A stretch of 64,000 nt of DNA from an uncultured Gammaproteobacteria bacterium (GCA_964411255.1 CAYPKD010000001.1:71331-135330); one strand, 5' to 3'. Positions 1 to 64,000 are shown, numbered from the stretch's first letter. Translations and numbers: made by a program. Notes: generated by a model from the letters alone, not told the origin.

Positions 1-650
1 ATCAAACCAACTGCAAAAGCAATGGAGAATCCAATATTAATAAGTGATACTAAAATTGAAACTTTAATATTATTGACATATAACTTCCAGGCTAATTGGA
101 TTGCTGTGCCTACAGATTTATCCTCTAACACAGCATAAATAAGAATATAGTAAAAAAAGCTACCGAAAATAACCACCGCTAACAAGATCAAAATCAGCCA
201 AACCAAGAAAATCATCATTAAAACCTCTCCCACATACACAGCTAATAATAAAACAGGAAGAACCAGGGCTATTATTGCCACACCAACCAATACTTCTATA
301 CCTAAAACTCGCCAAAACCTTGAAACACCGTAGGTCCATAATGGTTTAAATTTATTTTCTGTTTTCAAAATTGTATTATGAATACCCTTAATAATAGAGC
401 CTTGGCAAATAACAGAAATGATAAAAAGTACTAATGCAATAATAACAGCAATAATAGTCACAATCAATGAAGCTCCGCCAGGCATTTCAGGAAATGCCAA
501 TGTTTGACTTTGCAATGCATCAAAATCAAAATAATTGCGATAACTTACGCTCTCAATACCAGCTGCAATAAAAAGTCCAAATAGCCAAAGTATTTTATTT
601 TTCCAAGCAGTTTTCCATGCTTTTTTTATTAATCCAGAATAATTAAACAT
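1..650 (-). CDS. hypothetical polytopic membrane protein (partial; runs off window start)
   Basis: ATG at 650 on the minus strand with an open frame to position 1 (MFNYSGLIKKAWKTAWKNKILWLFGLFIAAG...). The translation is hydrophobic and TM-rich. It is not in the supplied ORF track because it is truncated by the window edge. Confidence 0.5.
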   Translation of the reverse strand, partial: MFNYSGLIKKAWKTAWKNKILWLFGLFIAAGIESVSYRNYFDFDALQSQTLAFPEMPGGASLIVTIIAVIIALVLFIISVICQGSIIKGIHNTILKTENKFKPLWTYGVSRFWRVLGIEVLVGVAIIALVLPVLLLAVYVGEVLMMIFLVWLILILLAVVIFGSFFYYILIYAVLEDKSVGTAIQLAWKLYVNNIKVSILVSLINIGFSIAFAVGL

Positions 651-725
651 AAAAAAAATCCTCCAATATTTTTATTTTTTAATAACTTATAAATCCTGCA
701 AACCTACTGATCTAATACTCTAATC

Positions 726-1589
726 TTAGTTTAGCAAATCTAATAAATATTTTCCATAACCGCTTTTTTCTAAAGGCTCAGCTAATTTTTGTAATTGAAT
801 CTCATTTATAAATCCTTTTTTATATGCAATCTCCTCAATACATCCAATTTTTAAACCCTGCCTTTCCTCAATTGCCTTTACATACATTGAAGCATCAGCA
901 TAACTTTGAAATGTACCAGTATCCAACCAGGCAAAACCCCGGTCCATTAGTTCCACTCTTAATTTTTTTCGATCTAAATAAGCACTATTAACATCTGTAA
1001 TTTCTAATTCTCCTCTTTTTGAAGGTTTTATTTTTTTTGCAATTTCTATAACATCATTATCATAAAAATACAAACCAACTACAGCATAATTTGACCGAGG
1101 ATGTTCAGGTTTTTCAATAATAGATAAAGCATTTCCCTGATCGTCAAACTCTACTACTCCGTATCTTTGTGGATTTTTAACATAATAGCCAAATATCACT
1201 GCGCCTTCATCAATATTTGCAGCTCTCTCAAGCATTTGATCAAATCCTGGCCCATAAAAAACATTATCACCCAATACTAAACAGGCTTTATCATTTCCAA
1301 CAAAATTTTCACCTAGAATAAACGCCTCTGCTAAACCATTTGGTGCTAACTGTTCAACATATGAAAGATTTAATCCGAATTGAGAACCATCACCAAATAA
1401 TTCTTTAAATCGAGGCAAATCCTGAGGAGTTGAAATAATTAATATATCACGAATTCCAGCCAACATTAAAGTTGATAATGGATAATATACCATTGGCTTG
1501 TCATAAATAGGCAAAAGCTGTTTACACATTGACCTGGTTGCCGGATGCAGTCTAGTTCCAGATCCTCCTGCTAAAATTATTCCTTTCAT
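726..1589 (-). CDS. rfbA: glucose-1-phosphate thymidylyltransferase
   Basis: N-terminus [38 protein letters not shown] matches the RmlA nucleotidyltransferase signature (GGxGTRL) and is co-linear over its full length. Confidence 0.9.
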
Positions 1590-1595
1590 ATCGTT

Positions 1596-2441
1596 TTAGG
1601 TAATAATATTTAAATAATCTCCTAATGCTTTTTTCCAGCTTCTCATTTGAGGCAGCTTTGTATTTTTAAGTGATGAATAAGCTGGCCTTTTTGCTGGCCG
1701 AGGAAATCTACTTGAAGAAACCGGTTTTATTATTACGTTTTTATTTGCAATATTGAAAATTTCCTTTGCAAATCCATACCAGGTGCAGGCTCCTGTATTG
1801 GCAGCATGGTAAATGGCAAAAGGAACACGTTCTGATAAAATCAAAAAAGTTTGAATTGCCAAATCAGGCGAATATGTTGGATTGCTATACTCTTCATCAA
1901 CAATCTCCAACTTATCTTTTTTATCTGCCAAATCCAGCATTACGTCAACAAAACTTTTTTTCGCACCTTCAGAAATTGCCGGTATACCATACAGTCTTGA
2001 AAGCCGGATAATATAATATTTATCTGTTTTATTTTTTACTTGTTCTTCTCCAAGATATTTTGATAATCCATAAGCACTAATCGGATTTGGTTTATCAGTC
2101 TCCACATAGCCAGTCTTTTTCAAACCGTCAAAAATATAATCTGTACTATAGTGAACTAAAACAGCCCCAACTTTTTGGGCTGCTTCTGCTAAATTTCCTG
2201 GTCCAGCAGCATTTACAGCCTGAGCAATAGTAAAATCATTTTCAGCTGCATCAACTGCATTATAGGCTGCTGCATTAATAATTATGTCTGGCCTTAATTC
2301 AGAAATTTCATCTAATACTTCAGATCTGTTTGTAATATCTAAATCATCTTTATCATACAGAAAAGGATTTTCAATTGAAAAAACTCTGGCCAAATCCTGA
2401 CCGAGCATTCCCTGGGCTCCGATAATTAAAATTCTTTTCAT
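1596..2441 (-). CDS. rfbD: dTDP-4-dehydrorhamnose reductase
   Basis: MKRILIIGAQGMLGQDL Rossmann N-terminus and YxxxK context typical of RmlD. The start was trimmed to the internal Met (MKRIL) of the track ORF. It lies adjacent to rfbA. Confidence 0.85.
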   Translation of the reverse strand: MKRILIIGAQGMLGQDLARVFSIENPFLYDKDDLDITNRSEVLDEISELRPDIIINAAAYNAVDAAENDFTIAQAVNAAGPGNLAEAAQKVGAVLVHYSTDYIFDGLKKTGYVETDKPNPISAYGLSKYLGEEQVKNKTDKYYIIRLSRLYGIPAISEGAKKSFVDVMLDLADKKDKLEIVDEEYSNPTYSPDLAIQTFLILSERVPFAIYHAANTGACTWYGFAKEIFNIANKNVIIKPVSSSRFPRPAKRPAYSSLKNTKLPQMRSWKKALGDYLNIIT

Positions 2442-2524
2442 AAAAATGATAATTAGCAATGCTTACTTATAACTTAAAAGAAATCTGCGGGTTTGTCAAT
2501 CATTTATAATATAACAATAATCTA

Positions 2525-2569
2525 AACAAAATGAAAAGCAGCCAAATGATTGACTGCTTAGGTAGGAAA
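2525..2569 (-). terminator. putative intrinsic terminator downstream of the GC-rich ORF 2651..3004
   Basis: Minus-strand hairpin AAGCAG-N12-CUGCUU followed by a U-rich tract. Confidence 0.35.
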
Positions 2570-2650
2570 ACTAATTGGCTCTGGGCTCCAAATTTTCTGG
2601 GTTTGAGTCCAGCCGTTTAGTTTTGTAAAAAGGAAGAGGTTAGGAAGGAA

Positions 2651-3004
2651 TTAGCGGGTGGCGACCACAGGCTGAACCGGCTGGTCCAGCGGGCGAGCGT
2701 TTCGATCAGAATTGGCCGCAGCCAGCAAAAGGTTGATCGAGCGCTTGGCCTCTGCCTTGGCAATCACGTCATCCATGATTGCCTTGGCCGACACTGACTT
2801 CGTGGCCACTGCCTTGGCCTGCTGCTTCGCAGGAGGCTGAGCCACAAAGTACCGCGCCCGACAGTTTTCACCATTGGCATCGCAGGCCAGAACCTGCACA
2901 GCCAGAGAAGGCTCGCCAGTCACAGGCAGCTCTTCCGCAAAGGCCGAGGCCGAAGCGAAGATAATGCCGAAAACGACGAACAGGGTGGTGGTGATGCGTG
3001 TCAT
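2651..3004 (-). CDS. GC-rich small secreted protein (signal peptide ending AFA), unknown function
   Basis: RBS AGGAGA 6 nt before the ATG. The N-terminus MTRITTTLFVVFGIIFASASAFA looks like a signal peptide. The ORF is ~60% GC in a ~30% GC genome, and the plus-strand overlapping ORF is judged an artefact of the GC richness. Confidence 0.55.
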   Translation of the reverse strand: MTRITTTLFVVFGIIFASASAFAEELPVTGEPSLAVQVLACDANGENCRARYFVAQPPAKQQAKAVATKSVSAKAIMDDVIAKAEAKRSINLLLAAANSDRNARPLDQPVQPVVATR

Positions 3005-3108
3005 GGGAATCTCCTAACCTTATGAAAAAATTGTAACTGTGCACCCCCCGAACGGGGGGATAGTATACCTATCTGAAGGTTTTCCCTCAGACAGACATGC
3101 TATTTTCC

Positions 3109-3135
3109 AAAAAAAGAACTCCCTTTTTGAGGAGT
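3109..3135 (-). terminator. attenuator-type intrinsic terminator inside the leader of cassette 1
   Basis: Minus-strand hairpin ACUCC-loop-GGAGU followed by U7. It lies between the promoter at 3223-3251 and the ORF start at 3004. Confidence 0.5.
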
Positions 3136-3215
3136 ATCTATTACAGCATTTGATACATGATTTAGGATCTATGATCCATGACTCATGTAATTCTCTCTCC
3201 CCAATTTTCATTTTA
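3136..3215 (-). promoter_or_regulatory. conserved leader RNA with coupled mini-ORFs (MSHGS then MYQML) and TCATGA repeats
   Basis: Strong RBS GGGGAGAGAGA 7 nt before AUG AGU CAU GGA UCA UAG (mini-ORF at 3169..3186, minus). The same architecture recurs at 4033-4096 with MSHRS. Confidence 0.45.
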
Positions 3216-3222
3216 ATATTAT

Positions 3223-3251
3223 ATTATATCATATTTTTTTATAAAAGTCAA
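3223..3251 (-). promoter_or_regulatory. sigma70-type promoter TTGACT-17-TATAAT (minus strand)
   Basis: Reverse complement of 3223-3251 reads TTGACT tttataaaaaaatatga TATAAT: perfect -35 and -10 elements with a 17-nt spacer. Confidence 0.6.
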
Positions 3252-3268
3252 GAGTATCATTAATTATT

Positions 3269-3284
3269 TAGCTAAATTTAGCTA
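3269..3284. promoter_or_regulatory. perfect 16-bp palindrome TAGCTAAATTTAGCTA ~20 bp upstream of the -35 (putative operator/activator site)
   Basis: Perfect dyad symmetry. It is conserved at the same relative position in cassette 2 (4151-4164). Confidence 0.45.
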
Positions 3285-3456
3285 ATTTTATCGAATTTTC
3301 ATCTTCTATACTATGCCTAAATAAATACTCGATATCACACAAATTAATTTATCAAAATATAATCTATTTATTTGTAATCACTTAATAAAAGCACTGCAAA
3401 GACTTTATTTGTAATCCAATGCTGGAAAGCCCTATGCTTTTATTACAAATAGATTT

Positions 3457-3490
3457 AAAAGGGAAAACAGCAGCTTATTAAGCTACTGCT
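3457..3490 (-). terminator. putative terminator downstream of the GC-rich ORF 3513..3941
   Basis: Minus-strand imperfect hairpin (GCAGUAGCUUA/UAAGCUGCUG) followed by UUUUCCCUUUU. Confidence 0.3.
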
Positions 3491-3512
3491 TTGAGGTAGG
3501 AAATGGGCAGAT

Positions 3513-3941
3513 TTAGCGCGAAACGATCTGCAAAAGGAGCCGTTCCTCAGGGCTCAGCAACCGCTTTTTGTGCGGTTTTGCTTCATCCTGAGCCAGCTCA
3601 GCCAGCAGTTCATCAGCGCTTTTCTTCACGGCAGGGCGCTTGTAGGCAGGCGGAAGCTCACTGGCTTTGATGCGTTTTGGAGCTACCGGACGAAGCCGAT
3701 AGCACACAAATTCGCGACCGCCACCAGGCAGATTCCGCCATTCGCAGGTTTTCTGCGGCAAGGGTTTGCAGGTCACGATAATGACACCAGAATGATGCTC
3801 ATGTTCCACACGCTCATATCCTGGATCACATTTGGGCTTTTTGGCCTGTGCAGCTCCCATGAGAAACAAAGTTCCAACGATAGCCACGAAAATCGCCACC
3901 ATACGAAGAATAATACCCATGATTGCCCTCCTCGAGGTCAA
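3513..3941 (-). CDS. GC-rich small secreted/membrane-anchored protein, unknown function
   Basis: RBS GGAGG 7 nt before the ATG. Hydrophobic N-terminus ...AIFVAIVGTLFLMGAAQA, then a basic Cys-containing region. ~58% GC. Confidence 0.55.
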   Translation of the reverse strand: MTSRRAIMGIILRMVAIFVAIVGTLFLMGAAQAKKPKCDPGYERVEHEHHSGVIIVTCKPLPQKTCEWRNLPGGGREFVCYRLRPVAPKRIKASELPPAYKRPAVKKSADELLAELAQDEAKPHKKRLLSPEERLLLQIVSR

Positions 3942-4004
3942 ATAGTTGTTAAAAATACCATACCTGTTTAAGGCTCAAATAAGCGCTAAACAGGGATAAT
4001 ATTT

Positions 4005-4032
4005 ATAAAAAGAACTCCTTTTTTTAGGAGTT
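4005..4032 (-). terminator. attenuator-type intrinsic terminator inside the leader of cassette 2
   Basis: Minus-strand hairpin AACUCCU-A7-AGGAGUU followed by CUUUUUAUAAAU. The stop codon of the second leader mini-ORF (MNLGSWIRNS) lies inside the 5' stem. Confidence 0.5.
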
Positions 4033-4096
4033 TCTGATCCATGATCCAAGATTCATGATCTATGACTCATGACCAAACTCTCTCTCCTATATTTTA
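4033..4096 (-). promoter_or_regulatory. conserved leader RNA with coupled mini-ORFs (MSHRS then MNLGSWIRNS, joined by an AUGA stop/start overlap)
   Basis: RBS AGGAGAGAGAG 7 nt before the AUG (mini-ORF at 4053..4070, minus). TCATGA palindromes are repeated across the leader. Confidence 0.45.
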
Positions 4097-4103
4097 ATAT
4101 TTC

Positions 4104-4132
4104 ATTATAGCATAAATTTTACAAAAAGTCAA
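4104..4132 (-). promoter_or_regulatory. sigma70-type promoter TTGACT-17-TATAAT (minus strand)
   Basis: Reverse complement reads TTGACT ttttgtaaaatttatgc TATAAT: perfect hexamers with a 17-nt spacer. Confidence 0.6.
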
Positions 4133-4150
4133 TCGTATTATATAATATTT

Positions 4151-4164
4151 GGCTAAATTTAGCT
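4151..4164. promoter_or_regulatory. palindrome GCTAAATTTAGC upstream of the -35 (copy 2 of the putative operator)
   Basis: Same dyad as 3269-3284, at the same spacing from the -35 element. Confidence 0.4.
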
Positions 4165-4188
4165 GAATACATATTTTCACACAAATAA

Positions 4189-4215
4189 AAAACCCTGAAT
4201 AAATTCAGAGTTTTT
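4189..4215 (-). terminator. intrinsic terminator after CDS 4232..5080
   Basis: Minus-strand hairpin CUGAAUUUAUUCAG, then GG + U6. Confidence 0.5.
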
Positions 4216-4231
4216 TATTATTTTATGTAAT

Positions 4232-5080
4232 TTAAGCTTCTAATTCTATTAATTTTTGTCTAATTGCTATTAACCGCTTTCTATACTCAGTATCTTCTCT
4301 TTCAAAAAAATCTGACAATCTTTCCTGTGATTTTTCACTTATTTTTCGAATAGGGCTTGGTTCTTCCTCAGTAATATCAGCTTCTTCAACTTCAATATCT
4401 GATTCAGGTCCCTCAGCTATTTTTTTTACCACAGTTAATTTCTTACCCTTTAATTCAGCTAATAGTTTTCGTATTGTATTTTCAGCCTCATCTTCTGATA
4501 AAGCCATTATCTCATCTTCATCAAAATTAATAAGATCTGATTCAGTAAATGATAAATCTTCTTTAATTTTAGTAGCAATCACTTCAGTTTCACTTTCATA
4601 TTGAGCATTTGCCTTTTTTAGTGTTTGAAGTATTTCAAATGAACTGGGCTCTTTGCCATATTCTCTATCATGCTTTTTAATAAGTTTATCAACTTCCTGC
4701 ACCAGCTTTCTGGCCTTTGTTTTGCCAGCTTTTTCATATATTTCATTTATCTGAGCCAATAATTCCTGCTCTTGTTTTTCTAAAATATCTGCTGCTTCCT
4801 TTTCTTCTGGTCTTTTTTGCTCTTGTTGCCCTTGTTGTTCAAGTCTTTCTAATTCTTCAGCAGTCATTGCCTCAGCTTCTCCTGGAGCAGTTTCTTCTTC
4901 AGCTCCAACAGAAACTTCTGGTGCTTCATAAGGCCATTTTTCCGGAACACCAGACCTTGTTCGAACCTCAGTTGGCTCGCTAAATTGTTCTGGATTATCT
5001 GACTTTTTTTTAGATTTATCATCTTTTGAGGAACTTTTATCCTTTTTTCCTCCTAATACTTTAGTAAATTTTTCAAACAT
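4232..5080 (-). CDS. acidic Lys/Glu-rich low-complexity protein, unknown function
   Basis: 282-aa ORF with coherent K/E-rich coiled-coil-like composition. No obvious RBS was found. Confidence 0.45.
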   Translation of the reverse strand: MFEKFTKVLGGKKDKSSSKDDKSKKKSDNPEQFSEPTEVRTRSGVPEKWPYEAPEVSVGAEEETAPGEAEAMTAEELERLEQQGQQEQKRPEEKEAADILEKQEQELLAQINEIYEKAGKTKARKLVQEVDKLIKKHDREYGKEPSSFEILQTLKKANAQYESETEVIATKIKEDLSFTESDLINFDEDEIMALSEDEAENTIRKLLAELKGKKLTVVKKIAEGPESDIEVEEADITEEEPSPIRKISEKSQERLSDFFEREDTEYRKRLIAIRQKLIELEA

Positions 5081-5197
5081 ATTATTGCTTATTTATTATA
5101 ATTATATTATATCACATATTGATAAAAAAATCAATATTGACAACAAAAACCCTTTATTGTAAGTTTATATAATCTCTATTTATACAGGAGGCAAAAA

Positions 5198-5620
5198 ATG
5201 AGACAGCTTGCATCTTTACAAACTGTTAGAGATAAAAGGATTCTTGAAACAATTCTGCAAAAATTCAGGATCAAACGAATTTCCTGGAGAAAAAGGCTTG
5301 TTCTGGTCAGTAAAGAGCTAGAAGAGCAGGAAGAAATGGTTCTTTATATTTTAACCACTCCAAATCAGGAATTTTTAGATATTGATATGCTTACTCCAAT
5401 CAGTTCAGTGCAGATTAAAAATATTCATTGGAAAAATCTTAAAATCACAGAAGTTCGGCAAACAAAAAGCAGCGAATATCTTCTAATATTTGAATGCAGA
5501 AAACCACCACACGGGTTTAAAAATATTAAAATATCAATTGATCCGAAAAAGGTCACTTTTCATCTGATTGATGAAAATCATCCTCAGGCAGAACATGTTC
5601 AAGTCATTTGCCAATTATAA
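5198..5620 (+). CDS. hypothetical protein
   Basis: Strong RBS AGGAGG 8 nt before the ATG. 140 aa. One of the few plus-strand genes. Confidence 0.5.
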   Translation: MRQLASLQTVRDKRILETILQKFRIKRISWRKRLVLVSKELEEQEEMVLYILTTPNQEFLDIDMLTPISSVQIKNIHWKNLKITEVRQTKSSEYLLIFECRKPPHGFKNIKISIDPKKVTFHLIDENHPQAEHVQVICQL

Positions 5621-5643
5621 AAACGTGCCATGCACGTTTTTTT

Positions 5644-6669
5644 TCATGAATTCAAAGCCAAACGATTTTCATACCAATCTTTATAATATTTCTGATAATC
5701 TCCACTTTTCACTCGCTGCCACCACTCTTCATTTTCCATATACCAGTCAATTGTCTTTTTTAATCCTTCATCAAATGTTAATTCAGGTTTCCAGCCAAGC
5801 TCAGCCATTATTTTATAAGATCGTATAGCATAACGTCTGTCATGGCCTGGCCTGTCTTTTACATATTCAATCATTTCTTCGCCATATCCCATATATTGCA
5901 AAATTCTTTTCGTTAAATTTATATTTGAAATTTCATTATTACCACCCATGCAGTATGTTTCTCCTATTTTTCCCTGATGTAAAATCAGGTCAATTCCCCT
6001 ACAATGATCCTTTACATGAATCCAGTCTCTGACATTTAATCCGTCTCCGTAAAGTGGCACTTTTTTTTCTTCCATTAAATTTGTTACAAAAAGTGGAATC
6101 ACTTTTTCAGGAAACTGATACGGGCCGTAATTGTTTGAACAATTTGAAATAGTAATTGGCAAATTGTGCGTTTCAAAATAAGCCCGAACCAAATGATCAG
6201 ATGCGGCCTTTGATGCTGAATAAGGATTTCGCGGATTGTAAATAGTATCTTCGTGGAACATTTCCTTTGATTCAAGTGGCAAAGATCCGAAAACCTCATC
6301 AGTAGAAACATGATGAAAACGCTTATTGCCATTATTTTTTGCAGATTCCAGTAAAGTATAAGTTCCTAAAACATTTGCTTTAACAAATTCATCAGCTCCC
6401 ATAATTGACCGGTCAACCATTGATTCAGCTGCAAAATGAACAACTGCATCCACGTCTTTCATGAATAAATCAAGCAATTCTAAATTATTAATATCACCTT
6501 TTACAAATTTATAATTTGGATGATTTTCAACTGATTTTAAATTCTCCAAATTTCCAGCATAAGTCAGCTTATCAAAATTGATAATTTCATAATTAGGATA
6601 TTTATCCAAAATATAAAGAATAAAATTCGATCCAATAAATCCTGCCCCTCCTGTTACCAATAGTTTCAT
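5644..6669 (-). CDS. rfbB: dTDP-glucose 4,6-dehydratase
   Basis: MKLLVTGGAGFIGSNF Rossmann fold. YxxxK and full-length SDR-extended similarity to RmlB. Confidence 0.9.
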   Translation of the reverse strand: MKLLVTGGAGFIGSNFILYILDKYPNYEIINFDKLTYAGNLENLKSVENHPNYKFVKGDINNLELLDLFMKDVDAVVHFAAESMVDRSIMGADEFVKANVLGTYTLLESAKNNGNKRFHHVSTDEVFGSLPLESKEMFHEDTIYNPRNPYSASKAASDHLVRAYFETHNLPITISNCSNNYGPYQFPEKVIPLFVTNLMEEKKVPLYGDGLNVRDWIHVKDHCRGIDLILHQGKIGETYCMGGNNEISNINLTKRILQYMGYGEEMIEYVKDRPGHDRRYAIRSYKIMAELGWKPELTFDEGLKKTIDWYMENEEWWQRVKSGDYQKYYKDWYENRLALNS

Positions 6670-6782
6670 ACATTAAATTTTATTTTTGAAGCCTTTTACT
6701 GTATTCATCTTTTATCATTTTTTAAAAAATTTGTAAAGCATTAAAAATTACATATCGTTTTTTTCAAAACTAAGTTCATATC

Positions 6783-6980
6783 CAGCATCAGGGGTCTGGG
6801 GGGCTGATTGCCCCCAGCGTAATAATAAAACTTGATAGTCGCTTCGCATTTGAAGCCCCCCAGCACTTTTTGGTTACTTTTTGGTGCCAAAAAGTAACTT
6901 GGCGCAAGCCCAGAACCGTATGGTTCTGGGCTTGCCAACATTGCAAAGGGCAAAGCAGGCTTTGGCCTGCATTGTTAAAA
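6783..6980. repeat. GC-rich structured repeat element, family X copy 1 (possible ncRNA or palindromic mobile element)
   Basis: Shares ~150 nt with 36756-36930. It contains several perfect hairpins (GGGGGCUGAUUGCCCCC; GUUACUUUUUGG-UG-CCAAAAAGUAAC; GCAAGCCCAGAACC-GUAU-GGUUCUGGGCUUGC). The long hairpin differs between copies by compensatory pairs. Confidence 0.5.
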
Positions 6981-7000
6981 TCTAAATTAATTAATATTAA

Positions 7001-7021
7001 AACGTCCCCTATTGGGGACGT
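7001..7021 (-). terminator. intrinsic terminator after the HIT gene
   Basis: ACGUCCCC-UAUU/AAUA-GGGGACGU perfect hairpin, followed on the minus strand by UUUUAAUAUU. Confidence 0.6.
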
Positions 7022-7045
7022 AAATATTTGAATGTCAATAAAATA

Positions 7046-7477
7046 TCACTTTACATCATTTATCGCACCCTCTGTTTTCAATACATCTTTTATCTGCTTA
7101 GCAATATTAGCCATTTGCCCTTCTTCATATTGCTTACCTGGCCAATGGGTTAATCCGTCATCTTCTTTTCTAGGTATAATATGTAAATGTAAATGATTGA
7201 CAACCTGGCCGGCTATTGCACCATTATTTAATTCCAGATTAAAAGCTTTATAATCTAGAGCCTTCAAAATCGCCTTGGCCACTTTCTTTGTTGCAATAAT
7301 CAAATGGGATAACTCTTCATTTGAAGCTTTAAGTAAATCTTCTACATGTTTTTTTGGTACTATTAAAGTATGTCCTGGATTAACTGGATTTATATCTAAA
7401 AATGCAACTACAAATCCGTCTTCATAAATTTTTTGACTTGGAATTTCATTATTAATGATTTTACAAAATACGCACAT
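7046..7477 (-). CDS. HIT-family (histidine triad) nucleotide hydrolase
   Basis: HxHxHxx motif VVNHLHLHIIP. ~140 aa and HinT-like. Confidence 0.85.
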   Translation of the reverse strand: MCVFCKIINNEIPSQKIYEDGFVVAFLDINPVNPGHTLIVPKKHVEDLLKASNEELSHLIIATKKVAKAILKALDYKAFNLELNNGAIAGQVVNHLHLHIIPRKEDDGLTHWPGKQYEEGQMANIAKQIKDVLKTEGAINDVK

Positions 7478-7497
7478 ACAATTAAAATTCTCAATTT

Positions 7498-7953
7498 TTA
7501 ATTATTAATTTTATTTTCAATAACTGGAGCCTCAATTTCTTTGCTTACAGCCTTAAAGGTCCAATATTTGTTCAGGGAAAAATTCCACATCATTACCATT
7601 ACAGTGGCAAAAACTTTTGCCCAATTATACCACAAATGAATATTCTCAATTAAAATGTACATTATTCCCAAATTCAGCAGCAAACCACCTGCACTGACAA
7701 TTAAATATTGGGCATATTGCTGAGCAGCTTTTGAACCCTTTGAATTTTCTAAAAAAGTCCAGTACTTATTCATCATGAAATTATTCGATGCAGCGATAAC
7801 AAATGCAATTGCAGCTGCCAGATATACATTCCATTTAAATACCAGTACTCCTAAATTTAATACGCCAAAATCTATTGCTGTGCCAATAAAACCGACAATG
7901 CAAAATTTGATAAATTGATTTGCAATTTTTGATCTAAATAACTTTTTAATCAT
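7498..7953 (-). CDS. GtrA-family membrane protein (polysaccharide synthesis associated)
   Basis: MIKKLFRSKIANQFIKFCIVGFIGTAIDFGVLN... is a typical GtrA N-terminus with 4 TM helices. The start was trimmed to an internal Met. Confidence 0.65.
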   Translation of the reverse strand: MIKKLFRSKIANQFIKFCIVGFIGTAIDFGVLNLGVLVFKWNVYLAAAIAFVIAASNNFMMNKYWTFLENSKGSKAAQQYAQYLIVSAGGLLLNLGIMYILIENIHLWYNWAKVFATVMVMMWNFSLNKYWTFKAVSKEIEAPVIENKINN

Positions 7954-7954
7954 A

Positions 7955-9949
7955 TCACTGCCAAGAGGCAATATTCAGTCCTCCCATAAAATCAGGAGAA
8001 TATACAAACTTCTCAGTTATTACATTACCTAAGATGTCAAAAATTCGCAAATGCGGTTTGTTGTCTTCGCCAGGTACCACCGCAATATCTAAATTATTAT
8101 TCTTTAATAAATCAGTTGCCATTACTTTCACATTACCAGTAAAATTTTCTGAATATGCTAAAAAGCTTACGTTTGCCTGGCCTTTTTGATCAAATATTTT
8201 CACAATTGGTTTTCCAGCTATCGGTCCAGTAATGATTTCTGCAAAACCATCATGATTAATATCAGCTACATCAATATTTACTCCTTTAAAATCTCCACTG
8301 CTATAAGCTACAAATGAACTGATTAATTCACCTTTTTGGTTAAAAATCTTAACTTCATTATTTGATAAACTGGATACTATAATCTCATCTATTCCATTAT
8401 TATCTATGTCACCGCTTGAAATATTACAGCCGTTATTATCATTAAATGGAATAAATGAATTTATTTTTATTATTCTTTCATTAAAAAATAAAACCTCTGT
8501 TTGTCTGCCAGGGCCAGTGCAAACTAATAATTCCTGCGTTCCGTCTTCTTTGATAATCGAACCAAGATCAGATCCGCCTGTATATGCAGTGTTGAAAATA
8601 TAATTACTGGCCAATATTTTTTGATCTAATGATAATATTCTAAGCATTACAGGTGATCCTTCTGCTGGCACAACAGCATATTCAAGATTGCCGTCATTAT
8701 TAATATCTAAAACTTCAACAACCAATCCATCTGCAAATTCATTTTCAAACACAAAGATTTCATCATCTGGCTCAAGTTCCTGATTTAAAATTCTAAAACT
8801 TGCTATGCCATCGCCGGCCTGGCTGACAAGAATCTTTTGGGCAAACCTTGAAGCACTTTTACCATGCTTTAAAATAATATTTTTTAATGATTCATAAATA
8901 TTTAATCTTCCAGGACCCATATCACCTACTTCCATCCAAGGATCAAGCTCGATAGGATCTGCACCCAAAGCCAATGTCTCAATTATCTCTTCTACAGTTA
9001 AACTTCTATTAATTGATCGCATTAATGCAATAGATCCGCTTACAATAGCAGAAGAAAAAGACGTACCTTGCGTATCGTTTCCATAATATTCTTCCTCTGA
9101 TTCAGCCAACTGATGAATCTTCGTACTGAACATGTCTTCTCCTGGCGCTGCGATATCAATACAGCCTTCTCCATAATTACTAAAAACTGATGGATAATCA
9201 TCCACGTCTGTTGAAGCTACACCAATTACCAAAACTTCTGCTCCATCCTTATCATAGCAAACAGGATACATTCTCAAATCATCCAAATCAAATCCTTCAC
9301 CAAACCAGCCATTGCCAGCAGCAGCCACAATAATTACATTTGCCTCTTTGGCTTTATTTATTGCCTGTACTGCAGCAGTAGTGTCATCATAACCAGCTAA
9401 GCTTAAATTAATAACATCTGCGCCATTATCGATTGCATATTCAATTGCTTTAGCCACAGTATCAGAATCTCCATCACCCATTTCATCCAGTACTTTTAGC
9501 GGCATGATTTTTACCTTATTGGCAATACCCACGACACCAATATTATTTTCCATCGCAGCGATTATTCCAGAAACAAAAGTACCATGATGAATAATGTCAT
9601 CAAAATACCAATCTAAATCTGGGACTGGGTCAGGCCAGTCATAAATAAAATCCCAGCCATTAATATCATCTATATAACCATTATTATCATTATCAATTCC
9701 ATCTCCTGCAAATTCATCCATATTAACCCAAATATTTCCAGATAAATCCGGATGCGTAATATCAACGCCAGTATCTAATACAGCCACAATCACCTCTTCA
9801 CTACCTTTTGTGTAATCCCAGGCTTCAAATGCATTAATTTTTTCCAAATACCATTGTTTTTCAACGTATGGATCTGCGGTTTGAAGCAACCCTGTAATTG
9901 GCATTGAAAAAAATACAAGGATAACTAAAGTAAATAAAAATTTTTTCAT
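7955..9949 (-). CDS. secreted subtilisin-like serine protease (S8) with C-terminal FG-GAP/VCBS-like repeats
   Basis: Signal peptide MKKFLFTLVILVFF. Asp/His/Ser motifs VAVLDTGVD, HGTFVSGIIAA and GTSFSSAIVSGSIAL. The start was trimmed to Met35 of the track ORF. Confidence 0.85.
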   Translation of the reverse strand: MKKFLFTLVILVFFSMPITGLLQTADPYVEKQWYLEKINAFEAWDYTKGSEEVIVAVLDTGVDITHPDLSGNIWVNMDEFAGDGIDNDNNGYIDDINGWDFIYDWPDPVPDLDWYFDDIIHHGTFVSGIIAAMENNIGVVGIANKVKIMPLKVLDEMGDGDSDTVAKAIEYAIDNGADVINLSLAGYDDTTAAVQAINKAKEANVIIVAAAGNGWFGEGFDLDDLRMYPVCYDKDGAEVLVIGVASTDVDDYPSVFSNYGEGCIDIAAPGEDMFSTKIHQLAESEEEYYGNDTQGTSFSSAIVSGSIALMRSINRSLTVEEIIETLALGADPIELDPWMEVGDMGPGRLNIYESLKNIILKHGKSASRFAQKILVSQAGDGIASFRILNQELEPDDEIFVFENEFADGLVVEVLDINNDGNLEYAVVPAEGSPVMLRILSLDQKILASNYIFNTAYTGGSDLGSIIKEDGTQELLVCTGPGRQTEVLFFNERIIKINSFIPFNDNNGCNISSGDIDNNGIDEIIVSSLSNNEVKIFNQKGELISSFVAYSSGDFKGVNIDVADINHDGFAEIITGPIAGKPIVKIFDQKGQANVSFLAYSENFTGNVKVMATDLLKNNNLDIAVVPGEDNKPHLRIFDILGNVITEKFVYSPDFMGGLNIASWQ

Positions 9950-10096
9950 AAATTTATTTATGTTTTTATTAAAAACCTGTGTTTTTTCACTTATTTTAAT
10001 TATACAATATTTTCCCAACAATTCATAAACTTTATGCACTATATTTGACAAATATTAATAAAAATTGCTTAATATGTAATAATTTACTTGACATTC

Positions 10097-10124
10097 TTGA
10101 CAAAAATATTGGAATATGTAAAAT
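10097..10124 (+). promoter_or_regulatory. sigma70-type promoter TTGACA-16-TAAAAT
   Basis: Tandem TTGACA hexamers, then TAAAAT 16 nt downstream. RBS AAAGGAG precedes the ATG at 10164. Confidence 0.4.
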
Positions 10125-10163
10125 AGAGGGTTCCTTGAAAAAACCAGTTGAAAGGAGTGCAGT

Positions 10164-10931
10164 ATGGAAGGTGAGGTCGTTGATCTTAGGGCTGTTCGAA
10201 AAGCTCTACATAATGGTAAAAATATTAGAGAAGCCAGCAAGACTTGCGCAATAAACGGCAAAGCCTTGAGGGCAAGAGTAAAAGCAAATGCACTGAGCCA
10301 GACAGAATTGCCTGATCATATACCTAAGGATAAGATCCTTATTCGAGTATCAGATTGTCCTCCCCGTTTTGAACCGATGGAAGAAAGAAAAAAAACAGGC
10401 CGTGCAAAAAATAAAGATCCTTCTGAAACCCAGGAAGTTGCAATCCCAGAACAAACGGATCCAGACAAACAAGTAGAAAATGAATTTCGAAAAAGAAAAA
10501 TGGTTAATAGAAATCCACAAGTATGGGAATTAATGAAATTTTTAGTTAGAGAACTGACCACGGCAGAGACTGGTATTTTATATGATTCAATTGTTCCATA
10601 TTTCAGAAGCATTAGAGTAAGTAACGAAACAATTCAAAATTTATATGCAATACTAGAATCTGATAAACAAACAAAAGACTTGCTTGACCGGGAAACTAGG
10701 TTTTGGGCATCATTAACACCAGCAGAAGAAAAGCCATGGAGGAATTTATATGAAAGATATTGGAATTCAAAGTCAAGGGAAAAAAGACAGAACAAGGTTG
10801 TTTATGATCCGCTCTTTATGCCAACATACAAATTTTCTAAGGATCTCGTCCGGGCCACTCTCTTATTGAGGTTTCTTTTTAGACAGCATTTCCATAAGAA
10901 GAAACGCGTACGAAGACTAAAGAGAAAATAA
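10164..10931 (+). CDS. basic hypothetical protein (255 aa)
   Basis: RBS AAAGGAG before the ATG. The basic C-terminal tail KKKRVRRLKRK suggests nucleic-acid binding. A terminator follows. Confidence 0.55.
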   Translation: MEGEVVDLRAVRKALHNGKNIREASKTCAINGKALRARVKANALSQTELPDHIPKDKILIRVSDCPPRFEPMEERKKTGRAKNKDPSETQEVAIPEQTDPDKQVENEFRKRKMVNRNPQVWELMKFLVRELTTAETGILYDSIVPYFRSIRVSNETIQNLYAILESDKQTKDLLDRETRFWASLTPAEEKPWRNLYERYWNSKSREKRQNKVVYDPLFMPTYKFSKDLVRATLLLRFLFRQHFHKKKRVRRLKRK

Positions 10932-10932
10932 A

Positions 10933-10963
10933 AAGCATCAGAACACTATCGATGCTTTTTTTT
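10933..10963 (+). terminator. intrinsic terminator
   Basis: AAGCAUC-N11-GAUGCUU followed by U8. Confidence 0.6.
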
Positions 10964-10979
10964 AATATGTAATTTTTAT

Positions 10980-11858
10980 TTATCCTGCATTCCTTTTCCA
11001 AAATCTTGACCATCTACCCTTTTTACTTTCTTCTCTTAATGCTTTTTTCGCTACTAAATCTTCTTTTTCCATCTCTGCTGCGTCCTCTGCGCTTATTTCT
11101 TCAACCAAATCAGCTTTACCCTGTTCTCTTAACGAATTTACCAACTCATCACCTGAGGCTCCTTGCTTTGCCAATTTTTCAACCAACTCAATATCTTCCT
11201 CAGAAGCTAAATCTACCAGTTCCAACTCTCTCATTTTTTCAATTATATTTTCTGCACTCATTTTTCCTGGTCTGGTTTTTACAATTTTCGCCTTTTCCGC
11301 CTCTAATTCCATTTTATCAATTTTACGTTCCATTTTTTGTTCATATTTTTCTTGCTTCAATTCTTTTCTGCCTTTTTTTAATTCACCTCTCAATTTTATT
11401 TTTTCTTCTTCTGTTTTTTCCCTGTCTTCTGCTTCCAGTTCTTCTAATGTCACTTTGCCTTCCTGTTTTCGAAGGCCTTTTTCAACCCGCTTCATTAATT
11501 TTTCAGTATCTTTTCCTGCTGCCATCTCTTTTTTTAATTCTGCCTGTCCCTCTTGAATTCGCATTCCCCTTTCAACTCTTTTCATCAGTTTAGCTGTTTC
11601 TTTGCCCTCTTCCATTTCCTTTTTCAAATCAGCTTTGTCTTCTTTTTCCAAATCTTTTAATGAGATTTTGCCTTCTTCTTTTATTTTTTTCTTTTCTTGT
11701 TCTTTTTTTACTTTCTCAGCAAATTTACCACTCTTTAATTCTTCTTTTAATTTAATTTCTTCAATTGGTTCTTCAACATCAAGCGCTGCTTTTTGACGAA
11801 GTCGCTCGATTTTTTCCTCTGATGAATTTGACTCAAATTGTGGTTTTTCCATTGCCAT
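10980..11858 (-). CDS. Lys/Glu-rich coiled-coil protein, unknown function
   Basis: 292-aa low-complexity KE-rich ORF. The overlapping plus-strand ORF is judged spurious. Confidence 0.45.
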   Translation of the reverse strand: MAMEKPQFESNSSEEKIERLRQKAALDVEEPIEEIKLKEELKSGKFAEKVKKEQEKKKIKEEGKISLKDLEKEDKADLKKEMEEGKETAKLMKRVERGMRIQEGQAELKKEMAAGKDTEKLMKRVEKGLRKQEGKVTLEELEAEDREKTEEEKIKLRGELKKGRKELKQEKYEQKMERKIDKMELEAEKAKIVKTRPGKMSAENIIEKMRELELVDLASEEDIELVEKLAKQGASGDELVNSLREQGKADLVEEISAEDAAEMEKEDLVAKKALREESKKGRWSRFWKRNAG

Positions 11859-11869
11859 ATTATTATTTA

Positions 11870-13657
11870 TTAATTTTTATTCTTAATTTCTTTTTTAACC
11901 ATTTCAATAAATTCTTCAGTCTTTTTCTCAAAAGTATCTTTTTCCCCTCGTTTTCTAATATTCAATACGCCACTGTCTTTTTCCTTATCTCCAAAAACCA
12001 ACATATATGGAACTTTTTCCATCTCAGCTTTTCTGATCTTATTACCTACAGTTTCATCTGAAATATCAGCTTCAGCTCGCAAGCCTGCTTGCTTTAACTT
12101 TATTGCCAATTCTTCCACCAAACTGTTATGCCCTTCTCCAACAGCAATAACTTTGGCCTGGACAGGCGCCAGCCAAACAGGGAAAGCGCCAGCATAATGT
12201 TCAATTAAAATTCCAAGAAATCTTTCAATTGCTCCATAAGCTGTGCGGTGGAGCATAACTGGCCGATGCTTTTTCCCATCTTCTTCAATATAATTGATAT
12301 CAAACCGCTCAGGCATTGAAAAATCCAGCTGAATAGTACCACACTGCCATGTCCGCCCCAGCGAATCTTTTATGTGATAATCAATTTTGGGACCATAAAA
12401 TGCTCCATCACCTTCATTTAGTTCATATTTCATTTTTGATTCGTCCAAAACTTCTTTTATTATTTTCTCACTATTTTCCCAAACCTCATCAGTACCAATT
12501 GATTTTTCCGGCCGTGTTGAAAATTCTACCATATACTCCAAATGAAAAGTGGTATAAATTTCATCAATCAATTCCATTACTTTTTTAATCTCATCTTTTA
12601 TCTGGTTTGGCCTACAGTAAATATGAGCATCATCTTGATGAAACGCTCTTACTCGAAACAATCCGTTTAAAACTCCTGACATTTCATTTCTATGAACCAA
12701 ACCAATTTCTGCCCAGCGCAAAGGGAAATCTCTGTAAGAATGCATGGTTGATTTATAAATTAAAATATTTCCAGGACAATTCATTGGTTTTAATGCATAA
12801 CCATCATCATCTATTTTTGTAAAATACATGTCATCCTTATAATTATCCCAATGGCCTGACTGATGCCATAATTTTTCACGAAGTAAAATTGGAGTTTTTA
12901 CTTCTTTATATTCTTTCCTATGAATTTCATACCAATATTCCATTAAGGTGTGCCAAAGAACCATGCCTTTGGAATGCCAAAACGTAAAGCCTGGCCCTTC
13001 TTCATGAAAGCTAAAAAGATCCAATTCCTTTCCTAATTTTTTATGATCTCTTTTTTCAGCTTCTTCCCGTAATTCCAAATACTGATCCAATTCTTTTTGT
13101 TTGGCAAAAGCCAAGCCATAAATTCGCTGAAGCATTTTATTTTTTTCATCACCTTTCCAATACGCTCCTGCCACTTTATCAAGCGTAAAAGCGCCAATTT
13201 TACCGGTTGACTTAACATGTGGTCCGCTACACATGTCAATAAAACGAATCTTTTCATTTTTATCAACATTTTGAAAAAAACTTAATTTATTTTCTCCTTC
13301 AGATTTAAGCTCTTTTGCCATTTCAAGCTTGTAAACATCTTGATCTTTTTCAAAATCTTTAATTGCCTGATCAATATCTTTATCAAACTGTTCAAATTTT
13401 TGATCTTCTTTAATAATCTGACGCATCTTTTTTTCAATCTTTGGCAAATCTTCTGGAGTAAATGAATGCTCTGTATCAAAGTCATAATAAAAACCTGTGT
13501 CAATTGACGGGCCAATTGCCAGTTTTGTTCCTGGATAAAGCTCAAGCACAGCCTGGGCCATGATGTGAGACAGCGAATGACGCATTGCCTCGAGTTTTGA
13601 ATCTTTCATATTAGATTTAAGTTGAAAGTTGACAGTTGTAAGTTGAAAATTGGACAA
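11870..13657 (-). CDS. thrS: threonyl-tRNA synthetase
   Basis: Class II aaRS motifs. MRHSLSHIMAQAV second-additional-domain, catalytic core and C-terminal anticodon-binding domain are all co-linear with ThrS. Confidence 0.9.
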   Translation of the reverse strand: MSNFQLTTVNFQLKSNMKDSKLEAMRHSLSHIMAQAVLELYPGTKLAIGPSIDTGFYYDFDTEHSFTPEDLPKIEKKMRQIIKEDQKFEQFDKDIDQAIKDFEKDQDVYKLEMAKELKSEGENKLSFFQNVDKNEKIRFIDMCSGPHVKSTGKIGAFTLDKVAGAYWKGDEKNKMLQRIYGLAFAKQKELDQYLELREEAEKRDHKKLGKELDLFSFHEEGPGFTFWHSKGMVLWHTLMEYWYEIHRKEYKEVKTPILLREKLWHQSGHWDNYKDDMYFTKIDDDGYALKPMNCPGNILIYKSTMHSYRDFPLRWAEIGLVHRNEMSGVLNGLFRVRAFHQDDAHIYCRPNQIKDEIKKVMELIDEIYTTFHLEYMVEFSTRPEKSIGTDEVWENSEKIIKEVLDESKMKYELNEGDGAFYGPKIDYHIKDSLGRTWQCGTIQLDFSMPERFDINYIEEDGKKHRPVMLHRTAYGAIERFLGILIEHYAGAFPVWLAPVQAKVIAVGEGHNSLVEELAIKLKQAGLRAEADISDETVGNKIRKAEMEKVPYMLVFGDKEKDSGVLNIRKRGEKDTFEKKTEEFIEMVKKEIKNKN

Positions 13658-13685
13658 CTTATAACTTACAACTTTAATCTTTCAA

Positions 13686-14129
13686 CTATTTATTTATATA
13701 AAATGTCACCGGTCCGTCATTCACCAACTCAACCTGCATATATGCTCCAAACTTTCCGGTTTCAACTTCAATCTCACTTCTAAGTGCCTTAACAAATTTA
13801 TTATAAATTTTTTCCGCGTCAACAGGCAATGCTGCCTGGGAAAAGTCTGGCTTTGTGCCCTTTTTTACTCTCCCATCCAATGTAAACTGTGACGCTACCA
13901 ATACTTTTCCATCGATCTCTTTAATATTTTTCGAAAACTTCTTTTCTGGCTCTTCAAAAAATTTAACAGTTAATACTTTTCTGATTAAATAATCTATTTT
14001 TTCATTATAATCCTCAAGATCATCTTTTGAAATACTTATAAAAATCACAAGACCCTTATCGATTGTACCAGTAACCTCTTCTTCAATGCGAACTGATGCT
14101 TTTTTTACTCTTTGGATTAATAATTTCAT
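13686..14129 (-). CDS. dtd: D-aminoacyl-tRNA deacylase
   Basis: MKLLIQRVKKASV...SQFTL...GAYMQVELVNDGPVTF matches Dtd over its full length. The track ORF's N-terminal extension overlaps the structured leader and was removed. Confidence 0.85.
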   Translation of the reverse strand: MKLLIQRVKKASVRIEEEVTGTIDKGLVIFISISKDDLEDYNEKIDYLIRKVLTVKFFEEPEKKFSKNIKEIDGKVLVASQFTLDGRVKKGTKPDFSQAALPVDAEKIYNKFVKALRSEIEVETGKFGAYMQVELVNDGPVTFYINK

Positions 14130-14132
14130 AAA

Positions 14133-14345
14133 ATAAAAAAACCAAGACAAATAATGCTTGGGGCCCTTCCGGGTGGTTCCACCCAATTTCCAGCCGAAGC
14201 CAATATGTGGAGGGGTAGCTCTGCTGCCCCGACTTTGGCTGAGGCTGACTCTCATTCACTACTTCCAGCTTAGTTAGGTTTATACACCTAATTCCTCTGT
14301 GGAAGATTAGTTGGTAGCCAATCCAATCACCTTTAGTAGTGACTT
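14133..14345 (-). promoter_or_regulatory. structured GC-rich leader with a T-box-like motif and terminator upstream of dtd-thrS (candidate Thr T-box riboswitch); contains repeat family Y copy A at 14187-14248
   Basis: The minus-strand RNA contains AAAUUGGGUGGAACCACCCGG (compare the T-box consensus AAUUAGGGUGGNACCGCG). A hairpin CCAAG..CUUGG + U7 follows, ending 6 nt before the dtd ATG. Confidence 0.35.
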
Positions 14346-14434
14346 TATTATACATAATTTTTTAATATTAAACAATCTTAATAAACAAATTTTCCCAAAA
14401 ATCTAACATATTTTCCTAAATTTACACAAAATGC

Positions 14435-14463
14435 TTGACTTTTTTGAATATATATGATATAAT
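14435..14463 (+). promoter_or_regulatory. sigma70-type promoter TTGACT-17-TATAAT
   Basis: Perfect hexamers with a 17-nt spacer. The track ORF's ATG at 14435 lies inside this promoter. Confidence 0.55.
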
Positions 14464-14497
14464 AATATATTCCCTACAACCTGGAAAGGAGCATAAG

Positions 14498-14821
14498 GTG
14501 AGTAGAAAATATCACAGACGCAGGTATCTGTCCCAAAAGAAAAGGCGAAACAAGACTGAAGATCAAACCAGGCATGTTATCAGGAGATTTGCTGAGAGGT
14601 TCAATGTTCTCATCACTCCAGATGACATCAGTGCGATCATCAAGAACCAAATTCAGAATCAGCAAGCAAAGTTTGTATTCAAACAGTCTCTTCGGACAAC
14701 AGTCTGGGAAATCATTTTCCAAGGCAGATTTTTCCTGGTAGTTTATGACAAAATCAGGAAAAGCCTGGTCACTGTTCTGCCAGATGGCAATTCCCTCGGA
14801 TATGAACAGCAGACTGCCTAA
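14498..14821 (+). CDS. hypothetical basic protein (~107 aa; GTG start after RBS GGAAAGGAG)
   Basis: Stand-alone unit with a perfect promoter, an RBS and a strong terminator. Confidence 0.45.
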   Translation: MSRKYHRRRYLSQKKRRNKTEDQTRHVIRRFAERFNVLITPDDISAIIKNQIQNQQAKFVFKQSLRTTVWEIIFQGRFFLVVYDKIRKSLVTVLPDGNSLGYEQQTA

Positions 14822-14826
14822 TTTCA

Positions 14827-14860
14827 AACCGCCTGGCGCAATGCGCTCAGGCGGTTTTAA
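14827..14860 (+). terminator. intrinsic terminator
   Basis: AACCGCCUG-N12-CAGGCGGUU followed by UUUU. Confidence 0.6.
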
Positions 14861-14970
14861 TTGACAAAAATAATTAATAATGCTATACTGAAAAATCAGT
14901 AATTATTGCTGTTTTTCCAAGATAGACCTTGCGAAAGGTCTAACTTAACCCAACTTTCTGGAGGTGCCCT

Positions 14971-15531
14971 ATGAGGTACAAAACTCTATTTGCAGTCGTT
15001 CTTTTCTGCTTCAGCTCTGTTGCGCTGGCGCAACAAACTGAACAAGCCCCTTCCTTCAACCTTTATACTGAACTGATGAACAGGCACAATACCTGTATTG
15101 AATTCAGCGTAACAGATTCTGACAGGGCGATCAGCCAAACCGGTCCTCTTTCTGACTTTGAGTTCATGGTGCTTGATCACATTGCTGGTGTTTTCAATAA
15201 CTTTATCAGAGAAAAATGCAGCTCAAATTTTCGATATCAGCTGAATATTGACGTCAGTACAGATCAACGCATGGAAAGCGTCAGAGATATTGAGCTAAGA
15301 ATAATCACCTCAGAATACGAGGACGAGGATGGGGCAATCTACGTGGCAATATGGAGCGAATACATCTATCTGGCTAATCATGGATTGAAAGCGGAGATGG
15401 ATTCACCTTTGCCAAAGGAACTGCATAAGCCACTGATCAAGGCTTTTCAAAAACTACGAAAGCAATGCTTTGAAGAACCTCCGATGCTGAAAACCCAGGT
15501 CGGTGGCCTTTTCAACGGCCAGGCCTTCTAA
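14971..15531 (+). CDS. secreted hypothetical protein (signal peptide)
   Basis: RBS GGAGG. N-terminus MRYKTLFAVVLFCFSSVALAQQ. Confidence 0.6.
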   Translation: MRYKTLFAVVLFCFSSVALAQQTEQAPSFNLYTELMNRHNTCIEFSVTDSDRAISQTGPLSDFEFMVLDHIAGVFNNFIREKCSSNFRYQLNIDVSTDQRMESVRDIELRIITSEYEDEDGAIYVAIWSEYIYLANHGLKAEMDSPLPKELHKPLIKAFQKLRKQCFEEPPMLKTQVGGLFNGQAF

Positions 15532-15545
15532 CTCTAACTAACAAT

Positions 15546-15578
15546 CGCCAAAGCTAATAGCTGAGGCGTTTTTTTTGT
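15546..15578 (+). terminator. putative intrinsic terminator
   Basis: CGCC-loop-GGCG followed by U8. Confidence 0.35.
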
Positions 15579-15716
15579 CTACGAATCTACAAATCTTTTA
15601 CAAATTCTACGAAAAATCACTTTGCTGCTAAAAATTTTCCAAAAAAAATAGACTTTTGCCTATTAATTCTGTTTTTTTCTTCGGGGCATTCGGATCGGAA
15701 ATTTGGGTCATTCGAG

Positions 15717-16853
15717 TCATTCAACTATCTCTATTTCAATATGATCCTCAAAACTCGGAATATGCCTGACCCAAAATGGTGATAAATCAACTTCAGCCCA
15801 TTCTATCTCTTTCATTGATGATAAGTAAAGTTCTGCTCCTTTTTTGGTCAAGCCCATTAGTATTTGCTTATCCAAAATCTCGCTATTTCCATCCAATTTT
15901 ACATTTCCAGCCGTTGAGACTGAAACACTAACCGTTTCTTTTTCCTCATCATAATCAGTCACATCATAAGAAAAATTTTCTAAATCAATATCAGCCAAGG
16001 TAAAACCTTTTGTCATCTCAGAAGTGATTTTTTCTCCAGCCAGTGGATATAGTTTTTCCTTTTCAAACATCACTACTGTTACTCGCAATTTTAACTTAAC
16101 ATTAAAAGAATCTGTAACATCATCCAGCTCCGCGCCTATTTCTTCTTCTAGCATTTCATGATCTACGACTAATAAACCTTTTTCGCTGTTATCTGAGAAG
16201 TCTTCCGCTACCTGAGCATATAATAACTCAGTTAATTCCTCCTTGGCCCGGTCAATGTCTTTTTGCTGAACGAATTTCACTTCTCCGGCAGTATTTTTAA
16301 TAACAGAATCGCTTTCAGCATAAATTTTATCTTGCAGCCCCTCCCACAGTCCTGGTATAGTAAGTTGTGTTGGTTGTATTTCATTAAACGAATTAGGATC
16401 ATCAGCATAAACCTGGACACTCTCTTCCCCGCCAGCTGGCACATCAACGCTTTCTTTTATTCGCAATAAAATATTATCAGAAGTCAACAGCCGGGTAGAA
16501 GCCACTAAAGGCTGGCGCTGCGAATAATTATTGACAATTCTAACAGTGCCGATCACATCATCCACCACTTTTTTCGTTCCAGTGGAATTATATGTCTTTT
16601 CTTTTTCAATTATTACGTCATTAATCTTGCCAGAAATGGAAATTGCTGATTCTTCATTGAGATCTGGAATAATATTAACAGGAAAGCTGACATCAACAGT
16701 CTGATTATTGGCCTTAACTTTTACAACCGCTTTATTAAAAACAACATATACAATAAAAATAACTAAAACTACACAAGCAACCAGAAAAATTGCTAAAAGC
16801 TTTTTATAAACCCTTGATAATCTGACTTTATATAAACCCATATAAAAATACAA
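15717..16853 (-). CDS. membrane-anchored hypothetical protein (N-terminal TM, acidic extracytoplasmic domain)
   Basis: 378-aa ORF with one N-terminal TM helix. Confidence 0.55.
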   Translation of the reverse strand: MYFYMGLYKVRLSRVYKKLLAIFLVACVVLVIFIVYVVFNKAVVKVKANNQTVDVSFPVNIIPDLNEESAISISGKINDVIIEKEKTYNSTGTKKVVDDVIGTVRIVNNYSQRQPLVASTRLLTSDNILLRIKESVDVPAGGEESVQVYADDPNSFNEIQPTQLTIPGLWEGLQDKIYAESDSVIKNTAGEVKFVQQKDIDRAKEELTELLYAQVAEDFSDNSEKGLLVVDHEMLEEEIGAELDDVTDSFNVKLKLRVTVVMFEKEKLYPLAGEKITSEMTKGFTLADIDLENFSYDVTDYDEEKETVSVSVSTAGNVKLDGNSEILDKQILMGLTKKGAELYLSSMKEIEWAEVDLSPFWVRHIPSFEDHIEIEIVE

Positions 16854-16989
16854 AATCTAAAATTAGTATTAATTCATATTTTAATTATAACACTTTTTTA
16901 AAGGTTTGAAAATAAAACTATGGATAAATTTCATGTAACTTATAGCTTGTAACAAAAAACAGGAAATAATTCCTGTTCTTCTTTTTATA

Positions 16990-17706
16990 TTACAAAGTGC
17001 TTATTATTCCAATAATCAATCCCAATATTACCACAATTACTGGTAAAAAGAAAAATATAATTCCCCATACCTGCCACTTACGCTGAGCTTCTTTAAATTC
17101 ATCAACACTTTTCCAATATCTTTTCTCCCAAGCCCACTTATTACCTTCAAGACCCATTATAATCCACCAAATCCAATTCACATATGGAATTAAAGTAATA
17201 AATGACAGCCAAACGCCATGATACATTCCCCAAATTATTGGCAGGCCTGCTGCAGCCCAATTCCATTTTTTTAGTTCAGGTGGAAATTCAGATTGCTCGC
17301 CTATTCCAGACCTTTTATCAAACTGCGTTACTGGTTCTTTTCGTCTGCTGCCAAAAAACGCTGCTAAAGGTACACCAGCAGCCATTAATGCAATACCCAA
17401 AAAAAACAATATAGCTAACGCTCCTTCAATTCCAGAGGCAATTTTACCTGACATGCCTATTTCCATCATTATGGCATATAATACTATTATCAAAATAACC
17501 AAGGCGGTTGGCACAGTTACACATAAAACAGCAATAATGCGGTTCTTTTTTGAAACATTAAAAGGACTACCGCCAGACATAAAGGTTTTATCTGAATGAT
17601 CTGAGGTTTTATCAGCTTTAAAGCCGCAAAATTTACACGTTTGCGTATTTTTGATAAACTTTGATTTACATTTTGGGCAATACATATTTAATAAATCATG
17701 AAACAT
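16990..17706 (-). CDS. zinc-ribbon plus multi-TM membrane protein
   Basis: CPKCKSK...CKFCG zinc ribbon at the N-terminus, followed by 4-5 TM helices. Confidence 0.55.
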   Translation of the reverse strand: MFHDLLNMYCPKCKSKFIKNTQTCKFCGFKADKTSDHSDKTFMSGGSPFNVSKKNRIIAVLCVTVPTALVILIIVLYAIMMEIGMSGKIASGIEGALAILFFLGIALMAAGVPLAAFFGSRRKEPVTQFDKRSGIGEQSEFPPELKKWNWAAAGLPIIWGMYHGVWLSFITLIPYVNWIWWIIMGLEGNKWAWEKRYWKSVDEFKEAQRKWQVWGIIFFFLPVIVVILGLIIGIISTL

Positions 17707-17753
17707 GGATCAAAGAGCATGGATCAAATATTATTATTTATTTTAAGATAAAA

Positions 17754-17951
17754 CTACTGATCAACAATCTCCTGTACTCGGCCCACTTGGCCGTCCTCAA
17801 GCCTTACTTTTATGCCTCTAGGATGAAAAGCAGAATTTGTTAAAATATCTTTAACAATTCCTTTAGTTAATTTTCCAGTCTGTTGGTCTTCTTTTAAAAC
17901 AATCATTACCTCCAAACCTGGATCAATGTCATCACGATTTTGTCCGTTCAT
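17754..17951 (-). CDS. small conserved protein, YwbE/DUF2196-like
   Basis: 65 aa: ...GKLTKGIVKDILTNSAFHPRGIKVRLEDGQVGRVQEI resembles the YwbE family. Confidence 0.45.
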   Translation of the reverse strand: MNGQNRDDIDPGLEVMIVLKEDQQTGKLTKGIVKDILTNSAFHPRGIKVRLEDGQVGRVQEIVDQ

Positions 17952-18023
17952 ATTTTATTCTTTCATTCTAATATTATCATTTTATTGCTATATAATCAAC
18001 AAAAAATGCATCTGCGATTTTTA

Positions 18024-21000
18024 TTATTTTAATATCTGTTCTAATTTTGTATCAAATTCTGTACTCTTATTAATCTTAAAATTTGTTTTTATCATTTTAT
18101 TACCGATTCGCAAGACAATTAATTCTTCCCCAGGATATTCTAAAAATAATTCTTTAACCTTTTCAGCCAATTCCTTGCTAGCCCCTTTGGGATACTCTAT
18201 TGTAATATGCTTTGGCTGCTTGGTTGAATTAGAAGACTTTTTATATGATGAGTATCTGTTATTTTCATTTAATACAACCGGCCGATTTTGAAAATTATTA
18301 ACAATCATGTTTTTGTTTTGATCATTTATTTCATAGCCTTGATTAACCAAAACTTTCGGTTCTCCGTCTTTTAATGAAAACTTTCCCTCAACGATTAGAA
18401 CCTTTTCTTCCTGCCAAAGCGCCATTGTTTCCTGAAATATTTTTGGAAATACTAAAAGCTCCATACCAGTGATAGCATCTTCGATTCTGACAAAAAGCAT
18501 TGGATCTCCTTTTTTAGTTAAAATCTTTTTAATATTGGTGACCACACCTGCAATTCTGATTGGATAACTTTCTTCTTTTATTTTTTTTGCTTCAAATAAA
18601 CTGGTGGATATTGCTGATAATTCTTTTTCAAAAATTTTATAAGGATGTTCTGAAACATAAAGACCTAAAAATTCCCGCTCCCAGGATAATATAATCTTTT
18701 TATCAACCTCTTGCGCTCGACTTTCATCCAATAAAAGCTGGGGGCCAGAAGAAACGAACAGGGCAGCCTGTGTGCTGTTTTGATCCTTTTCCAGTTCTTT
18801 GAGAAAAAACAACATTTTGTCAATATTTTCATTTAAATAATTTCTTTTACCAAACCTATCAAGAGCTCCGCTTTTAATCAAACCTTCAATGGATTTTTTA
18901 TTTAAAACTTTATTGGTACATCTTTTCAAAAAATCTTCTAAAGAATTGAAAAGTCCATTGTCTTTTCTTTCTGTAATAATTGCTTTAGAAACATTTTCAC
19001 CAACATTTCTGATGGCTGAAAGGCCGAAGCGAATCTCTGGACGCTCAGTTGTTAAACTTTCTTTTACCACAGCAAACCGGCCAAAACTTTCATTTACATC
19101 AGGTGGTAAAATTTCAATACCCAGCTGGCTGCATTCATCAATCTCAATTGCAATTCTGTCCATATTATCCAGATCAGCAGTTAAGAGAGATGCCATAAAT
19201 TCAGCTGGATAATTTGCCTTTAAATAAGCGGTTCTATAAGCAATCAAAGCATAACAAGCTGCGTGACTCTTGTTAAAACAGTACTGGGCAAATGCTTCCC
19301 ATGTTTTCCAAACTTCCTTGGCAGTTTCTTTTGTAATTTTATTATTAACGCAGCCATTTATAAATTCATCTTTCATTTTGGCCATCAAATCAGCCTTTTT
19401 CTTTCCCACTGCCTTTCGTAAAGTATCAGCCTGCCCGCCGGTAAATCCAGCCATATCTTTTGACAAGGCCATCACTTGTTCTTGATAGACAGTAATACCA
19501 TAAGTACTGGATAGTGCCTTTTCCATTGACGAATGCAGATATTTAATTTTTTCTATGCCATGCTTTCTTTTAATAAAACTATCAATAAACTGCATCGGCC
19601 CTGGTCTATATAGGGCGACCATGGCAATAATATCTTCAAAACAAGTTGGCTTTAGCTGACGTAAATATCTTTTCATGCCACCAGATTCAAACTGAAATAT
19701 GCCAGTTGTTCTACCTAGTTGAAATAATTCATATGCTTTTTGGTCATCAAGCGAAATTTTTTCAATTGGCAACTCAATTTTGTGTACTGCTTCAATGATT
19801 TCAATTGCCTGTTCAATTATTGTTAAATTTTTTAATCCTAAAAAATCCATTTTTAGCAATCCAACGTCTTCAATTTTATCCATTGAATATTGAGATACAA
19901 TTGCTTCATCTCCGCCGCTGGTCGAATACTGGCATGGCACGAAATTATTCAAAGGTTCTGGGGCGATAACCACTCCGCAGGCATGAGTTGACGCATGCCT
20001 GGCAACTCCCTCAAGTTTTTTGGCAAAGTCCAAAAGCCGCTTAGCATCAGCGCTTGAATTATATACATCTCTAACTTCTGCCACTTTTTCTGTCGCATCG
20101 CTTAAATTCATTCCCATTGGAATCATTTTTGATATTTCATCGCAAAATGAATATGGCATGTCCAATACTCTGCCAACATCCCTGATAGCAGCCCTGGCAG
20201 CCATAGTTCCAAAAGTTATTATTTGTGCTACATGATCCTTGCCATACTTTTCTTCTGTATAGCGAAGTACCTCGTCTCTTCGCTTATCTGCAAAATCAGT
20301 ATCAATATCAGGCATTGATATTCTGTCTGGATTTAAAAATCTTTCAAAAAGCAATCCATATTCCATTGGGTCCAGATCTGTTATATTAGTTAAATAGGCA
20401 ACAATACTCCCTGCTGCTGATCCTCTGCCTGGCCCGACTGCAATACCCTGGCCTTTTGCCCAATTTATAAAATCCTGAGTAATTAAAATATAGGATGGGA
20501 ATCCCATTTTCTCTATTATTCCCAATTCATAATTCAGACGATCAACAATTTCTTTCTCTTTATCTGATTTTATATTATTAATATCAATTTTATATTTTTC
20601 CTTCAAACTGTTATTACAAAGATCTCTTAAAGTCTGCTCTGCTGTCTTTCCTTTTGGTAAATCATACCCTGGCAATAATATTTCGCCAAGCTTAATCTCA
20701 AGGTTACACATTTCAGCTACTTTATTGGTATTTTCAATTACTTCCAAATTACCCCGGAAAAAATCAGCCATCTGATCAGTAGTAAAAAATGAAAAGTCCT
20801 CACCCAGCATGGTCATTCTCTCTGTATCTGTAATTTTCTTTTTTGTCTGTAAACAAATTAAAATGTCATGGGCCTCTGCGTCTTCTGTATTTAAATAATG
20901 AACATCATTGGTGGCTACCACTGGAATACTATGTTTTTTTCCTAAATCAAAAATCGCAGCATTAACCTTTTTCTGCTCAGGCATATTTGGATGATGCTGA

Positions 21001-21518
21001 ACTTCTAAAAAATATCTGTCGCCAAAAAGCTGCTGATGCTTTTGTATAATCTCTTCTGATTTTTTCTCATCATTATTTAAAATTGCCCTTGGCAGCTCGC
21101 CCTGAAGGCAGGCGCTTAGGCAAATCAGTCCTTCTGAATGCTGTTGAAGAAGATTCCAGTCTATTCTTGGCTTATAATAAAAACCCTCCAGATGGGCAAT
21201 GGTTGTCAGTTTGATTAAATTTTTATAGCCTGCTTCATTTTGAGCAAGTAAAATTATATGGTACCTTCCGGTTCCAGTACTCGGATTCTTATCTTTGTGG
21301 TTAGTTAATGCCAAATATGCCTCAACACCAACAATAGGCTTAATATCTGCTGCCAAGCATTTTTGATAAAATTCAATAGCACCATACATTACACCATGGT
21401 CAGTCAATGCTAAGGCAGTCATACCGTCTTCTTTAGCCTTATTTACCAAATCATCAATTTTTACCAGGCCGTCAAGCAGGCTGTAATGGCTGTGAATATG
21501 TAAATGTGTAAATTTCAT
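18024..21518 (-). CDS. dnaE: DNA polymerase III alpha subunit
   Basis: PHP domain MKFTHLHIHSHYSLLDG. Polymerase core and OB-fold are present. The start was trimmed to the Met of MKFTHLH. Confidence 0.9.
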   Translation of the reverse strand: MKFTHLHIHSHYSLLDGLVKIDDLVNKAKEDGMTALALTDHGVMYGAIEFYQKCLAADIKPIVGVEAYLALTNHKDKNPSTGTGRYHIILLAQNEAGYKNLIKLTTIAHLEGFYYKPRIDWNLLQQHSEGLICLSACLQGELPRAILNNDEKKSEEIIQKHQQLFGDRYFLEVQHHPNMPEQKKVNAAIFDLGKKHSIPVVATNDVHYLNTEDAEAHDILICLQTKKKITDTERMTMLGEDFSFFTTDQMADFFRGNLEVIENTNKVAEMCNLEIKLGEILLPGYDLPKGKTAEQTLRDLCNNSLKEKYKIDINNIKSDKEKEIVDRLNYELGIIEKMGFPSYILITQDFINWAKGQGIAVGPGRGSAAGSIVAYLTNITDLDPMEYGLLFERFLNPDRISMPDIDTDFADKRRDEVLRYTEEKYGKDHVAQIITFGTMAARAAIRDVGRVLDMPYSFCDEISKMIPMGMNLSDATEKVAEVRDVYNSSADAKRLLDFAKKLEGVARHASTHACGVVIAPEPLNNFVPCQYSTSGGDEAIVSQYSMDKIEDVGLLKMDFLGLKNLTIIEQAIEIIEAVHKIELPIEKISLDDQKAYELFQLGRTTGIFQFESGGMKRYLRQLKPTCFEDIIAMVALYRPGPMQFIDSFIKRKHGIEKIKYLHSSMEKALSSTYGITVYQEQVMALSKDMAGFTGGQADTLRKAVGKKKADLMAKMKDEFINGCVNNKITKETAKEVWKTWEAFAQYCFNKSHAACYALIAYRTAYLKANYPAEFMASLLTADLDNMDRIAIEIDECSQLGIEILPPDVNESFGRFAVVKESLTTERPEIRFGLSAIRNVGENVSKAIITERKDNGLFNSLEDFLKRCTNKVLNKKSIEGLIKSGALDRFGKRNYLNENIDKMLFFLKELEKDQNSTQAALFVSSGPQLLLDESRAQEVDKKIILSWEREFLGLYVSEHPYKIFEKELSAISTSLFEAKKIKEESYPIRIAGVVTNIKKILTKKGDPMLFVRIEDAITGMELLVFPKIFQETMALWQEEKVLIVEGKFSLKDGEPKVLVNQGYEINDQNKNMIVNNFQNRPVVLNENNRYSSYKKSSNSTKQPKHITIEYPKGASKELAEKVKELFLEYPGEELIVLRIGNKMIKTNFKINKSTEFDTKLEQILK

Positions 21519-21561
21519 ATAACACGATTTTATCAAAAAATCACCTAATTCACAAATGCCA

Positions 21562-21642
21562 GCCATCATGGCGCTGCGCGCAGCGCGTAAGGACAGGTCG
21601 CGACCTGTCCCTACAATCCGCCATCAGCGGATGCATGATGGC
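21562..21642. repeat. GC-rich nested-palindrome element (three perfect hairpins closed by a 9-bp outer stem) in the dnaE 5' region
   Basis: GCCATCATG [GCGCTGCGCGCAGCGC] [GGACAGGTCGCGACCTGTCC] [CCGC-CATCA-GCGG] CATGATGGC. ~70% GC in AT-rich DNA. Confidence 0.5.
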
Positions 21643-21646
21643 CGGC

Positions 21647-21679
21647 AAAAAAAAAACGTCCCGAGCGTAGCCGAGGGAC
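21647..21679 (-). terminator. intrinsic terminator after CDS 21705..23702
   Basis: Minus-strand hairpin GUCCC..GGGAC followed by U10. It shares the core cgagcgtagccgag with 23731-23748. Confidence 0.45.
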
Positions 21680-21704
21680 TCCAAATTTTTACTTTTTGAT
21701 TTTC

Positions 21705-23702
21705 TTAAAATTCCACCCTAAACTCCATATCCTTTGCCATATCACCCTGCCACTCTACACTATCTCCTTTTCTATTAAAAATAGCACTTTGGCCTCTAAA
21801 CGGCTTTATAAATTTCATTTCCACACTCAATCCAGCCACATCTAATCCTGGTTGTTTTTGAATTATTAAATTATATTCCTTTTCCCGTAATTGATTTCTT
21901 ACCTTTTCCGGCAGTTTATAAACTATCTCAACTGTCTTTGACTCTTTTGGCTCTACTACAAAAAAGTATCCGAATGTTTGCTTTCCCAATTCTTCAAAAT
22001 TGTCAATCTCTGTCAAATCCACTAATTCATTATCAAAACGATAACTGATCAATTCACTTCCCAAAGGAACATATATTCGGTTATATGTGCGGTAACGGGT
22101 CGTTTTCCAGGTAAACTGGCCAGTGTTTTCATAAAATAGCTTCACTTTGGCATATAGACCGTCTTCCTTTTCCTCCAAATAATAATGATAACTTCGATTC
22201 ATTGTAGAATCAGTCTTTAAAGCAGCTAAATTTGCGTCAACTACTGCCAAATAATCATCATCACCCATATACACTTCACCTGTCCAGTTTAAGTCTGAAA
22301 TCTGATTCTGAACATCTGTTTGCTTTAAATATAATAATAAATGCTTTTCCTCGAGATTTTGCTCAATTGAACTTAGTAATCTTACCCATTCGCTTCTGGG
22401 AAGATTAAAAAGCCGGTTCAATATTTCTTTAGACAAATCACCAATAATCGCTTTTCTTTCAGCTTCAGGAATGCCTTCTTCAGCAAAGCCTTTTTCAACT
22501 TCAAACTGAAGCTTTTCAGTAAAATTTCCTTGGGTAAATGAGATTCCATCAACTTCAATCGGACCAGTTATATCAAGCAAGCTTTCAATAAAAGTCTGAT
22601 CAATCGCTACCACGCCGTCAATCTGATGAACTGGGCCGTTTTCTAAATGATAAAAATTTTCAACTTTTTTTGCTGAAGTCGGATAGTCATGCCACCAGTT
22701 TGCATCTCGCATAAACCAATAATCTTGCTTCATGTAATCCTTAAACTGTTTTGGTGTAGGAATTTTAAGATAAGGTCTGGCAGGATAATCAATATTATAA
22801 ATATTATCAGTGAAAAAACTTAAAAATTCAGCATCTTTTACTTTTATAATTCCATATGTACCGATAAATCCTCCGCCTGGTCTGAGCTCATCATTATTTT
22901 GTAGTAAAAACAAATAATTTTGCTGTCTGTCATAGCCCATTATGTCTGGTAAAATCTTCCCATAAACAGCTATTTCTCTAAAAAGCGGTTCATACTTCGG
23001 TAAATCTTCGCTGATTGGACTGGCTGCTGCTTTAATTAATGGAAAAATCGGCCGGTCATTGAATTCATCAAGCTGTACCATTGCTAGCTCAAGCTTGTCC
23101 CTTATTGAATCAAGCTGCGGACCTGCTTTCTTTAATGCTCCTAAAATTTCGTGCTTTTGCTGAACTGATATATTTTGAAAACTTAAATCTTCTGTTTGTA
23201 AAATATCAATAAAAGTAATTCCAAGACGCGATACTTCTAAAAGCGAATCAGAAATCTGCTCACCTATTTCTAATAAATCATCGATTCCTAAAAGCTGCTG
23301 ATGAATATAATTGATTCTTTTATAATAACTGCCTAAAAGCGGATGTAATTCTTCCCGGGCATGAGCAAATCTGTCAGAGGCTTCTGTTAAAGGCTGTTCG
23401 GCCTTGTCAAATTCCGCATTTTCCAAATAATTTTGAGCTAATTTTACATTTTCTGCTGCTGCATGGACATCCAGATAAACGGTTTTGAATGTTGAAAAAT
23501 AAGGCAGGAATAAAATTGCTAAACTGACAATTGCCACAATTAAAAAAATGCCGATCGCAACTAAAATGGACGGCATTACTCTTAACACTCCAATAAAAAA
23601 TTTTCCAACAGCCTTCAGGCCTTTCTTTTTATTTTCTTCTACTAATTCATTGTTATATTGTTCAAGCATGGGTATTTTTGTTACGAGATATACAAGATCC
23701 AC
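21705..23702 (-). CDS. membrane-anchored large extracytoplasmic protein, unknown function
   Basis: 665 aa with an N-terminal TM (ILVAIGIFLIVAIVSLAILFL). Conserved-looking but unrecognised. Confidence 0.65.
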   Translation of the reverse strand: MDLVYLVTKIPMLEQYNNELVEENKKKGLKAVGKFFIGVLRVMPSILVAIGIFLIVAIVSLAILFLPYFSTFKTVYLDVHAAAENVKLAQNYLENAEFDKAEQPLTEASDRFAHAREELHPLLGSYYKRINYIHQQLLGIDDLLEIGEQISDSLLEVSRLGITFIDILQTEDLSFQNISVQQKHEILGALKKAGPQLDSIRDKLELAMVQLDEFNDRPIFPLIKAAASPISEDLPKYEPLFREIAVYGKILPDIMGYDRQQNYLFLLQNNDELRPGGGFIGTYGIIKVKDAEFLSFFTDNIYNIDYPARPYLKIPTPKQFKDYMKQDYWFMRDANWWHDYPTSAKKVENFYHLENGPVHQIDGVVAIDQTFIESLLDITGPIEVDGISFTQGNFTEKLQFEVEKGFAEEGIPEAERKAIIGDLSKEILNRLFNLPRSEWVRLLSSIEQNLEEKHLLLYLKQTDVQNQISDLNWTGEVYMGDDDYLAVVDANLAALKTDSTMNRSYHYYLEEKEDGLYAKVKLFYENTGQFTWKTTRYRTYNRIYVPLGSELISYRFDNELVDLTEIDNFEELGKQTFGYFFVVEPKESKTVEIVYKLPEKVRNQLREKEYNLIIQKQPGLDVAGLSVEMKFIKPFRGQSAIFNRKGDSVEWQGDMAKDMEFRVEF

Positions 23703-23762
23703 ATAATATCTTGTATATAAATCTTGCCTGCCTCGAGCGTAGTCGAGAGGTACATCTTGTAA

Positions 23763-24557
23763 TTAACTTTTCCGATACTTCCACATGTACTTCAACCAAC
23801 TCTGAATATGAATCCTGGTTAATTTATTTGAAAACACCTGATACCAGCTATTATCTGCAGATTCTCTGCGGTGAAGATGAATTACTTGGCTTTCAGGATA
23901 AAATACCACCTTTTTTCCTAATCTCGTAATTTTCCTACATAAATCCATATCTTCCATATACATAAAATACCTTTCATCAAAATAATTTATCTGCTTTAAC
24001 AAATTACTTGAACAAATAAAGCATGAGCCTTGTATCCAGTCTATTTCCTTTGTCGTCCGCCGATCCCAGTTTGTCATTAAAAATTCATCCAGATGTTTTT
24101 TTCCCATCTTTGTTTTGCCTAAAAATGTTCGCCGATAAATCGGCGTGGTCCATTTATGGAAGCGGTAGCTGGTGTCTTGCAAACTGCCATCTGGATTATT
24201 TATCCGAGGCGCAACTAAACCGACATTATTTATCTCCTCGCTTTTAATATAATTATACAACTTTATTATAGAATTGTCTTTAACAAAAATATCAGGATTC
24301 ATTATTAATATATATTTACCATTCGCTGCTTTTATGCCTGCATTATTTCCACCAGCAAATCCCAGATTTTTACCTACCTGAATAAATCTAACCTGAGGAT
24401 ATTTTTCATTTATCATTTTTTCAATATTGTCCTGTGAATCATTGTCAACCACAATAACCTCAGTTCGTTCTGGTAAGTCACTCTTCAATAAATCTTTTAG
24501 CACAAATTGAACTAAATTTTTATTTTTATAAGTTAAAATTATTATTGATAATTCCAT
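23763..24557 (-). CDS. glycosyltransferase family 2
   Basis: MELSIIILTYKNKNLV...VIVVDNDSQDN is a GT-A DxD fold. Confidence 0.8.
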   Translation of the reverse strand: MELSIIILTYKNKNLVQFVLKDLLKSDLPERTEVIVVDNDSQDNIEKMINEKYPQVRFIQVGKNLGFAGGNNAGIKAANGKYILIMNPDIFVKDNSIIKLYNYIKSEEINNVGLVAPRINNPDGSLQDTSYRFHKWTTPIYRRTFLGKTKMGKKHLDEFLMTNWDRRTTKEIDWIQGSCFICSSNLLKQINYFDERYFMYMEDMDLCRKITRLGKKVVFYPESQVIHLHRRESADNSWYQVFSNKLTRIHIQSWLKYMWKYRKS

Positions 24558-24619
24558 ATACTTTCAATCCCTCCATATTATTTCCTGTAATATCCCTAAC
24601 ATTCCGTAAATCCGTAACC

Positions 24620-25597
24620 TCAAACAAACCATTTCTCAATCTCAGCAAACTCCACTTTTTTTCTATCCATAATATATTTTTTCTTATCCAAAAACTTTTT
24701 TTTATTATGTCTGATTTCTTTTATTGCCCGCAAACTACCCTGTTCAGCAAAGAGAATATACAAAAATTTCTTTATTTCATATAATCTTATTCGCCAATTG
24801 AGTTTTGGTACATTTTTTAGTAATAAATAACGATGGTTTCTATAAGAATGGAAATTGGCAAATTTGGGCTTTTGCTTTCGGTTGCTTGCAACTTGTCGAT
24901 CAGTTAAATTTGCAGCTGGTCCGCTGACTGACCGGTCATGAAAAGCTATTGCCTTTGGCATTCGCCAGGATTGCCATCCTCTCCAGCGGAGTCGGTAAGC
25001 TAAATCAATATCTTCTTTATACATCCAAAAATCTTCATCAAAAAACTGTCCGTTTTCAACCACATCTTCCAATGCCTGCCGTCTATACATCGGCGCTGCT
25101 CCTGATACTCCAAAAATCTCTTGATCTTTATCAAATTGGCCATTATCCATTTCACCGCTGCCCAGATCAACAATGCGATGATTTTTATATATTGCCAAAC
25201 CTGCGCTATCTATATAATTTGTTTTTTGCTTATTTTGCCAGCTCATTAGCTTGCCAGTCACTGCCCCAGCCTGCGGGTGTCCATCCATAAAATTTGCCAA
25301 CTTTTCAATAAAACGTGATTCTAATATAATATCCTGATTTAACATTAATACATAGTCACTTTTTGTCCAGTGCACTGCCTGATTATGGGCTTTGGCAAAA
25401 CCATGATTTTCCCGATGCTCAACAATTTTTATATGAGGATATTTTTCCTTAATAACTTCAACTGTATTGTCTGTAGAAAAATTATCAATAATCAAAAGAC
25501 TATAGTCCTTATAGGTCTGGTTGAATAAGGCTTTTAAACAGTCTAAAACATATCTTTCACCATTCCAGGTGACTAAATTTACAGAGACTTTTGACAT
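24620..25597 (-). CDS. glycosyltransferase family 2 (rhamnosyltransferase-like)
   Basis: VNLVTWNGERYV...LLIIDNFSTDNT. Start taken at MSKVS. Confidence 0.8.
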   Translation of the reverse strand: MSKVSVNLVTWNGERYVLDCLKALFNQTYKDYSLLIIDNFSTDNTVEVIKEKYPHIKIVEHRENHGFAKAHNQAVHWTKSDYVLMLNQDIILESRFIEKLANFMDGHPQAGAVTGKLMSWQNKQKTNYIDSAGLAIYKNHRIVDLGSGEMDNGQFDKDQEIFGVSGAAPMYRRQALEDVVENGQFFDEDFWMYKEDIDLAYRLRWRGWQSWRMPKAIAFHDRSVSGPAANLTDRQVASNRKQKPKFANFHSYRNHRYLLLKNVPKLNWRIRLYEIKKFLYILFAEQGSLRAIKEIRHNKKKFLDKKKYIMDRKKVEFAEIEKWFV

Positions 25598-25610
25598 AAT
25601 CATTAAAGTC

Positions 25611-25690
25611 GCTACATAATCTACAGATCTGTTACTGATGTTACAGATATCTGTAGTATCTGTAGCGGATCTGTAGATCTCGTAGTATCT
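25611..25690. promoter_or_regulatory. cluster of ATCTGTAG/CTACAGAT inverted and direct repeats in the promoter region of the GT2 gene
   Basis: ctacagatctg...ttacagatatctgtagtatctgtagcggatctgtagatctcgtag, including the perfect palindrome ACAGATATCTGT. Confidence 0.4.
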
Positions 25691-25693
25691 AAA

Positions 25694-27193
25694 TTATTTT
25701 CTCACCTTTGGCGTTACAAAAAATCCCAAATACTTGCCAAACATAAGCCGCGTCTGCGCTTCAGCCGCAGGGATTGATCCAAAAACAATTAAAGTAATTG
25801 GCAGCAATATCCATTGTAAAAGCATTACTAAATATTTAAATCGACTATGCGTTTTCGGTCTGGGCGGAAGCAACAAAATGCTTAATATAGCAGAAACCAA
25901 AATTCCAGCCATGGCAATGGTCATTAACCATTCTAATACAAAAGGTGCATTCTGCACAAGTACATTTGAAGACTCTGGCTGATACTGTACCCACCAAAGC
26001 GGCAGCCGTCCGAGAATAAATATTAGAATCGGCGCAGTTACCCATGAATACATTCCTTCGGTAATATTAAATAAATACTTGAACCGCTTGGCAAATGGAA
26101 TTTTATCCTTTTTATGTTTAAAATGCCAGACCATGTATGGAAAATGCTCAACCCCATATCCCCATCTTCTCTGCTGCTTATATAAATTTTTAAAATTGTC
26201 CCAATAGCTATCGGCCAATACAGCATCCATTGAAACAGGAATATGAATCGGCGTCACTGAATAATCTCCATTGTATTTCATAAATCCCTGCAGGAATATT
26301 CTAGAATCATCAGTCACTATATCATGCTGCCAAAAATCAACATCAACCAAAGCCTTCCAGCTCATGCTGTGTGAAGAAAAGGTAAAAAGCCTCTCTGGCC
26401 GCAGTAAATCTGATAAAAGCCAAAAAACTGTACCAAAAGCTGTCACTCGGGTGGCAATAGGCGCATCCCATATATTATTACTATATAAAACCGCTGGCTG
26501 GTATGATGTTCTTGTTGGATTTGGATGAGTTAAATATTTATATGCTAAACAGGCAAAATATTTTGGATGAACCACTGTATCAATATCAAAATATGAAACT
26601 ATAATATTTTCATACGGGATTTTCCATTTATTATCTATCAATTTTTTAACTTCGCGTCCTGCATATGCGGCATTCGCTCCCTTGGCCTTCATCTCTCCTT
26701 CCACTCCATCTGGATGTAAAGTTATAACAAATTTATAAAATTTGTCACCGTACTTTTGTTTTATCTGCTTTGAAACTTTTTCAAATTGTTCTTTTACTCT
26801 TTCTTCTCCTGCTAAAACAATGATGACTTTGTCTAAAGGATAAGTTGCATTAATCAAATTTTTAAAAGTAGTATCCAGGACTTCAAAAGGTTCGCCATAA
26901 GTAGGTAAAAAAACTAAATGATATATCTTTTCCCAGTCTGGAATTTTCTTCACTGCTGCTACCCAGTCATATTTAATGGCTTTGCGGTATTTTCTCCAGG
27001 CAAATGCAATATAAAAAATAAAATACGAAACCCTAAACACCCAATAAAGGTCAAATGCGATTATAAAATAAATAGCCCAAATTGGTTTTATAAATGACAA
27101 AACAATTGCGCCAATAAAAGTTGCCCAAATCAAACTACCTGGAATTACTTCCAGGAATCTGTAATATTTTGATTTTGGAGGATTCGTAGCCAT
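25694..27193 (-). CDS. processive GT2 membrane glycosyltransferase (cellulose/chitin-synthase-like, QxxRW)
   Basis: N-terminal TMs, VFLPTYGEP, FDIDTVVHPKY and QQRRWGYG (QxxRW), then C-terminal TMs. Confidence 0.75.
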   Translation of the reverse strand: MATNPPKSKYYRFLEVIPGSLIWATFIGAIVLSFIKPIWAIYFIIAFDLYWVFRVSYFIFYIAFAWRKYRKAIKYDWVAAVKKIPDWEKIYHLVFLPTYGEPFEVLDTTFKNLINATYPLDKVIIVLAGEERVKEQFEKVSKQIKQKYGDKFYKFVITLHPDGVEGEMKAKGANAAYAGREVKKLIDNKWKIPYENIIVSYFDIDTVVHPKYFACLAYKYLTHPNPTRTSYQPAVLYSNNIWDAPIATRVTAFGTVFWLLSDLLRPERLFTFSSHSMSWKALVDVDFWQHDIVTDDSRIFLQGFMKYNGDYSVTPIHIPVSMDAVLADSYWDNFKNLYKQQRRWGYGVEHFPYMVWHFKHKKDKIPFAKRFKYLFNITEGMYSWVTAPILIFILGRLPLWWVQYQPESSNVLVQNAPFVLEWLMTIAMAGILVSAILSILLLPPRPKTHSRFKYLVMLLQWILLPITLIVFGSIPAAEAQTRLMFGKYLGFFVTPKVRK

Positions 27194-27213
27194 AAATCGT
27201 ATTTTTCATAATT

Positions 27214-28362
27214 TTATTGAAGAAAAAACTCTTCTACCAAGGTTACTATAATACCCAAAACAAACAAAATAATCAAGCCCCAACCCAATACTTTAAATTT
27301 TGGCAAATTATACTCAGGTTTTCGTTCTTTTGACTTTTTCGCTTTCCAATAAGTTAAAATCATTATGACCCCAGTCAAACCAACTGCCACACTTCCCACA
27401 ATTGTTATAGTTTTTATAAAAAATCTGTTTCCTAATAAAAATATTATCAAAGGCACAAAAGAAACAATTAGCCAGGAATAAATCCTGTTCAATCTAAAAT
27501 CATATCTGAAAAGTTGATAAGTGGCCACTCCAATTGCTAAAAAACTGGTGAACATAGACAAAATGGCAAATAGATTTGCCCAAAATAAAATTTTCGGTCC
27601 TAAAGTTTCACCTAATCCCACAGTAGCAATTTCTGTCGTATCCAAACCGGTTAGGCCAACAATCAAATACGCAAATAAAGTATAAAGCACTATTGGAATA
27701 ACACAAGCTAAAACAATGGCGCTTTTTATTTTTTTTCTGTCCTTATCTAAAATTTTTCGAACCGAATATATTGAATAAATACCACCATATGCAAACAATA
27801 ATACTCCATATGGTACAAAAAATTGGCTTAGATCTATGCTTGATAAATTCTGATAATCAATATTTGGACAAATTATTATAGCAATAATAATAATTGCCAC
27901 AAGTAATAATAACATCATTATTAATTCTGCTGCCTTTACTATTTTCAGACCAAGCCAAATAAACAGCGCTCCTATCGCTACAAAAATCAAACTATACCAA
28001 AATGAATTACCGCCAATAATTGCCTGAACAGCTAAGCCAATACCAATCACATAAGCAACCAGCGCTCCAAAATTAGCAAACAGCATTGAAAAGCCTTCCA
28101 CTGCACCTGCCCATTTGCCCACATACTTTTTTGCATATCCCATTAGCTGGTGGCGAATCCTTGATCTTAAAATTATTTCTCCCATCATTAAATTGACAAC
28201 CATGATTGCCAGACCAAGTAAAATAATCATCACTAAACCAGGCCAAAATCCAAATCTGGAAATAGCATATGGTATTCCTAAAATTCCAGCGCCAACAATT
28301 GTACCGATTAATGTGGCCACTGCCTGCCAGTATGAGTAATTTATTTTCATATCTAAATTCAA
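27214..28362 (-). CDS. polytopic membrane transporter (amino-acid permease-like)
   Basis: ~11 TM helices. The N-terminus ...IGTIVGAGILGIPYAISRFGF resembles the Trp/Tyr permease and amino-acid transporter families. Confidence 0.55.
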   Translation of the reverse strand: MNLDMKINYSYWQAVATLIGTIVGAGILGIPYAISRFGFWPGLVMIILLGLAIMVVNLMMGEIILRSRIRHQLMGYAKKYVGKWAGAVEGFSMLFANFGALVAYVIGIGLAVQAIIGGNSFWYSLIFVAIGALFIWLGLKIVKAAELIMMLLLLVAIIIIAIIICPNIDYQNLSSIDLSQFFVPYGVLLFAYGGIYSIYSVRKILDKDRKKIKSAIVLACVIPIVLYTLFAYLIVGLTGLDTTEIATVGLGETLGPKILFWANLFAILSMFTSFLAIGVATYQLFRYDFRLNRIYSWLIVSFVPLIIFLLGNRFFIKTITIVGSVAVGLTGVIMILTYWKAKKSKERKPEYNLPKFKVLGWGLIILFVLGIIVTLVEEFFLQ

Positions 28363-28449
28363 TTTATCGATTTATAATTATTAAATATTTGAAAATTATA
28401 TCATTGAAAATTTTTTGCTAAATTGTTAAATTGGAAATTGAAAATTTTA

Positions 28450-30804
28450 TTATTTAGCATTTAAAAATTTAATTACAGGTAATACTGAATCAGGATTCAA
28501 TGACATACTATCAATCTTATTTTCAACTAAAAACTTGGCGAAATCAGGAAAGTCTGATGGTGCTTGTCCGCAAATACCAATTTTTTTATTATTTTCTTTG
28601 GCAATTTTAATCACTTCAGCAATCATTTTTAAAACGCCAGCATCTTTTTCATTATAAATATGCTGAACAAACTCAGAATCGCGATCAACTCCCATCACAA
28701 ACTGAGTCAAATCATTAGATCCAATGCTAAAGCCGTCAAAAATCTTGACAAATTCTTCAGCCAGTAAAATATTGTTTGGAATTTCTACCATTACATAAAC
28801 CTCAACTCTCATTTTTTTTAATCCCTGCTCTTTAATTATTTGCAAAACCTTTTTTCCTTCTTCAATTGTGCGGCAAAACGGCACCATCACCTTAATATTG
28901 TTTAAGCCAAATTTTTTAACTGCCTTTTTAATTGCTTTGCATTCTAAAATAAAGGCTGGCTTAAATTTTGGATCATAATATCTGGATGCGCCCCGCCAGC
29001 CAAGCATTGGATTTGATTCCTCTGGCTCATACAATTCTCCACCGATCAGAGATCTGTATTCATTGGTTTTAAAATCTGAAAAGCGGACAATTACTTCTTT
29101 TGGATAAAATGCTGCAGCAATCTGTCCTATCCCTTCGGCAAGCTTATCAATAAAAAATTGTTTTTTGTTTTTATAATGCGGAGTAATTTTTTCAATCTTA
29201 TTTTTCAAACCCTGCGGTAACTTATCAAAATTAATTAAAGCCAATGGATGAATTTTTATATAATCACTAATTATAAACTCTTCACGAGCTAAGCCAACTC
29301 CTTTATTTGAAATAAATGATGAAGCAAATGCAATGTCAGGATTACCAATATTCATCATGATCTGAGTTCTTGGCATTTTCACTTTTTTCAAACTGACTTT
29401 AATTTTTCTAAATGGAAGTAACCCATTATAAACAAATCCTTCAACACCCTGGCTGCAATCAACAGTTACTTTTTTTCCTGTTTCCAAAACTTTTGTTGCC
29501 TTTTTTGTTCCAACCAATGCTGGGATTCCCAGTTCTCTGGAAACAATTGCTGCATGGCATGTTCTGCCTCCACTATCCGTAACAATGGCTGCAGCTTTTT
29601 TCATTGCTGGCTCCCAGGCCGGATCTGTCATCTTTGTAACCAAAACATCGCCCTGCTTTAAATTTTTCAACTGACTAACATTTTTAATTACTTTAACTGG
29701 CCCTTTTCCAATATTATTTCCAATAGCAATTCCATAAACCAAATGCCTAGATGGTTTTGACTTTAATCTGCATTGATATAAACCTTTTTTCGTTTTTGCT
29801 AAATGTACGGTTTCTGGCCTTGCCTGAACAATGTAAAGCTTGTTTTCAATCCCATCCTTTGCCCATTCAATGTCCATTGGCATTTTATATTGCTGTTCAA
29901 TAATTATCCCCCATTTTGTTAATTTCATTATTTCCGTATCGCTCAAAGCCAATTGATTTTTTTCTTTAATAGAGGTTCTCAAATTAACAGTCTTGTCTTT
30001 TTTATAAATCATTTTAAACTGCTTTTGACCAAGCTTCTTTTTTATAATTGATTTAAATCCTTTTTCCTGCGTTTGTTTGAATATAAAATACTCATCTGGA
30101 TCAATTCTGCCCTTAACCACGTTTTCTCCCAGACCAAGTCCAGCATTAATCATTATTAAATCCTTAAATCCACTTTCAGTTTCTAAAGTAAACATTACGC
30201 CAGCGCTGGCCTTGTCGCTTCGAACCATTTTTTGAATTCCTACAGAGACTAAGACTCCAGTCATTGGAAATCCTTTATCTTTTCGATAAGAAATCGCCCG
30301 GTCAGTATATAATGAAGCCATGCATTTTTTAATTTTTTCTAAAAGACTTTCAATTCCCTTAACATTTAAAAAAGATTCCAGCTGACCGGCAAAAGAAGCA
30401 GTTGGCAAATCTTCTGCTGTGGCAGAAGATCGAACTGCCACATCAGTTGCAGTATGTTTATATTGTTTGCTCAGTTTTTGATAAGCAATTTTAATTTCTT
30501 CTTTCATTTTTTCAGAAAATTCTCCTTGTTCAATCAATTCCCTGACAATCATGCCTCGCATTTGAAGATCTTGTACATTTCGTACATCAAGTCCTCTTAA
30601 AACTTTTTTTATTTTATTTGTTAATTTATTATATTTTAAAAATTCCTCATACCCTTTGGCAGTTAAAACAAAACCATTGGGCACAGGAATTCCCGCACTT
30701 TTTAACTTATTAAACATGTCACCAAGCATTGCGTTCTTTCCGCCAACCAAAGCCTGGTGCCGTTTTGTTATTTCATTAAAAAATTTAACGAATTTAGATT
30801 TCAT
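28450..30804 (-). CDS. ppsA: phosphoenolpyruvate synthase / PEP-utilizing enzyme
   Basis: ATP-grasp N-domain, phospho-histidine mobile domain TDSGGRTCHAAIVSRELGIPALVGT, and a PEP-utilizers TIM-barrel C-terminus. Confidence 0.85.
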   Translation of the reverse strand: MKSKFVKFFNEITKRHQALVGGKNAMLGDMFNKLKSAGIPVPNGFVLTAKGYEEFLKYNKLTNKIKKVLRGLDVRNVQDLQMRGMIVRELIEQGEFSEKMKEEIKIAYQKLSKQYKHTATDVAVRSSATAEDLPTASFAGQLESFLNVKGIESLLEKIKKCMASLYTDRAISYRKDKGFPMTGVLVSVGIQKMVRSDKASAGVMFTLETESGFKDLIMINAGLGLGENVVKGRIDPDEYFIFKQTQEKGFKSIIKKKLGQKQFKMIYKKDKTVNLRTSIKEKNQLALSDTEIMKLTKWGIIIEQQYKMPMDIEWAKDGIENKLYIVQARPETVHLAKTKKGLYQCRLKSKPSRHLVYGIAIGNNIGKGPVKVIKNVSQLKNLKQGDVLVTKMTDPAWEPAMKKAAAIVTDSGGRTCHAAIVSRELGIPALVGTKKATKVLETGKKVTVDCSQGVEGFVYNGLLPFRKIKVSLKKVKMPRTQIMMNIGNPDIAFASSFISNKGVGLAREEFIISDYIKIHPLALINFDKLPQGLKNKIEKITPHYKNKKQFFIDKLAEGIGQIAAAFYPKEVIVRFSDFKTNEYRSLIGGELYEPEESNPMLGWRGASRYYDPKFKPAFILECKAIKKAVKKFGLNNIKVMVPFCRTIEEGKKVLQIIKEQGLKKMRVEVYVMVEIPNNILLAEEFVKIFDGFSIGSNDLTQFVMGVDRDSEFVQHIYNEKDAGVLKMIAEVIKIAKENNKKIGICGQAPSDFPDFAKFLVENKIDSMSLNPDSVLPVIKFLNAK

Positions 30805-30816
30805 ATTTATTTTATT

Positions 30817-31233
30817 TTATCTTTTCGTTAAATGTTTGAATATAAATTTTTCTATAGCTAAAACTGTTTCATCTTTTAATTCTGCCGGACTTTGAGCAAT
30901 CCAAATTGTAAAATTATATAAGTCTTTTTCATCAACTTTAAGCCATTTATTATTTTTATATATGAATAATAGCAGCGTGGTGATTGCAATACGCTTATTA
31001 CCATTTTGAAAGGGATGATCTTTAATCATTAAATAAAAAAGAATCGCTGCCTTTTTTAGCAATCCCTTGTATAAAGTTTTGCCATGAAAAGATTGAAACG
31101 GCGTTATTAGGCAGCTTTCAAGAATATTTGGCCGGCGAGTGGAAAAATCCGGAATCGGTTCGCTAAATCCCAATTTTTCTTTAGCCACAGCAAATGAAAG
31201 ATATTCAACTTCTGCCAATGTAATTATTTTCAT
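30817..31233 (-). CDS. doc: Doc (death-on-curing) / Fic-fold toxin
   Basis: Doc motif HPFQNGNKRIAITT (HxFx(D/N)GNKR), ~138 aa. Confidence 0.75.
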   Translation of the reverse strand: MKIITLAEVEYLSFAVAKEKLGFSEPIPDFSTRRPNILESCLITPFQSFHGKTLYKGLLKKAAILFYLMIKDHPFQNGNKRIAITTLLLFIYKNNKWLKVDEKDLYNFTIWIAQSPAELKDETVLAIEKFIFKHLTKR

Positions 31234-31241
31234 ATATTACA

Positions 31242-31514
31242 TTACTCAGCAGATAATAATTTTAATGTTTCTCCGTATTCTTTAACTATTCTTCTCATCG
31301 CCTGATCAATTATTTTCTTTTCTTTTGCTTTTAATTCTGAACCATGAATAACTCCGAGTTCTCTTTTTGGAATAGCATAATTCCGGCCTATTTTAAACGC
31401 TTTAATTTGGCCTTTTTTAATTTTTTTAAATACAGCGACCCGGCTAATCTCTAATAAATCAGCCAATTCGCTAACCGAATAAAAATCGTTGTTTTTTGTA
31501 ATTTTCTTTGGCAT
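31242..31514 (-). CDS. HTH (excisionase/Xis-type) DNA-binding protein, putative antitoxin of Doc
   Basis: SVSELADLLEISRVAVFKKIKKGQIKAFKIGRNYAIPKREL helix-turn-helix. It sits immediately upstream of doc with an 8-nt gap. Confidence 0.6.
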   Translation of the reverse strand: MPKKITKNNDFYSVSELADLLEISRVAVFKKIKKGQIKAFKIGRNYAIPKRELGVIHGSELKAKEKKIIDQAMRRIVKEYGETLKLLSAE

Positions 31515-31637
31515 ATCTCTTGTTAACTTACTAATACAAGGTTAACATATGTTAACTTAACCGTCAAAATCGAATCCCCTTAGAAACCCAATTTTTAACC
31601 TTTTCGCCATAAAACAATAACTGTTTTTTTTGAAAAA

Positions 31638-31686
31638 GCCTTCTTTCCCCCTTAAGCCACCTTAAGCCTTCTCAAGCCCTCTTAAA
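31638..31686. repeat. GC-richer repeat family Z (cttaagcc/ctcaagccctct motif), copy 1
   Basis: gccttctttcccccttaagccaccttaagccttctcaagccctctt. Related copies lie at 39296-39364 (inverted) and 39811-39872. Confidence 0.45.
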
Positions 31687-31757
31687 TAATATTTTACCAT
31701 AATTTCATAAATCATGGAACATGGAACACATAGCATATAACAAAAAAGCACAGAACT

Positions 31758-32126
31758 TTATTCTGCGCTTTGGCAAACTAGACAATGCTCACAATTAGGC
31801 TTGGCTGTCTGATTACATTCATTAAGACACTCAACAAGTTGGTCGAATTCTTTGGACAACTCCTCGCAAACCTCAAGCTGCTGATGCTGTCTTTGAATGT
31901 GTACTGACATCCTATCTATCATGCTGCCTTCATCTATTCTGCCTGGATATAAGGGGGAACCATAGTTTTTTACTTCTTTTGCCATTGCTGATGATGATTC
32001 AATATTATCTCTAGAAAAAACATCAGGTTGTATAAATGGAGCAATGAGCAATATTGCAACAGCACCAACAAAAACTAACATAGAAATCACATATAATGCT
32101 CGAAGTGGACGATTATTATTTTCCAT
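31758..32126 (-). CDS. membrane-anchored Cys-rich small protein
   Basis: One N-terminal TM. The C-terminus is CEELSKEFDQLVECLNECNQTAKPNCEHCLVCQ. Confidence 0.5.
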   Translation of the reverse strand: MENNNRPLRALYVISMLVFVGAVAILLIAPFIQPDVFSRDNIESSSAMAKEVKNYGSPLYPGRIDEGSMIDRMSVHIQRQHQQLEVCEELSKEFDQLVECLNECNQTAKPNCEHCLVCQSAE

Positions 32127-32268
32127 GATGCCCTCCTTTGCTATTATTGAAAGAACACCCTAATTTAGCATTGTAATCCAATCTTGTCAAACGCTTTTAC
32201 TATGGAACACATAACATGTAATGAAAAACATTAAAATTTTATTTTTATTGCTTTATTTAATATTTTTT

Positions 32269-35200
32269 TTATTTTGCACTTTTGACTTCTCTCACCACCA
32301 CACACTTTTCAGTAATATTATACTCATTAAACTCATTTTTCTCATCCAGTTTTACTTTTTTTGCTTCTGAATATTTGTTTTGAAGATAATCTTCTAAATC
32401 TGGCCTATTGGTTAAAGCTCCTGAATCATGAACAGGTACTAATATTTTCTTTATGCCTCGCTTTTTTGCAATTTTTTCCATATAATCCAAAAATTTTTCA
32501 GTAAATTTTTCAGCTGACAAATTGGTAATTACATTTTGCTGAGGGTTAATGCCGCGCATGATCATTACTGGCTCACCTTCAACGGTTGATTCAATTATTA
32601 AGCAGCTACCAGCCAGACGCTGGTCTTTGCCTCTCGGATTTATAACAAATGCGCAGCCAATCATGTTAGGATTATTTTTCATAATATCATCCCTGGAAGT
32701 CCAGCAAGCATCGCCATAATATCCGCTTAATTCTGCCAACACATCTCTGGATGGCACAATCTCAATCTCAACCTTATTTCCTGATTCATGTTTTTGCAGC
32801 CTGGCCATTTCTTCTGACAATGCCCGGACTGATAAATTCCTAATCACTCTTTTTAGTTGCTTTTTATTTAAAGCTAGCCTGCTGCAGGTCTCTTCTTTTA
32901 TAATGTGATTTACAAATTCAATCATTTTTGAATAATTATCCCTGCTCAATTCTGGATTATTTAAAATATCTTGTATTGCTTCAAAAAATACTGGATTTGT
33001 CTGCATGCCTTCATAGATAACCAGCTGCCTAATGGCCGGTGAAGTAAAATTATTTTCTTTTTTTACTTTGTTTCTAATTTCAAAATCAATTAATAAATCT
33101 AAAAGATGTTTTCTGGTCTGTTCTTCTGAGTACAAAACAAAATCCCCATAAATGATTTTTTTTACTTCTACCAACAAGCCTTCAATTCTTACTAAATCAT
33201 AACGTAATTTTTGCACAATTTTTTCTCTTTTGTCTTCAGGCATTTTTTTCTCATGCATTTGCCTGAATTTTTCTTCAAGCCTGTCTCTTTCTTGCAAAAT
33301 ATAATCCTCTGCATAGAAATTTCCATAATCTTCTGCCTTTTTTATATCATCAATCAATTTTTTAAATCTTTGCTCTGAATCTGGAGAAAATTCAAACTCT
33401 TCCTGCCTTTTTAATCTTTCAACAAACATAAAATCTGACTCATATTCCTTTGGCATTGGCTTAATCTCACCAGCCTCTTTATCCCTTTTAATTCCTTCCA
33501 AAATCTCTTTAAAATCTTTTGACCGCTGCCATTCTGAAAATTCAAAATTGCTGGCATTTTTTAATATTTCTACAACCAAAGGATTTGAAATATCAATTCT
33601 TTCATAATCAAATTCTCCATTAAGGCTAAAAGCGGAAATTATTTCATCCATTTTTTTCTCAAATTCTTTTAAGCCTTGCTTTCCAGTATTAGTTACTCCT
33701 AATTTTTTCAATTCTGCTGTTAAAGGCTTTTGATTTAATAATAATTTGTAATTTTCAAAAATAACTGCTGAATCATATCTGCCAAATTGTTTAATATAAT
33801 CTCTAAAAAGCTTAACCTCTTCTTTTTTAACAATATCAATCTTATTATCCTTAATTAATGTTTCAAAAAATTTATTTATTCTACTAAAATTGTAGCCTTT
33901 GGCCAGCTCAGTTAAATCCAGGCCTAAATATGCTCTTATCTGTTTTTCATTCATATGCGCAAAAGCATATTTTAAAAAGCCATCATACTTTTCATTCTTA
34001 TTAATAAAATCAACAATCTGCTTCTTTAATTTATTAATTCTGTTATAACCCATTTGAATATCATCAACTTCTGATAAATAGGCAAATACTCTTTCAGATT
34101 TTTCGGTTTTCTCCTCAATAGATTGATTTATTTTTTTCAATTGATCAAATGCTTCAGTTATGGTTTGTTTGTTTTGCAATGCGAAAACTATTAGAAAAAT
34201 TTTTTCTTGTTGGTCTAGCTGCGTATATGGAAATTTTTTTCTAGTATATTCATAATTATACCAGTGTCTTCCAGATGATTTGTTTTTTTGCTTTTTAATG
34301 AGCTGATCCAATTCTTCCCACAGCTCTTTAGCCTTTGGCAAATCTTTTTCTTTAATATAAATCAATAATTGAAGATAATCAATATTTGATTTGATATATT
34401 CTAAAGCTTTTTTAGGATCAGAACCCAGTAATTTTCCAAAAAGCGCCCATTTTTCTTCTGGCATTTTTTCAAACATTGATTCAAATTGAACCACTCTGCT
34501 TTCTCCTGCATAATCTATCATTGCGTTCCATGCTTTCGAGCCCATTTTCAATCTAGCTCTGTGTATTTTTTTCATAATCTCCTGCTGTTCTTCTTCAGTA
34601 TAATCTATATCAAATGCATAATATGGAAGTGAATGACCTTTAATAACCTGAAGCAAAGACTTTTCGTTTTTCAGCCATGAAAAAGGTTTGATTCCTCTTT
34701 TTATTAAATCCCTAAAATATAACTGCTCTTTTCTTTTATCTTTAATCTGAAAACTATTGTAATTTCTAGCTAAAATATATGGATCCTGCTCCAGTATTTT
34801 ATCGCACAAATATATTTTAAGATTATCATCGAGTTTTATTTCTTTAATATTATAATTGGTAAATATTCTAATATCAGTATCAATTAATCGCTTTAGATAT
34901 TCATTTTTTTTACCTTTGCTTATTGGCAAATCCTTGAAAAAATATAAAATTGTATTTAAATTATCCAAATCCAAATCATCTGGGCCATATTTTTCTATTG
35001 ATATATCAATATATTCCAAAACAGTATTTATTTCATCTTCTGTTTTTGGTTTTGGTCTTAAGTCAAAATGAACTACTACATCTTCACTGTCAGCTTTTCT
35101 TTTTTCAAGCTGTTCTTCAAGAAACAACATTTGAACATCATCATCTGGTTCAAAATCAGCATCATCTGATGGAAATTCTAAATCAAAATTTAAACGAGCA

Positions 35201-36675
35201 GCTAAAAACTTAATATCAGCGTGAAAACTTTCCAAGCCTTTGTCTGCAAAATATTTTTCTGCTTCCTGTTTTTGCCATGTCCAACCATATTTTTCTTTGT
35301 ACTTTTTCAATTTGCTCTCATCATTTTTGATACTGGTGATCAATTGATCAATTTTCTGAACAAAATTTTTAATTGCCTGCTTTTTCACTAATTTAATTAT
35401 CTCTTCTAATTCTGGGAATTGACTAAAGTCCAAACCAGAGATATTATTCAACAGTTCAGCATCACTTAATTTTTGCTTTTCTATTGCTGTTAGCAAATTT
35501 TCTTCAAACTCCTGTCTTTGCTTTTTGGATATTACAATGCCTGCGCTTGCCTGCTCATATGCAGCAATAAAATCAAACGGATCTTTTTTAGATACTTTTT
35601 CTAAAAATTCAATTCTATCATTTTGCTTTAAGCCCAACTCTTCAGAATAAACCAAAGTTTCTCTGGGCAGCTTTTCAAATAATTTGCCCAGAATTTCTTT
35701 TCTGTTTGAAAAATCTTTAAATTCTATACTTTGACTTTGCATTACCATTACTAAAGGATCTTTTTGGGCAATCTCAAGCATTAATTTTTCTGCCTGCTTA
35801 TCTTCCAAATTAAATTCATCAAAATGATTAAGCACATAATCAGCTCCAACTATGTCTATCATCTTTTTCATTTTTTTAAGTTTTTCAGCCCTTGGTGTCT
35901 GATCTACCTTTTGCATTATTTGCCGCTTTATTCCGCTCTTCCCTTTTATTAATGCACCGCTTTGTAAAAAATCTGCTATTTTTTCATCCTTTTTCAAAAA
36001 AGGAATGGTTTGCTCAAAAAAATATTTCAATACTTTTGTTTTCTCAATATTATAATACGTTCGTTCTCCTAAGCCGTTTCTTATCTCTATAGCCCTATCT
36101 TTGGGAAGATAATATGTATCGTTGTTAAGATATTCAAAAATACGTTTAATCTGATTAGCTGCTAATATACGACCATTACGATTAGAAATATTTAATCTGT
36201 TTTCTCTATAAATATGATCATAATACCTTGCCTCAATATCCTTTAATTGCTCTCTTGCTTGTTCAGTCATATCAATTCTATCAATATATTTTCTAAAAAA
36301 TGTAATTGCTTCTGTTGAGCTAAAATCTATAGAATGCCTGATCGTTTCAAACAGCTTTTCTTTGTTTCTATCATCCAAAAATGCTTCTCTTGAGTATGCC
36401 AGGGCATTTATTACTCTTTCGATTTCTTTTTCTAGCCTATCATATTCTACTTCATTATCTGCTTTACTTTTTACAGTAAATTTTTCAGGCATTTTTTTTG
36501 GATCATAATAATCTGCAAAATCCTCAATCTGGTCAAAAATTTTCAAATCCTCTATTAACTGATCAAAATCATGCTCTTTTTTTTCTAAAGGCTTTTGTTC
36601 CCTCACTTTAGGTTTTTTAGGAGGTTTTTCAGCTGGCAATCCACCGCCAAAAACTTGTAATACTCTGTCTACCAT
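32269..36675 (-). CDS. giant (1468 aa) mostly alpha-helical K/E-rich protein with a distinct C-terminal ~200-aa Cys-containing domain, unknown function
   Basis: Single uninterrupted ORF with no TM or signal peptide. The C-terminal GYYGDACWTSRDD...GCAFVINP...GSCLIIEST block looks globular. Confidence 0.7.
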   Translation of the reverse strand: MVDRVLQVFGGGLPAEKPPKKPKVREQKPLEKKEHDFDQLIEDLKIFDQIEDFADYYDPKKMPEKFTVKSKADNEVEYDRLEKEIERVINALAYSREAFLDDRNKEKLFETIRHSIDFSSTEAITFFRKYIDRIDMTEQAREQLKDIEARYYDHIYRENRLNISNRNGRILAANQIKRIFEYLNNDTYYLPKDRAIEIRNGLGERTYYNIEKTKVLKYFFEQTIPFLKKDEKIADFLQSGALIKGKSGIKRQIMQKVDQTPRAEKLKKMKKMIDIVGADYVLNHFDEFNLEDKQAEKLMLEIAQKDPLVMVMQSQSIEFKDFSNRKEILGKLFEKLPRETLVYSEELGLKQNDRIEFLEKVSKKDPFDFIAAYEQASAGIVISKKQRQEFEENLLTAIEKQKLSDAELLNNISGLDFSQFPELEEIIKLVKKQAIKNFVQKIDQLITSIKNDESKLKKYKEKYGWTWQKQEAEKYFADKGLESFHADIKFLAARLNFDLEFPSDDADFEPDDDVQMLFLEEQLEKRKADSEDVVVHFDLRPKPKTEDEINTVLEYIDISIEKYGPDDLDLDNLNTILYFFKDLPISKGKKNEYLKRLIDTDIRIFTNYNIKEIKLDDNLKIYLCDKILEQDPYILARNYNSFQIKDKRKEQLYFRDLIKRGIKPFSWLKNEKSLLQVIKGHSLPYYAFDIDYTEEEQQEIMKKIHRARLKMGSKAWNAMIDYAGESRVVQFESMFEKMPEEKWALFGKLLGSDPKKALEYIKSNIDYLQLLIYIKEKDLPKAKELWEELDQLIKKQKNKSSGRHWYNYEYTRKKFPYTQLDQQEKIFLIVFALQNKQTITEAFDQLKKINQSIEEKTEKSERVFAYLSEVDDIQMGYNRINKLKKQIVDFINKNEKYDGFLKYAFAHMNEKQIRAYLGLDLTELAKGYNFSRINKFFETLIKDNKIDIVKKEEVKLFRDYIKQFGRYDSAVIFENYKLLLNQKPLTAELKKLGVTNTGKQGLKEFEKKMDEIISAFSLNGEFDYERIDISNPLVVEILKNASNFEFSEWQRSKDFKEILEGIKRDKEAGEIKPMPKEYESDFMFVERLKRQEEFEFSPDSEQRFKKLIDDIKKAEDYGNFYAEDYILQERDRLEEKFRQMHEKKMPEDKREKIVQKLRYDLVRIEGLLVEVKKIIYGDFVLYSEEQTRKHLLDLLIDFEIRNKVKKENNFTSPAIRQLVIYEGMQTNPVFFEAIQDILNNPELSRDNYSKMIEFVNHIIKEETCSRLALNKKQLKRVIRNLSVRALSEEMARLQKHESGNKVEIEIVPSRDVLAELSGYYGDACWTSRDDIMKNNPNMIGCAFVINPRGKDQRLAGSCLIIESTVEGEPVMIMRGINPQQNVITNLSAEKFTEKFLDYMEKIAKKRGIKKILVPVHDSGALTNRPDLEDYLQNKYSEAKKVKLDEKNEFNEYNITEKCVVVREVKSAK

Positions 36676-36755
36676 ATTTTGTAAAATTCACTGCTATTTT
36701 AGCATTTTTTTGGTAAAAAATAAAATTTACCATAAACAAAACACCATTCATCTAT

Positions 36756-36930
36756 AGCATCGGGGGTCTGGGGGGCTGATTGCCCCCGGCGCGAAAAATA
36801 AACTTAATCACTGCTTCGCATTTGAAGCCCCCCAGTGCTTTTTGCCTACTTTTTGGCAGCAAAAAGTAGGTCGGCGCAAGCCGAAATTGGTGAGAATAAA
36901 ATCAGGCCCTCAGGCCTGTATTGTAAAAAA
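36756..36930. repeat. GC-rich structured repeat element, family X copy 2
   Basis: Aligns with 6783-6980. The hairpin CCUACUUUUUGG-CA-GCAAAAAGUAGG carries compensatory substitutions relative to copy 1. Confidence 0.5.
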
Positions 36931-36952
36931 TTACATTAGCAAACAAATTTGA

Positions 36953-37417
36953 TTATAACTTTTCTATTTTTCCCACTGGCATCCGATCATGGCCAGTTAA
37001 TTTTGTATAAAAACCTGAAGACGGCTCAGTTAAAATATAAACTCGCTTTTTTCCATCTTGCTCAACCAATACTGCGTCAATCCCTTTTGGAGTAGCAAAC
37101 CATTTTTTCTTTTCAAAACCCTTCGTAGCTGGCACATGAACTTTTTTTGGTTTAAGCCAATTCCATCGGCCAGCAGCCAAACTTTCTGATCGACACCATC
37201 CAGTATGAGGCATTTTTATTTTTTTATCATCTCTGTTTCCCCATTCATATAAATTTACCTCTCCGTTTTCTTCAATAGGTACGCACGGCTTTTTTTGCCA
37301 AAAGAAAAACGAAATCTCATCGCCTTTTTTGTATTTTTCAAGCTCAGCATCAGTAAAACATTTTTTCACCTGAGCTTTTTTTAATTTTTCATAATAAATT
37401 GCAAATCCTGCGCACAT
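36953..37417 (-). CDS. hypothetical protein, possibly SRAP (SOS-response-associated peptidase)-like
   Basis: N-terminus MCAGFAIY (compare the SRAP MCGRFA Cys2 nucleophile) and C-terminal HDRMPV. It is shorter than canonical SRAP, so the assignment is tentative. Confidence 0.35.
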   Translation of the reverse strand: MCAGFAIYYEKLKKAQVKKCFTDAELEKYKKGDEISFFFWQKKPCVPIEENGEVNLYEWGNRDDKKIKMPHTGWCRSESLAAGRWNWLKPKKVHVPATKGFEKKKWFATPKGIDAVLVEQDGKKRVYILTEPSSGFYTKLTGHDRMPVGKIEKL

Positions 37418-37442
37418 AATAATTAGAAATTAGAAATTGGGA

Positions 37443-38882
37443 TTAACCAACCTCCTTAATCTCAACAAAGTTAACATTACCACTGCTGCCCACTGGCTCA
37501 CCAGCTACTAAAATCATTTTTTCTCCAGGCTTTATGAATTTTTCTCTTTTCAAATATGAAAGCGATCTTTCAATCAACTCTTCAACACTTTTACAGGTCG
37601 GAATAACAAACGGGATTGAACCCCAGGTTAAAATCAATTGCCTTTGTACTCTGTCATTATCGCAAGAGATTAAAATTGGCAACTCTGGCCTATACCTAGA
37701 AACCATCCGGCCAGTATAACCAGATAAAGAAGCGACCAAGATCACTTTAGCATCAACATGCTCTACCAGCATTCTAGCCACTCGGGCGATTGCCTTGTCA
37801 GTAGTTTCTAATTCCTTAACTTTTGTTTTCAAAACCAAATCATCATAAGTTGACTCCTCAGTCTTTTCAACAATTTTAGCCATGGTTTCAACTGTTTTAA
37901 TAGGGTATTTACCAGTCGCTGTTTCTCCTGATAACATCACCGCATCTGCATGGTCAATGACAGCATTAGCTACATCACTTACCTCAGCTCTGGTTGGCCG
38001 AGGATTTCTGATCATTGAATCTAGCATTTGGGTGGCCACAATTACCGGTTTGGCTGCTACTAATCCTTTATCAATCATTTCCTTTTGTCTTAACGGAACT
38101 TCCTCAGCTGGCAGCTCCACTCCCAAATCGCCTCTGGCCACCATTACTGCGTCTGTTGCATCTAAAATTTCCGGAAAATTTTTAATCGCTTCTTGCCTTT
38201 CAATTTTTACAATTATCTTAATTGGCTCTTGATCTTTTAATTTCAGTTGCTTTTCATAATCTTTTATTAAATAACGCAAATCATGAACATCTTTAGCAGA
38301 ACTAACAAATGATAAAGCTACAAAATCTACATTATTTTTTATTCCAAAAAATAAATCTTTTTTATCTTTTTCAGTTAAGGCTGAAATGCTTAAAGAAACA
38401 CCTGGCAAATTTATACCTTTATCTGAAAAAAGCTTGCCCCCGTTTAAAACTTTGCAATGAATGTCCTGGCCTTCAACTTTTTTTACTACAAAATCGAGCA
38501 AACCATCCACCAGCATGATGTGATCTCCGATTTTTACATCTTCATGTAAAAGGGAATAATCAATTGGAATTATCTTACTGGTGCCTTGTTTAACCTTTTT
38601 AGTAGTGACAATAACATTGCTGCCAGTTTTAACATCAGAGCCACGCTTAGGCATATTACCCACTCTTATTTTCGGCCCTTGCAAATCCTGAATGATACCA
38701 ATAGTCTTTTGTTCTGACTTAGCTACCTTTCTGATGTTACTAATCATTTTTTTATGATATGCATGAGTGCCATGAGAAAAATTAAGCCTGGCCAGGTTCA
38801 TTCCTGAATTGACCATTTTTTTTATTGTTTCAATTCTTTCTGTTGCCGGACCTAAAGTACAAATTATCTTTGTCCTTCTCAT
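37443..38882 (-). CDS. pyk: pyruvate kinase
   Basis: MRRTKIICTLGPA... is full-length PK-barrel plus C-terminal domain. Confidence 0.9.
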   Translation of the reverse strand: MRRTKIICTLGPATERIETIKKMVNSGMNLARLNFSHGTHAYHKKMISNIRKVAKSEQKTIGIIQDLQGPKIRVGNMPKRGSDVKTGSNVIVTTKKVKQGTSKIIPIDYSLLHEDVKIGDHIMLVDGLLDFVVKKVEGQDIHCKVLNGGKLFSDKGINLPGVSLSISALTEKDKKDLFFGIKNNVDFVALSFVSSAKDVHDLRYLIKDYEKQLKLKDQEPIKIIVKIERQEAIKNFPEILDATDAVMVARGDLGVELPAEEVPLRQKEMIDKGLVAAKPVIVATQMLDSMIRNPRPTRAEVSDVANAVIDHADAVMLSGETATGKYPIKTVETMAKIVEKTEESTYDDLVLKTKVKELETTDKAIARVARMLVEHVDAKVILVASLSGYTGRMVSRYRPELPILISCDNDRVQRQLILTWGSIPFVIPTCKSVEELIERSLSYLKREKFIKPGEKMILVAGEPVGSSGNVNFVEIKEVG

Positions 38883-38957
38883 AGATATGAAGTTTATAGT
38901 TATAAGCTGAAAGATTAAAGTTGAGTTATTTGTTAACTGTCAACTTACAATTTCCAA

Positions 38958-39290
38958 CTATAAGTTGAAATGCTTAGTATACTGTCCTAAAAAAGGCATT
39001 TCCCAAAATTCTCCCTGCAAAGCTTTTATAATACCAACAATACAATAAATGAACAAAACTATTGCGCCTAAAAAGGCAATCAGCCATCCTAAAAATGGTA
39101 CAATGCTGACCGCAGCAATAATTAACCATGCAATGAATAGTATTAGTCCGTTTTTTGCATGATGCACACAGAATTTACTTTTTGGCTTGGCTAATAATGG
39201 GATTAAAAATAAAATTCCCAGATAGCTTAAAAAAGCTATAGCTTTGTTTTCTTCAATGTCTTTTTGGTTTTGAGGTGTTTGTGTTTCCAT
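38958..39290 (-). CDS. DUF4870-like small membrane protein
   Basis: 110 aa with 3 TM helices, typical of that family. Confidence 0.55.
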   Translation of the reverse strand: METQTPQNQKDIEENKAIAFLSYLGILFLIPLLAKPKSKFCVHHAKNGLILFIAWLIIAAVSIVPFLGWLIAFLGAIVLFIYCIVGIIKALQGEFWEMPFLGQYTKHFNL

Positions 39291-39295
39291 ATTTT

Positions 39296-39364
39296 TTAGA
39301 AGGCTTAAGAGGGCTTGAGGGGGCTTGATAAGGCTATGGGGTAGAGAGGTAAGGAAGGCTTCTC
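39296..39364. repeat. repeat family Z, inverted copy flanking the four-helix-bundle gene (left arm)
   Basis: gaaggcttaagagggcttgagggggcttgataaggc... is the reverse complement of the ctcaagccctct-type motif at 39811-39872. Confidence 0.45.
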
Positions 39365-39380
39365 CAAATTTTTACCTTTT

Positions 39381-39791
39381 TTATTTATTTTTCCCCTCAT
39401 TATCTTCCTCTGCCTTTTTAATTTCTAAAGATTGAATTGTTCTATCTAATAAATACATTGTTTTGATAGCACGATCTTCAAAGTGTTCATATAAATCATC
39501 ATTAATGTATCCTTTTCTTAGAACTCGTCTAACTCGTTCTTGTAATTCGCCATTTGATCTTTTGCTCATCCTTAAAAAACGCAAATATTCAGCAATATAC
39601 CCACTGTAATATCCTTCAACAAAATTAGCTCCTATAGAATCTGATGCGTTGTCTATTTGACTCTTTATCTTATATTCATTTTTTGGGATTCGTTTTAAAA
39701 TATCCTGTACAATTCTATCTAATTCATCTATACTTTGCCAAACAATCATTTTCCTATGGGCATAATTGTTATTTTTATATTGATTTTCCAT
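39381..39791 (-). CDS. four-helix-bundle protein (23S rRNA intervening-sequence protein family)
   Basis: MENQYKNNNYAHRKMIVWQSIDELDRIV...IGANFVEGYYSG...LRFLRMSKRSNGEL is the characteristic family signature. Confidence 0.7.
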   Translation of the reverse strand: MENQYKNNNYAHRKMIVWQSIDELDRIVQDILKRIPKNEYKIKSQIDNASDSIGANFVEGYYSGYIAEYLRFLRMSKRSNGELQERVRRVLRKGYINDDLYEHFEDRAIKTMYLLDRTIQSLEIKKAEEDNEGKNK

Positions 39792-39810
39792 GATTAATAA
39801 AATTTAAATT

Positions 39811-39872
39811 GCCCTCTCTTCCTATTTACATCTCAACCTCTCAAGCCTTCTTCTGCCCTCTCAAGCCCTCTA
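39811..39872. repeat. repeat family Z, right arm flanking the four-helix-bundle gene
   Basis: gccctctcttcc...ctctcaagccttcttctgccctctcaagccctcta. Confidence 0.45.
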
Positions 39873-40223
39873 CGTCATAATATTTTTGAAATGTTTTATT
39901 TTTGGATTATCTCCTAGCTCAACAATCATCACGTCAAGTTGAGGATCAAATTTTTCATATTCTGAATTTTCAGATAAAAAAATATCAAATGTATTTAATA
40001 TTTTCTTTAATTTCTTATCATGTATATTTTCTTCAGGATAAAATTGTGAATATTCAGATTTACTCTTTACTTCAATAATTATTATTGAATTGCCTTGGCT
40101 GGCAATAATGTCAATCTCACCGCCAAATCTTTTAAAATTTCTTTTAATAATTTTATAGCCTTTCTTTTCCAAAAATTCCCCAGCAATTTGCTCTCCACGT
40201 CTTCCAGTACTCATTCTATCCAT
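39870..40223 (-). CDS. yraN: YraN-family (UPF0102) endonuclease
   Basis: GRRGEQIAGEFLEKKGYKIIKRNF...GEIDIIA...IIIEVKSK is the YraN signature. Confidence 0.7.
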   Translation of the reverse strand: MDRMSTGRRGEQIAGEFLEKKGYKIIKRNFKRFGGEIDIIASQGNSIIIIEVKSKSEYSQFYPEENIHDKKLKKILNTFDIFLSENSEYEKFDPQLDVMIVELGDNPKIKHFKNIMT

Positions 40224-40224
40224 A

Positions 40225-40776
40225 TTAGATTTTTAATAATACTTTTGCAAAATGATCGTCATCCAAATACAACTCTTTTAATGTATCCAACTTTGCTCGC
40301 TTAGTCCATTTTTTCATATCCTCTTCTGTAATTCTCTGATCACTTGGCGGACCATATGAATTTGAATTTACTTTCCAATCTACAATTAATAATTTACCCT
40401 GCGGTTTCAACAATGAACTGATTGCTGATAAAAATGTAGGCTTTTTTTTAATTTGATAAAGTGTATTAACCAATAGCGCTATGTCAGACTTTGGCAAATC
40501 TGCATTTTTTAATTTCTCTAAATCAGCCCATACTGGATTAACATGTTTTAATCTTAATTCTGCGCTTTTTCTCTTAATATTTTTTACTGCTGCTGGACAT
40601 ATATCTATGGCATGTACTTCACCAGTTCTACCAACAGTTTGAGCCATTGGAAAAGTCCAAAAGCCATGATGTCCGCATCCCAAATCTAAAACTTGATGTC
40701 CTGGTCGAACACCCAAATGAGCCATCAACTGGTCAAAGTCATACAAATGATGTTTTGTCAGATAACTATACGGCAT
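40225..40776 (-). CDS. class I SAM-dependent methyltransferase
   Basis: VLDLGCGHHGFW motif I, with downstream motifs consistent with the family. Confidence 0.75.
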   Translation of the reverse strand: MPYSYLTKHHLYDFDQLMAHLGVRPGHQVLDLGCGHHGFWTFPMAQTVGRTGEVHAIDICPAAVKNIKRKSAELRLKHVNPVWADLEKLKNADLPKSDIALLVNTLYQIKKKPTFLSAISSLLKPQGKLLIVDWKVNSNSYGPPSDQRITEEDMKKWTKRAKLDTLKELYLDDDHFAKVLLKI

Positions 40777-40799
40777 AATTTATAAATTGATCTTTTTGA

Positions 40800-41039
40800 C
40801 TAAAATAGTCTTCCAAAGATTGCTTCCAATACTTTCTCATGAAGTTTGGTCATTACTAAAAATCCTACAAAAATCAGCAATAGGCCAATTAATTTTAATA
40901 AAAACCTGGTACCGCCACTGCCAAAAATTTTCTCTCCAAACGGTAAACTCCCAACTGCCCGGTACACTCTATCAGTTTTCCAAACAATTAAAAAACCAGC
41001 CACTACCATTAATAATCCAATTATAATTCTACCCACCAT
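40800..41039 (-). CDS. small 2-TM membrane protein (uncertain)
   Basis: 79-aa hydrophobic ORF. There is no clear RBS, and a plus-strand ORF overlaps it. Confidence 0.3.
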   Translation of the reverse strand: MVGRIIIGLLMVVAGFLIVWKTDRVYRAVGSLPFGEKIFGSGGTRFLLKLIGLLLIFVGFLVMTKLHEKVLEAIFGRLF

Positions 41040-41149
41040 ATATTTTTGTTTTTATAGTGATTCAACTAACATTTATTATACCAAAATCTGAAAAACTGAG
41101 CAAAATAATTATAAACAAACAAAAAAGCTCCATTTAATTTAATGAAGCT

Positions 41150-42346
41150 CTATCTTCGACAAACATAAGCAATGATCAAATTGGGAAGACCAAACACAAC
41201 ATAAAATACCATTAAAAGAACAGACATCCAAAATCCCAATGCCTGAACAATGCAAACAATAAAGTAAAAACCAATTAGTTGTGCCCAAAAAGTTCTAGCA
41301 GTTGCACTGCCACTTATGTTTTTATTTAAAAATGCCATTAAAATACAGGCAATTAAAATTCGAACCGGTACATAATCTGTGGCAAAACCAGCCAAGTAAT
41401 ATACTCCAAATACCATTGCTACCAATATTGGTGGGACTGCTAAAGTTATAGCTAATCCAGCCTTTAATTCCTTATCACTTATTTCCTTTTTACCTGCAAA
41501 TCCAGCATCATCATAAAGTAAAAATGAAAACACAAACCTAATACAACTTTCCAGAAATAAAAATGCTATTAAATAATCCTGAAATTTCCATCCGCTAATC
41601 ACAAATTGAGGCTCATCTGCAAACCAAACCATTATGTCACTGATTGGCTGTCTCATTAATACGTAACAGCCAACAATTAGAATTAGACTATATAGTGTTT
41701 TATAAACATATTCCTGATCAACTTCTTGCTTCTTCATCATACTAAACAATACAGCATTTGCTGCAAAGTGAGTCAAAACAGATGCAAACAATCCATGCTT
41801 TACATATATATATGTAAAAAAAATTCCACTTAAAAATTGTGGCAACACTCTGATGATATGCCTATCTTCTCTATTATAATTTCTTAGATGGATTAATGCC
41901 CAAGTGGCATTTCCAATAAAGAATAAAACATAAAAAGCTATTGTACCTGAAAAAGCCGGGATCTTTGTTAGCAATCCAAGAAACAGTGCGCGTGCATATA
42001 ATTCTTCAATAATGACCAAAATAAAAAACTTGAAAAAGAATGCTCTTGCTTTAGTAAAATTTGATCTGTCAAATATAGTAATTTCTGCATTACCAACCAT
42101 TAAAGCTACTAAAACTACACTTAGACCAGCGACCATCAAATCCAGGCTGACTGTTCCAAAAATATCTGCCAGCATATTAAGAAAAGTAGCATTGTCTTTT
42201 TCAATTAGGTCTACATTACCAATAACCAACTGCCAAACTTCTTGTCCAACTGGCTTTAAGCTGCCAACCCATGCAGCAATCGCAATCACAATCGCTAGAG
42301 ATCCAAAAAGTGACCATCTAGCAGCATATTGTATATTCCGCTCCAT
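41150..42346 (-). CDS. CPBP-family (CAAX/Abi) intramembrane metalloprotease with extended TM region
   Basis: EELYARALFLGLL (EExxxR), FxxxH and HFAANAV motifs. Confidence 0.7.
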   Translation of the reverse strand: MERNIQYAARWSLFGSLAIVIAIAAWVGSLKPVGQEVWQLVIGNVDLIEKDNATFLNMLADIFGTVSLDLMVAGLSVVLVALMVGNAEITIFDRSNFTKARAFFFKFFILVIIEELYARALFLGLLTKIPAFSGTIAFYVLFFIGNATWALIHLRNYNREDRHIIRVLPQFLSGIFFTYIYVKHGLFASVLTHFAANAVLFSMMKKQEVDQEYVYKTLYSLILIVGCYVLMRQPISDIMVWFADEPQFVISGWKFQDYLIAFLFLESCIRFVFSFLLYDDAGFAGKKEISDKELKAGLAITLAVPPILVAMVFGVYYLAGFATDYVPVRILIACILMAFLNKNISGSATARTFWAQLIGFYFIVCIVQALGFWMSVLLMVFYVVFGLPNLIIAYVCRR

Positions 42347-42529
42347 CTGGCTGCTCCTTCTTGTCCTTGAATTTCAAAGTTCAAAGATGACAATAAACTT
42401 TATCATGATCATAAATTATTGTCAATTAAAAACCCAGCAAATTATTTTTTGCTGGGAAATGATAAATGCCCGCAGTCTGGACAAATTACTCCTTTGAAAT
42501 AATGGCCGCAATGCCGCTTTGGCCCTTTC

Positions 42530-42619
42530 TTAATTTTTTCTAATTTTAATTCCACATCTTCTGCAATACAAATCTTCATCCAAAGCTTTCATTTTGCACT
42601 TAGGGCAATTTCGTTTCAT
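42530..42619 (-). CDS. 29-aa zinc-ribbon mini-protein MKRNCPKCKMKALDEDLYCRRCGIKIRKN
   Basis: CPKC...CRRC pair. A second ribbon (HCGH...CPDCGH) follows in the +1 frame, suggesting a frameshifted double zinc ribbon. Confidence 0.3.
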   Translation of the reverse strand: MKRNCPKCKMKALDEDLYCRRCGIKIRKN

Positions 42620-42728
42620 TACTGCCATCCTTTCCAAACAATATTGTAATAAAATAAATTATCATAATATTTTGGAAATGTCAATAATAAAAAAAGAGCA
42701 TTTTATAGACATGCTCAGGTCATTTGAG

Positions 42729-43349
42729 TTAGTCCTCCCAGTAAGCGAAGGAATCCATCCAGTCTGGATAGTTTTCGTCCAGCCAGACCCGTGCCTGTTT
42801 GATCAGCTGTCGCGTTATCCTGTACCGCTGGAGTCTGTCACCCTCGAGCTCGGCCACTTCTGTGACGTGCAAGGTCTTGCCGCAGTCGGTCACTACTCCG
42901 CCGTCTGTGACATAGGCCAGATACTCTGCTTCTGATTCCAGCTGGCTGGTATCGTGGCACGACTCGTGGATACCGAACCGTGGGGCCAGGATCAGAGAGG
43001 CTACCCGTTGATAGTGGTTGGGCTTGTAGAAGATCCGAGCCCTTTCTCTGTCCTGATCGTCTATCAGCATGCTCAGCCAGGGATGGCCTGAAGCCACCCT
43101 TTTCCAGCCTGCTGGCAAACGCACCAGCTGAAACAACTCGTCATCTGCTGGACCGAGGAATTCCACTCCGGCCTTTTCCAAAACTTCCTTTGCACCTTCT
43201 GGCTCGACTTCGGCTGGCAGCATCTCTGATGCTGATGTCAAGAAATCCTGCTGTCCTTTCCTTTCTTCGTCGGCCACTACCTGATGTGGTCCGTGTTTTA
43301 CTGATTCTGCTAGGAAATCGAGTGCTTGTTGTTTGGATAACATTTTCAA
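42729..43349 (-). CDS. GC-rich hypothetical protein (206 aa), compositionally foreign
   Basis: RBS GGAGG 8 nt before the ATG. ~52% GC. Immediately downstream of the tRNA-Leu 3' end and of a TTGACT-17-TATGAT promoter. Confidence 0.6.
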   Translation of the reverse strand: MKMLSKQQALDFLAESVKHGPHQVVADEERKGQQDFLTSASEMLPAEVEPEGAKEVLEKAGVEFLGPADDELFQLVRLPAGWKRVASGHPWLSMLIDDQDRERARIFYKPNHYQRVASLILAPRFGIHESCHDTSQLESEAEYLAYVTDGGVVTDCGKTLHVTEVAELEGDRLQRYRITRQLIKQARVWLDENYPDWMDSFAYWED

Positions 43350-43418
43350 TCCTCCTTAAAATATAATGATTTTGTAATAAACAGCGACCTATTCACTGTT
43401 AAAAAAGATCAATAAATC

Positions 43419-43447
43419 ATCATAGCACAAAAATTGTAAAAAGTCAA
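43419..43447 (-). promoter_or_regulatory. sigma70-type promoter TTGACT-17-TATGAT
   Basis: Reverse complement reads TTGACT ttttacaatttttgtgc TATGAT. Confidence 0.5.
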
Positions 43448-43522
43448 TAATAAAAACAGAACCTATATTCTGTTCTTATGGCTGTGCCATCCGAAGCTCT
43501 GAGTGTAACGAAGAGCCAAGGA

Positions 43523-43609
43523 TGGTGCGCGGAGAGGGAGTTGAACCCTCACGCCCAAATGGACACTGGCCCCTCAAGCCAGCCTGTCTACCAATTCCAG
43601 CACCCGCGC
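43523..43609 (-). tRNA. tRNA-Leu (anticodon GAG)
   Basis: Minus strand reads GCGCGGGTGCTGGAATTGGTAGACAGGCTGGCTTGAGGGGCCAGTGTCCATTTGGGCGTGAGGGTTCAACTCCCTCTCCGCGCACCA. 7-bp acceptor stem, anticodon loop UUGAGGG, long variable arm, GTTCAAC T-loop and encoded CCA. Confidence 0.9.
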
Positions 43610-43666
43610 AAATAAAAAACAAATAATCAATGATTTTTGTTTCTATTTAATTATCTAAATTATCTG

Positions 43667-43855
43667 CTATTCAGCAATAATTGCTTGAACCGGGCATCCT
43701 TGAGCAGCCTCTTTAATCTTATCTTCAAATTGGCTTAGATCTGCTTCAGCAATCACCTCAGATTTATTCTCTTCGTTTAATCTAAAAACTTCAGGCGCCA
43801 CACTAACGCAATATCCGCAACCAATACATTTTCCTTGATCAATTTTTATATTCAT
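43667..43855 (-). CDS. 4Fe-4S ferredoxin (small)
   Basis: CIGCGYC...QGCPV cluster ligands. 62 aa. Confidence 0.8.
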   Translation of the reverse strand: MNIKIDQGKCIGCGYCVSVAPEVFRLNEENKSEVIAEADLSQFEDKIKEAAQGCPVQAIIAE

Positions 43856-43951
43856 ATTTATTTTTAATAATAGGTAAAAAGTTAGAAAAATTAAAAGTTA
43901 AACAGGTTATAAGGTTATAATATTCGCATCGCTTTAAACAATGAAACAATT

Positions 43952-44758
43952 TTAAAATTTCCTGTGCCGACCAACAATTAATTTCAATTTTTTATCAACT
44001 GATTTAATCTTGATCGGTGTTTTAATTACATAAGAGTTATCCAATTTGGCAGGCAAATATTCAAAGCTATTGATTTCAAATTCCTTTGCTGGCAAAACTG
44101 TCTTGCTATAGCGCAGTTTTCTTTTATTCTTTTTGAATAATCCAGCTGCAAAACCTGCTTTTTCTGTTACCACAAAATCCAGCATGCCGTCCTGAGGATT
44201 TATTTGCTTTAATATCTTTTTATTATCAATATCCTGATCAAAACAATGAAAATTTATGATCTGCACAGATTGGCAGTTTGGCTGGGGAATTATCTGAAAG
44301 CTGTCCTTTTTCAAATTAATACGTGAAATATCTTTTTCAATTTTTAAATCAGAAAAAAAATATACATCATTTGCCAGGCCCAAATCAACTCTTTCAACTT
44401 TCCTGGCTGCTAGGATATCACAAGCCAATTCCTCAGGAGGAATACCCAAAGATTTCGCAATCAGATTATCTTCTCCAATTGGAATTATACCCAAAGTCAG
44501 GTCATTTTTTGCAATAACATTAATCACCTTTAAAAAAGTTCGATCATTTCCAATCACTACCACTGTATTTACACCATTTCTTATTTCATCTTCTATTAAT
44601 TCATTTGCACTTTTTAAAAGCGATAAATGCCCTGGTTTCCCCTGTATATCCAGGTCCAAAAATCGTGTCCTAATCTTATCAATAATTTTTTCATACTTTG
44701 GGTCGCTTAAAAAAGAATCGTAAAGATAATAATACATAATATTATCCTGTTCAAACAA
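43952..44758 (-). CDS. diacylglycerol-kinase-catalytic-domain (YegS/LCB5-like) lipid kinase, divergent
   Basis: VVVIGNDRTFLKVINV (compare GGDGT) and IIPIGEDNLIAKSLGIP (compare lPlGTGNdfar). Confidence 0.55.
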   Translation of the reverse strand: MFEQDNIMYYYLYDSFLSDPKYEKIIDKIRTRFLDLDIQGKPGHLSLLKSANELIEDEIRNGVNTVVVIGNDRTFLKVINVIAKNDLTLGIIPIGEDNLIAKSLGIPPEELACDILAARKVERVDLGLANDVYFFSDLKIEKDISRINLKKDSFQIIPQPNCQSVQIINFHCFDQDIDNKKILKQINPQDGMLDFVVTEKAGFAAGLFKKNKRKLRYSKTVLPAKEFEINSFEYLPAKLDNSYVIKTPIKIKSVDKKLKLIVGRHRKF

Positions 44759-44761
44759 GAT

Positions 44762-45196
44762 TTAAAAATCTACTTCATCTTCCTCAGTCTCCTTGTTTTT
44801 GTCCTTTTTATCTTCTTTCTCTTCTTTTATTGGAGCAGCGGCGCCTTCTTGCATTTTTACACTGCCATTAATAATTGCTCCTTCCTCAACTTTTAGGATT
44901 TTTGTACTGATATCGCCATTTATTCGGGCGCTGCTGGTTAATTCCACTCTTCCAGTAGCATTTAAATTACCATTTACTTCACCTGAAATAGCAGCCTCAC
45001 CGGCATTGACCTCTGCATCCACTTTTGCCTGCTGACCAATAGTTAAATGCCTTTCAGTTTTAACTGAGCCTGAAACCTGGCCTTCAATAACAATATTGCC
45101 TTCACTGGCAAGATCACCTTCTATTTTTATTGATCCTCCAATTACTGTATCCCCCTCTTGTTGACTATAATTTTCATCATTATTGTCTTTGAACAT
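44762..45196 (-). CDS. bactofilin
   Basis: Repeating GxxIxGxV beta-helix units (IKIEGDLASEGNIVIEGQVSGSVKT...) and an acidic C-terminal tail. Confidence 0.75.
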   Translation of the reverse strand: MFKDNNDENYSQQEGDTVIGGSIKIEGDLASEGNIVIEGQVSGSVKTERHLTIGQQAKVDAEVNAGEAAISGEVNGNLNATGRVELTSSARINGDISTKILKVEEGAIINGSVKMQEGAAAPIKEEKEDKKDKNKETEEDEVDF

Positions 45197-45313
45197 AGAT
45201 TTTTCCCTAATTATTAATAGTTCCCCCCTTATATTAAGTTTTATTACTATAAATATTAAGCTATCCTGCAGGCTCTACCGACCCCTATATCTTAATATAA
45301 GCGTAAAAACTCG

Positions 45314-47656
45314 TCAATCTTGACTTTCTTCAACATCTTCTTCAGTCGGGCCTTCGATTAACTGGAATTCTGTGTCAGTTTCTATAGTTTTACCTAAATT
45401 ATCTAAAGCCTGATTGACAACCGCATTTTGAGGATCATATTCTAATATATTTTCTAAGCTTTCCCTGGCATTGCTTAATTGTCCTAATCTTTGGTAAATA
45501 CTTGCCATTACCCAATACCCGTCAGAAAAAGTTGGCGCCAAATCAATTGTCTGCTCTAATAAATCAATCGCTTTATCAGAATTTCCTAACTGATCATAAA
45601 TTATAGCTAAATAAAATTTGACTCCTATATCTTGCGGTACTTTTTGCTGCAAATTTTCTAATAAAACTACAGCCTGATCAAAATTTCCCAGTTCCCATTC
45701 AATCAAGGCTAACGTATAATGAGCTGGCCAATAATCCTGCTTTAGGTTAACTGCTGTAGTTGCGTTTTCCTTTGCTGCATTCAATAATGCCATTATCTTC
45801 TGCTCTACTTCAGTTGTATCTTCATCTTGCTGATCTAAATTCGCTTTTACAATTATCCATTCTCGGGCATGATCATGCTGTGATTTCGATATTTGATCCA
45901 ATAAAAATATATTGTTTGGAAAAGATATTAAAGCATCTAATAAACTTTGCTCAATCCATTCATATGAATTCGCAACCAAACCAACAGTTGATCTGTAAAA
46001 ATCCGCTGCTGTTAAATAATTCAAAAAATTCCTTGGATTTGCTTCAATCGATTTTGTTACTTGAATATTTGCCTTTTCAATCATATCTTGAAGGTTTGCT
46101 TCATATTCTATCCTTGAATTCTCATCTGGCACTATTGCTTTTAGATTATTTACGCTTAATATATAAAAATTTGCCAGCTGCCGGTGATAATTGTCATTAT
46201 TCTTATCCCATCTGGCTGCAAAAGAAATCCAGTTTTCAATCTGCGGCTGCATATTTATATCAAAGGCGTATTTTCTGGCTTGAAAAAAGGCCTGAGCAGC
46301 AACAAATCTTTTTATTGACAAACTCAACCCAATGACTGAGGCGACAAATAAGAGTAAAGCAATAATTATAATTAAATAATTTTTCTGCTTATATGTTTTT
46401 TTCTTTAATACAGTTGGTTTAATAGTGTAAATAATAATCCCAGCTAGAATAAACCAACTAAATACGCTTACAACTAAATTACTGATAAATAAAAAATGTC
46501 CAATCACAATAGCCAGCCAGATTACTCCCAAAGGCAGTATATAATCATCTTCTTTTTTATTTATTAACGATTTTATTGTTCTGATTGAAAAATATATTAG
46601 GAAAGCCAAATACGGAAGTATTACTACCAAACCGCCAGTTACCCATAAATCAAAGATCTTATTATATGAAAAATAAAACGTCTCTGACCAAAAGGCAGTA
46701 TCATTTACAAATTCCGGCCTGAATAAATTATAAGAAATTGAATAATTATTTATGCCTGTTCCCAATAAAGGGTATTCAGAAAACGCGCCTTTTGCCACTT
46801 CAAATGATGTATCGTAATTTGGCAACACCTCTACATTTACTTTTGGAATAAAATCAAGGCCGCCAATTCCCCAAAATATCGCTGAAACAACAATCACGAT
46901 TATTGGCAAACTAATAATTTTTACTGGTAGTTTTCTCTGCCTTACAAAATAAAATATTAAAAGCAACACTGATCCTGCAATTATCAACAACCAGCTGTTC
47001 CAAAGATTTATAGTCAATAAAACTACAACACTTAATGCTATATATATGGACAGTAAAACTTTTTGTAATAATTGTTTTTTATTTAAATATAAAACAAACA
47101 ATCCCAAACAAGCAATCACGCTTAAAGCCGTTAAATAACCCATGCTGACATTGTGCCCTATTAAATTGGCTGGCAGCCAGGTAAAAGTGAAAACCTTTGT
47201 TACAAATAAAATATAGATTATTTGAGAAAGCGTAATAGATGAAAGAAACAAGAAAAGATATTTTTTAAATTTTCCTTTATTTAAATAATTTATAGCAACA
47301 AAGAAAATTATCACTAATGCAGCTAAACTGATAAAACTCAAACTCCAGGTTTCACTTCCCCAAAAGCTACCATGCCTATACTGTGAAAAAATTGCAGAGA
47401 CCAACGCACCTGCAATAAAAAGAATTGGAAAAAAATAAGTCAATCCCTTGCCGATAAAATGAAATTTTTTATTTATTAATACCCAACCCGTCCAAAATAT
47501 TAAAAATAATAAAGAAACTCCTATTAAAAAATATTGCTTACTTAAAAGCACAAAAGGATTGTTTGGGATAAAAAATAAAGTGGATAAAGTAATTAAAAAA
47601 ATGAAAAATAAAATAAAATTTTCTAAAAAATCTGAAATAATTTCTCTTAATCTCAT
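45314..47656 (-). CDS. O-antigen ligase/polymerase-like multi-TM protein with C-terminal TPR repeats
   Basis: ~12 TM helices with Wzy_C-like topology. The C-terminal half has TPR-like repeats (WPAHYTLALIEWELGNFDQAV...). Confidence 0.7.
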   Translation of the reverse strand: MRLREIISDFLENFILFFIFLITLSTLFFIPNNPFVLLSKQYFLIGVSLLFLIFWTGWVLINKKFHFIGKGLTYFFPILFIAGALVSAIFSQYRHGSFWGSETWSLSFISLAALVIIFFVAINYLNKGKFKKYLFLFLSSITLSQIIYILFVTKVFTFTWLPANLIGHNVSMGYLTALSVIACLGLFVLYLNKKQLLQKVLLSIYIALSVVVLLTINLWNSWLLIIAGSVLLLIFYFVRQRKLPVKIISLPIIVIVVSAIFWGIGGLDFIPKVNVEVLPNYDTSFEVAKGAFSEYPLLGTGINNYSISYNLFRPEFVNDTAFWSETFYFSYNKIFDLWVTGGLVVILPYLAFLIYFSIRTIKSLINKKEDDYILPLGVIWLAIVIGHFLFISNLVVSVFSWFILAGIIIYTIKPTVLKKKTYKQKNYLIIIIALLLFVASVIGLSLSIKRFVAAQAFFQARKYAFDINMQPQIENWISFAARWDKNNDNYHRQLANFYILSVNNLKAIVPDENSRIEYEANLQDMIEKANIQVTKSIEANPRNFLNYLTAADFYRSTVGLVANSYEWIEQSLLDALISFPNNIFLLDQISKSQHDHAREWIIVKANLDQQDEDTTEVEQKIMALLNAAKENATTAVNLKQDYWPAHYTLALIEWELGNFDQAVVLLENLQQKVPQDIGVKFYLAIIYDQLGNSDKAIDLLEQTIDLAPTFSDGYWVMASIYQRLGQLSNARESLENILEYDPQNAVVNQALDNLGKTIETDTEFQLIEGPTEEDVEESQD

Positions 47657-47770
47657 AGTCTAAAGTTAAGATTTAACATCTTTATTATATAATAAAACTG
47701 CCAATTTTCAAAAGCCCCTAATTTTTGAACGTTATAAAGGGCAAATTTGGCAGAATTTTTCAACACTAAT

Positions 47771-50700
47771 TTATTGAGTAGATCCAGAATCTGCGCTATT
47801 TCCTGTATTACTACTTGTGCTACTGTCAGAGCTATCACCTGCACTGGATCCGCTGTCAGCAGTACCTGCATCGCTTGTAGAGCTGGCATCTGAATTTGAT
47901 GAAGAATCGCCATCAGCAGAATCAGAAGCGTCTGAAGTACTGCTATCTGCAGTGTCTGAAGAAGTGTCAGAAGCATTATCATTAGCATCATTGCCTGAAT
48001 CATCACTGTCGGTTGAATCAGTATCAGAAGTATCAGTATCTGAGCTGTCATCTATATAGCTACTATCTGTATCAAAACTATCTGATGTATTATCTAGAGA
48101 ATCACTGCTATCTAAAAAATCAGGATTATTATTTAAATTTCCACTTGAATTATTATTTGTAGTAGTATTTGAATTATCCGACGTCAAATCAATAATTGGA
48201 TCTGGTGAAACAAATCCTGTTCGCTGAGCAACCACTAACCAGTCAAATGTAGTATCTGAATTTCCATTATCCAATTCTTTGACCATAAAGCCTGTTGTTG
48301 TTTTATCAAATACATACAAACCATTGCATTCTCCTGTTGGCGTTACCAAAACTTTGTAATTTTCATCAATAAACTGGTCAAAATCATTTTCAAAAGTCAC
48401 TTCCACTTCTCCATTTTCCAGCTGAGCCTGTCCTGAAATAGTAATCTCCTTATTAACAGACATTAAAGCATATAAATCCAATGCAGTACCATCTGCTAAT
48501 GTCTCATGAACTGTAAACATACCATTTTCATCTATTGACCAGTTATTATTGTATCCCAATAATTTTCCTGTTAAGTGTAGATCTCCAGATTGAGGAATGT
48601 TTGTATCAATTTGAGAGAAATCTCCGCCTTCAACGTTTTCCAATCCAAATGTAACTGCATTTGACACAAATCCTTCAGCATTATGATACCAGCCAATATT
48701 TTGAAAAACCAATATCTGACCGCATTCGCCCTCATTGCCGCTAAAGCTTTCCAATGCCTGACCGACAACCATTCCTGGTTCAGTTGCTTTCATTCCAAAA
48801 CCTGGTCTTGAAGAAGATGTGATAAAATCTCCAATATCTATACTTCCGTTATCAATACAAATATTTGTTTTAATTCTACCTGCTAATACGACCGGATAAC
48901 CGTATTCTCTGCCAATCCCACCGCTAATAATCATGCTTGGTTTTGTTGCAATAATACCAACAACTCTCTTATCATACGCAACTGAAGTTAATGTCCCTTT
49001 ATTGGGATGATTTGGATCTGCAATTATAATTGATCCAGCCAAATCAGTTTTTTCAATACCATCTTCTTCAATGTATTGTACTTGTTTGTCTACACCATTT
49101 TCTGTAATAATAATATTTTCTGCCACATCAGTATGGCCGCCGTCAAAGTATGCCGCACCATCAACTTCTAATTCTCCGCTTATATATACATCATTTGATG
49201 CATTTAATCCTTGATTAGTGTTACCACCTCCAAATCTACTATAACTTGCTCCTGTTGCTCCACCTACTTTAAGCAACCCAGTTGATATTGAACTGCTAAA
49301 GTCACCATTTTGAAAATATCCCATAAACCAACGAGCATCAGCACTTCCAAAATTATATGCTCCATTGCTGTCTGGGAAAATCGTAGCATTTATCTGAAGA
49401 TTTTTACTCGGATAATCTTTCAGAAAGGTACCCTTTGATAAAATAATATCTGCAGTTGCAAAATCAGAAAGCTGCATATCAATACCAGTATCTGCGCTTG
49501 CCCACATTAACATCCCATATGTTGCATGTCCTGATCCTGTCGTTCTCATCTCAAGCATACTATCAGCTTGACCGTCATTAAGGCCTAAAAACATCCCCTT
49601 AGCCGTACTATGTGTACCATCCAAATCAAGACTTACAGACATGCCAACTACATCCTCAATTGAATTGCCTACAGTATTATTTACATCCATTATAAAACCA
49701 TACATATCATTCGATCCGTTTGCTGCTGAGCTATTTGTAACCTGAGTATAATAGCCATTTATTAGTCCGTCATGGCCGGCTAAACCCTCAACCTGCAATG
49801 AAACTCCATCCACCTGTCCAGTTCCGCTATGCCTGGCCCTGGCAAAGATTGAACGAGTAGCATCATTCCCACTATGCAAAACTGAGGAAGCGACTCCTGT
49901 TGCATCATCATTTCCGCTATGAGTAACATTTGCTGAAAATCCTGATAAAGTGCCGCTGCCTGATCCTGTTATCTGTGCTGAAAATCCAGAAGCGTCAGTA
50001 TTTCCTTTTATATCATTATTAAATGATGGATCTGCTACAAAATAATAGCCAATCATTCCTGCCTGGAAATCACCAGAAGCTACAGCTTCATCACTGGCCA
50101 CATCTGCATAATATGCAATTCTAAGGGCACCTGTGCTGTCACCAGCATGCGGTACCATATGAGCTTTATAGCCAAACGGATAATTTCCTGAAGGCAAACC
50201 AGTGTCTGATTTTAATTTTACATCAATTGCTGACACAAAGCTTGAATCAGTTCTAAGATCAATGTCTATTATTCCCTGAGCGTCTGTGTGAGTCGTTGTT
50301 TCTGCATCAATTACAATTCTGTCAGTCGCCCCTAAAGTAAATTCAGTATTACCCTGAAGCTCAATTACTCCAGTAGTAGATCCTAAAACCAAATCACTAT
50401 TTGTATCGATAATCCCTGAATCAGATAGTTGCAAAGTTCCAGATCCTGCATATACTGTACCGGAAAAATATGCGTCTTTCCATCTGGCATCTGGGCTAGA
50501 ACCTATGTCATACCAGTCTCCTGATGCTGGCAGAAGATTTCCGCTGAATTCAAACTGATTACTTGCAAAGATTATATCTCCTGAAGCGCCGCCAGAATCA
50601 TACATCACTATTTTTGAATTTGAATTTGTATCTCCAATTCTAATTGTATTTAAACTTTCATCTACACTAAACGGAGCATTTAAGGAAGCACCACCGACAG

Positions 50701-53700
50701 CAAAATCACTGGTATTATCAAACAAATACGTTAATGTTGTACCGCTTACATCAGCAGAAGTAAATAAAGGCGCTCCAGGTGAAGCTGTCAAACTCCTCCA
50801 GCTCGATCCGTCATATCCCTCAAAATCTGCCCCAGACCATCTCATATTACCTGCTGTAATATTAGCTGTGTTTCCAAGATTTATTCCATTAGAAAACGTT
50901 ATTAAATTTGGAGCAAGTCCCTGAATCATCGCTCCGTTTCGCAGCCTGATATCACCACTAGAAAAAGTAGCTCCATTCATGTCTATCCCAAATTGGCCAG
51001 TACCATTAATATCAAGGAAAGTATCTATAGGATTGCCAAATGGAGTATCAATATTTATTCCTATTGCATTTGATGTTGGAGTAGAGGTTAAATCTAAATC
51101 CAAATTTATTCCATAAGCATTCTGGATTTGCGCAGTATTCCAAATAAACATATCCATCCCATACATTTCTGCACCTGGAGCTGCTGTCGTATCATGCTGT
51201 ACAAAAACTCTACCTCCATATATATCTCCTGAACCTGAATGCCTATATTGCTCATATGATCCATACAAATCTCCAGTACCAGTGTGATGGGCTCTTTCCC
51301 ATCTATTTTCAATATTAGCGCTGCCTGAATGAGATAAATCAGACATAAAGCCACGATTTGTCCCTTGATTGTGCTTTGTGGAATTAACCCGATAACCAGT
51401 AAAATTAGCAGAAGTTGATGCATTATCAGTCATAAAAGTTTGATATGCCGTTATTGAACCACTGTCATTGGTACTGGTATTAATTGTCGAATAATAACCA
51501 TATAAATTACCTGCTGCTCCACCTTGTGAATCAATATCCAACTGTGAAACAATGCCATTTCCACTGCTAATATAATCAATTTCAAAAGCTGGAGTAGATC
51601 CATGAACAATAGTGGAAGCATCAATATTTACTTTATCTGCTGCGCCAAGTTTAAATGTTATATCACCAGTAGCAGTAATACCATTGGTAACTGTTAAGCT
51701 TGCCACATCCGTAGGGCCTAAATATGCATTACTCCAAGGAGAGCCAAAAGCTCCTAATGACCCAGTACCCAGTAAATTACCATTCACCTGGCCATTTCCA
51801 TCCAATTGAAAACCATCCACATACAATGTATCTTGGACATCAACATAATTTGCCCCATTGGCATACATTACTAAATTACTATTCGTATCAATTATGCCAG
51901 CATCAGATAACTGCAATGTACTGCCAGCATATACTGTCCCAGCGAAATATGCATTTCGCCATTTTCGGTCATAAGTACTGGCACCAATATCATATGTATC
52001 TCCAGTTGCCGGCACTAAATGAGCATTAAAACTTAATCTATCACCAGGCAAATCTTTAACTTCAGTTCCCTGGCTTAAAAGCATATCTGCAGAAGCAACA
52101 GTAGCATTTGATAAATCTATAGCTGTCCCCATATTTGTTGACATATAAATTCCAGAAGTTGCACTGCCACTACCATTCAAACGAATCATTGCATCTAAAC
52201 TGCTTCCAGCAACATTTGACATTTCAAATCCATAAGCTGACGATTGAGTACCGCTGGCATCGACTTGTAAATTTATTCCACTAAAACTACTAATAGAACT
52301 ACCTGAAGGATTTGACACATTTATAATAAGACCATCCATGGAATTTCCGCCGTTTGCTGCAGAATCATTCGTCACAATAGAAGACATTCCATAAATATCT
52401 CCAACATGGCCAGCATTTGCAGTAGTAATCATTTCCACACCATATAATGTTCCTGTACCAGAATGATTAACCTGGCCGTAGTAACCTCTACTGGAGGAGG
52501 TGCCTGTGTGATTACCCTGGACACTATACCCAGTCATAACTCCAGCCCCAGTTTCAGTCAATTGTGCTGAATAACCTGTTAAACTGCCTGAGGAAGAACT
52601 AGTTACCTGGCTGGAAAAAGATGTAACAGAGGCAGCCCCCTGTATCCCATTATTAAATGCAGGATCAGCCATAAATAAATATCCTAATATTACACTATGA
52701 AAATCACCAGATGCCAATGATTCATCACTGGCTACATCTGCATAATAAGCTACTCTGGCAGCATTGTTATCATCTGCACTATGAGGAACTAAATGTGCTT
52801 TATAACCAAAAGGATATGTACCAGGCCCTAAGCCCACATCAGATTTCAGTTTTACGTCAATGGCTGAAACCAAGGAATTGTCTGTTTTTAAATCAATATC
52901 AATAATTCCCTGGGCATCTGTATGTGTTGTAGTTTCAGCATCTATAATTAACCTTTCTGTTGCATCAAAAATAAAACTGGCTGAACCTCCCTGAAACTGC
53001 CACATGTCAGATGTATATGTTATATCTCCAAAATTACTGCCAGAGTCATACATGGTTAATTGTGAGTCTGTATTTGTATCGCCAATTCTCACAGTGTTTG
53101 CGCTCTCATCAACGCTAAATGGTGCAACCAAAGTGTTTCCGCCAATGGCAAAATCATCTGTTAAATCTGTTCTATATGTAACAGATCCACCATCAGTGAA
53201 TAAGCTTGCTCCAGCGGTTATAGCAGTATCTAAATCATCCAAAACGTCCTGAACATTAGTACTGGCAGAATTATCAAATTCATCATTTGCTCCAATAGCA
53301 TACGCTCCTGAAGTTGTCGGCGTGGCAGTAGATTCTAAATCAATATCTGTACCGCCAACATCGACAAACACATTGTCAGTATATAAATCATTTTGAACAT
53401 CAACTGAAGCTGCACTAAAGGTCCATAAACCTGATACGGTTTCATTTTCATCCAAGTCTGCAAATTCAGTTTCTAATTTACCGCCAAGCCTGTCTGAATT
53501 AAGTGCATATAAAGCGCCAGTAATTCTTTTTCTTGGCGTCATCTCTACATCCCCTACTACTTTTACAGCTAAATAATATGTGGCTCCATCATAATTGCCC
53601 ATGTTCGCATCATTAAATGCAGTATTGTCTGCTAAACTGGTAGTAAACAAACCGCTCTTGGTGGTAACTGATTTTGTCTCTTCCCACAAGCATGCATTTA

Positions 53701-53950
53701 CACCAACAATACAATTATCATAATTATTGGTTGCATGATTATAAACTCTATAAATAATGTTATATGCACCATCGGGAACTGGAGTACCAGTATTGTCAGT
53801 TAATTTTCCCTGATAATTTATGTATTTTGTTACAGCTGCATCTGTTTTTAAAATGAAAAAACTGGCTGACATAAAAATCAGGGTTATCATCACAAAAATT
53901 TTCCAAAATACTTTGGATTTATTTTTTTCGTGCATCAAAATACTATTCAT
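47771..53950 (-). CDS. giant (2059 aa) secreted repetitive surface protein with internal ~780-aa duplication and Ser/Asp-rich C-terminal tail
   Basis: Signal peptide. Near-identical blocks TTHTDAQGIIDIDL(K/R)TD..VSAIDVKLKSD recur about 2.3 kb apart. The C-terminal SD-rich low-complexity tail spans 47771-48180. Confidence 0.75.
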   Translation of the reverse strand: MNSILMHEKNKSKVFWKIFVMITLIFMSASFFILKTDAAVTKYINYQGKLTDNTGTPVPDGAYNIIYRVYNHATNNYDNCIVGVNACLWEETKSVTTKSGLFTTSLADNTAFNDANMGNYDGATYYLAVKVVGDVEMTPRKRITGALYALNSDRLGGKLETEFADLDENETVSGLWTFSAASVDVQNDLYTDNVFVDVGGTDIDLESTATPTTSGAYAIGANDEFDNSASTNVQDVLDDLDTAITAGASLFTDGGSVTYRTDLTDDFAIGGNTLVAPFSVDESANTVRIGDTNTDSQLTMYDSGSNFGDITYTSDMWQFQGGSASFIFDATERLIIDAETTTHTDAQGIIDIDLKTDNSLVSAIDVKLKSDVGLGPGTYPFGYKAHLVPHSADDNNAARVAYYADVASDESLASGDFHSVILGYLFMADPAFNNGIQGAASVTSFSSQVTSSSSGSLTGYSAQLTETGAGVMTGYSVQGNHTGTSSSRGYYGQVNHSGTGTLYGVEMITTANAGHVGDIYGMSSIVTNDSAANGGNSMDGLIINVSNPSGSSISSFSGINLQVDASGTQSSAYGFEMSNVAGSSLDAMIRLNGSGSATSGIYMSTNMGTAIDLSNATVASADMLLSQGTEVKDLPGDRLSFNAHLVPATGDTYDIGASTYDRKWRNAYFAGTVYAGSTLQLSDAGIIDTNSNLVMYANGANYVDVQDTLYVDGFQLDGNGQVNGNLLGTGSLGAFGSPWSNAYLGPTDVASLTVTNGITATGDITFKLGAADKVNIDASTIVHGSTPAFEIDYISSGNGIVSQLDIDSQGGAAGNLYGYYSTINTSTNDSGSITAYQTFMTDNASTSANFTGYRVNSTKHNQGTNRGFMSDLSHSGSANIENRWERAHHTGTGDLYGSYEQYRHSGSGDIYGGRVFVQHDTTAAPGAEMYGMDMFIWNTAQIQNAYGINLDLDLTSTPTSNAIGINIDTPFGNPIDTFLDINGTGQFGIDMNGATFSSGDIRLRNGAMIQGLAPNLITFSNGINLGNTANITAGNMRWSGADFEGYDGSSWRSLTASPGAPLFTSADVSGTTLTYLFDNTSDFAVGGASLNAPFSVDESLNTIRIGDTNSNSKIVMYDSGGASGDIIFASNQFEFSGNLLPASGDWYDIGSSPDARWKDAYFSGTVYAGSGTLQLSDSGIIDTNSDLVLGSTTGVIELQGNTEFTLGATDRIVIDAETTTHTDAQGIIDIDLRTDSSFVSAIDVKLKSDTGLPSGNYPFGYKAHMVPHAGDSTGALRIAYYADVASDEAVASGDFQAGMIGYYFVADPSFNNDIKGNTDASGFSAQITGSGSGTLSGFSANVTHSGNDDATGVASSVLHSGNDATRSIFARARHSGTGQVDGVSLQVEGLAGHDGLINGYYTQVTNSSAANGSNDMYGFIMDVNNTVGNSIEDVVGMSVSLDLDGTHSTAKGMFLGLNDGQADSMLEMRTTGSGHATYGMLMWASADTGIDMQLSDFATADIILSKGTFLKDYPSKNLQINATIFPDSNGAYNFGSADARWFMGYFQNGDFSSSISTGLLKVGGATGASYSRFGGGNTNQGLNASNDVYISGELEVDGAAYFDGGHTDVAENIIITENGVDKQVQYIEEDGIEKTDLAGSIIIADPNHPNKGTLTSVAYDKRVVGIIATKPSMIISGGIGREYGYPVVLAGRIKTNICIDNGSIDIGDFITSSSRPGFGMKATEPGMVVGQALESFSGNEGECGQILVFQNIGWYHNAEGFVSNAVTFGLENVEGGDFSQIDTNIPQSGDLHLTGKLLGYNNNWSIDENGMFTVHETLADGTALDLYALMSVNKEITISGQAQLENGEVEVTFENDFDQFIDENYKVLVTPTGECNGLYVFDKTTTGFMVKELDNGNSDTTFDWLVVAQRTGFVSPDPIIDLTSDNSNTTTNNNSSGNLNNNPDFLDSSDSLDNTSDSFDTDSSYIDDSSDTDTSDTDSTDSDDSGNDANDNASDTSSDTADSSTSDASDSADGDSSSNSDASSTSDAGTADSGSSAGDSSDSSTSSNTGNSADSGSTQ

Positions 53951-54043
53951 GTTTCTTCTTTTTATAAGTATATTTTACCACAAATTTCAACACTTTTTGA
54001 ATTAGTTATCAACAAATAATTAAACTTATAAATAACAGCTGTT

Positions 54044-57000
54044 TTACTGTTCGCTCCAGGGCAAATTAACATCCTTTGCCTTTTCATGGTGCTCAAAGTC
54101 ATCACCAGAAATATCTTCTTTTATCTCTTGAGCGGTCTCTTCTCCATGCCATTCATGCGGTAAATTTCGCACAGGTCTTCTTTTAACTTCTGGCTCTACT
54201 TTTTTATCAAGTTTTGGCTCTAGAGCTTTTGGCGTTCCATGTTTTTCCATTAAAATATTTTGAGTTAATGCTTCGCCTTTTTCCTTATTCTGTTCAATTA
54301 AATCACTCCTAAAATTTTCGTAACCATTCTTTTCACATGTAATATAATAAACATTTTTCCCTACTAAAAAGCTATAACGACCATGTGGATCTGTAACTTG
54401 GGTTTCTAATAACCGATTATATTTATTGTCATATAATCGAACAACAGTTCTGCCAAGAGGCTTTTTATTTGTTTTGTCAGCCACAATACCCCAGCCTTTG
54501 GGCTTCTTTGGCACAGCCAACCTCTTAAATAATGAGTACAATAATAAATGAATAACTAATAATGCAAAGAATAAAGCGCTTGGTTTTATTAAAAATACTA
54601 TAAAAGTAGCAATTGGCCCTAATATGGCCATAACCTTTTGAATTTTTCGCAACAAGTAAACCGTTAAAATTTTTGAACTTGGCTTTGGCTTTTTATCAGC
54701 ATCTAAAGGTATATTTGGTGTTATTACAGATTTCTCATCAACTTGAATACTTTCTCCATGGTATATATCAATGTAAAATAAATCTTCTTTTTGATCAGCT
54801 AAAATCTGAGTTGGGAAAACATACCCTTTTTTAAATACTTTAATATAATAACTGCCAGGCTTCACTACAAAAGAAAATCTGCCTTCTTTATCCGTTACCT
54901 TTGTTTGAATCAACTTATTATTAACTACGTTATATAATCTCAATATTGCCAAATCCACCGGCTGCTTTGTTATTGAATCGTATACTACCCCGTATTTCTT
55001 TCTTTTCTTTTTAAAAATAACAAGCAAAGGTTCAGAAAAAAGGAAAAATAAATATGGTAAAAGTCCTGCTAACGAAGCAATTGATAAAATATTAAACGCA
55101 GTCACTGCAGCAATTGCCGGTGTTCCGAACTTGTCTGTTGCTTCTTCAACGTCAGGATTATTAAATATATTTTCAATTATAAATGATTCATTAATACTCT
55201 TTATAAAATCTGATTCAACAATCCTGTTTCTTAAATCTTTTAAAGCCTCAACAATTTCTGCTGCTGCGACAATTTCAATTTCCTCAGTCTGTTCATTATT
55301 ATCCAATTCATTTTCACAATCTGGATCTGCCAAATCGACTAAACCATCGCCGTCGTTATCCAATCCATCTGAACATTGCGGTAGGATCAATTCATCAGTC
55401 TCATCATCATCTTCAGTACTTCTGCAGCCAGGATCTGATGGATAATCAACCAAACCGTCATTGTCATTATCAATATCATCTGAACATTGATAGATAACTA
55501 TTTCATCTATCTCATCATCATCTTCCAAACTTTCACAACCAGGATCTGTAGGCCAGTCTGTTAACCCGTCATTATCATTATCAATGCCATCAGAGCATTG
55601 AGTGATTAATTCTTCTTCAACTTCATTATTATCTTCTGGGCTATCGCAACCAGGATCTGCCGGATAATCTATAAAACCGTCATCATCATTGTCTACACCA
55701 TCTGAACACTGGGTCACAGGCGCTTCATCTTCTTCACTATTATCCTGCTCACTAGAACAGCCAGGATCTGCCGGATAATCTACTAAACCATCATTATCAT
55801 TATCAGTATCATCTGAGCATTGTGGCACGAACTCAACATTAAACTCATTATTGTCTTCAGGGTATGAGCAGCCCGGATCTGCGGGAAAATCGATTAAGCC
55901 ATCGTTATCATTATCAATATTATCTGAACAAGCTGGCAAAACTTCGTCTATTTCATTATCATCTTGGTCACTATCACATCCAGGATCTGCAGGGTAATCA
56001 ATTAGGCTGTCATTATCATTATCTATACCATCTGAACATTGCGGTAAAATCACCACATCAGCCTCGTCATTATCCTGATCGCTATCACAACCAGGGTCTG
56101 CTGGATAATCAACCAAACTGTCATCGTCATTATCAATGCCATCTGAACACTGAGGTAAAGCACTTGAAGTGGTAAAAATAAACAAATCAGTAAAATCAGT
56201 TTCTTCACCATCACCATTTCTGGCCTTTACCCTAAACGAATAATCAGTTGATGGAGACAATCCTATATTGGTCCAGCCAGTATCTGTAATCCAGTCAGAA
56301 TTTTGGCCAGTATCAATATTTTCAAACCAAAGAGTTGTCAAACCATCTCCTAAGTTTGGTAAACTTCCATTTGCCTCAATGGTAATAAAATCACTTCCAG
56401 CATCAACTAAAACCAATTCATCTGGTTTATTTATTAAAGTATATTTCGAAGCACTTTCTGACCAATCAGACTGATCAGTATTATTTTGTGCCATTACCTG
56501 AAAAGTATACTCAGTATTTTCAGATAAACCTGCAATATTTTTCCCAAGCAAACTGCCCCAGCTATTATATGATTGCCATTCTTCAGTCATATCCAGAGTG
56601 CCATCAGACTGCAAATAAAGTCCGGTTGTTGTTTCATTTATCAAATATAAAACATCATCCTCATTACCATTAGGATCTAAAACAATATTTAATATTGACG
56701 GTGATATGGCCAGCAAAGTTGGCGCGCCAGGAACATACAGCACAGCATCTGACAATGTAGCAAAAGTTTGATCAGCTGATTCAGCAGGATTAAAATTACT
56801 GTCGCGCACCCAAATTTTAAAATGATATTCAGTGTCAGGAATTAAATTAGCCAAATCTACACTGTGTGATGTTAAAAAATTATTATTATCAACCTGAGAT
56901 CCATAACTATCTGTTTCACCATAATAAAGTATAGACGTTGCCAATTCATCTGTTTCCCAAGTAATGGTAACTGAAGTGGTAGTAATATTAATTACCTGAA

Positions 57001-57160
57001 TATTTGAAATTATTGGCGGAGTCTGATCACCTGGCGGCTGACCAGGAGCAACAATAGAGATTGAGACATTGGCATCCTCTGTAGCTGCAAAACCAAAAGC
57101 AGACCATAATAAAAATATGGTTAGAGTACAAATAAAAATCCATCTATTTTTTCTTCGCAT
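54044..57160 (-). CDS. large (1038 aa) secreted/TM protein with fibronectin-III-like N-domains, ~9 tandem Ca-binding DNDxDG repeats and two carboxypeptidase-regulatory-like (transthyretin-fold) domains
   Basis: Repeats QCSDGIDNDNDGL(I/V)DYPADPGC. RLYNVVNNKLIQTKVTDKEGRFSF and RLYDNKYNRLLETQVTDPHGRYSF are CarboxypepD_reg-like. Confidence 0.75.
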   Translation of the reverse strand: MRRKNRWIFICTLTIFLLWSAFGFAATEDANVSISIVAPGQPPGDQTPPIISNIQVINITTTSVTITWETDELATSILYYGETDSYGSQVDNNNFLTSHSVDLANLIPDTEYHFKIWVRDSNFNPAESADQTFATLSDAVLYVPGAPTLLAISPSILNIVLDPNGNEDDVLYLINETTTGLYLQSDGTLDMTEEWQSYNSWGSLLGKNIAGLSENTEYTFQVMAQNNTDQSDWSESASKYTLINKPDELVLVDAGSDFITIEANGSLPNLGDGLTTLWFENIDTGQNSDWITDTGWTNIGLSPSTDYSFRVKARNGDGEETDFTDLFIFTTSSALPQCSDGIDNDDDSLVDYPADPGCDSDQDNDEADVVILPQCSDGIDNDNDSLIDYPADPGCDSDQDDNEIDEVLPACSDNIDNDNDGLIDFPADPGCSYPEDNNEFNVEFVPQCSDDTDNDNDGLVDYPADPGCSSEQDNSEEDEAPVTQCSDGVDNDDDGFIDYPADPGCDSPEDNNEVEEELITQCSDGIDNDNDGLTDWPTDPGCESLEDDDEIDEIVIYQCSDDIDNDNDGLVDYPSDPGCRSTEDDDETDELILPQCSDGLDNDGDGLVDLADPDCENELDNNEQTEEIEIVAAAEIVEALKDLRNRIVESDFIKSINESFIIENIFNNPDVEEATDKFGTPAIAAVTAFNILSIASLAGLLPYLFFLFSEPLLVIFKKKRKKYGVVYDSITKQPVDLAILRLYNVVNNKLIQTKVTDKEGRFSFVVKPGSYYIKVFKKGYVFPTQILADQKEDLFYIDIYHGESIQVDEKSVITPNIPLDADKKPKPSSKILTVYLLRKIQKVMAILGPIATFIVFLIKPSALFFALLVIHLLLYSLFKRLAVPKKPKGWGIVADKTNKKPLGRTVVRLYDNKYNRLLETQVTDPHGRYSFLVGKNVYYITCEKNGYENFRSDLIEQNKEKGEALTQNILMEKHGTPKALEPKLDKKVEPEVKRRPVRNLPHEWHGEETAQEIKEDISGDDFEHHEKAKDVNLPWSEQ
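55300..56160 (-). repeat. coding tandem repeat (~114-bp units, 8-9 copies) encoding CSDxxDNDxDGLxDYPxDPGC modules
   Basis: Visible periodicity in both the DNA and the translation. Confidence 0.7.
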
Positions 57161-58031
57161 GGTTCCTCCTTTTATAACTTTTTATAAAAAAAGCAATGAT
57201 AAAAATTACAACTACAATACCGCACAAAACTATAACCACCGGTCCCTTGTTAAATACCCAAAACTGTCGTTTTTCTGTTACCAAATCCCAACCGTCATTT
57301 ATTAAATTTAACTCAGCGGTATATTTGCCTAATAAATTTTTATATACTTCATATTCAACCGTCCTTTCTTTTCCTGGCAATATTTCTGGAAAGTAAAATG
57401 GTATCAGATCAATCTGCTTTTTTCGCCAATTATAAACTTTCATTTCTCCAAATGGAGCAAGATGTGTATTACCAGTATTTTCTAAAGTAACCTCAATTTT
57501 TAGTCTTTTCCAGTTTATCGGATCAATTTCAAAACTTTTTATTTTAATCTCCTTTTCCAACTCTCCTAATATTTCCAAAAACACCAAAGATCCCACCTCA
57601 CCTGAAAAAAAAGAGCCTGCTCCGTCTTCAATCACATCAGTAGCAAATAAAATAGACAAATACTTTCCGCCATTTACATTTTGAGGCGCTATTACATCAA
57701 ATTTAATTTCCCTTTTCTGTTCAGGTTCAAGTTCAAAAACACTGACTGGCAAGCGAATGTAATCAGAAAAATCACCTTCATTAATTTGCAACGTTCCCTG
57801 ATCATCAATTGTTTCAAATGAGACTACTCTCGGCTTGACTCTCATCTTTTTTGTAGAAGGATTGGTTATAAAAATAGAACCTTGAGCTTTCTGCCCAGGT
57901 TCAATGCTAAAAAATGATTTTAATGGACTGATTGTGATTGCCACTGGACCTTGGGCGCTAACTTTCACAATTGGCACTATTAAAAAAGCAATAAATAAAA
58001 TTAAATAAATTTTCCAACCAATTCTTTTCAT
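57144..58031 (-). CDS. DUF916/DUF3324-like cell-surface protein (CscA-like) with C-terminal TM anchor
   Basis: Signal peptide. FSIEPGQKAQGSIFITNPSTKKMRV is DUF916-like. C-terminal TM is followed by KRRNHAKKK. The stop overlaps the next gene's start. Confidence 0.55.
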   Translation of the reverse strand: MKRIGWKIYLILFIAFLIVPIVKVSAQGPVAITISPLKSFFSIEPGQKAQGSIFITNPSTKKMRVKPRVVSFETIDDQGTLQINEGDFSDYIRLPVSVFELEPEQKREIKFDVIAPQNVNGGKYLSILFATDVIEDGAGSFFSGEVGSLVFLEILGELEKEIKIKSFEIDPINWKRLKIEVTLENTGNTHLAPFGEMKVYNWRKKQIDLIPFYFPEILPGKERTVEYEVYKNLLGKYTAELNLINDGWDLVTEKRQFWVFNKGPVVIVLCGIVVVIFIIAFFIKSYKRRNHAKKK

Positions 58032-58711
58032 AATTTAGGCAATGCAGTAAAAGTTACAATATTAGTATATGTTCCCAAAGCCTGAGCTCCGCCAACATTT
58101 ACATAAAAACTAAATACTGTATCATCGGGCGCAGCAGAATATCCAGCCTTTGGGTGGACTAAAGTAGAGGCTAAAGGAAGACCAGCATAATTTGTACCTG
58201 CACCCCATTTAACATCCAGACCTGTGCCGCTGGTTAATGTAATCCCAAACCCATTACCCACCCAGGGAATAGGCACAGCAATTGTTCCGCCAAAATCTGG
58301 AATAGTATTTATCCCTGCAGTCAACGTCTGGTTTTCTTTAATAAATAAATCATATCCATTACCAGCATTGGTAGTTACAGTAGTGGTTAATGGCCGACTC
58401 GTATCTGAATTTACCTGAATACTGGCTAGAGTTAAATTATTTGTGCTTAAAACCAAAGTTAAAGTGGTTGTTTCTGGCTGCCTATACCCTGCAAAATTCA
58501 TCGCATAGCTGCCTGCGCTAGAAAAATCTGTTGCATTTTCACCCAATGTATCAGATAAAAAATAACTTGGAGAACTGGCAAAATCAGAACCGCCAATATT
58601 TATAGAATCAAAAGGAATTTCATAATTGGTTCCTGCCATACCAACAGCATTGGCTGATGCAGGAATTAAAAAAGCAATTAAAAACAAATAGATAAAATTT
58701 CTAAATTTCAT
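58028..58711 (-). CDS. secreted WxL-domain-like surface protein
   Basis: Signal peptide ending ASANA, and a Thr/Asn/Gly-rich beta-rich domain. Co-operonic with the DUF916-like gene (ATGA overlap). Confidence 0.5.
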   Translation of the reverse strand: MKFRNFIYLFLIAFLIPASANAVGMAGTNYEIPFDSINIGGSDFASSPSYFLSDTLGENATDFSSAGSYAMNFAGYRQPETTTLTLVLSTNNLTLASIQVNSDTSRPLTTTVTTNAGNGYDLFIKENQTLTAGINTIPDFGGTIAVPIPWVGNGFGITLTSGTGLDVKWGAGTNYAGLPLASTLVHPKAGYSAAPDDTVFSFYVNVGGAQALGTYTNIVTFTALPKL

Positions 58712-58842
58712 AACCCCAGATTATTTATTTATTACAAATAAAACAGCAAATTTGTAATTATTTGTAATCTTTTAAATCTCTTCTTTATTATTTGTAATTA
58801 TACAAAAAAAACAGCTCTTTGGCCATTTTTTTATTAACAAAT

Positions 58843-58905
58843 TATCCAGCAGAAGCCATAACGTGGAGAGGTAACTTCTGCTGCCCCGACTTTGGCTGAG
58901 GCTGA
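58843..58905. repeat. GC-rich repeat family Y copy B (immediately 3' of argS)
   Basis: tatccagcagaagccataacgtggagaggtaacttctgctgccccgactttggctgaggctga is ~85% identical to 14187-14248. Confidence 0.55.
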
Positions 58906-58909
58906 GATA

Positions 58910-60613
58910 TCACATCTTCTCAAGCCACTCCACATTAAGCAAATCAAGTCCCACTCTCAGTCTCTTCCTCACTTTCTGAGCTAGATTAAACCTGGCAGCT
59001 TTTAATTCTTCGTTTTCAGCCCTAATTATTGAATGTTTTTGATAAAAATCATTAAACGTTTGCGCTAAATCAAATAAATAATTACACAAAACTGATGGAT
59101 CATTTTCCTTATATGCTCTTTTAATTTCATTCTCATTATTTGCTAACAGTTTAAGCAATTCTTTTTCCTCAGTTTCTTTAAGCAAACTATAATCAGCATC
59201 ACCAACTTTTTTAATTTTTTCTTTAATAGAGTTGATTCGAGCAGATGTATATAAAAGATAAGGGCCAGTTTTACCATCAAAGCTCAATGCTTCATCCATA
59301 TCAAAAGTTATCACCTTATTATTTCCAAACTTTAGCATGCCGATCTTTATTGCTGATAAAGAAATTTTTTCTGCTACATCTTTGACTTTGTCATCATCCC
59401 AATCTTTATGCCTCTTTTTCGTTTCTTCAATACTTTTTGTTAGCATTTTATTAAATAACTCGTCAAAAGAAACAATATTTCCTTTTCTGGATGACAGGGC
59501 GCCTTCAGGCAGATTTACAAAATCATAAGGAATATGCACCATACTTTCTTTAAATCCTGCTAATTCCAAGGTCTTAAATATTTGTTTTAAATATAAAGAT
59601 TGACGATTATCAACAATATAAATACTTTTGTCAGCTTTCTTTTTTGCTTTTTTATAAGCCAATGCCAGATCACTTGTTGAATATAATGTAGTACCATCTG
59701 ATTTTAAAATAAGCAGCACATCCAAATCATATTTTTTCAAATCCACTATGATAGCTCCCTGATCTTCTTTAGCAATACCTTGCCTGATCAATTGACTAAC
59801 GATTTTTCTTCCTTTATTTAAAACATCACTTTCAAAATACCAGGCATCAAATTGTATTCCCATAAGCCCGTAAATCCTTTCAAAATCTTCAATGCTCCAC
59901 TTCTGAGTTTTTTTCCAAATTTTCATTATCTCTTTGTCTTTTTTCTCAAGTTTTATTAAAATATCATCAATCTCGTCTTTTAATTTTTCATCTTGGTCAA
60001 GTTTCTTAACGGCTTCAGTATAAATTTTTCCTAAAAAATTTGTTTTGTTTTCTTTTGGCTCTTCATCTTTATGAAACTTTAAATACGCCCACAAACATTT
60101 GGCCACATGAAGGCCCACATCATTAACATAAGTGGCAGCAATAACTTTATCACCAATATATTTATTCAAATTAACAATTGCTGCACCTAAACAAGCATTT
60201 CTCAAATGCCCAACATGAAATTCTTTGTGCGTATTTGGCTGAGAATATTCAATCATCACTTTTTCAGGCCGAAGCCTGCTCCCTTTGCCGAGGGGAAACT
60301 GCGTTTCCCCGACTTTCCCAGGCTGAGGACTGCCCTCAATCAATTCTTTCGCCCAAACCTCTGCTTTCAAATAAAAATTGATATACGGCCCCGTTGCTTC
60401 AACTTGTTCCCAAACCTCATTTGAGCCTAATTTTCCAGCCATTTTTGCAGCAAATTCAGCAGGATTTTCTTTAGCTAATTCAAAAACTGGCAAACTCAAG
60501 TCACCCATTTTAACATTTGGTGGAAATGTAAAATTTTCAGGCTTAATATCTTTAAAAGCTTGATCAATTTCTGCTAACTTTTCAATTAATTGTGTTGTTA
60601 TACTATTTAACAT
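58910..60613 (-). CDS. argS: arginyl-tRNA synthetase
   Basis: HVGH (HIGH) motif, class I core, DALR anticodon-binding domain, and the typical C-terminal ...KM. Confidence 0.9.
   Translation of the reverse strand: MLNSITTQLIEKLAEIDQAFKDIKPENFTFPPNVKMGDLSLPVFELAKENPAEFAAKMAGKLGSNEVWEQVEATGPYINFYLKAEVWAKELIEGSPQPGKVGETQFPLGKGSRLRPEKVMIEYSQPNTHKEFHVGHLRNACLGAAIVNLNKYIGDKVIAATYVNDVGLHVAKCLWAYLKFHKDEEPKENKTNFLGKIYTEAVKKLDQDEKLKDEIDDILIKLEKKDKEIMKIWKKTQKWSIEDFERIYGLMGIQFDAWYFESDVLNKGRKIVSQLIRQGIAKEDQGAIIVDLKKYDLDVLLILKSDGTTLYSTSDLALAYKKAKKKADKSIYIVDNRQSLYLKQIFKTLELAGFKESMVHIPYDFVNLPEGALSSRKGNIVSFDELFNKMLTKSIEETKKRHKDWDDDKVKDVAEKISLSAIKIGMLKFGNNKVITFDMDEALSFDGKTGPYLLYTSARINSIKEKIKKVGDADYSLLKETEEKELLKLLANNENEIKRAYKENDPSVLCNYLFDLAQTFNDFYQKHSIIRAENEELKAARFNLAQKVRKRLRVGLDLLNVEWLEKM
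60266..60330. repeat. GC-rich repeat family Y copy C, inserted in-frame inside argS (encodes GSPQPGKVGETQFPLGKGSRLRP)
   Basis: CCUCAGCC..AAAGUCGGGG-hairpin-CCCCUC..GGCUUCGGCCUG is shared with copies A and B. The segment is GC-rich and sits in the linker before the HIGH motif. Confidence 0.5.
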
Positions 60614-60668
60614 AAATTTAATAAATATTTTCCGTAATATCCGTAAAATTCCGTAAATCTGTAAACTC

Positions 60669-61856
60669 TTATTTAATCTTCACAAAGAAACGTTTGCCTT
60701 TTTGAATCAAATCTCCTGATTTTATTTGATATTCATAATCTTCAATAATTTTATCATTAACTTTAACTCCTTTTTGATCAACCATCCGCTTTGCCTCAGA
60801 TCTTGAAGGTACTAATTTGGTTTCAACCAAAGCATCAATTATTGTTTCAGCCACTACTTCACGCTCAGGGATTTCATCTGGTTTTTGTTTTTTTGAAAAA
60901 ACTTTTACAAAATTTTCTTCAGCTGCTTTTGCTTCTTCAGTACCAATAAAATTTTCAACCACTGACTTTGCCAGATCTAATTTAAAATTCCGAGGGTTTT
61001 CTCCGGCTTTAAGCCTAAGCTCAACCTCTTTTACTTTTTCTACTTGTTCTTTAGTGATTAATTCATAGACTTTAACTATCATTTCATCAGGCCAGGACAT
61101 AACTTTACCAAACATTTCATCAGCTGAATCTAAAAGCCCTATATAATTATCATAGCTTTTGCTCATCTTTTTTTTACCGTCAGTTCCTTCCAATATAGGC
61201 AGGGTCATAATGTCCTGAGCTGGCTGATCATATCTTTTCTGCATTTTCCTGCCCATTAATAAATTAAACTTTTGGTCAGATCCTCCTATTTCAACATCAG
61301 CTTTTAACATAACCGAATCATAACCTTGGAGCAAAGGATACAAAATTTCCTGCATTTGAATGTCTGAGCCTTCTTCCATTCGTTTTTGAAAATCATCTCT
61401 TTCCAAAACTCTGGCAACAGTAATTTTTGAGGTTAGCTCCATTATAAGCTGGGTGGCATTTGATTTCCCATACCATTCGCTGTTATATTTAACCTCAACC
61501 TTATCCATATCCAAAACTTTTGATGCCTGTTCGACATAAGTTTTCATATTCTTTGTTACCTCATCTTTAGTCAACACTGGCCGAGTAGAATCCCTGCCTG
61601 AAGGATCTCCAATCATTGCAGTATAATCTCCAATAAGTAATATCACTTTATGCCCTAAATTTAAAAATTGATTCAATTTCAATAAAGGCACAGCGTGTCC
61701 AACATGCAAGTCTGCGCCAGTAGGATCCACACCAAACTTTATTATCAGTTTTTTTCCTGACATTAATTTCTTTTTCAAACTTTCATAAACAATAATTTCT
61801 TCTACTCCTCGATCTAAAAGTTCTTCAATAAGTTGTTCATTAGTATTAATCTTCAT
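60669..61856 (-). CDS. tyrS: tyrosyl-tRNA synthetase
   Basis: HVGHAVPL (HIGH), KMSKS and a C-terminal S4-like domain. Confidence 0.9.
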   Translation of the reverse strand: MKINTNEQLIEELLDRGVEEIIVYESLKKKLMSGKKLIIKFGVDPTGADLHVGHAVPLLKLNQFLNLGHKVILLIGDYTAMIGDPSGRDSTRPVLTKDEVTKNMKTYVEQASKVLDMDKVEVKYNSEWYGKSNATQLIMELTSKITVARVLERDDFQKRMEEGSDIQMQEILYPLLQGYDSVMLKADVEIGGSDQKFNLLMGRKMQKRYDQPAQDIMTLPILEGTDGKKKMSKSYDNYIGLLDSADEMFGKVMSWPDEMIVKVYELITKEQVEKVKEVELRLKAGENPRNFKLDLAKSVVENFIGTEEAKAAEENFVKVFSKKQKPDEIPEREVVAETIIDALVETKLVPSRSEAKRMVDQKGVKVNDKIIEDYEYQIKSGDLIQKGKRFFVKIK

Positions 61857-61881
61857 ATAAAAATCATTAAATATTTCAAAT

Positions 61882-62874
61882 TTATTTTTTCGTTCTTTGT
61901 TTTGCTGCTTTTCTTAAATCAACCACCTTATCATCCTCATCAACAATCTCAACCTTAATTATTTCTTCTAGTACATCCTCTAAACATACAACTCCCGATA
62001 ATCCTCCATATTCATCTTTGACAAATGCCAAGTGCTTCTTTGTCTTAATAAATTTATCTAATAAATCATCAAGAGTCATATCCTCAGTGGCAAGTAAAAA
62101 TTTATTTTTGTCGCAAATAGTATCAGCTTTTATACCCTTTTGAATATTTATTAAATCTTTAATAAAAATCACGCCAATTACATTATCAATTTCTTTTTCA
62201 TAAACAGGATATCTGCTAAAACCTAGCTTTCGCATCTCATCTAATTTTTTATGATCTAAAATTTCATCTTTTTCTATTGCGTAAACCATGGTTCTCGGCG
62301 TCATTATCTTTTCCACTATTTTATCTGAAAAGGTTAAAGCTCCCTTAATGATCCGAGTTTCATCAGATTCAATTTCACTTTCTTTTGCGCTTTCATGTTC
62401 CTCAACAATTTTCATTAATTCATGCTTTGAATAAATAGTTGCCATTTCGTCTCCCAATACTTTGTCTAGAACCCAGGCAATTGGAAAACAAATAGGAAAA
62501 AGAAGGTACATAAAAATCTTAACCAACCAGGCTGTCTTTGCTCCAACCTGCAAAGCAAACCTTGAAAATGATGCCTGGGGAATAATTTCACCAAAGACAA
62601 CAATTAAAGCAGTGGCAATTATACCAGCCATGACCCCGCTGGCAATATTCCCTAAAAAAATTGCTAATGTTGAGTTTACTGCCACATTTCCTAATAATAA
62701 AGTACATAAAAGCAAATTGCCTTTTTTTCGAACTGGATAAACTTTTTCAGCATATTTATCACCCAGTTCAATTTTTCTTTTTAATTCATTTTTATCTAAA
62801 CTCAAGAGTCCTAAGGTCAAACCTGAAAATAAGCCTGATAAAGCAACCAATACGATTACAATAATATAATCCAT
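61882..62874 (-). CDS. CNNM/HlyC-CorC family protein (DUF21 + CBS pair)
   Basis: N-terminal 4-TM DUF21, then tandem CBS domains. Confidence 0.75.
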   Translation of the reverse strand: MDYIIVIVLVALSGLFSGLTLGLLSLDKNELKRKIELGDKYAEKVYPVRKKGNLLLCTLLLGNVAVNSTLAIFLGNIASGVMAGIIATALIVVFGEIIPQASFSRFALQVGAKTAWLVKIFMYLLFPICFPIAWVLDKVLGDEMATIYSKHELMKIVEEHESAKESEIESDETRIIKGALTFSDKIVEKIMTPRTMVYAIEKDEILDHKKLDEMRKLGFSRYPVYEKEIDNVIGVIFIKDLINIQKGIKADTICDKNKFLLATEDMTLDDLLDKFIKTKKHLAFVKDEYGGLSGVVCLEDVLEEIIKVEIVDEDDKVVDLRKAAKQRTKK

Positions 62875-62901
62875 ATGTTTTAATTTATGAATAAAAAGTT
62901 T

Positions 62902-64000
62902 TTATTTTAATCCTTTAATTTGTTGTTGTAATTTTTGAAGTTTCTCTTCTGCTTCGTCAAGCTTTTTTTTCTCAGCTTCAACCACATTTGCTGGCGCATT
63001 TTTTGCAAACTCTTCATTGCTTAACTTCTTTCCCTGAACCTCAACATATTTTTGAACATTTTCAATTTCTTTTTCTATTCTGCTTTTTTCTTTTTCAATA
63101 TCAATTAGTCCAGCTAATGGTAAGTAAATTTCAACGTCTTCAATCACGCTCGAAGCTGCGGGTTTTTCTGCTTGATCAACGTATTCAATTGATTCAATCT
63201 TTGCCAATAATTTTATAATTTCTTCATTATCTTTAAACTTTTTCTTTGTAATAAATTGCGCTTTAATTTTTTTACCTGGTTCAACATTATTTTCTGCTCT
63301 TAAATTCCTAATTGCCACAATCACTTGTTTGACTTTTTCAAACTTCTTCTCGTCTTTTTCATCAATCAATTTTTTATTCACTTCTGTCCAATTCGAAATC
63401 ATAAGCTCATCTTTTTGATTTAAATTTTCCCAAATCGCTTCAGTTACAAACGGAACAAATGGATGCCACATTTTCAAAAGATTTTTTAATATATACATTA
63501 AAATCGCATCTTTGTCTTTCTCAATTTTTGAAATTTCTAAATACCAGTCAGCAAATTCATTCCAGGTAAAGTCTCGAAGCTTCTCACCTGCAGCAGAAAA
63601 CTGATATTTGTCCAAACCTTCTGTAACTTCTTTAATTGTTTTATTGAATCTTGATAAAATCCATTTGTCAGCTAAAGTTTTTGGTTTAACTTTCTTTGAC
63701 TCAACATTAACATTTTCAACTGAACTCAAAATATATCGACTAATATTCCAAACCTTATTAACAAAATTTCTAAAACCTGCAATTTTTTCATCATAAAGCC
63801 TAAAATCATTTCCAGGAGTTGAGCCAATCAGCATGCTTAATCGGACTGCATCATATCCATACTTATCTCCCACTTCTATAGGATCAATGGCTGTTTCTGG
63901 CTTTGATTTTGACATTTTATCACCTTCTTTATCGCGAATTAAGCCGTGAAAATAGACTTTTTCAAATGGAATCTCTCCCATTACATAATTGGTCATTAAA
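62902..64000 (-). CDS. valS: valyl-tRNA synthetase, C-terminal part (continues beyond window end)
   Basis: KMSKS motif (DKMSKSK), anticodon-binding domain and C-terminal coiled coil. The reading frame is open at the window edge. Confidence 0.85.
   Translation of the reverse strand, partial: LMTNYVMGEIPFEKVYFHGLIRDKEGDKMSKSKPETAIDPIEVGDKYGYDAVRLSMLIGSTPGNDFRLYDEKIAGFRNFVNKVWNISRYILSSVENVNVESKKVKPKTLADKWILSRFNKTIKEVTEGLDKYQFSAAGEKLRDFTWNEFADWYLEISKIEKDKDAILMYILKNLLKMWHPFVPFVTEAIWENLNQKDELMISNWTEVNKKLIDEKDEKKFEKVKQVIVAIRNLRAENNVEPGKKIKAQFITKKKFKDNEEIIKLLAKIESIEYVDQAEKPAASSVIEDVEIYLPLAGLIDIEKEKSRIEKEIENVQKYVEVQGKKLSNEEFAKNAPANVVEAEKKKLDEAEEKLQKLQQQIKGLK

Follow-up and report, generated by a model that had tools for sequence, protein, structure and literature searches.

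REP and REPIN sequences, which are mobilised by RAYT (Y1 HUH, IS200/IS605-like) transposases, are imperfect GC-rich palindromes that lack target duplications and lie behind genes, at terminator positions; REPs are extragenic and reach hundreds of copies. Rickettsia palindromic elements (RPE-1 to RPE-10) are hairpin repeats that occur between genes and in-frame in housekeeping genes; host proteins accept the encoded peptides at their surface, and the elements have a patchy distribution among related genomes (PMC10969869). MITEs (e.g., Correia, ERIC, BOX/RUP/SPRITE and Nezha) are small and non-coding, carry terminal inverted arms and fold stably as transcripts; they occupy regulatory regions and give rise to occasional in-frame fusions, and BOX elements with T-box-like motifs have been described (PMC10969869). 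In T-box leaders, lineage-specific helices are known, e.g., stem Sa of the staphylococcal glyS T-boxes (PMC9177973).

The element considered here, Y, is a palindromic sequence of 57-69 nt and ~60% GC, present in three homologous copies, all on the minus strand, in a 64-kb stretch of DNA (64,000 nt; the window). Y probably represents a family of non-coding, GC-rich palindromic repeats confined to a narrow Patescibacteria (CPR) lineage with an AT-rich genome, which replaces hairpin or linker slots and spreads by recombination-type copying; the best reading is that of a non-autonomous REP/MITE/RPE-like repeat. The features are collected in Table 1. The genes of the window lie nearly all on the minus strand.

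Table 1. Y copies and associated features of the window.
Feature	Position	Strand	Details
Copy A (Y)	14191-14247	minus	57 nt, CAGCC...GGCTG; arms CAGCCTCAGCC/GGCTTCGGCTG; inner hairpin 14212-14230
Copy B (Y)	58847-58904	minus	58 nt; inner hairpin 58868-58887, degenerate
Copy C (Y)	60265-60332; orthologue-differing segment 60266-60334	minus	arms CAGTCCTCAGCC/GGCTTCGGCCTG
Copy C inner hairpin	60292-60310	minus	GGGGAAAC-GCA-GTTTCCCC
Promoter-like site of next gene	58797-58825		conserved block, downstream of copy B
argS (arginine--tRNA ligase, 567 aa)	58910-60613	minus	PF03485, PF00750, PF05746; 3231 homologues; hosts copy C
T-box-like leader	14135-14352	minus	upstream of dtd-thrS; contains copy A
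-10 element TATAAT (perfect)	14347-14352	minus	upstream of copy A
Candidate Thr specifier ACU	14272-14274	minus	by inspection
T-box sequence GGGTGGAACCACCC	14171-14184	minus	from the Rfam model alignment
Leader terminator stem and T-run	ends 14135	minus	bulged stem, seven T, 6 nt before dtd start
dtd	13686-14129	minus	PF02580
thrS	11870-13657	minus	Pfam domains; operon with dtd, 11870-14129

The three minus-strand copies reported in a preliminary description of this DNA are all present at their sites, and their likeness survives proper alignment. The minus-strand sequence of copy A is CAGCCTCAGCCAAAGTCGGGGCAGCAGAGCTACCCCTCCACATATTGGCTTCGGCTG; copy B departs from it in seven small differences, an exact run of 29 nt being common to both, and copy C is collinear with A and B, though more diverged. 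Mean column identity in the three-way alignment (MAFFT) is 74%, with the shared motifs CCTCAGCC, AAAGTCGGGG, CCCCTC and GGCTTC; conservation extends to the loops and to unpaired spacers (AAAGTC, CTCCACA). A profile of the copies searched against the 64 kb (nhmmer) finds these three sites only, with E-values of 1.8e-17, 3.4e-16 and 1.5e-14. The copies have GC contents of 61% (A), 57% (B) and 64% (C), in a window of 34.5% GC; argS outside copy C has 31.5%. The density is about 1 per 21 kb (three copies/64 kb), with one of the three intragenic, and each copy is on the sense strand of an aminoacyl-tRNA-synthetase (aaRS) transcript.

Several known classes of element were considered and rejected. 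The differences between copies A and B are not adenine-specific, as those of diversity-generating retroelement repeats would be; the RYYYAAC/GTTRRRY cores of integron attC sites are absent on inspection; and for a tRNA-like or tmRNA origin, ARAGORN calls only a tRNA-Leu (43523-43609). An intrinsic terminator role was likewise set aside: copies A and C have no T-run, and copy B is followed by A-rich sequence. Rfam returns no family for Y itself, either for the whole window at gathering thresholds or for the copy A region at E<=10.

Imperfect inverted arms of 11-12 nt enclose a conserved 8-bp GGGG...CCCC hairpin. In the proposed fold the arms pair over 5+4 bp, followed by a 2-bp middle helix and the 8-bp inner hairpin; in copy A the two paired parts of the arms are separated by a 2-nt internal loop, and terminal inverted repeats are thus present. 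Across eight copies from five loci, 90.5% of cells pair, as compared with 27-58% in slid-partner controls, and five pairs have double-sided (compensatory) changes; helix 1 is 88.9% paired in the eight copies, with three double-sided changes. The hairpin was said to differ internally between copies while keeping its pairing (GGGGAAAC/GTTTCCCC vs. GGGGCAGC/GCTACCCC), and this exchange is confirmed. Non-canonical pairs over the eight copies comprise 4 C-A and 6 G-U, a balance that assigns no strand to the fold; copy A by itself folds better as plus strand (z -4.06). The pairing data fit a palindrome acting as DNA and a structure acting as RNA equally well.

Copy C leaves the argS frame unbroken, and the ORF encodes a full-length ArgS. 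Its segment of 69 nt makes up 23 in-frame codons with no stop among them (GSPQPGKVGETQFPLGKGSRLRP, residues 94-116) and ends 17 residues ahead of H133 of the HIGH motif (HVGH, residues 133-136), in keeping with the preliminary placement of an in-frame copy just before HIGH. Where named by their sources, the ArgS homologues come from Patescibacteria, Falkowbacteria and similar. The insert had been said to add 23 residues: the element does contribute 23 codons, but these replace a 39-nt linker (13 codons), and the net gain is 10 residues. In the AF2 model of ArgS (mean pLDDT 89.3), residues 94-117 are coil, with pLDDT <50 at 97-104 and 106-114, and the insert, whose exposure the same description had proposed to model, is predicted to be a disordered surface coil. 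The Y-encoded peptide would be a tolerated by-product, i.e., a passive surface loop that probably leaves the enzyme intact.

ArgS proteins were compared in a 24-sequence alignment, in which the variable segment follows helix 84-93 and precedes the first Rossmann strand; the sequences discussed are P1 (the window), P2 (L063), P3 (L002), P4 (L003), P5 (L001), P7 (L005) and P9 (L004), together with P6 and P8. Y is present in the argS of the window and of four relatives (P2, P3, P4, P9) and absent from four others (P5-P8). At its place, P5 and P7 have 39 AT-rich nt (ACT AGA AAT TCG AAA TTA GAA ATT AGG GAA GGG AAA AAA), the P8 protein likewise has a linker of 13 aa, and P6 has an unrelated 11-codon linker. 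The junctions of Y and non-Y genes are identical: ATT GAR on one side of the variable segment and GAR AAR GTG on the other. Orthologues of ArgS at 65-82% identity lack Y, and more distant homologues have short K-rich linkers. The expectation that the segment would prove lineage-specific on alignment with orthologues is thereby upheld, with a non-Y linker at the same junctions in relatives.

What is shared among the carriers is found at the nucleotide level. The argS DNA of P2 is 94.9% identical to that of the window, and its in-gene Y copy is 100% identical. In P3, one additional base precedes the hairpin and two follow it; the DNA hairpin is intact, and the additional bases cause it to be read in another frame, giving GRGSRATPPQKDG instead of KVGETQFPLGKGS. 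The P3 core (GTCGGGGCAGCAGAGCTACCCCTCCACA) matches window copy A, not copy C, at 28 of 28 nt, with third codon positions of the two argS genes 67% identical. In P4, an in-frame deletion has removed 12 nt from the hairpin, and P9 keeps a C-type stem with a different loop; over the whole segment, copy C is 80-88% identical to P9 and P4, as against 55-61% at third codon positions. All five carriers maintain the argS frame, and the flanking residues PQPG and LRP recur in four of the five. The frame shift in P3, the deletion in P4 and a GC content twice that of the gene speak against an ancestral, conserved protein segment, the alternative raised when the insertion was first proposed. The argS segment is, as judged from these alignments, a derived, lineage-specific copy of a dispersed nucleotide repeat. 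In argS, the nucleotide sequence itself would be conserved, or else renewed by copying from other family members.

The distribution of Y cuts across the ArgS phylogeny. Over residues 118-470, P9 (with Y) is 90-93% identical to P7 (without Y) and 60-72% to P1-P6, and P5 (without Y) falls within the P1-P6 group at 80-91% identity; Y and non-Y linker alleles thus each occur in both clades, with identical junctions. Over the N-terminal 94 residues, by contrast, the clades are not separated, identity being 62-81% all round, which suggests that recombination in this region carried alleles across lineages. Recombination rather than repeated invasion may accordingly be the source of the patchy distribution in argS, repeated insertion at one site being a less economical alternative. 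As regards the boundaries shared by the two clades, a single old event followed by recombination fits as well as repeated mobility.

Copies A and B had been described as intergenic copies: both do lie outside ORFs, but copy A is situated in a T-box-like leader, as its Stem III, and copy B in a hairpin slot that follows the argS stop codon. The T-box model RF00230 aligns over its full length with 14156-14336 (17.2 bits, E 0.062, in a search restricted to this stretch) and positions copy A as a greatly enlarged Stem III. Two orthologous leaders are also full-length but divergent matches (31.3 and 30.0 bits; E 2.7e-5 and 5.9e-5); since all of these scores are far under the gathering score of 93 bits, the leader is termed T-box-like. 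The sequence AAAUUGGGUGGAACCACCC-GGAA-GGGCCCCA aligns with the T-box and the antiterminator of the model, with its UGGN bulge; in the window, copy A is followed by AAATTGGGTGGAACCACCC GGAA GGGCCCCA and then by the bulged stem. The terminator stem with its U7 tract overlaps the T-box/antiterminator, and the same layout is seen in the leaders of L137, L138 and L140. Four orthologous leaders upstream of dtd-thrS share an ACU with an A after it, a candidate Thr specifier assigned by inspection. A simple terminator/promoter scan did not call the leader sites.

The relatives' leaders (n=3) were reached via Dtd homologues, among which an identical Dtd protein led to the same strain only. The leaders of L137 and L140 have a plain hairpin of 18-19 nt as their Stem III (TGGCCAAATTTTTGGTCA and CGTCCTTATGCAAAGGACG), and the flanks of Stem III (...GAAGAGT and AAAGTTGGGTGG) are shared with the window. 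Copy A is, on this alignment, situated where relatives keep a resident hairpin, as the putative Stem III. An analogous exchange is seen behind argS: copy B starts 6 nt past the stop codon (the ORF ends at 58910), L063 has an unrelated ~95-nt GC-rich palindromic element in this slot, and in L003 and L001 it is filled by a third, shorter hairpin. The difference between L063 and the window in the copy B slot is the clearest sign of recent turnover.

Outside these loci the family is small. A pattern scan of 185,579 representative GTDB genomes gave 26 matches, all of them chance matches and none profile-confirmed, in unrelated, mostly GC-rich genomes (47-65% GC where measured). In JGI metagenomes, the real ones among 102 matches are only L063, where the Y copy is the argS copy, and L090, a 7.3-kb locus with two copies that form an inverted pair between unrelated genes for proteins of 189 aa and 435 aa. 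One L090 copy has a perfect GGGGTAGC/GCTACCCC stem, and L090b carries its core in the opposite orientation to its arms; the 1.6 kb inspected showed no aaRS gene, and one of the copies is antisense. Two patterns searched against IMG/VR gave no real match, so nothing points to a phage source. Y copies in 192 kb of related Patescibacteria DNA number nine in all, with E-values of 1e-10 to 1e-18; the sole other matches in that scan, L138 and L139, have E 4.6. A search for further in-frame insertions, with a chimeric peptide combining the translations of all frames, found nothing at E<=10, matches of 20 aa being unable to reach significance in 5.8 billion proteins.

A conventional transposition mechanism finds little footing. 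No target-site duplication is seen at the three junction pairs that can be compared (argS, the post-argS slot and the T-box Stem III), the ORF list of the window contains no recognisable transposase-like ORF, RAYT included, and Pfam gave no transposase-like family for the ten window ORFs without a function by eye. Since target-site duplications are lacking and resident sequence is replaced, spread by recombination-type copying is what we infer rather than demonstrate; this is favoured by the P3 core that matches another family member, by the inverted core of L090b and by hairpins that are swapped whole. Y copies would land at places that can accommodate a long hairpin or a flexible peptide and displace the resident sequence, the slots taken being, on this proposal, the T-box Stem III (copy A), the stem-loop after the argS stop codon (copy B) and the disordered linker that joins the N-terminal domain of ArgS to its catalytic domain (copy C). 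The copies could be both spread and homogenised by gene conversion or template switching between hairpin sites, and the Y allele of argS may have moved among related lineages by homologous recombination. Alternatively, the spread could be driven by an unseen trans-acting enzyme that is not of the classical cut-and-paste kind. Of the suggestion that Y is a selfish element family, the dispersed repeat and the analogy to RPEs are retained, while its mobility is read from presence/absence patterns and slot turnover only.

The main rival to the repeat reading holds that selection maintains Y for a cis-acting function, as RNA or as DNA: a common factor could bind or process aaRS mRNAs at this module, which in the thrS leader would make up T-box Stem III and in argS would form structure both within the ORF and at the 3' end. 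It would explain why all three window copies are sense in aaRS transcripts, why the core is matched at 28/28 nt between copy A and the P3 argS copy where synonymous sites are 67% identical, why the in-gene segment is 80-88% identical and third positions 55-61% despite encoding a disordered loop, and why pairing is held by compensatory changes. Yet close relatives manage without Y at all three places, the hairpin is deleted in-frame in P4 and degenerate in copy B, and the L090 pair, with one copy antisense, has no aaRS gene in the 1.6 kb inspected; moreover, mismatches and wobbles display no strand preference (4 C-A vs. 6 G-U), and no Rfam family matches. Such a module is possible, if rather unlikely. 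Also counted against the repeat reading are the very low copy number, with two metagenome loci only beyond the argS orthologues, and the core itself, whose strong conservation between genomes may just as well reflect function. A variant with elements of both makes Y a portable RNA helix with a function in aaRS transcripts: selection would act on its nucleotides, and template switching or gene conversion would copy it from one hairpin to the next. It would comprise the thrS T-box Stem III and a dual-coding structured element inside and behind argS, perhaps a shared binding or cleavage site through which the expression of the two is coupled, and is regarded as distinctly doubtful.

Selection may instead be sought in the protein, with the 23 residues as an adaptive ArgS loop and the DNA likeness to copies A and B as secondary. 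The frame kept in five carriers and the PQPG and LRP residues recurring in four fit this view, but the recurring residues are the translated repeat arms, the central residues are read out of frame in P3 and missing from P4, the segment is coil with pLDDT <50 and has 64% GC within a 31.5% GC gene, and sister orthologues lack it; a protein-level adaptation is very improbable. That the copies are independent GC-rich terminators or stem-loops, alike by convergence, could be argued from the unrelated GC-rich hairpins that occupy the same slots in other strains. Convergence without common origin is countered by identical stretches of 29 nt and 28 nt, by profile E-values as low as 1e-18 and by conservation that covers loops and spacers as well as stems, and hardly any credence is given to it.

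Read as a dispersed repeat, Y can be set beside RPEs by its features. As with RPEs, it is found between genes as well as in-frame (in argS), its peptide falls in a surface coil and its carriers are patchy; a lineage-specific in-frame repeat in a surface coil upholds the functional analogy. Y is about half as long (57-69 nt vs. ~100-150 bp) and is found in Patescibacteria, not Rickettsia; 44 RPE insertions are reported in R. conorii, as compared with one in-frame case and very few copies of Y, and Y replaces resident sequence whereas an RPE simply interrupts it. Y resembles MITEs in being small, non-coding and multi-copy (three copies in 64 kb, two in L090) with terminal inverted arms, and differs in its low copy number and lack of a target-site duplication, with no cognate IS or transposase seen in the window. 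An imperfect GC-rich palindrome without target duplication, arranged as an inverted doublet in L090, is reminiscent of REPs; however, Y is partly intragenic, has a low copy number and an additional outer stem, and the window contains no RAYT gene.

For copy A, the nearest counterpart is stem Sa, likewise an extra or enlarged helix in a variable T-box region of one lineage. The Y-type Stem III differs in belonging to a dispersed repeat family with another copy inside a coding region. Stem Sa sits in the terminator/antiterminator domain, and we know of no report of it as a dispersed repeat. An enlarged T-box Stem III derived from a dispersed repeat was not found in the literature searched.

Patescibacteria have tiny, streamlined genomes; to our knowledge, small palindromic repeats have not been described in them, and none were found in the literature searched. 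The present case shows that such repeats exist in this group. Y can apparently occupy an essential synthetase gene in-frame without harm, as the structural model suggests, and can take over a structural helix of a riboswitch-like leader. It provides a concrete marker of strain-level turnover and a warning to annotators: GC-rich 'loops' in CPR proteins and oversized leader helices may be repeat-derived. Y also offers a natural test of how far the T-box Stem III and the inter-domain linker of ArgS can vary. Most noteworthy are its slot-replacement behaviour and its nucleotide-level conservation within a coding region.

In this Patescibacteria lineage, a T-box-like leader precedes the gene pair dtd-thrS; it is kept in four genomes and contains ACU-A, a candidate Thr specifier. 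Its match to the Rfam T-box model is full-length, with 17-31 bits, well under the gathering score of 93. Our literature search found no paper treating both T-box riboswitches and the Candidate Phyla Radiation. The orthologous leaders also carry lineage-specific insertions other than the palindromic repeat Y (L138/L139 9380-9860; L137 about 2950-2985): in the L138 leader, AT-rich repeat DNA adds about 190 nt to the Stem I/II region and a GC-rich sequence of about 70 nt lies within the antiterminator loop, and the same loop contains 32 nt in L137, as compared with a GGAA tetraloop in the window.

Features located in the window and in related loci (L-numbers)
Feature	Location	Strand	Remarks
T-box-like leader, 5' of dtd-thrS	window 14135-14352	minus	Rfam T-box score, conservation
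Orthologous T-box-like leader	L137 2795-2955		
Orthologous T-box-like leader	L140 83-265		
Orthologous T-box-like leader	L138 about 9350-9900		
Y copy, first of inverted pair	L090 1669-1732	minus	
Y copy, second of inverted pair	L090 1739-1804	plus	
Y-free ArgS linker	L001 7793-7831; L005 4578-4616		P5; P7
43-nt repeat, family D20	window 60626-60668 (tyrS-argS spacer), 24579-24621		86% identical
Short tandem 10-nt repeats	window 31638-31692, 39837-39871		CCTTAAGCC/CTCAAGCC type
Conserved promoter-like blocks	window 3213-3283, 4094-4164, 5096-5134, 42646-42697	minus	TTGACT...TATAAT; 72-80% identical
Eight tandem 111-nt (37-aa) modules	window 55279-56155		CSDGIDNDNDGL-DYPADPGC; inside ORF 54044-57160

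Several further repeats lie in the window. The D20 repeat, built around three TTACGGA-like units, occupies the 55-nt tyrS-argS spacer and the spacer of two glycosyltransferase-like genes, and may be a protein-binding site common to both places. The second set of tandem 10-nt repeats is immediately upstream of a gene for a 23S-rRNA-intervening-sequence protein (39381-39791, PF05635), the 37-aa modules belong to a 1038-aa predicted surface protein, and the promoter-like blocks stand upstream of several small ORFs, some of them in the GC-richer stretch located at 2-4 kb of the window (41.6% GC).

At the argS locus, L063 shares 94.9% DNA identity with the window across the gene, yet the slot behind the stop codon, filled by Y copy B in the window, holds a different GC-rich palindromic element of ~95 nt (GTGCCACTG...CAGTGGCA; L063 1988-2085), of which no further copy was found among the related sequences compared. 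The metagenome locus L090 carries two Y copies as an inverted pair spaced by 6 nt; relative to the copy in the ArgS relative P3, the core hairpin of the second is inverted with respect to its own arms, as if the centre had been flipped by these inverted arms.

Judged from the protein alignment A2 (P0001-P0009), ArgS itself is a mosaic. The Y-bearing P9 and the Y-free P7 share 90-93% identity across residues 118-470, but the figure drops to 77% for residues 1-94, a part of the protein that does not set the two clades apart. This pattern is suggestive of recombination in the region of the N-terminal domain and the linker. The Y-free linker of P5 and P7 consists of three GAAATTN heptamers in a run; the same motif (up to 16 nt identical) also occurs between genes in related contigs (L138 9270, 9458 and 9931; L140 334-433) and once in the window (37421-37440). 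Because the Y-free linker is a run of heptamers whose motif recurs elsewhere, the ArgS linker may be a slot open to more than one kind of repeat.
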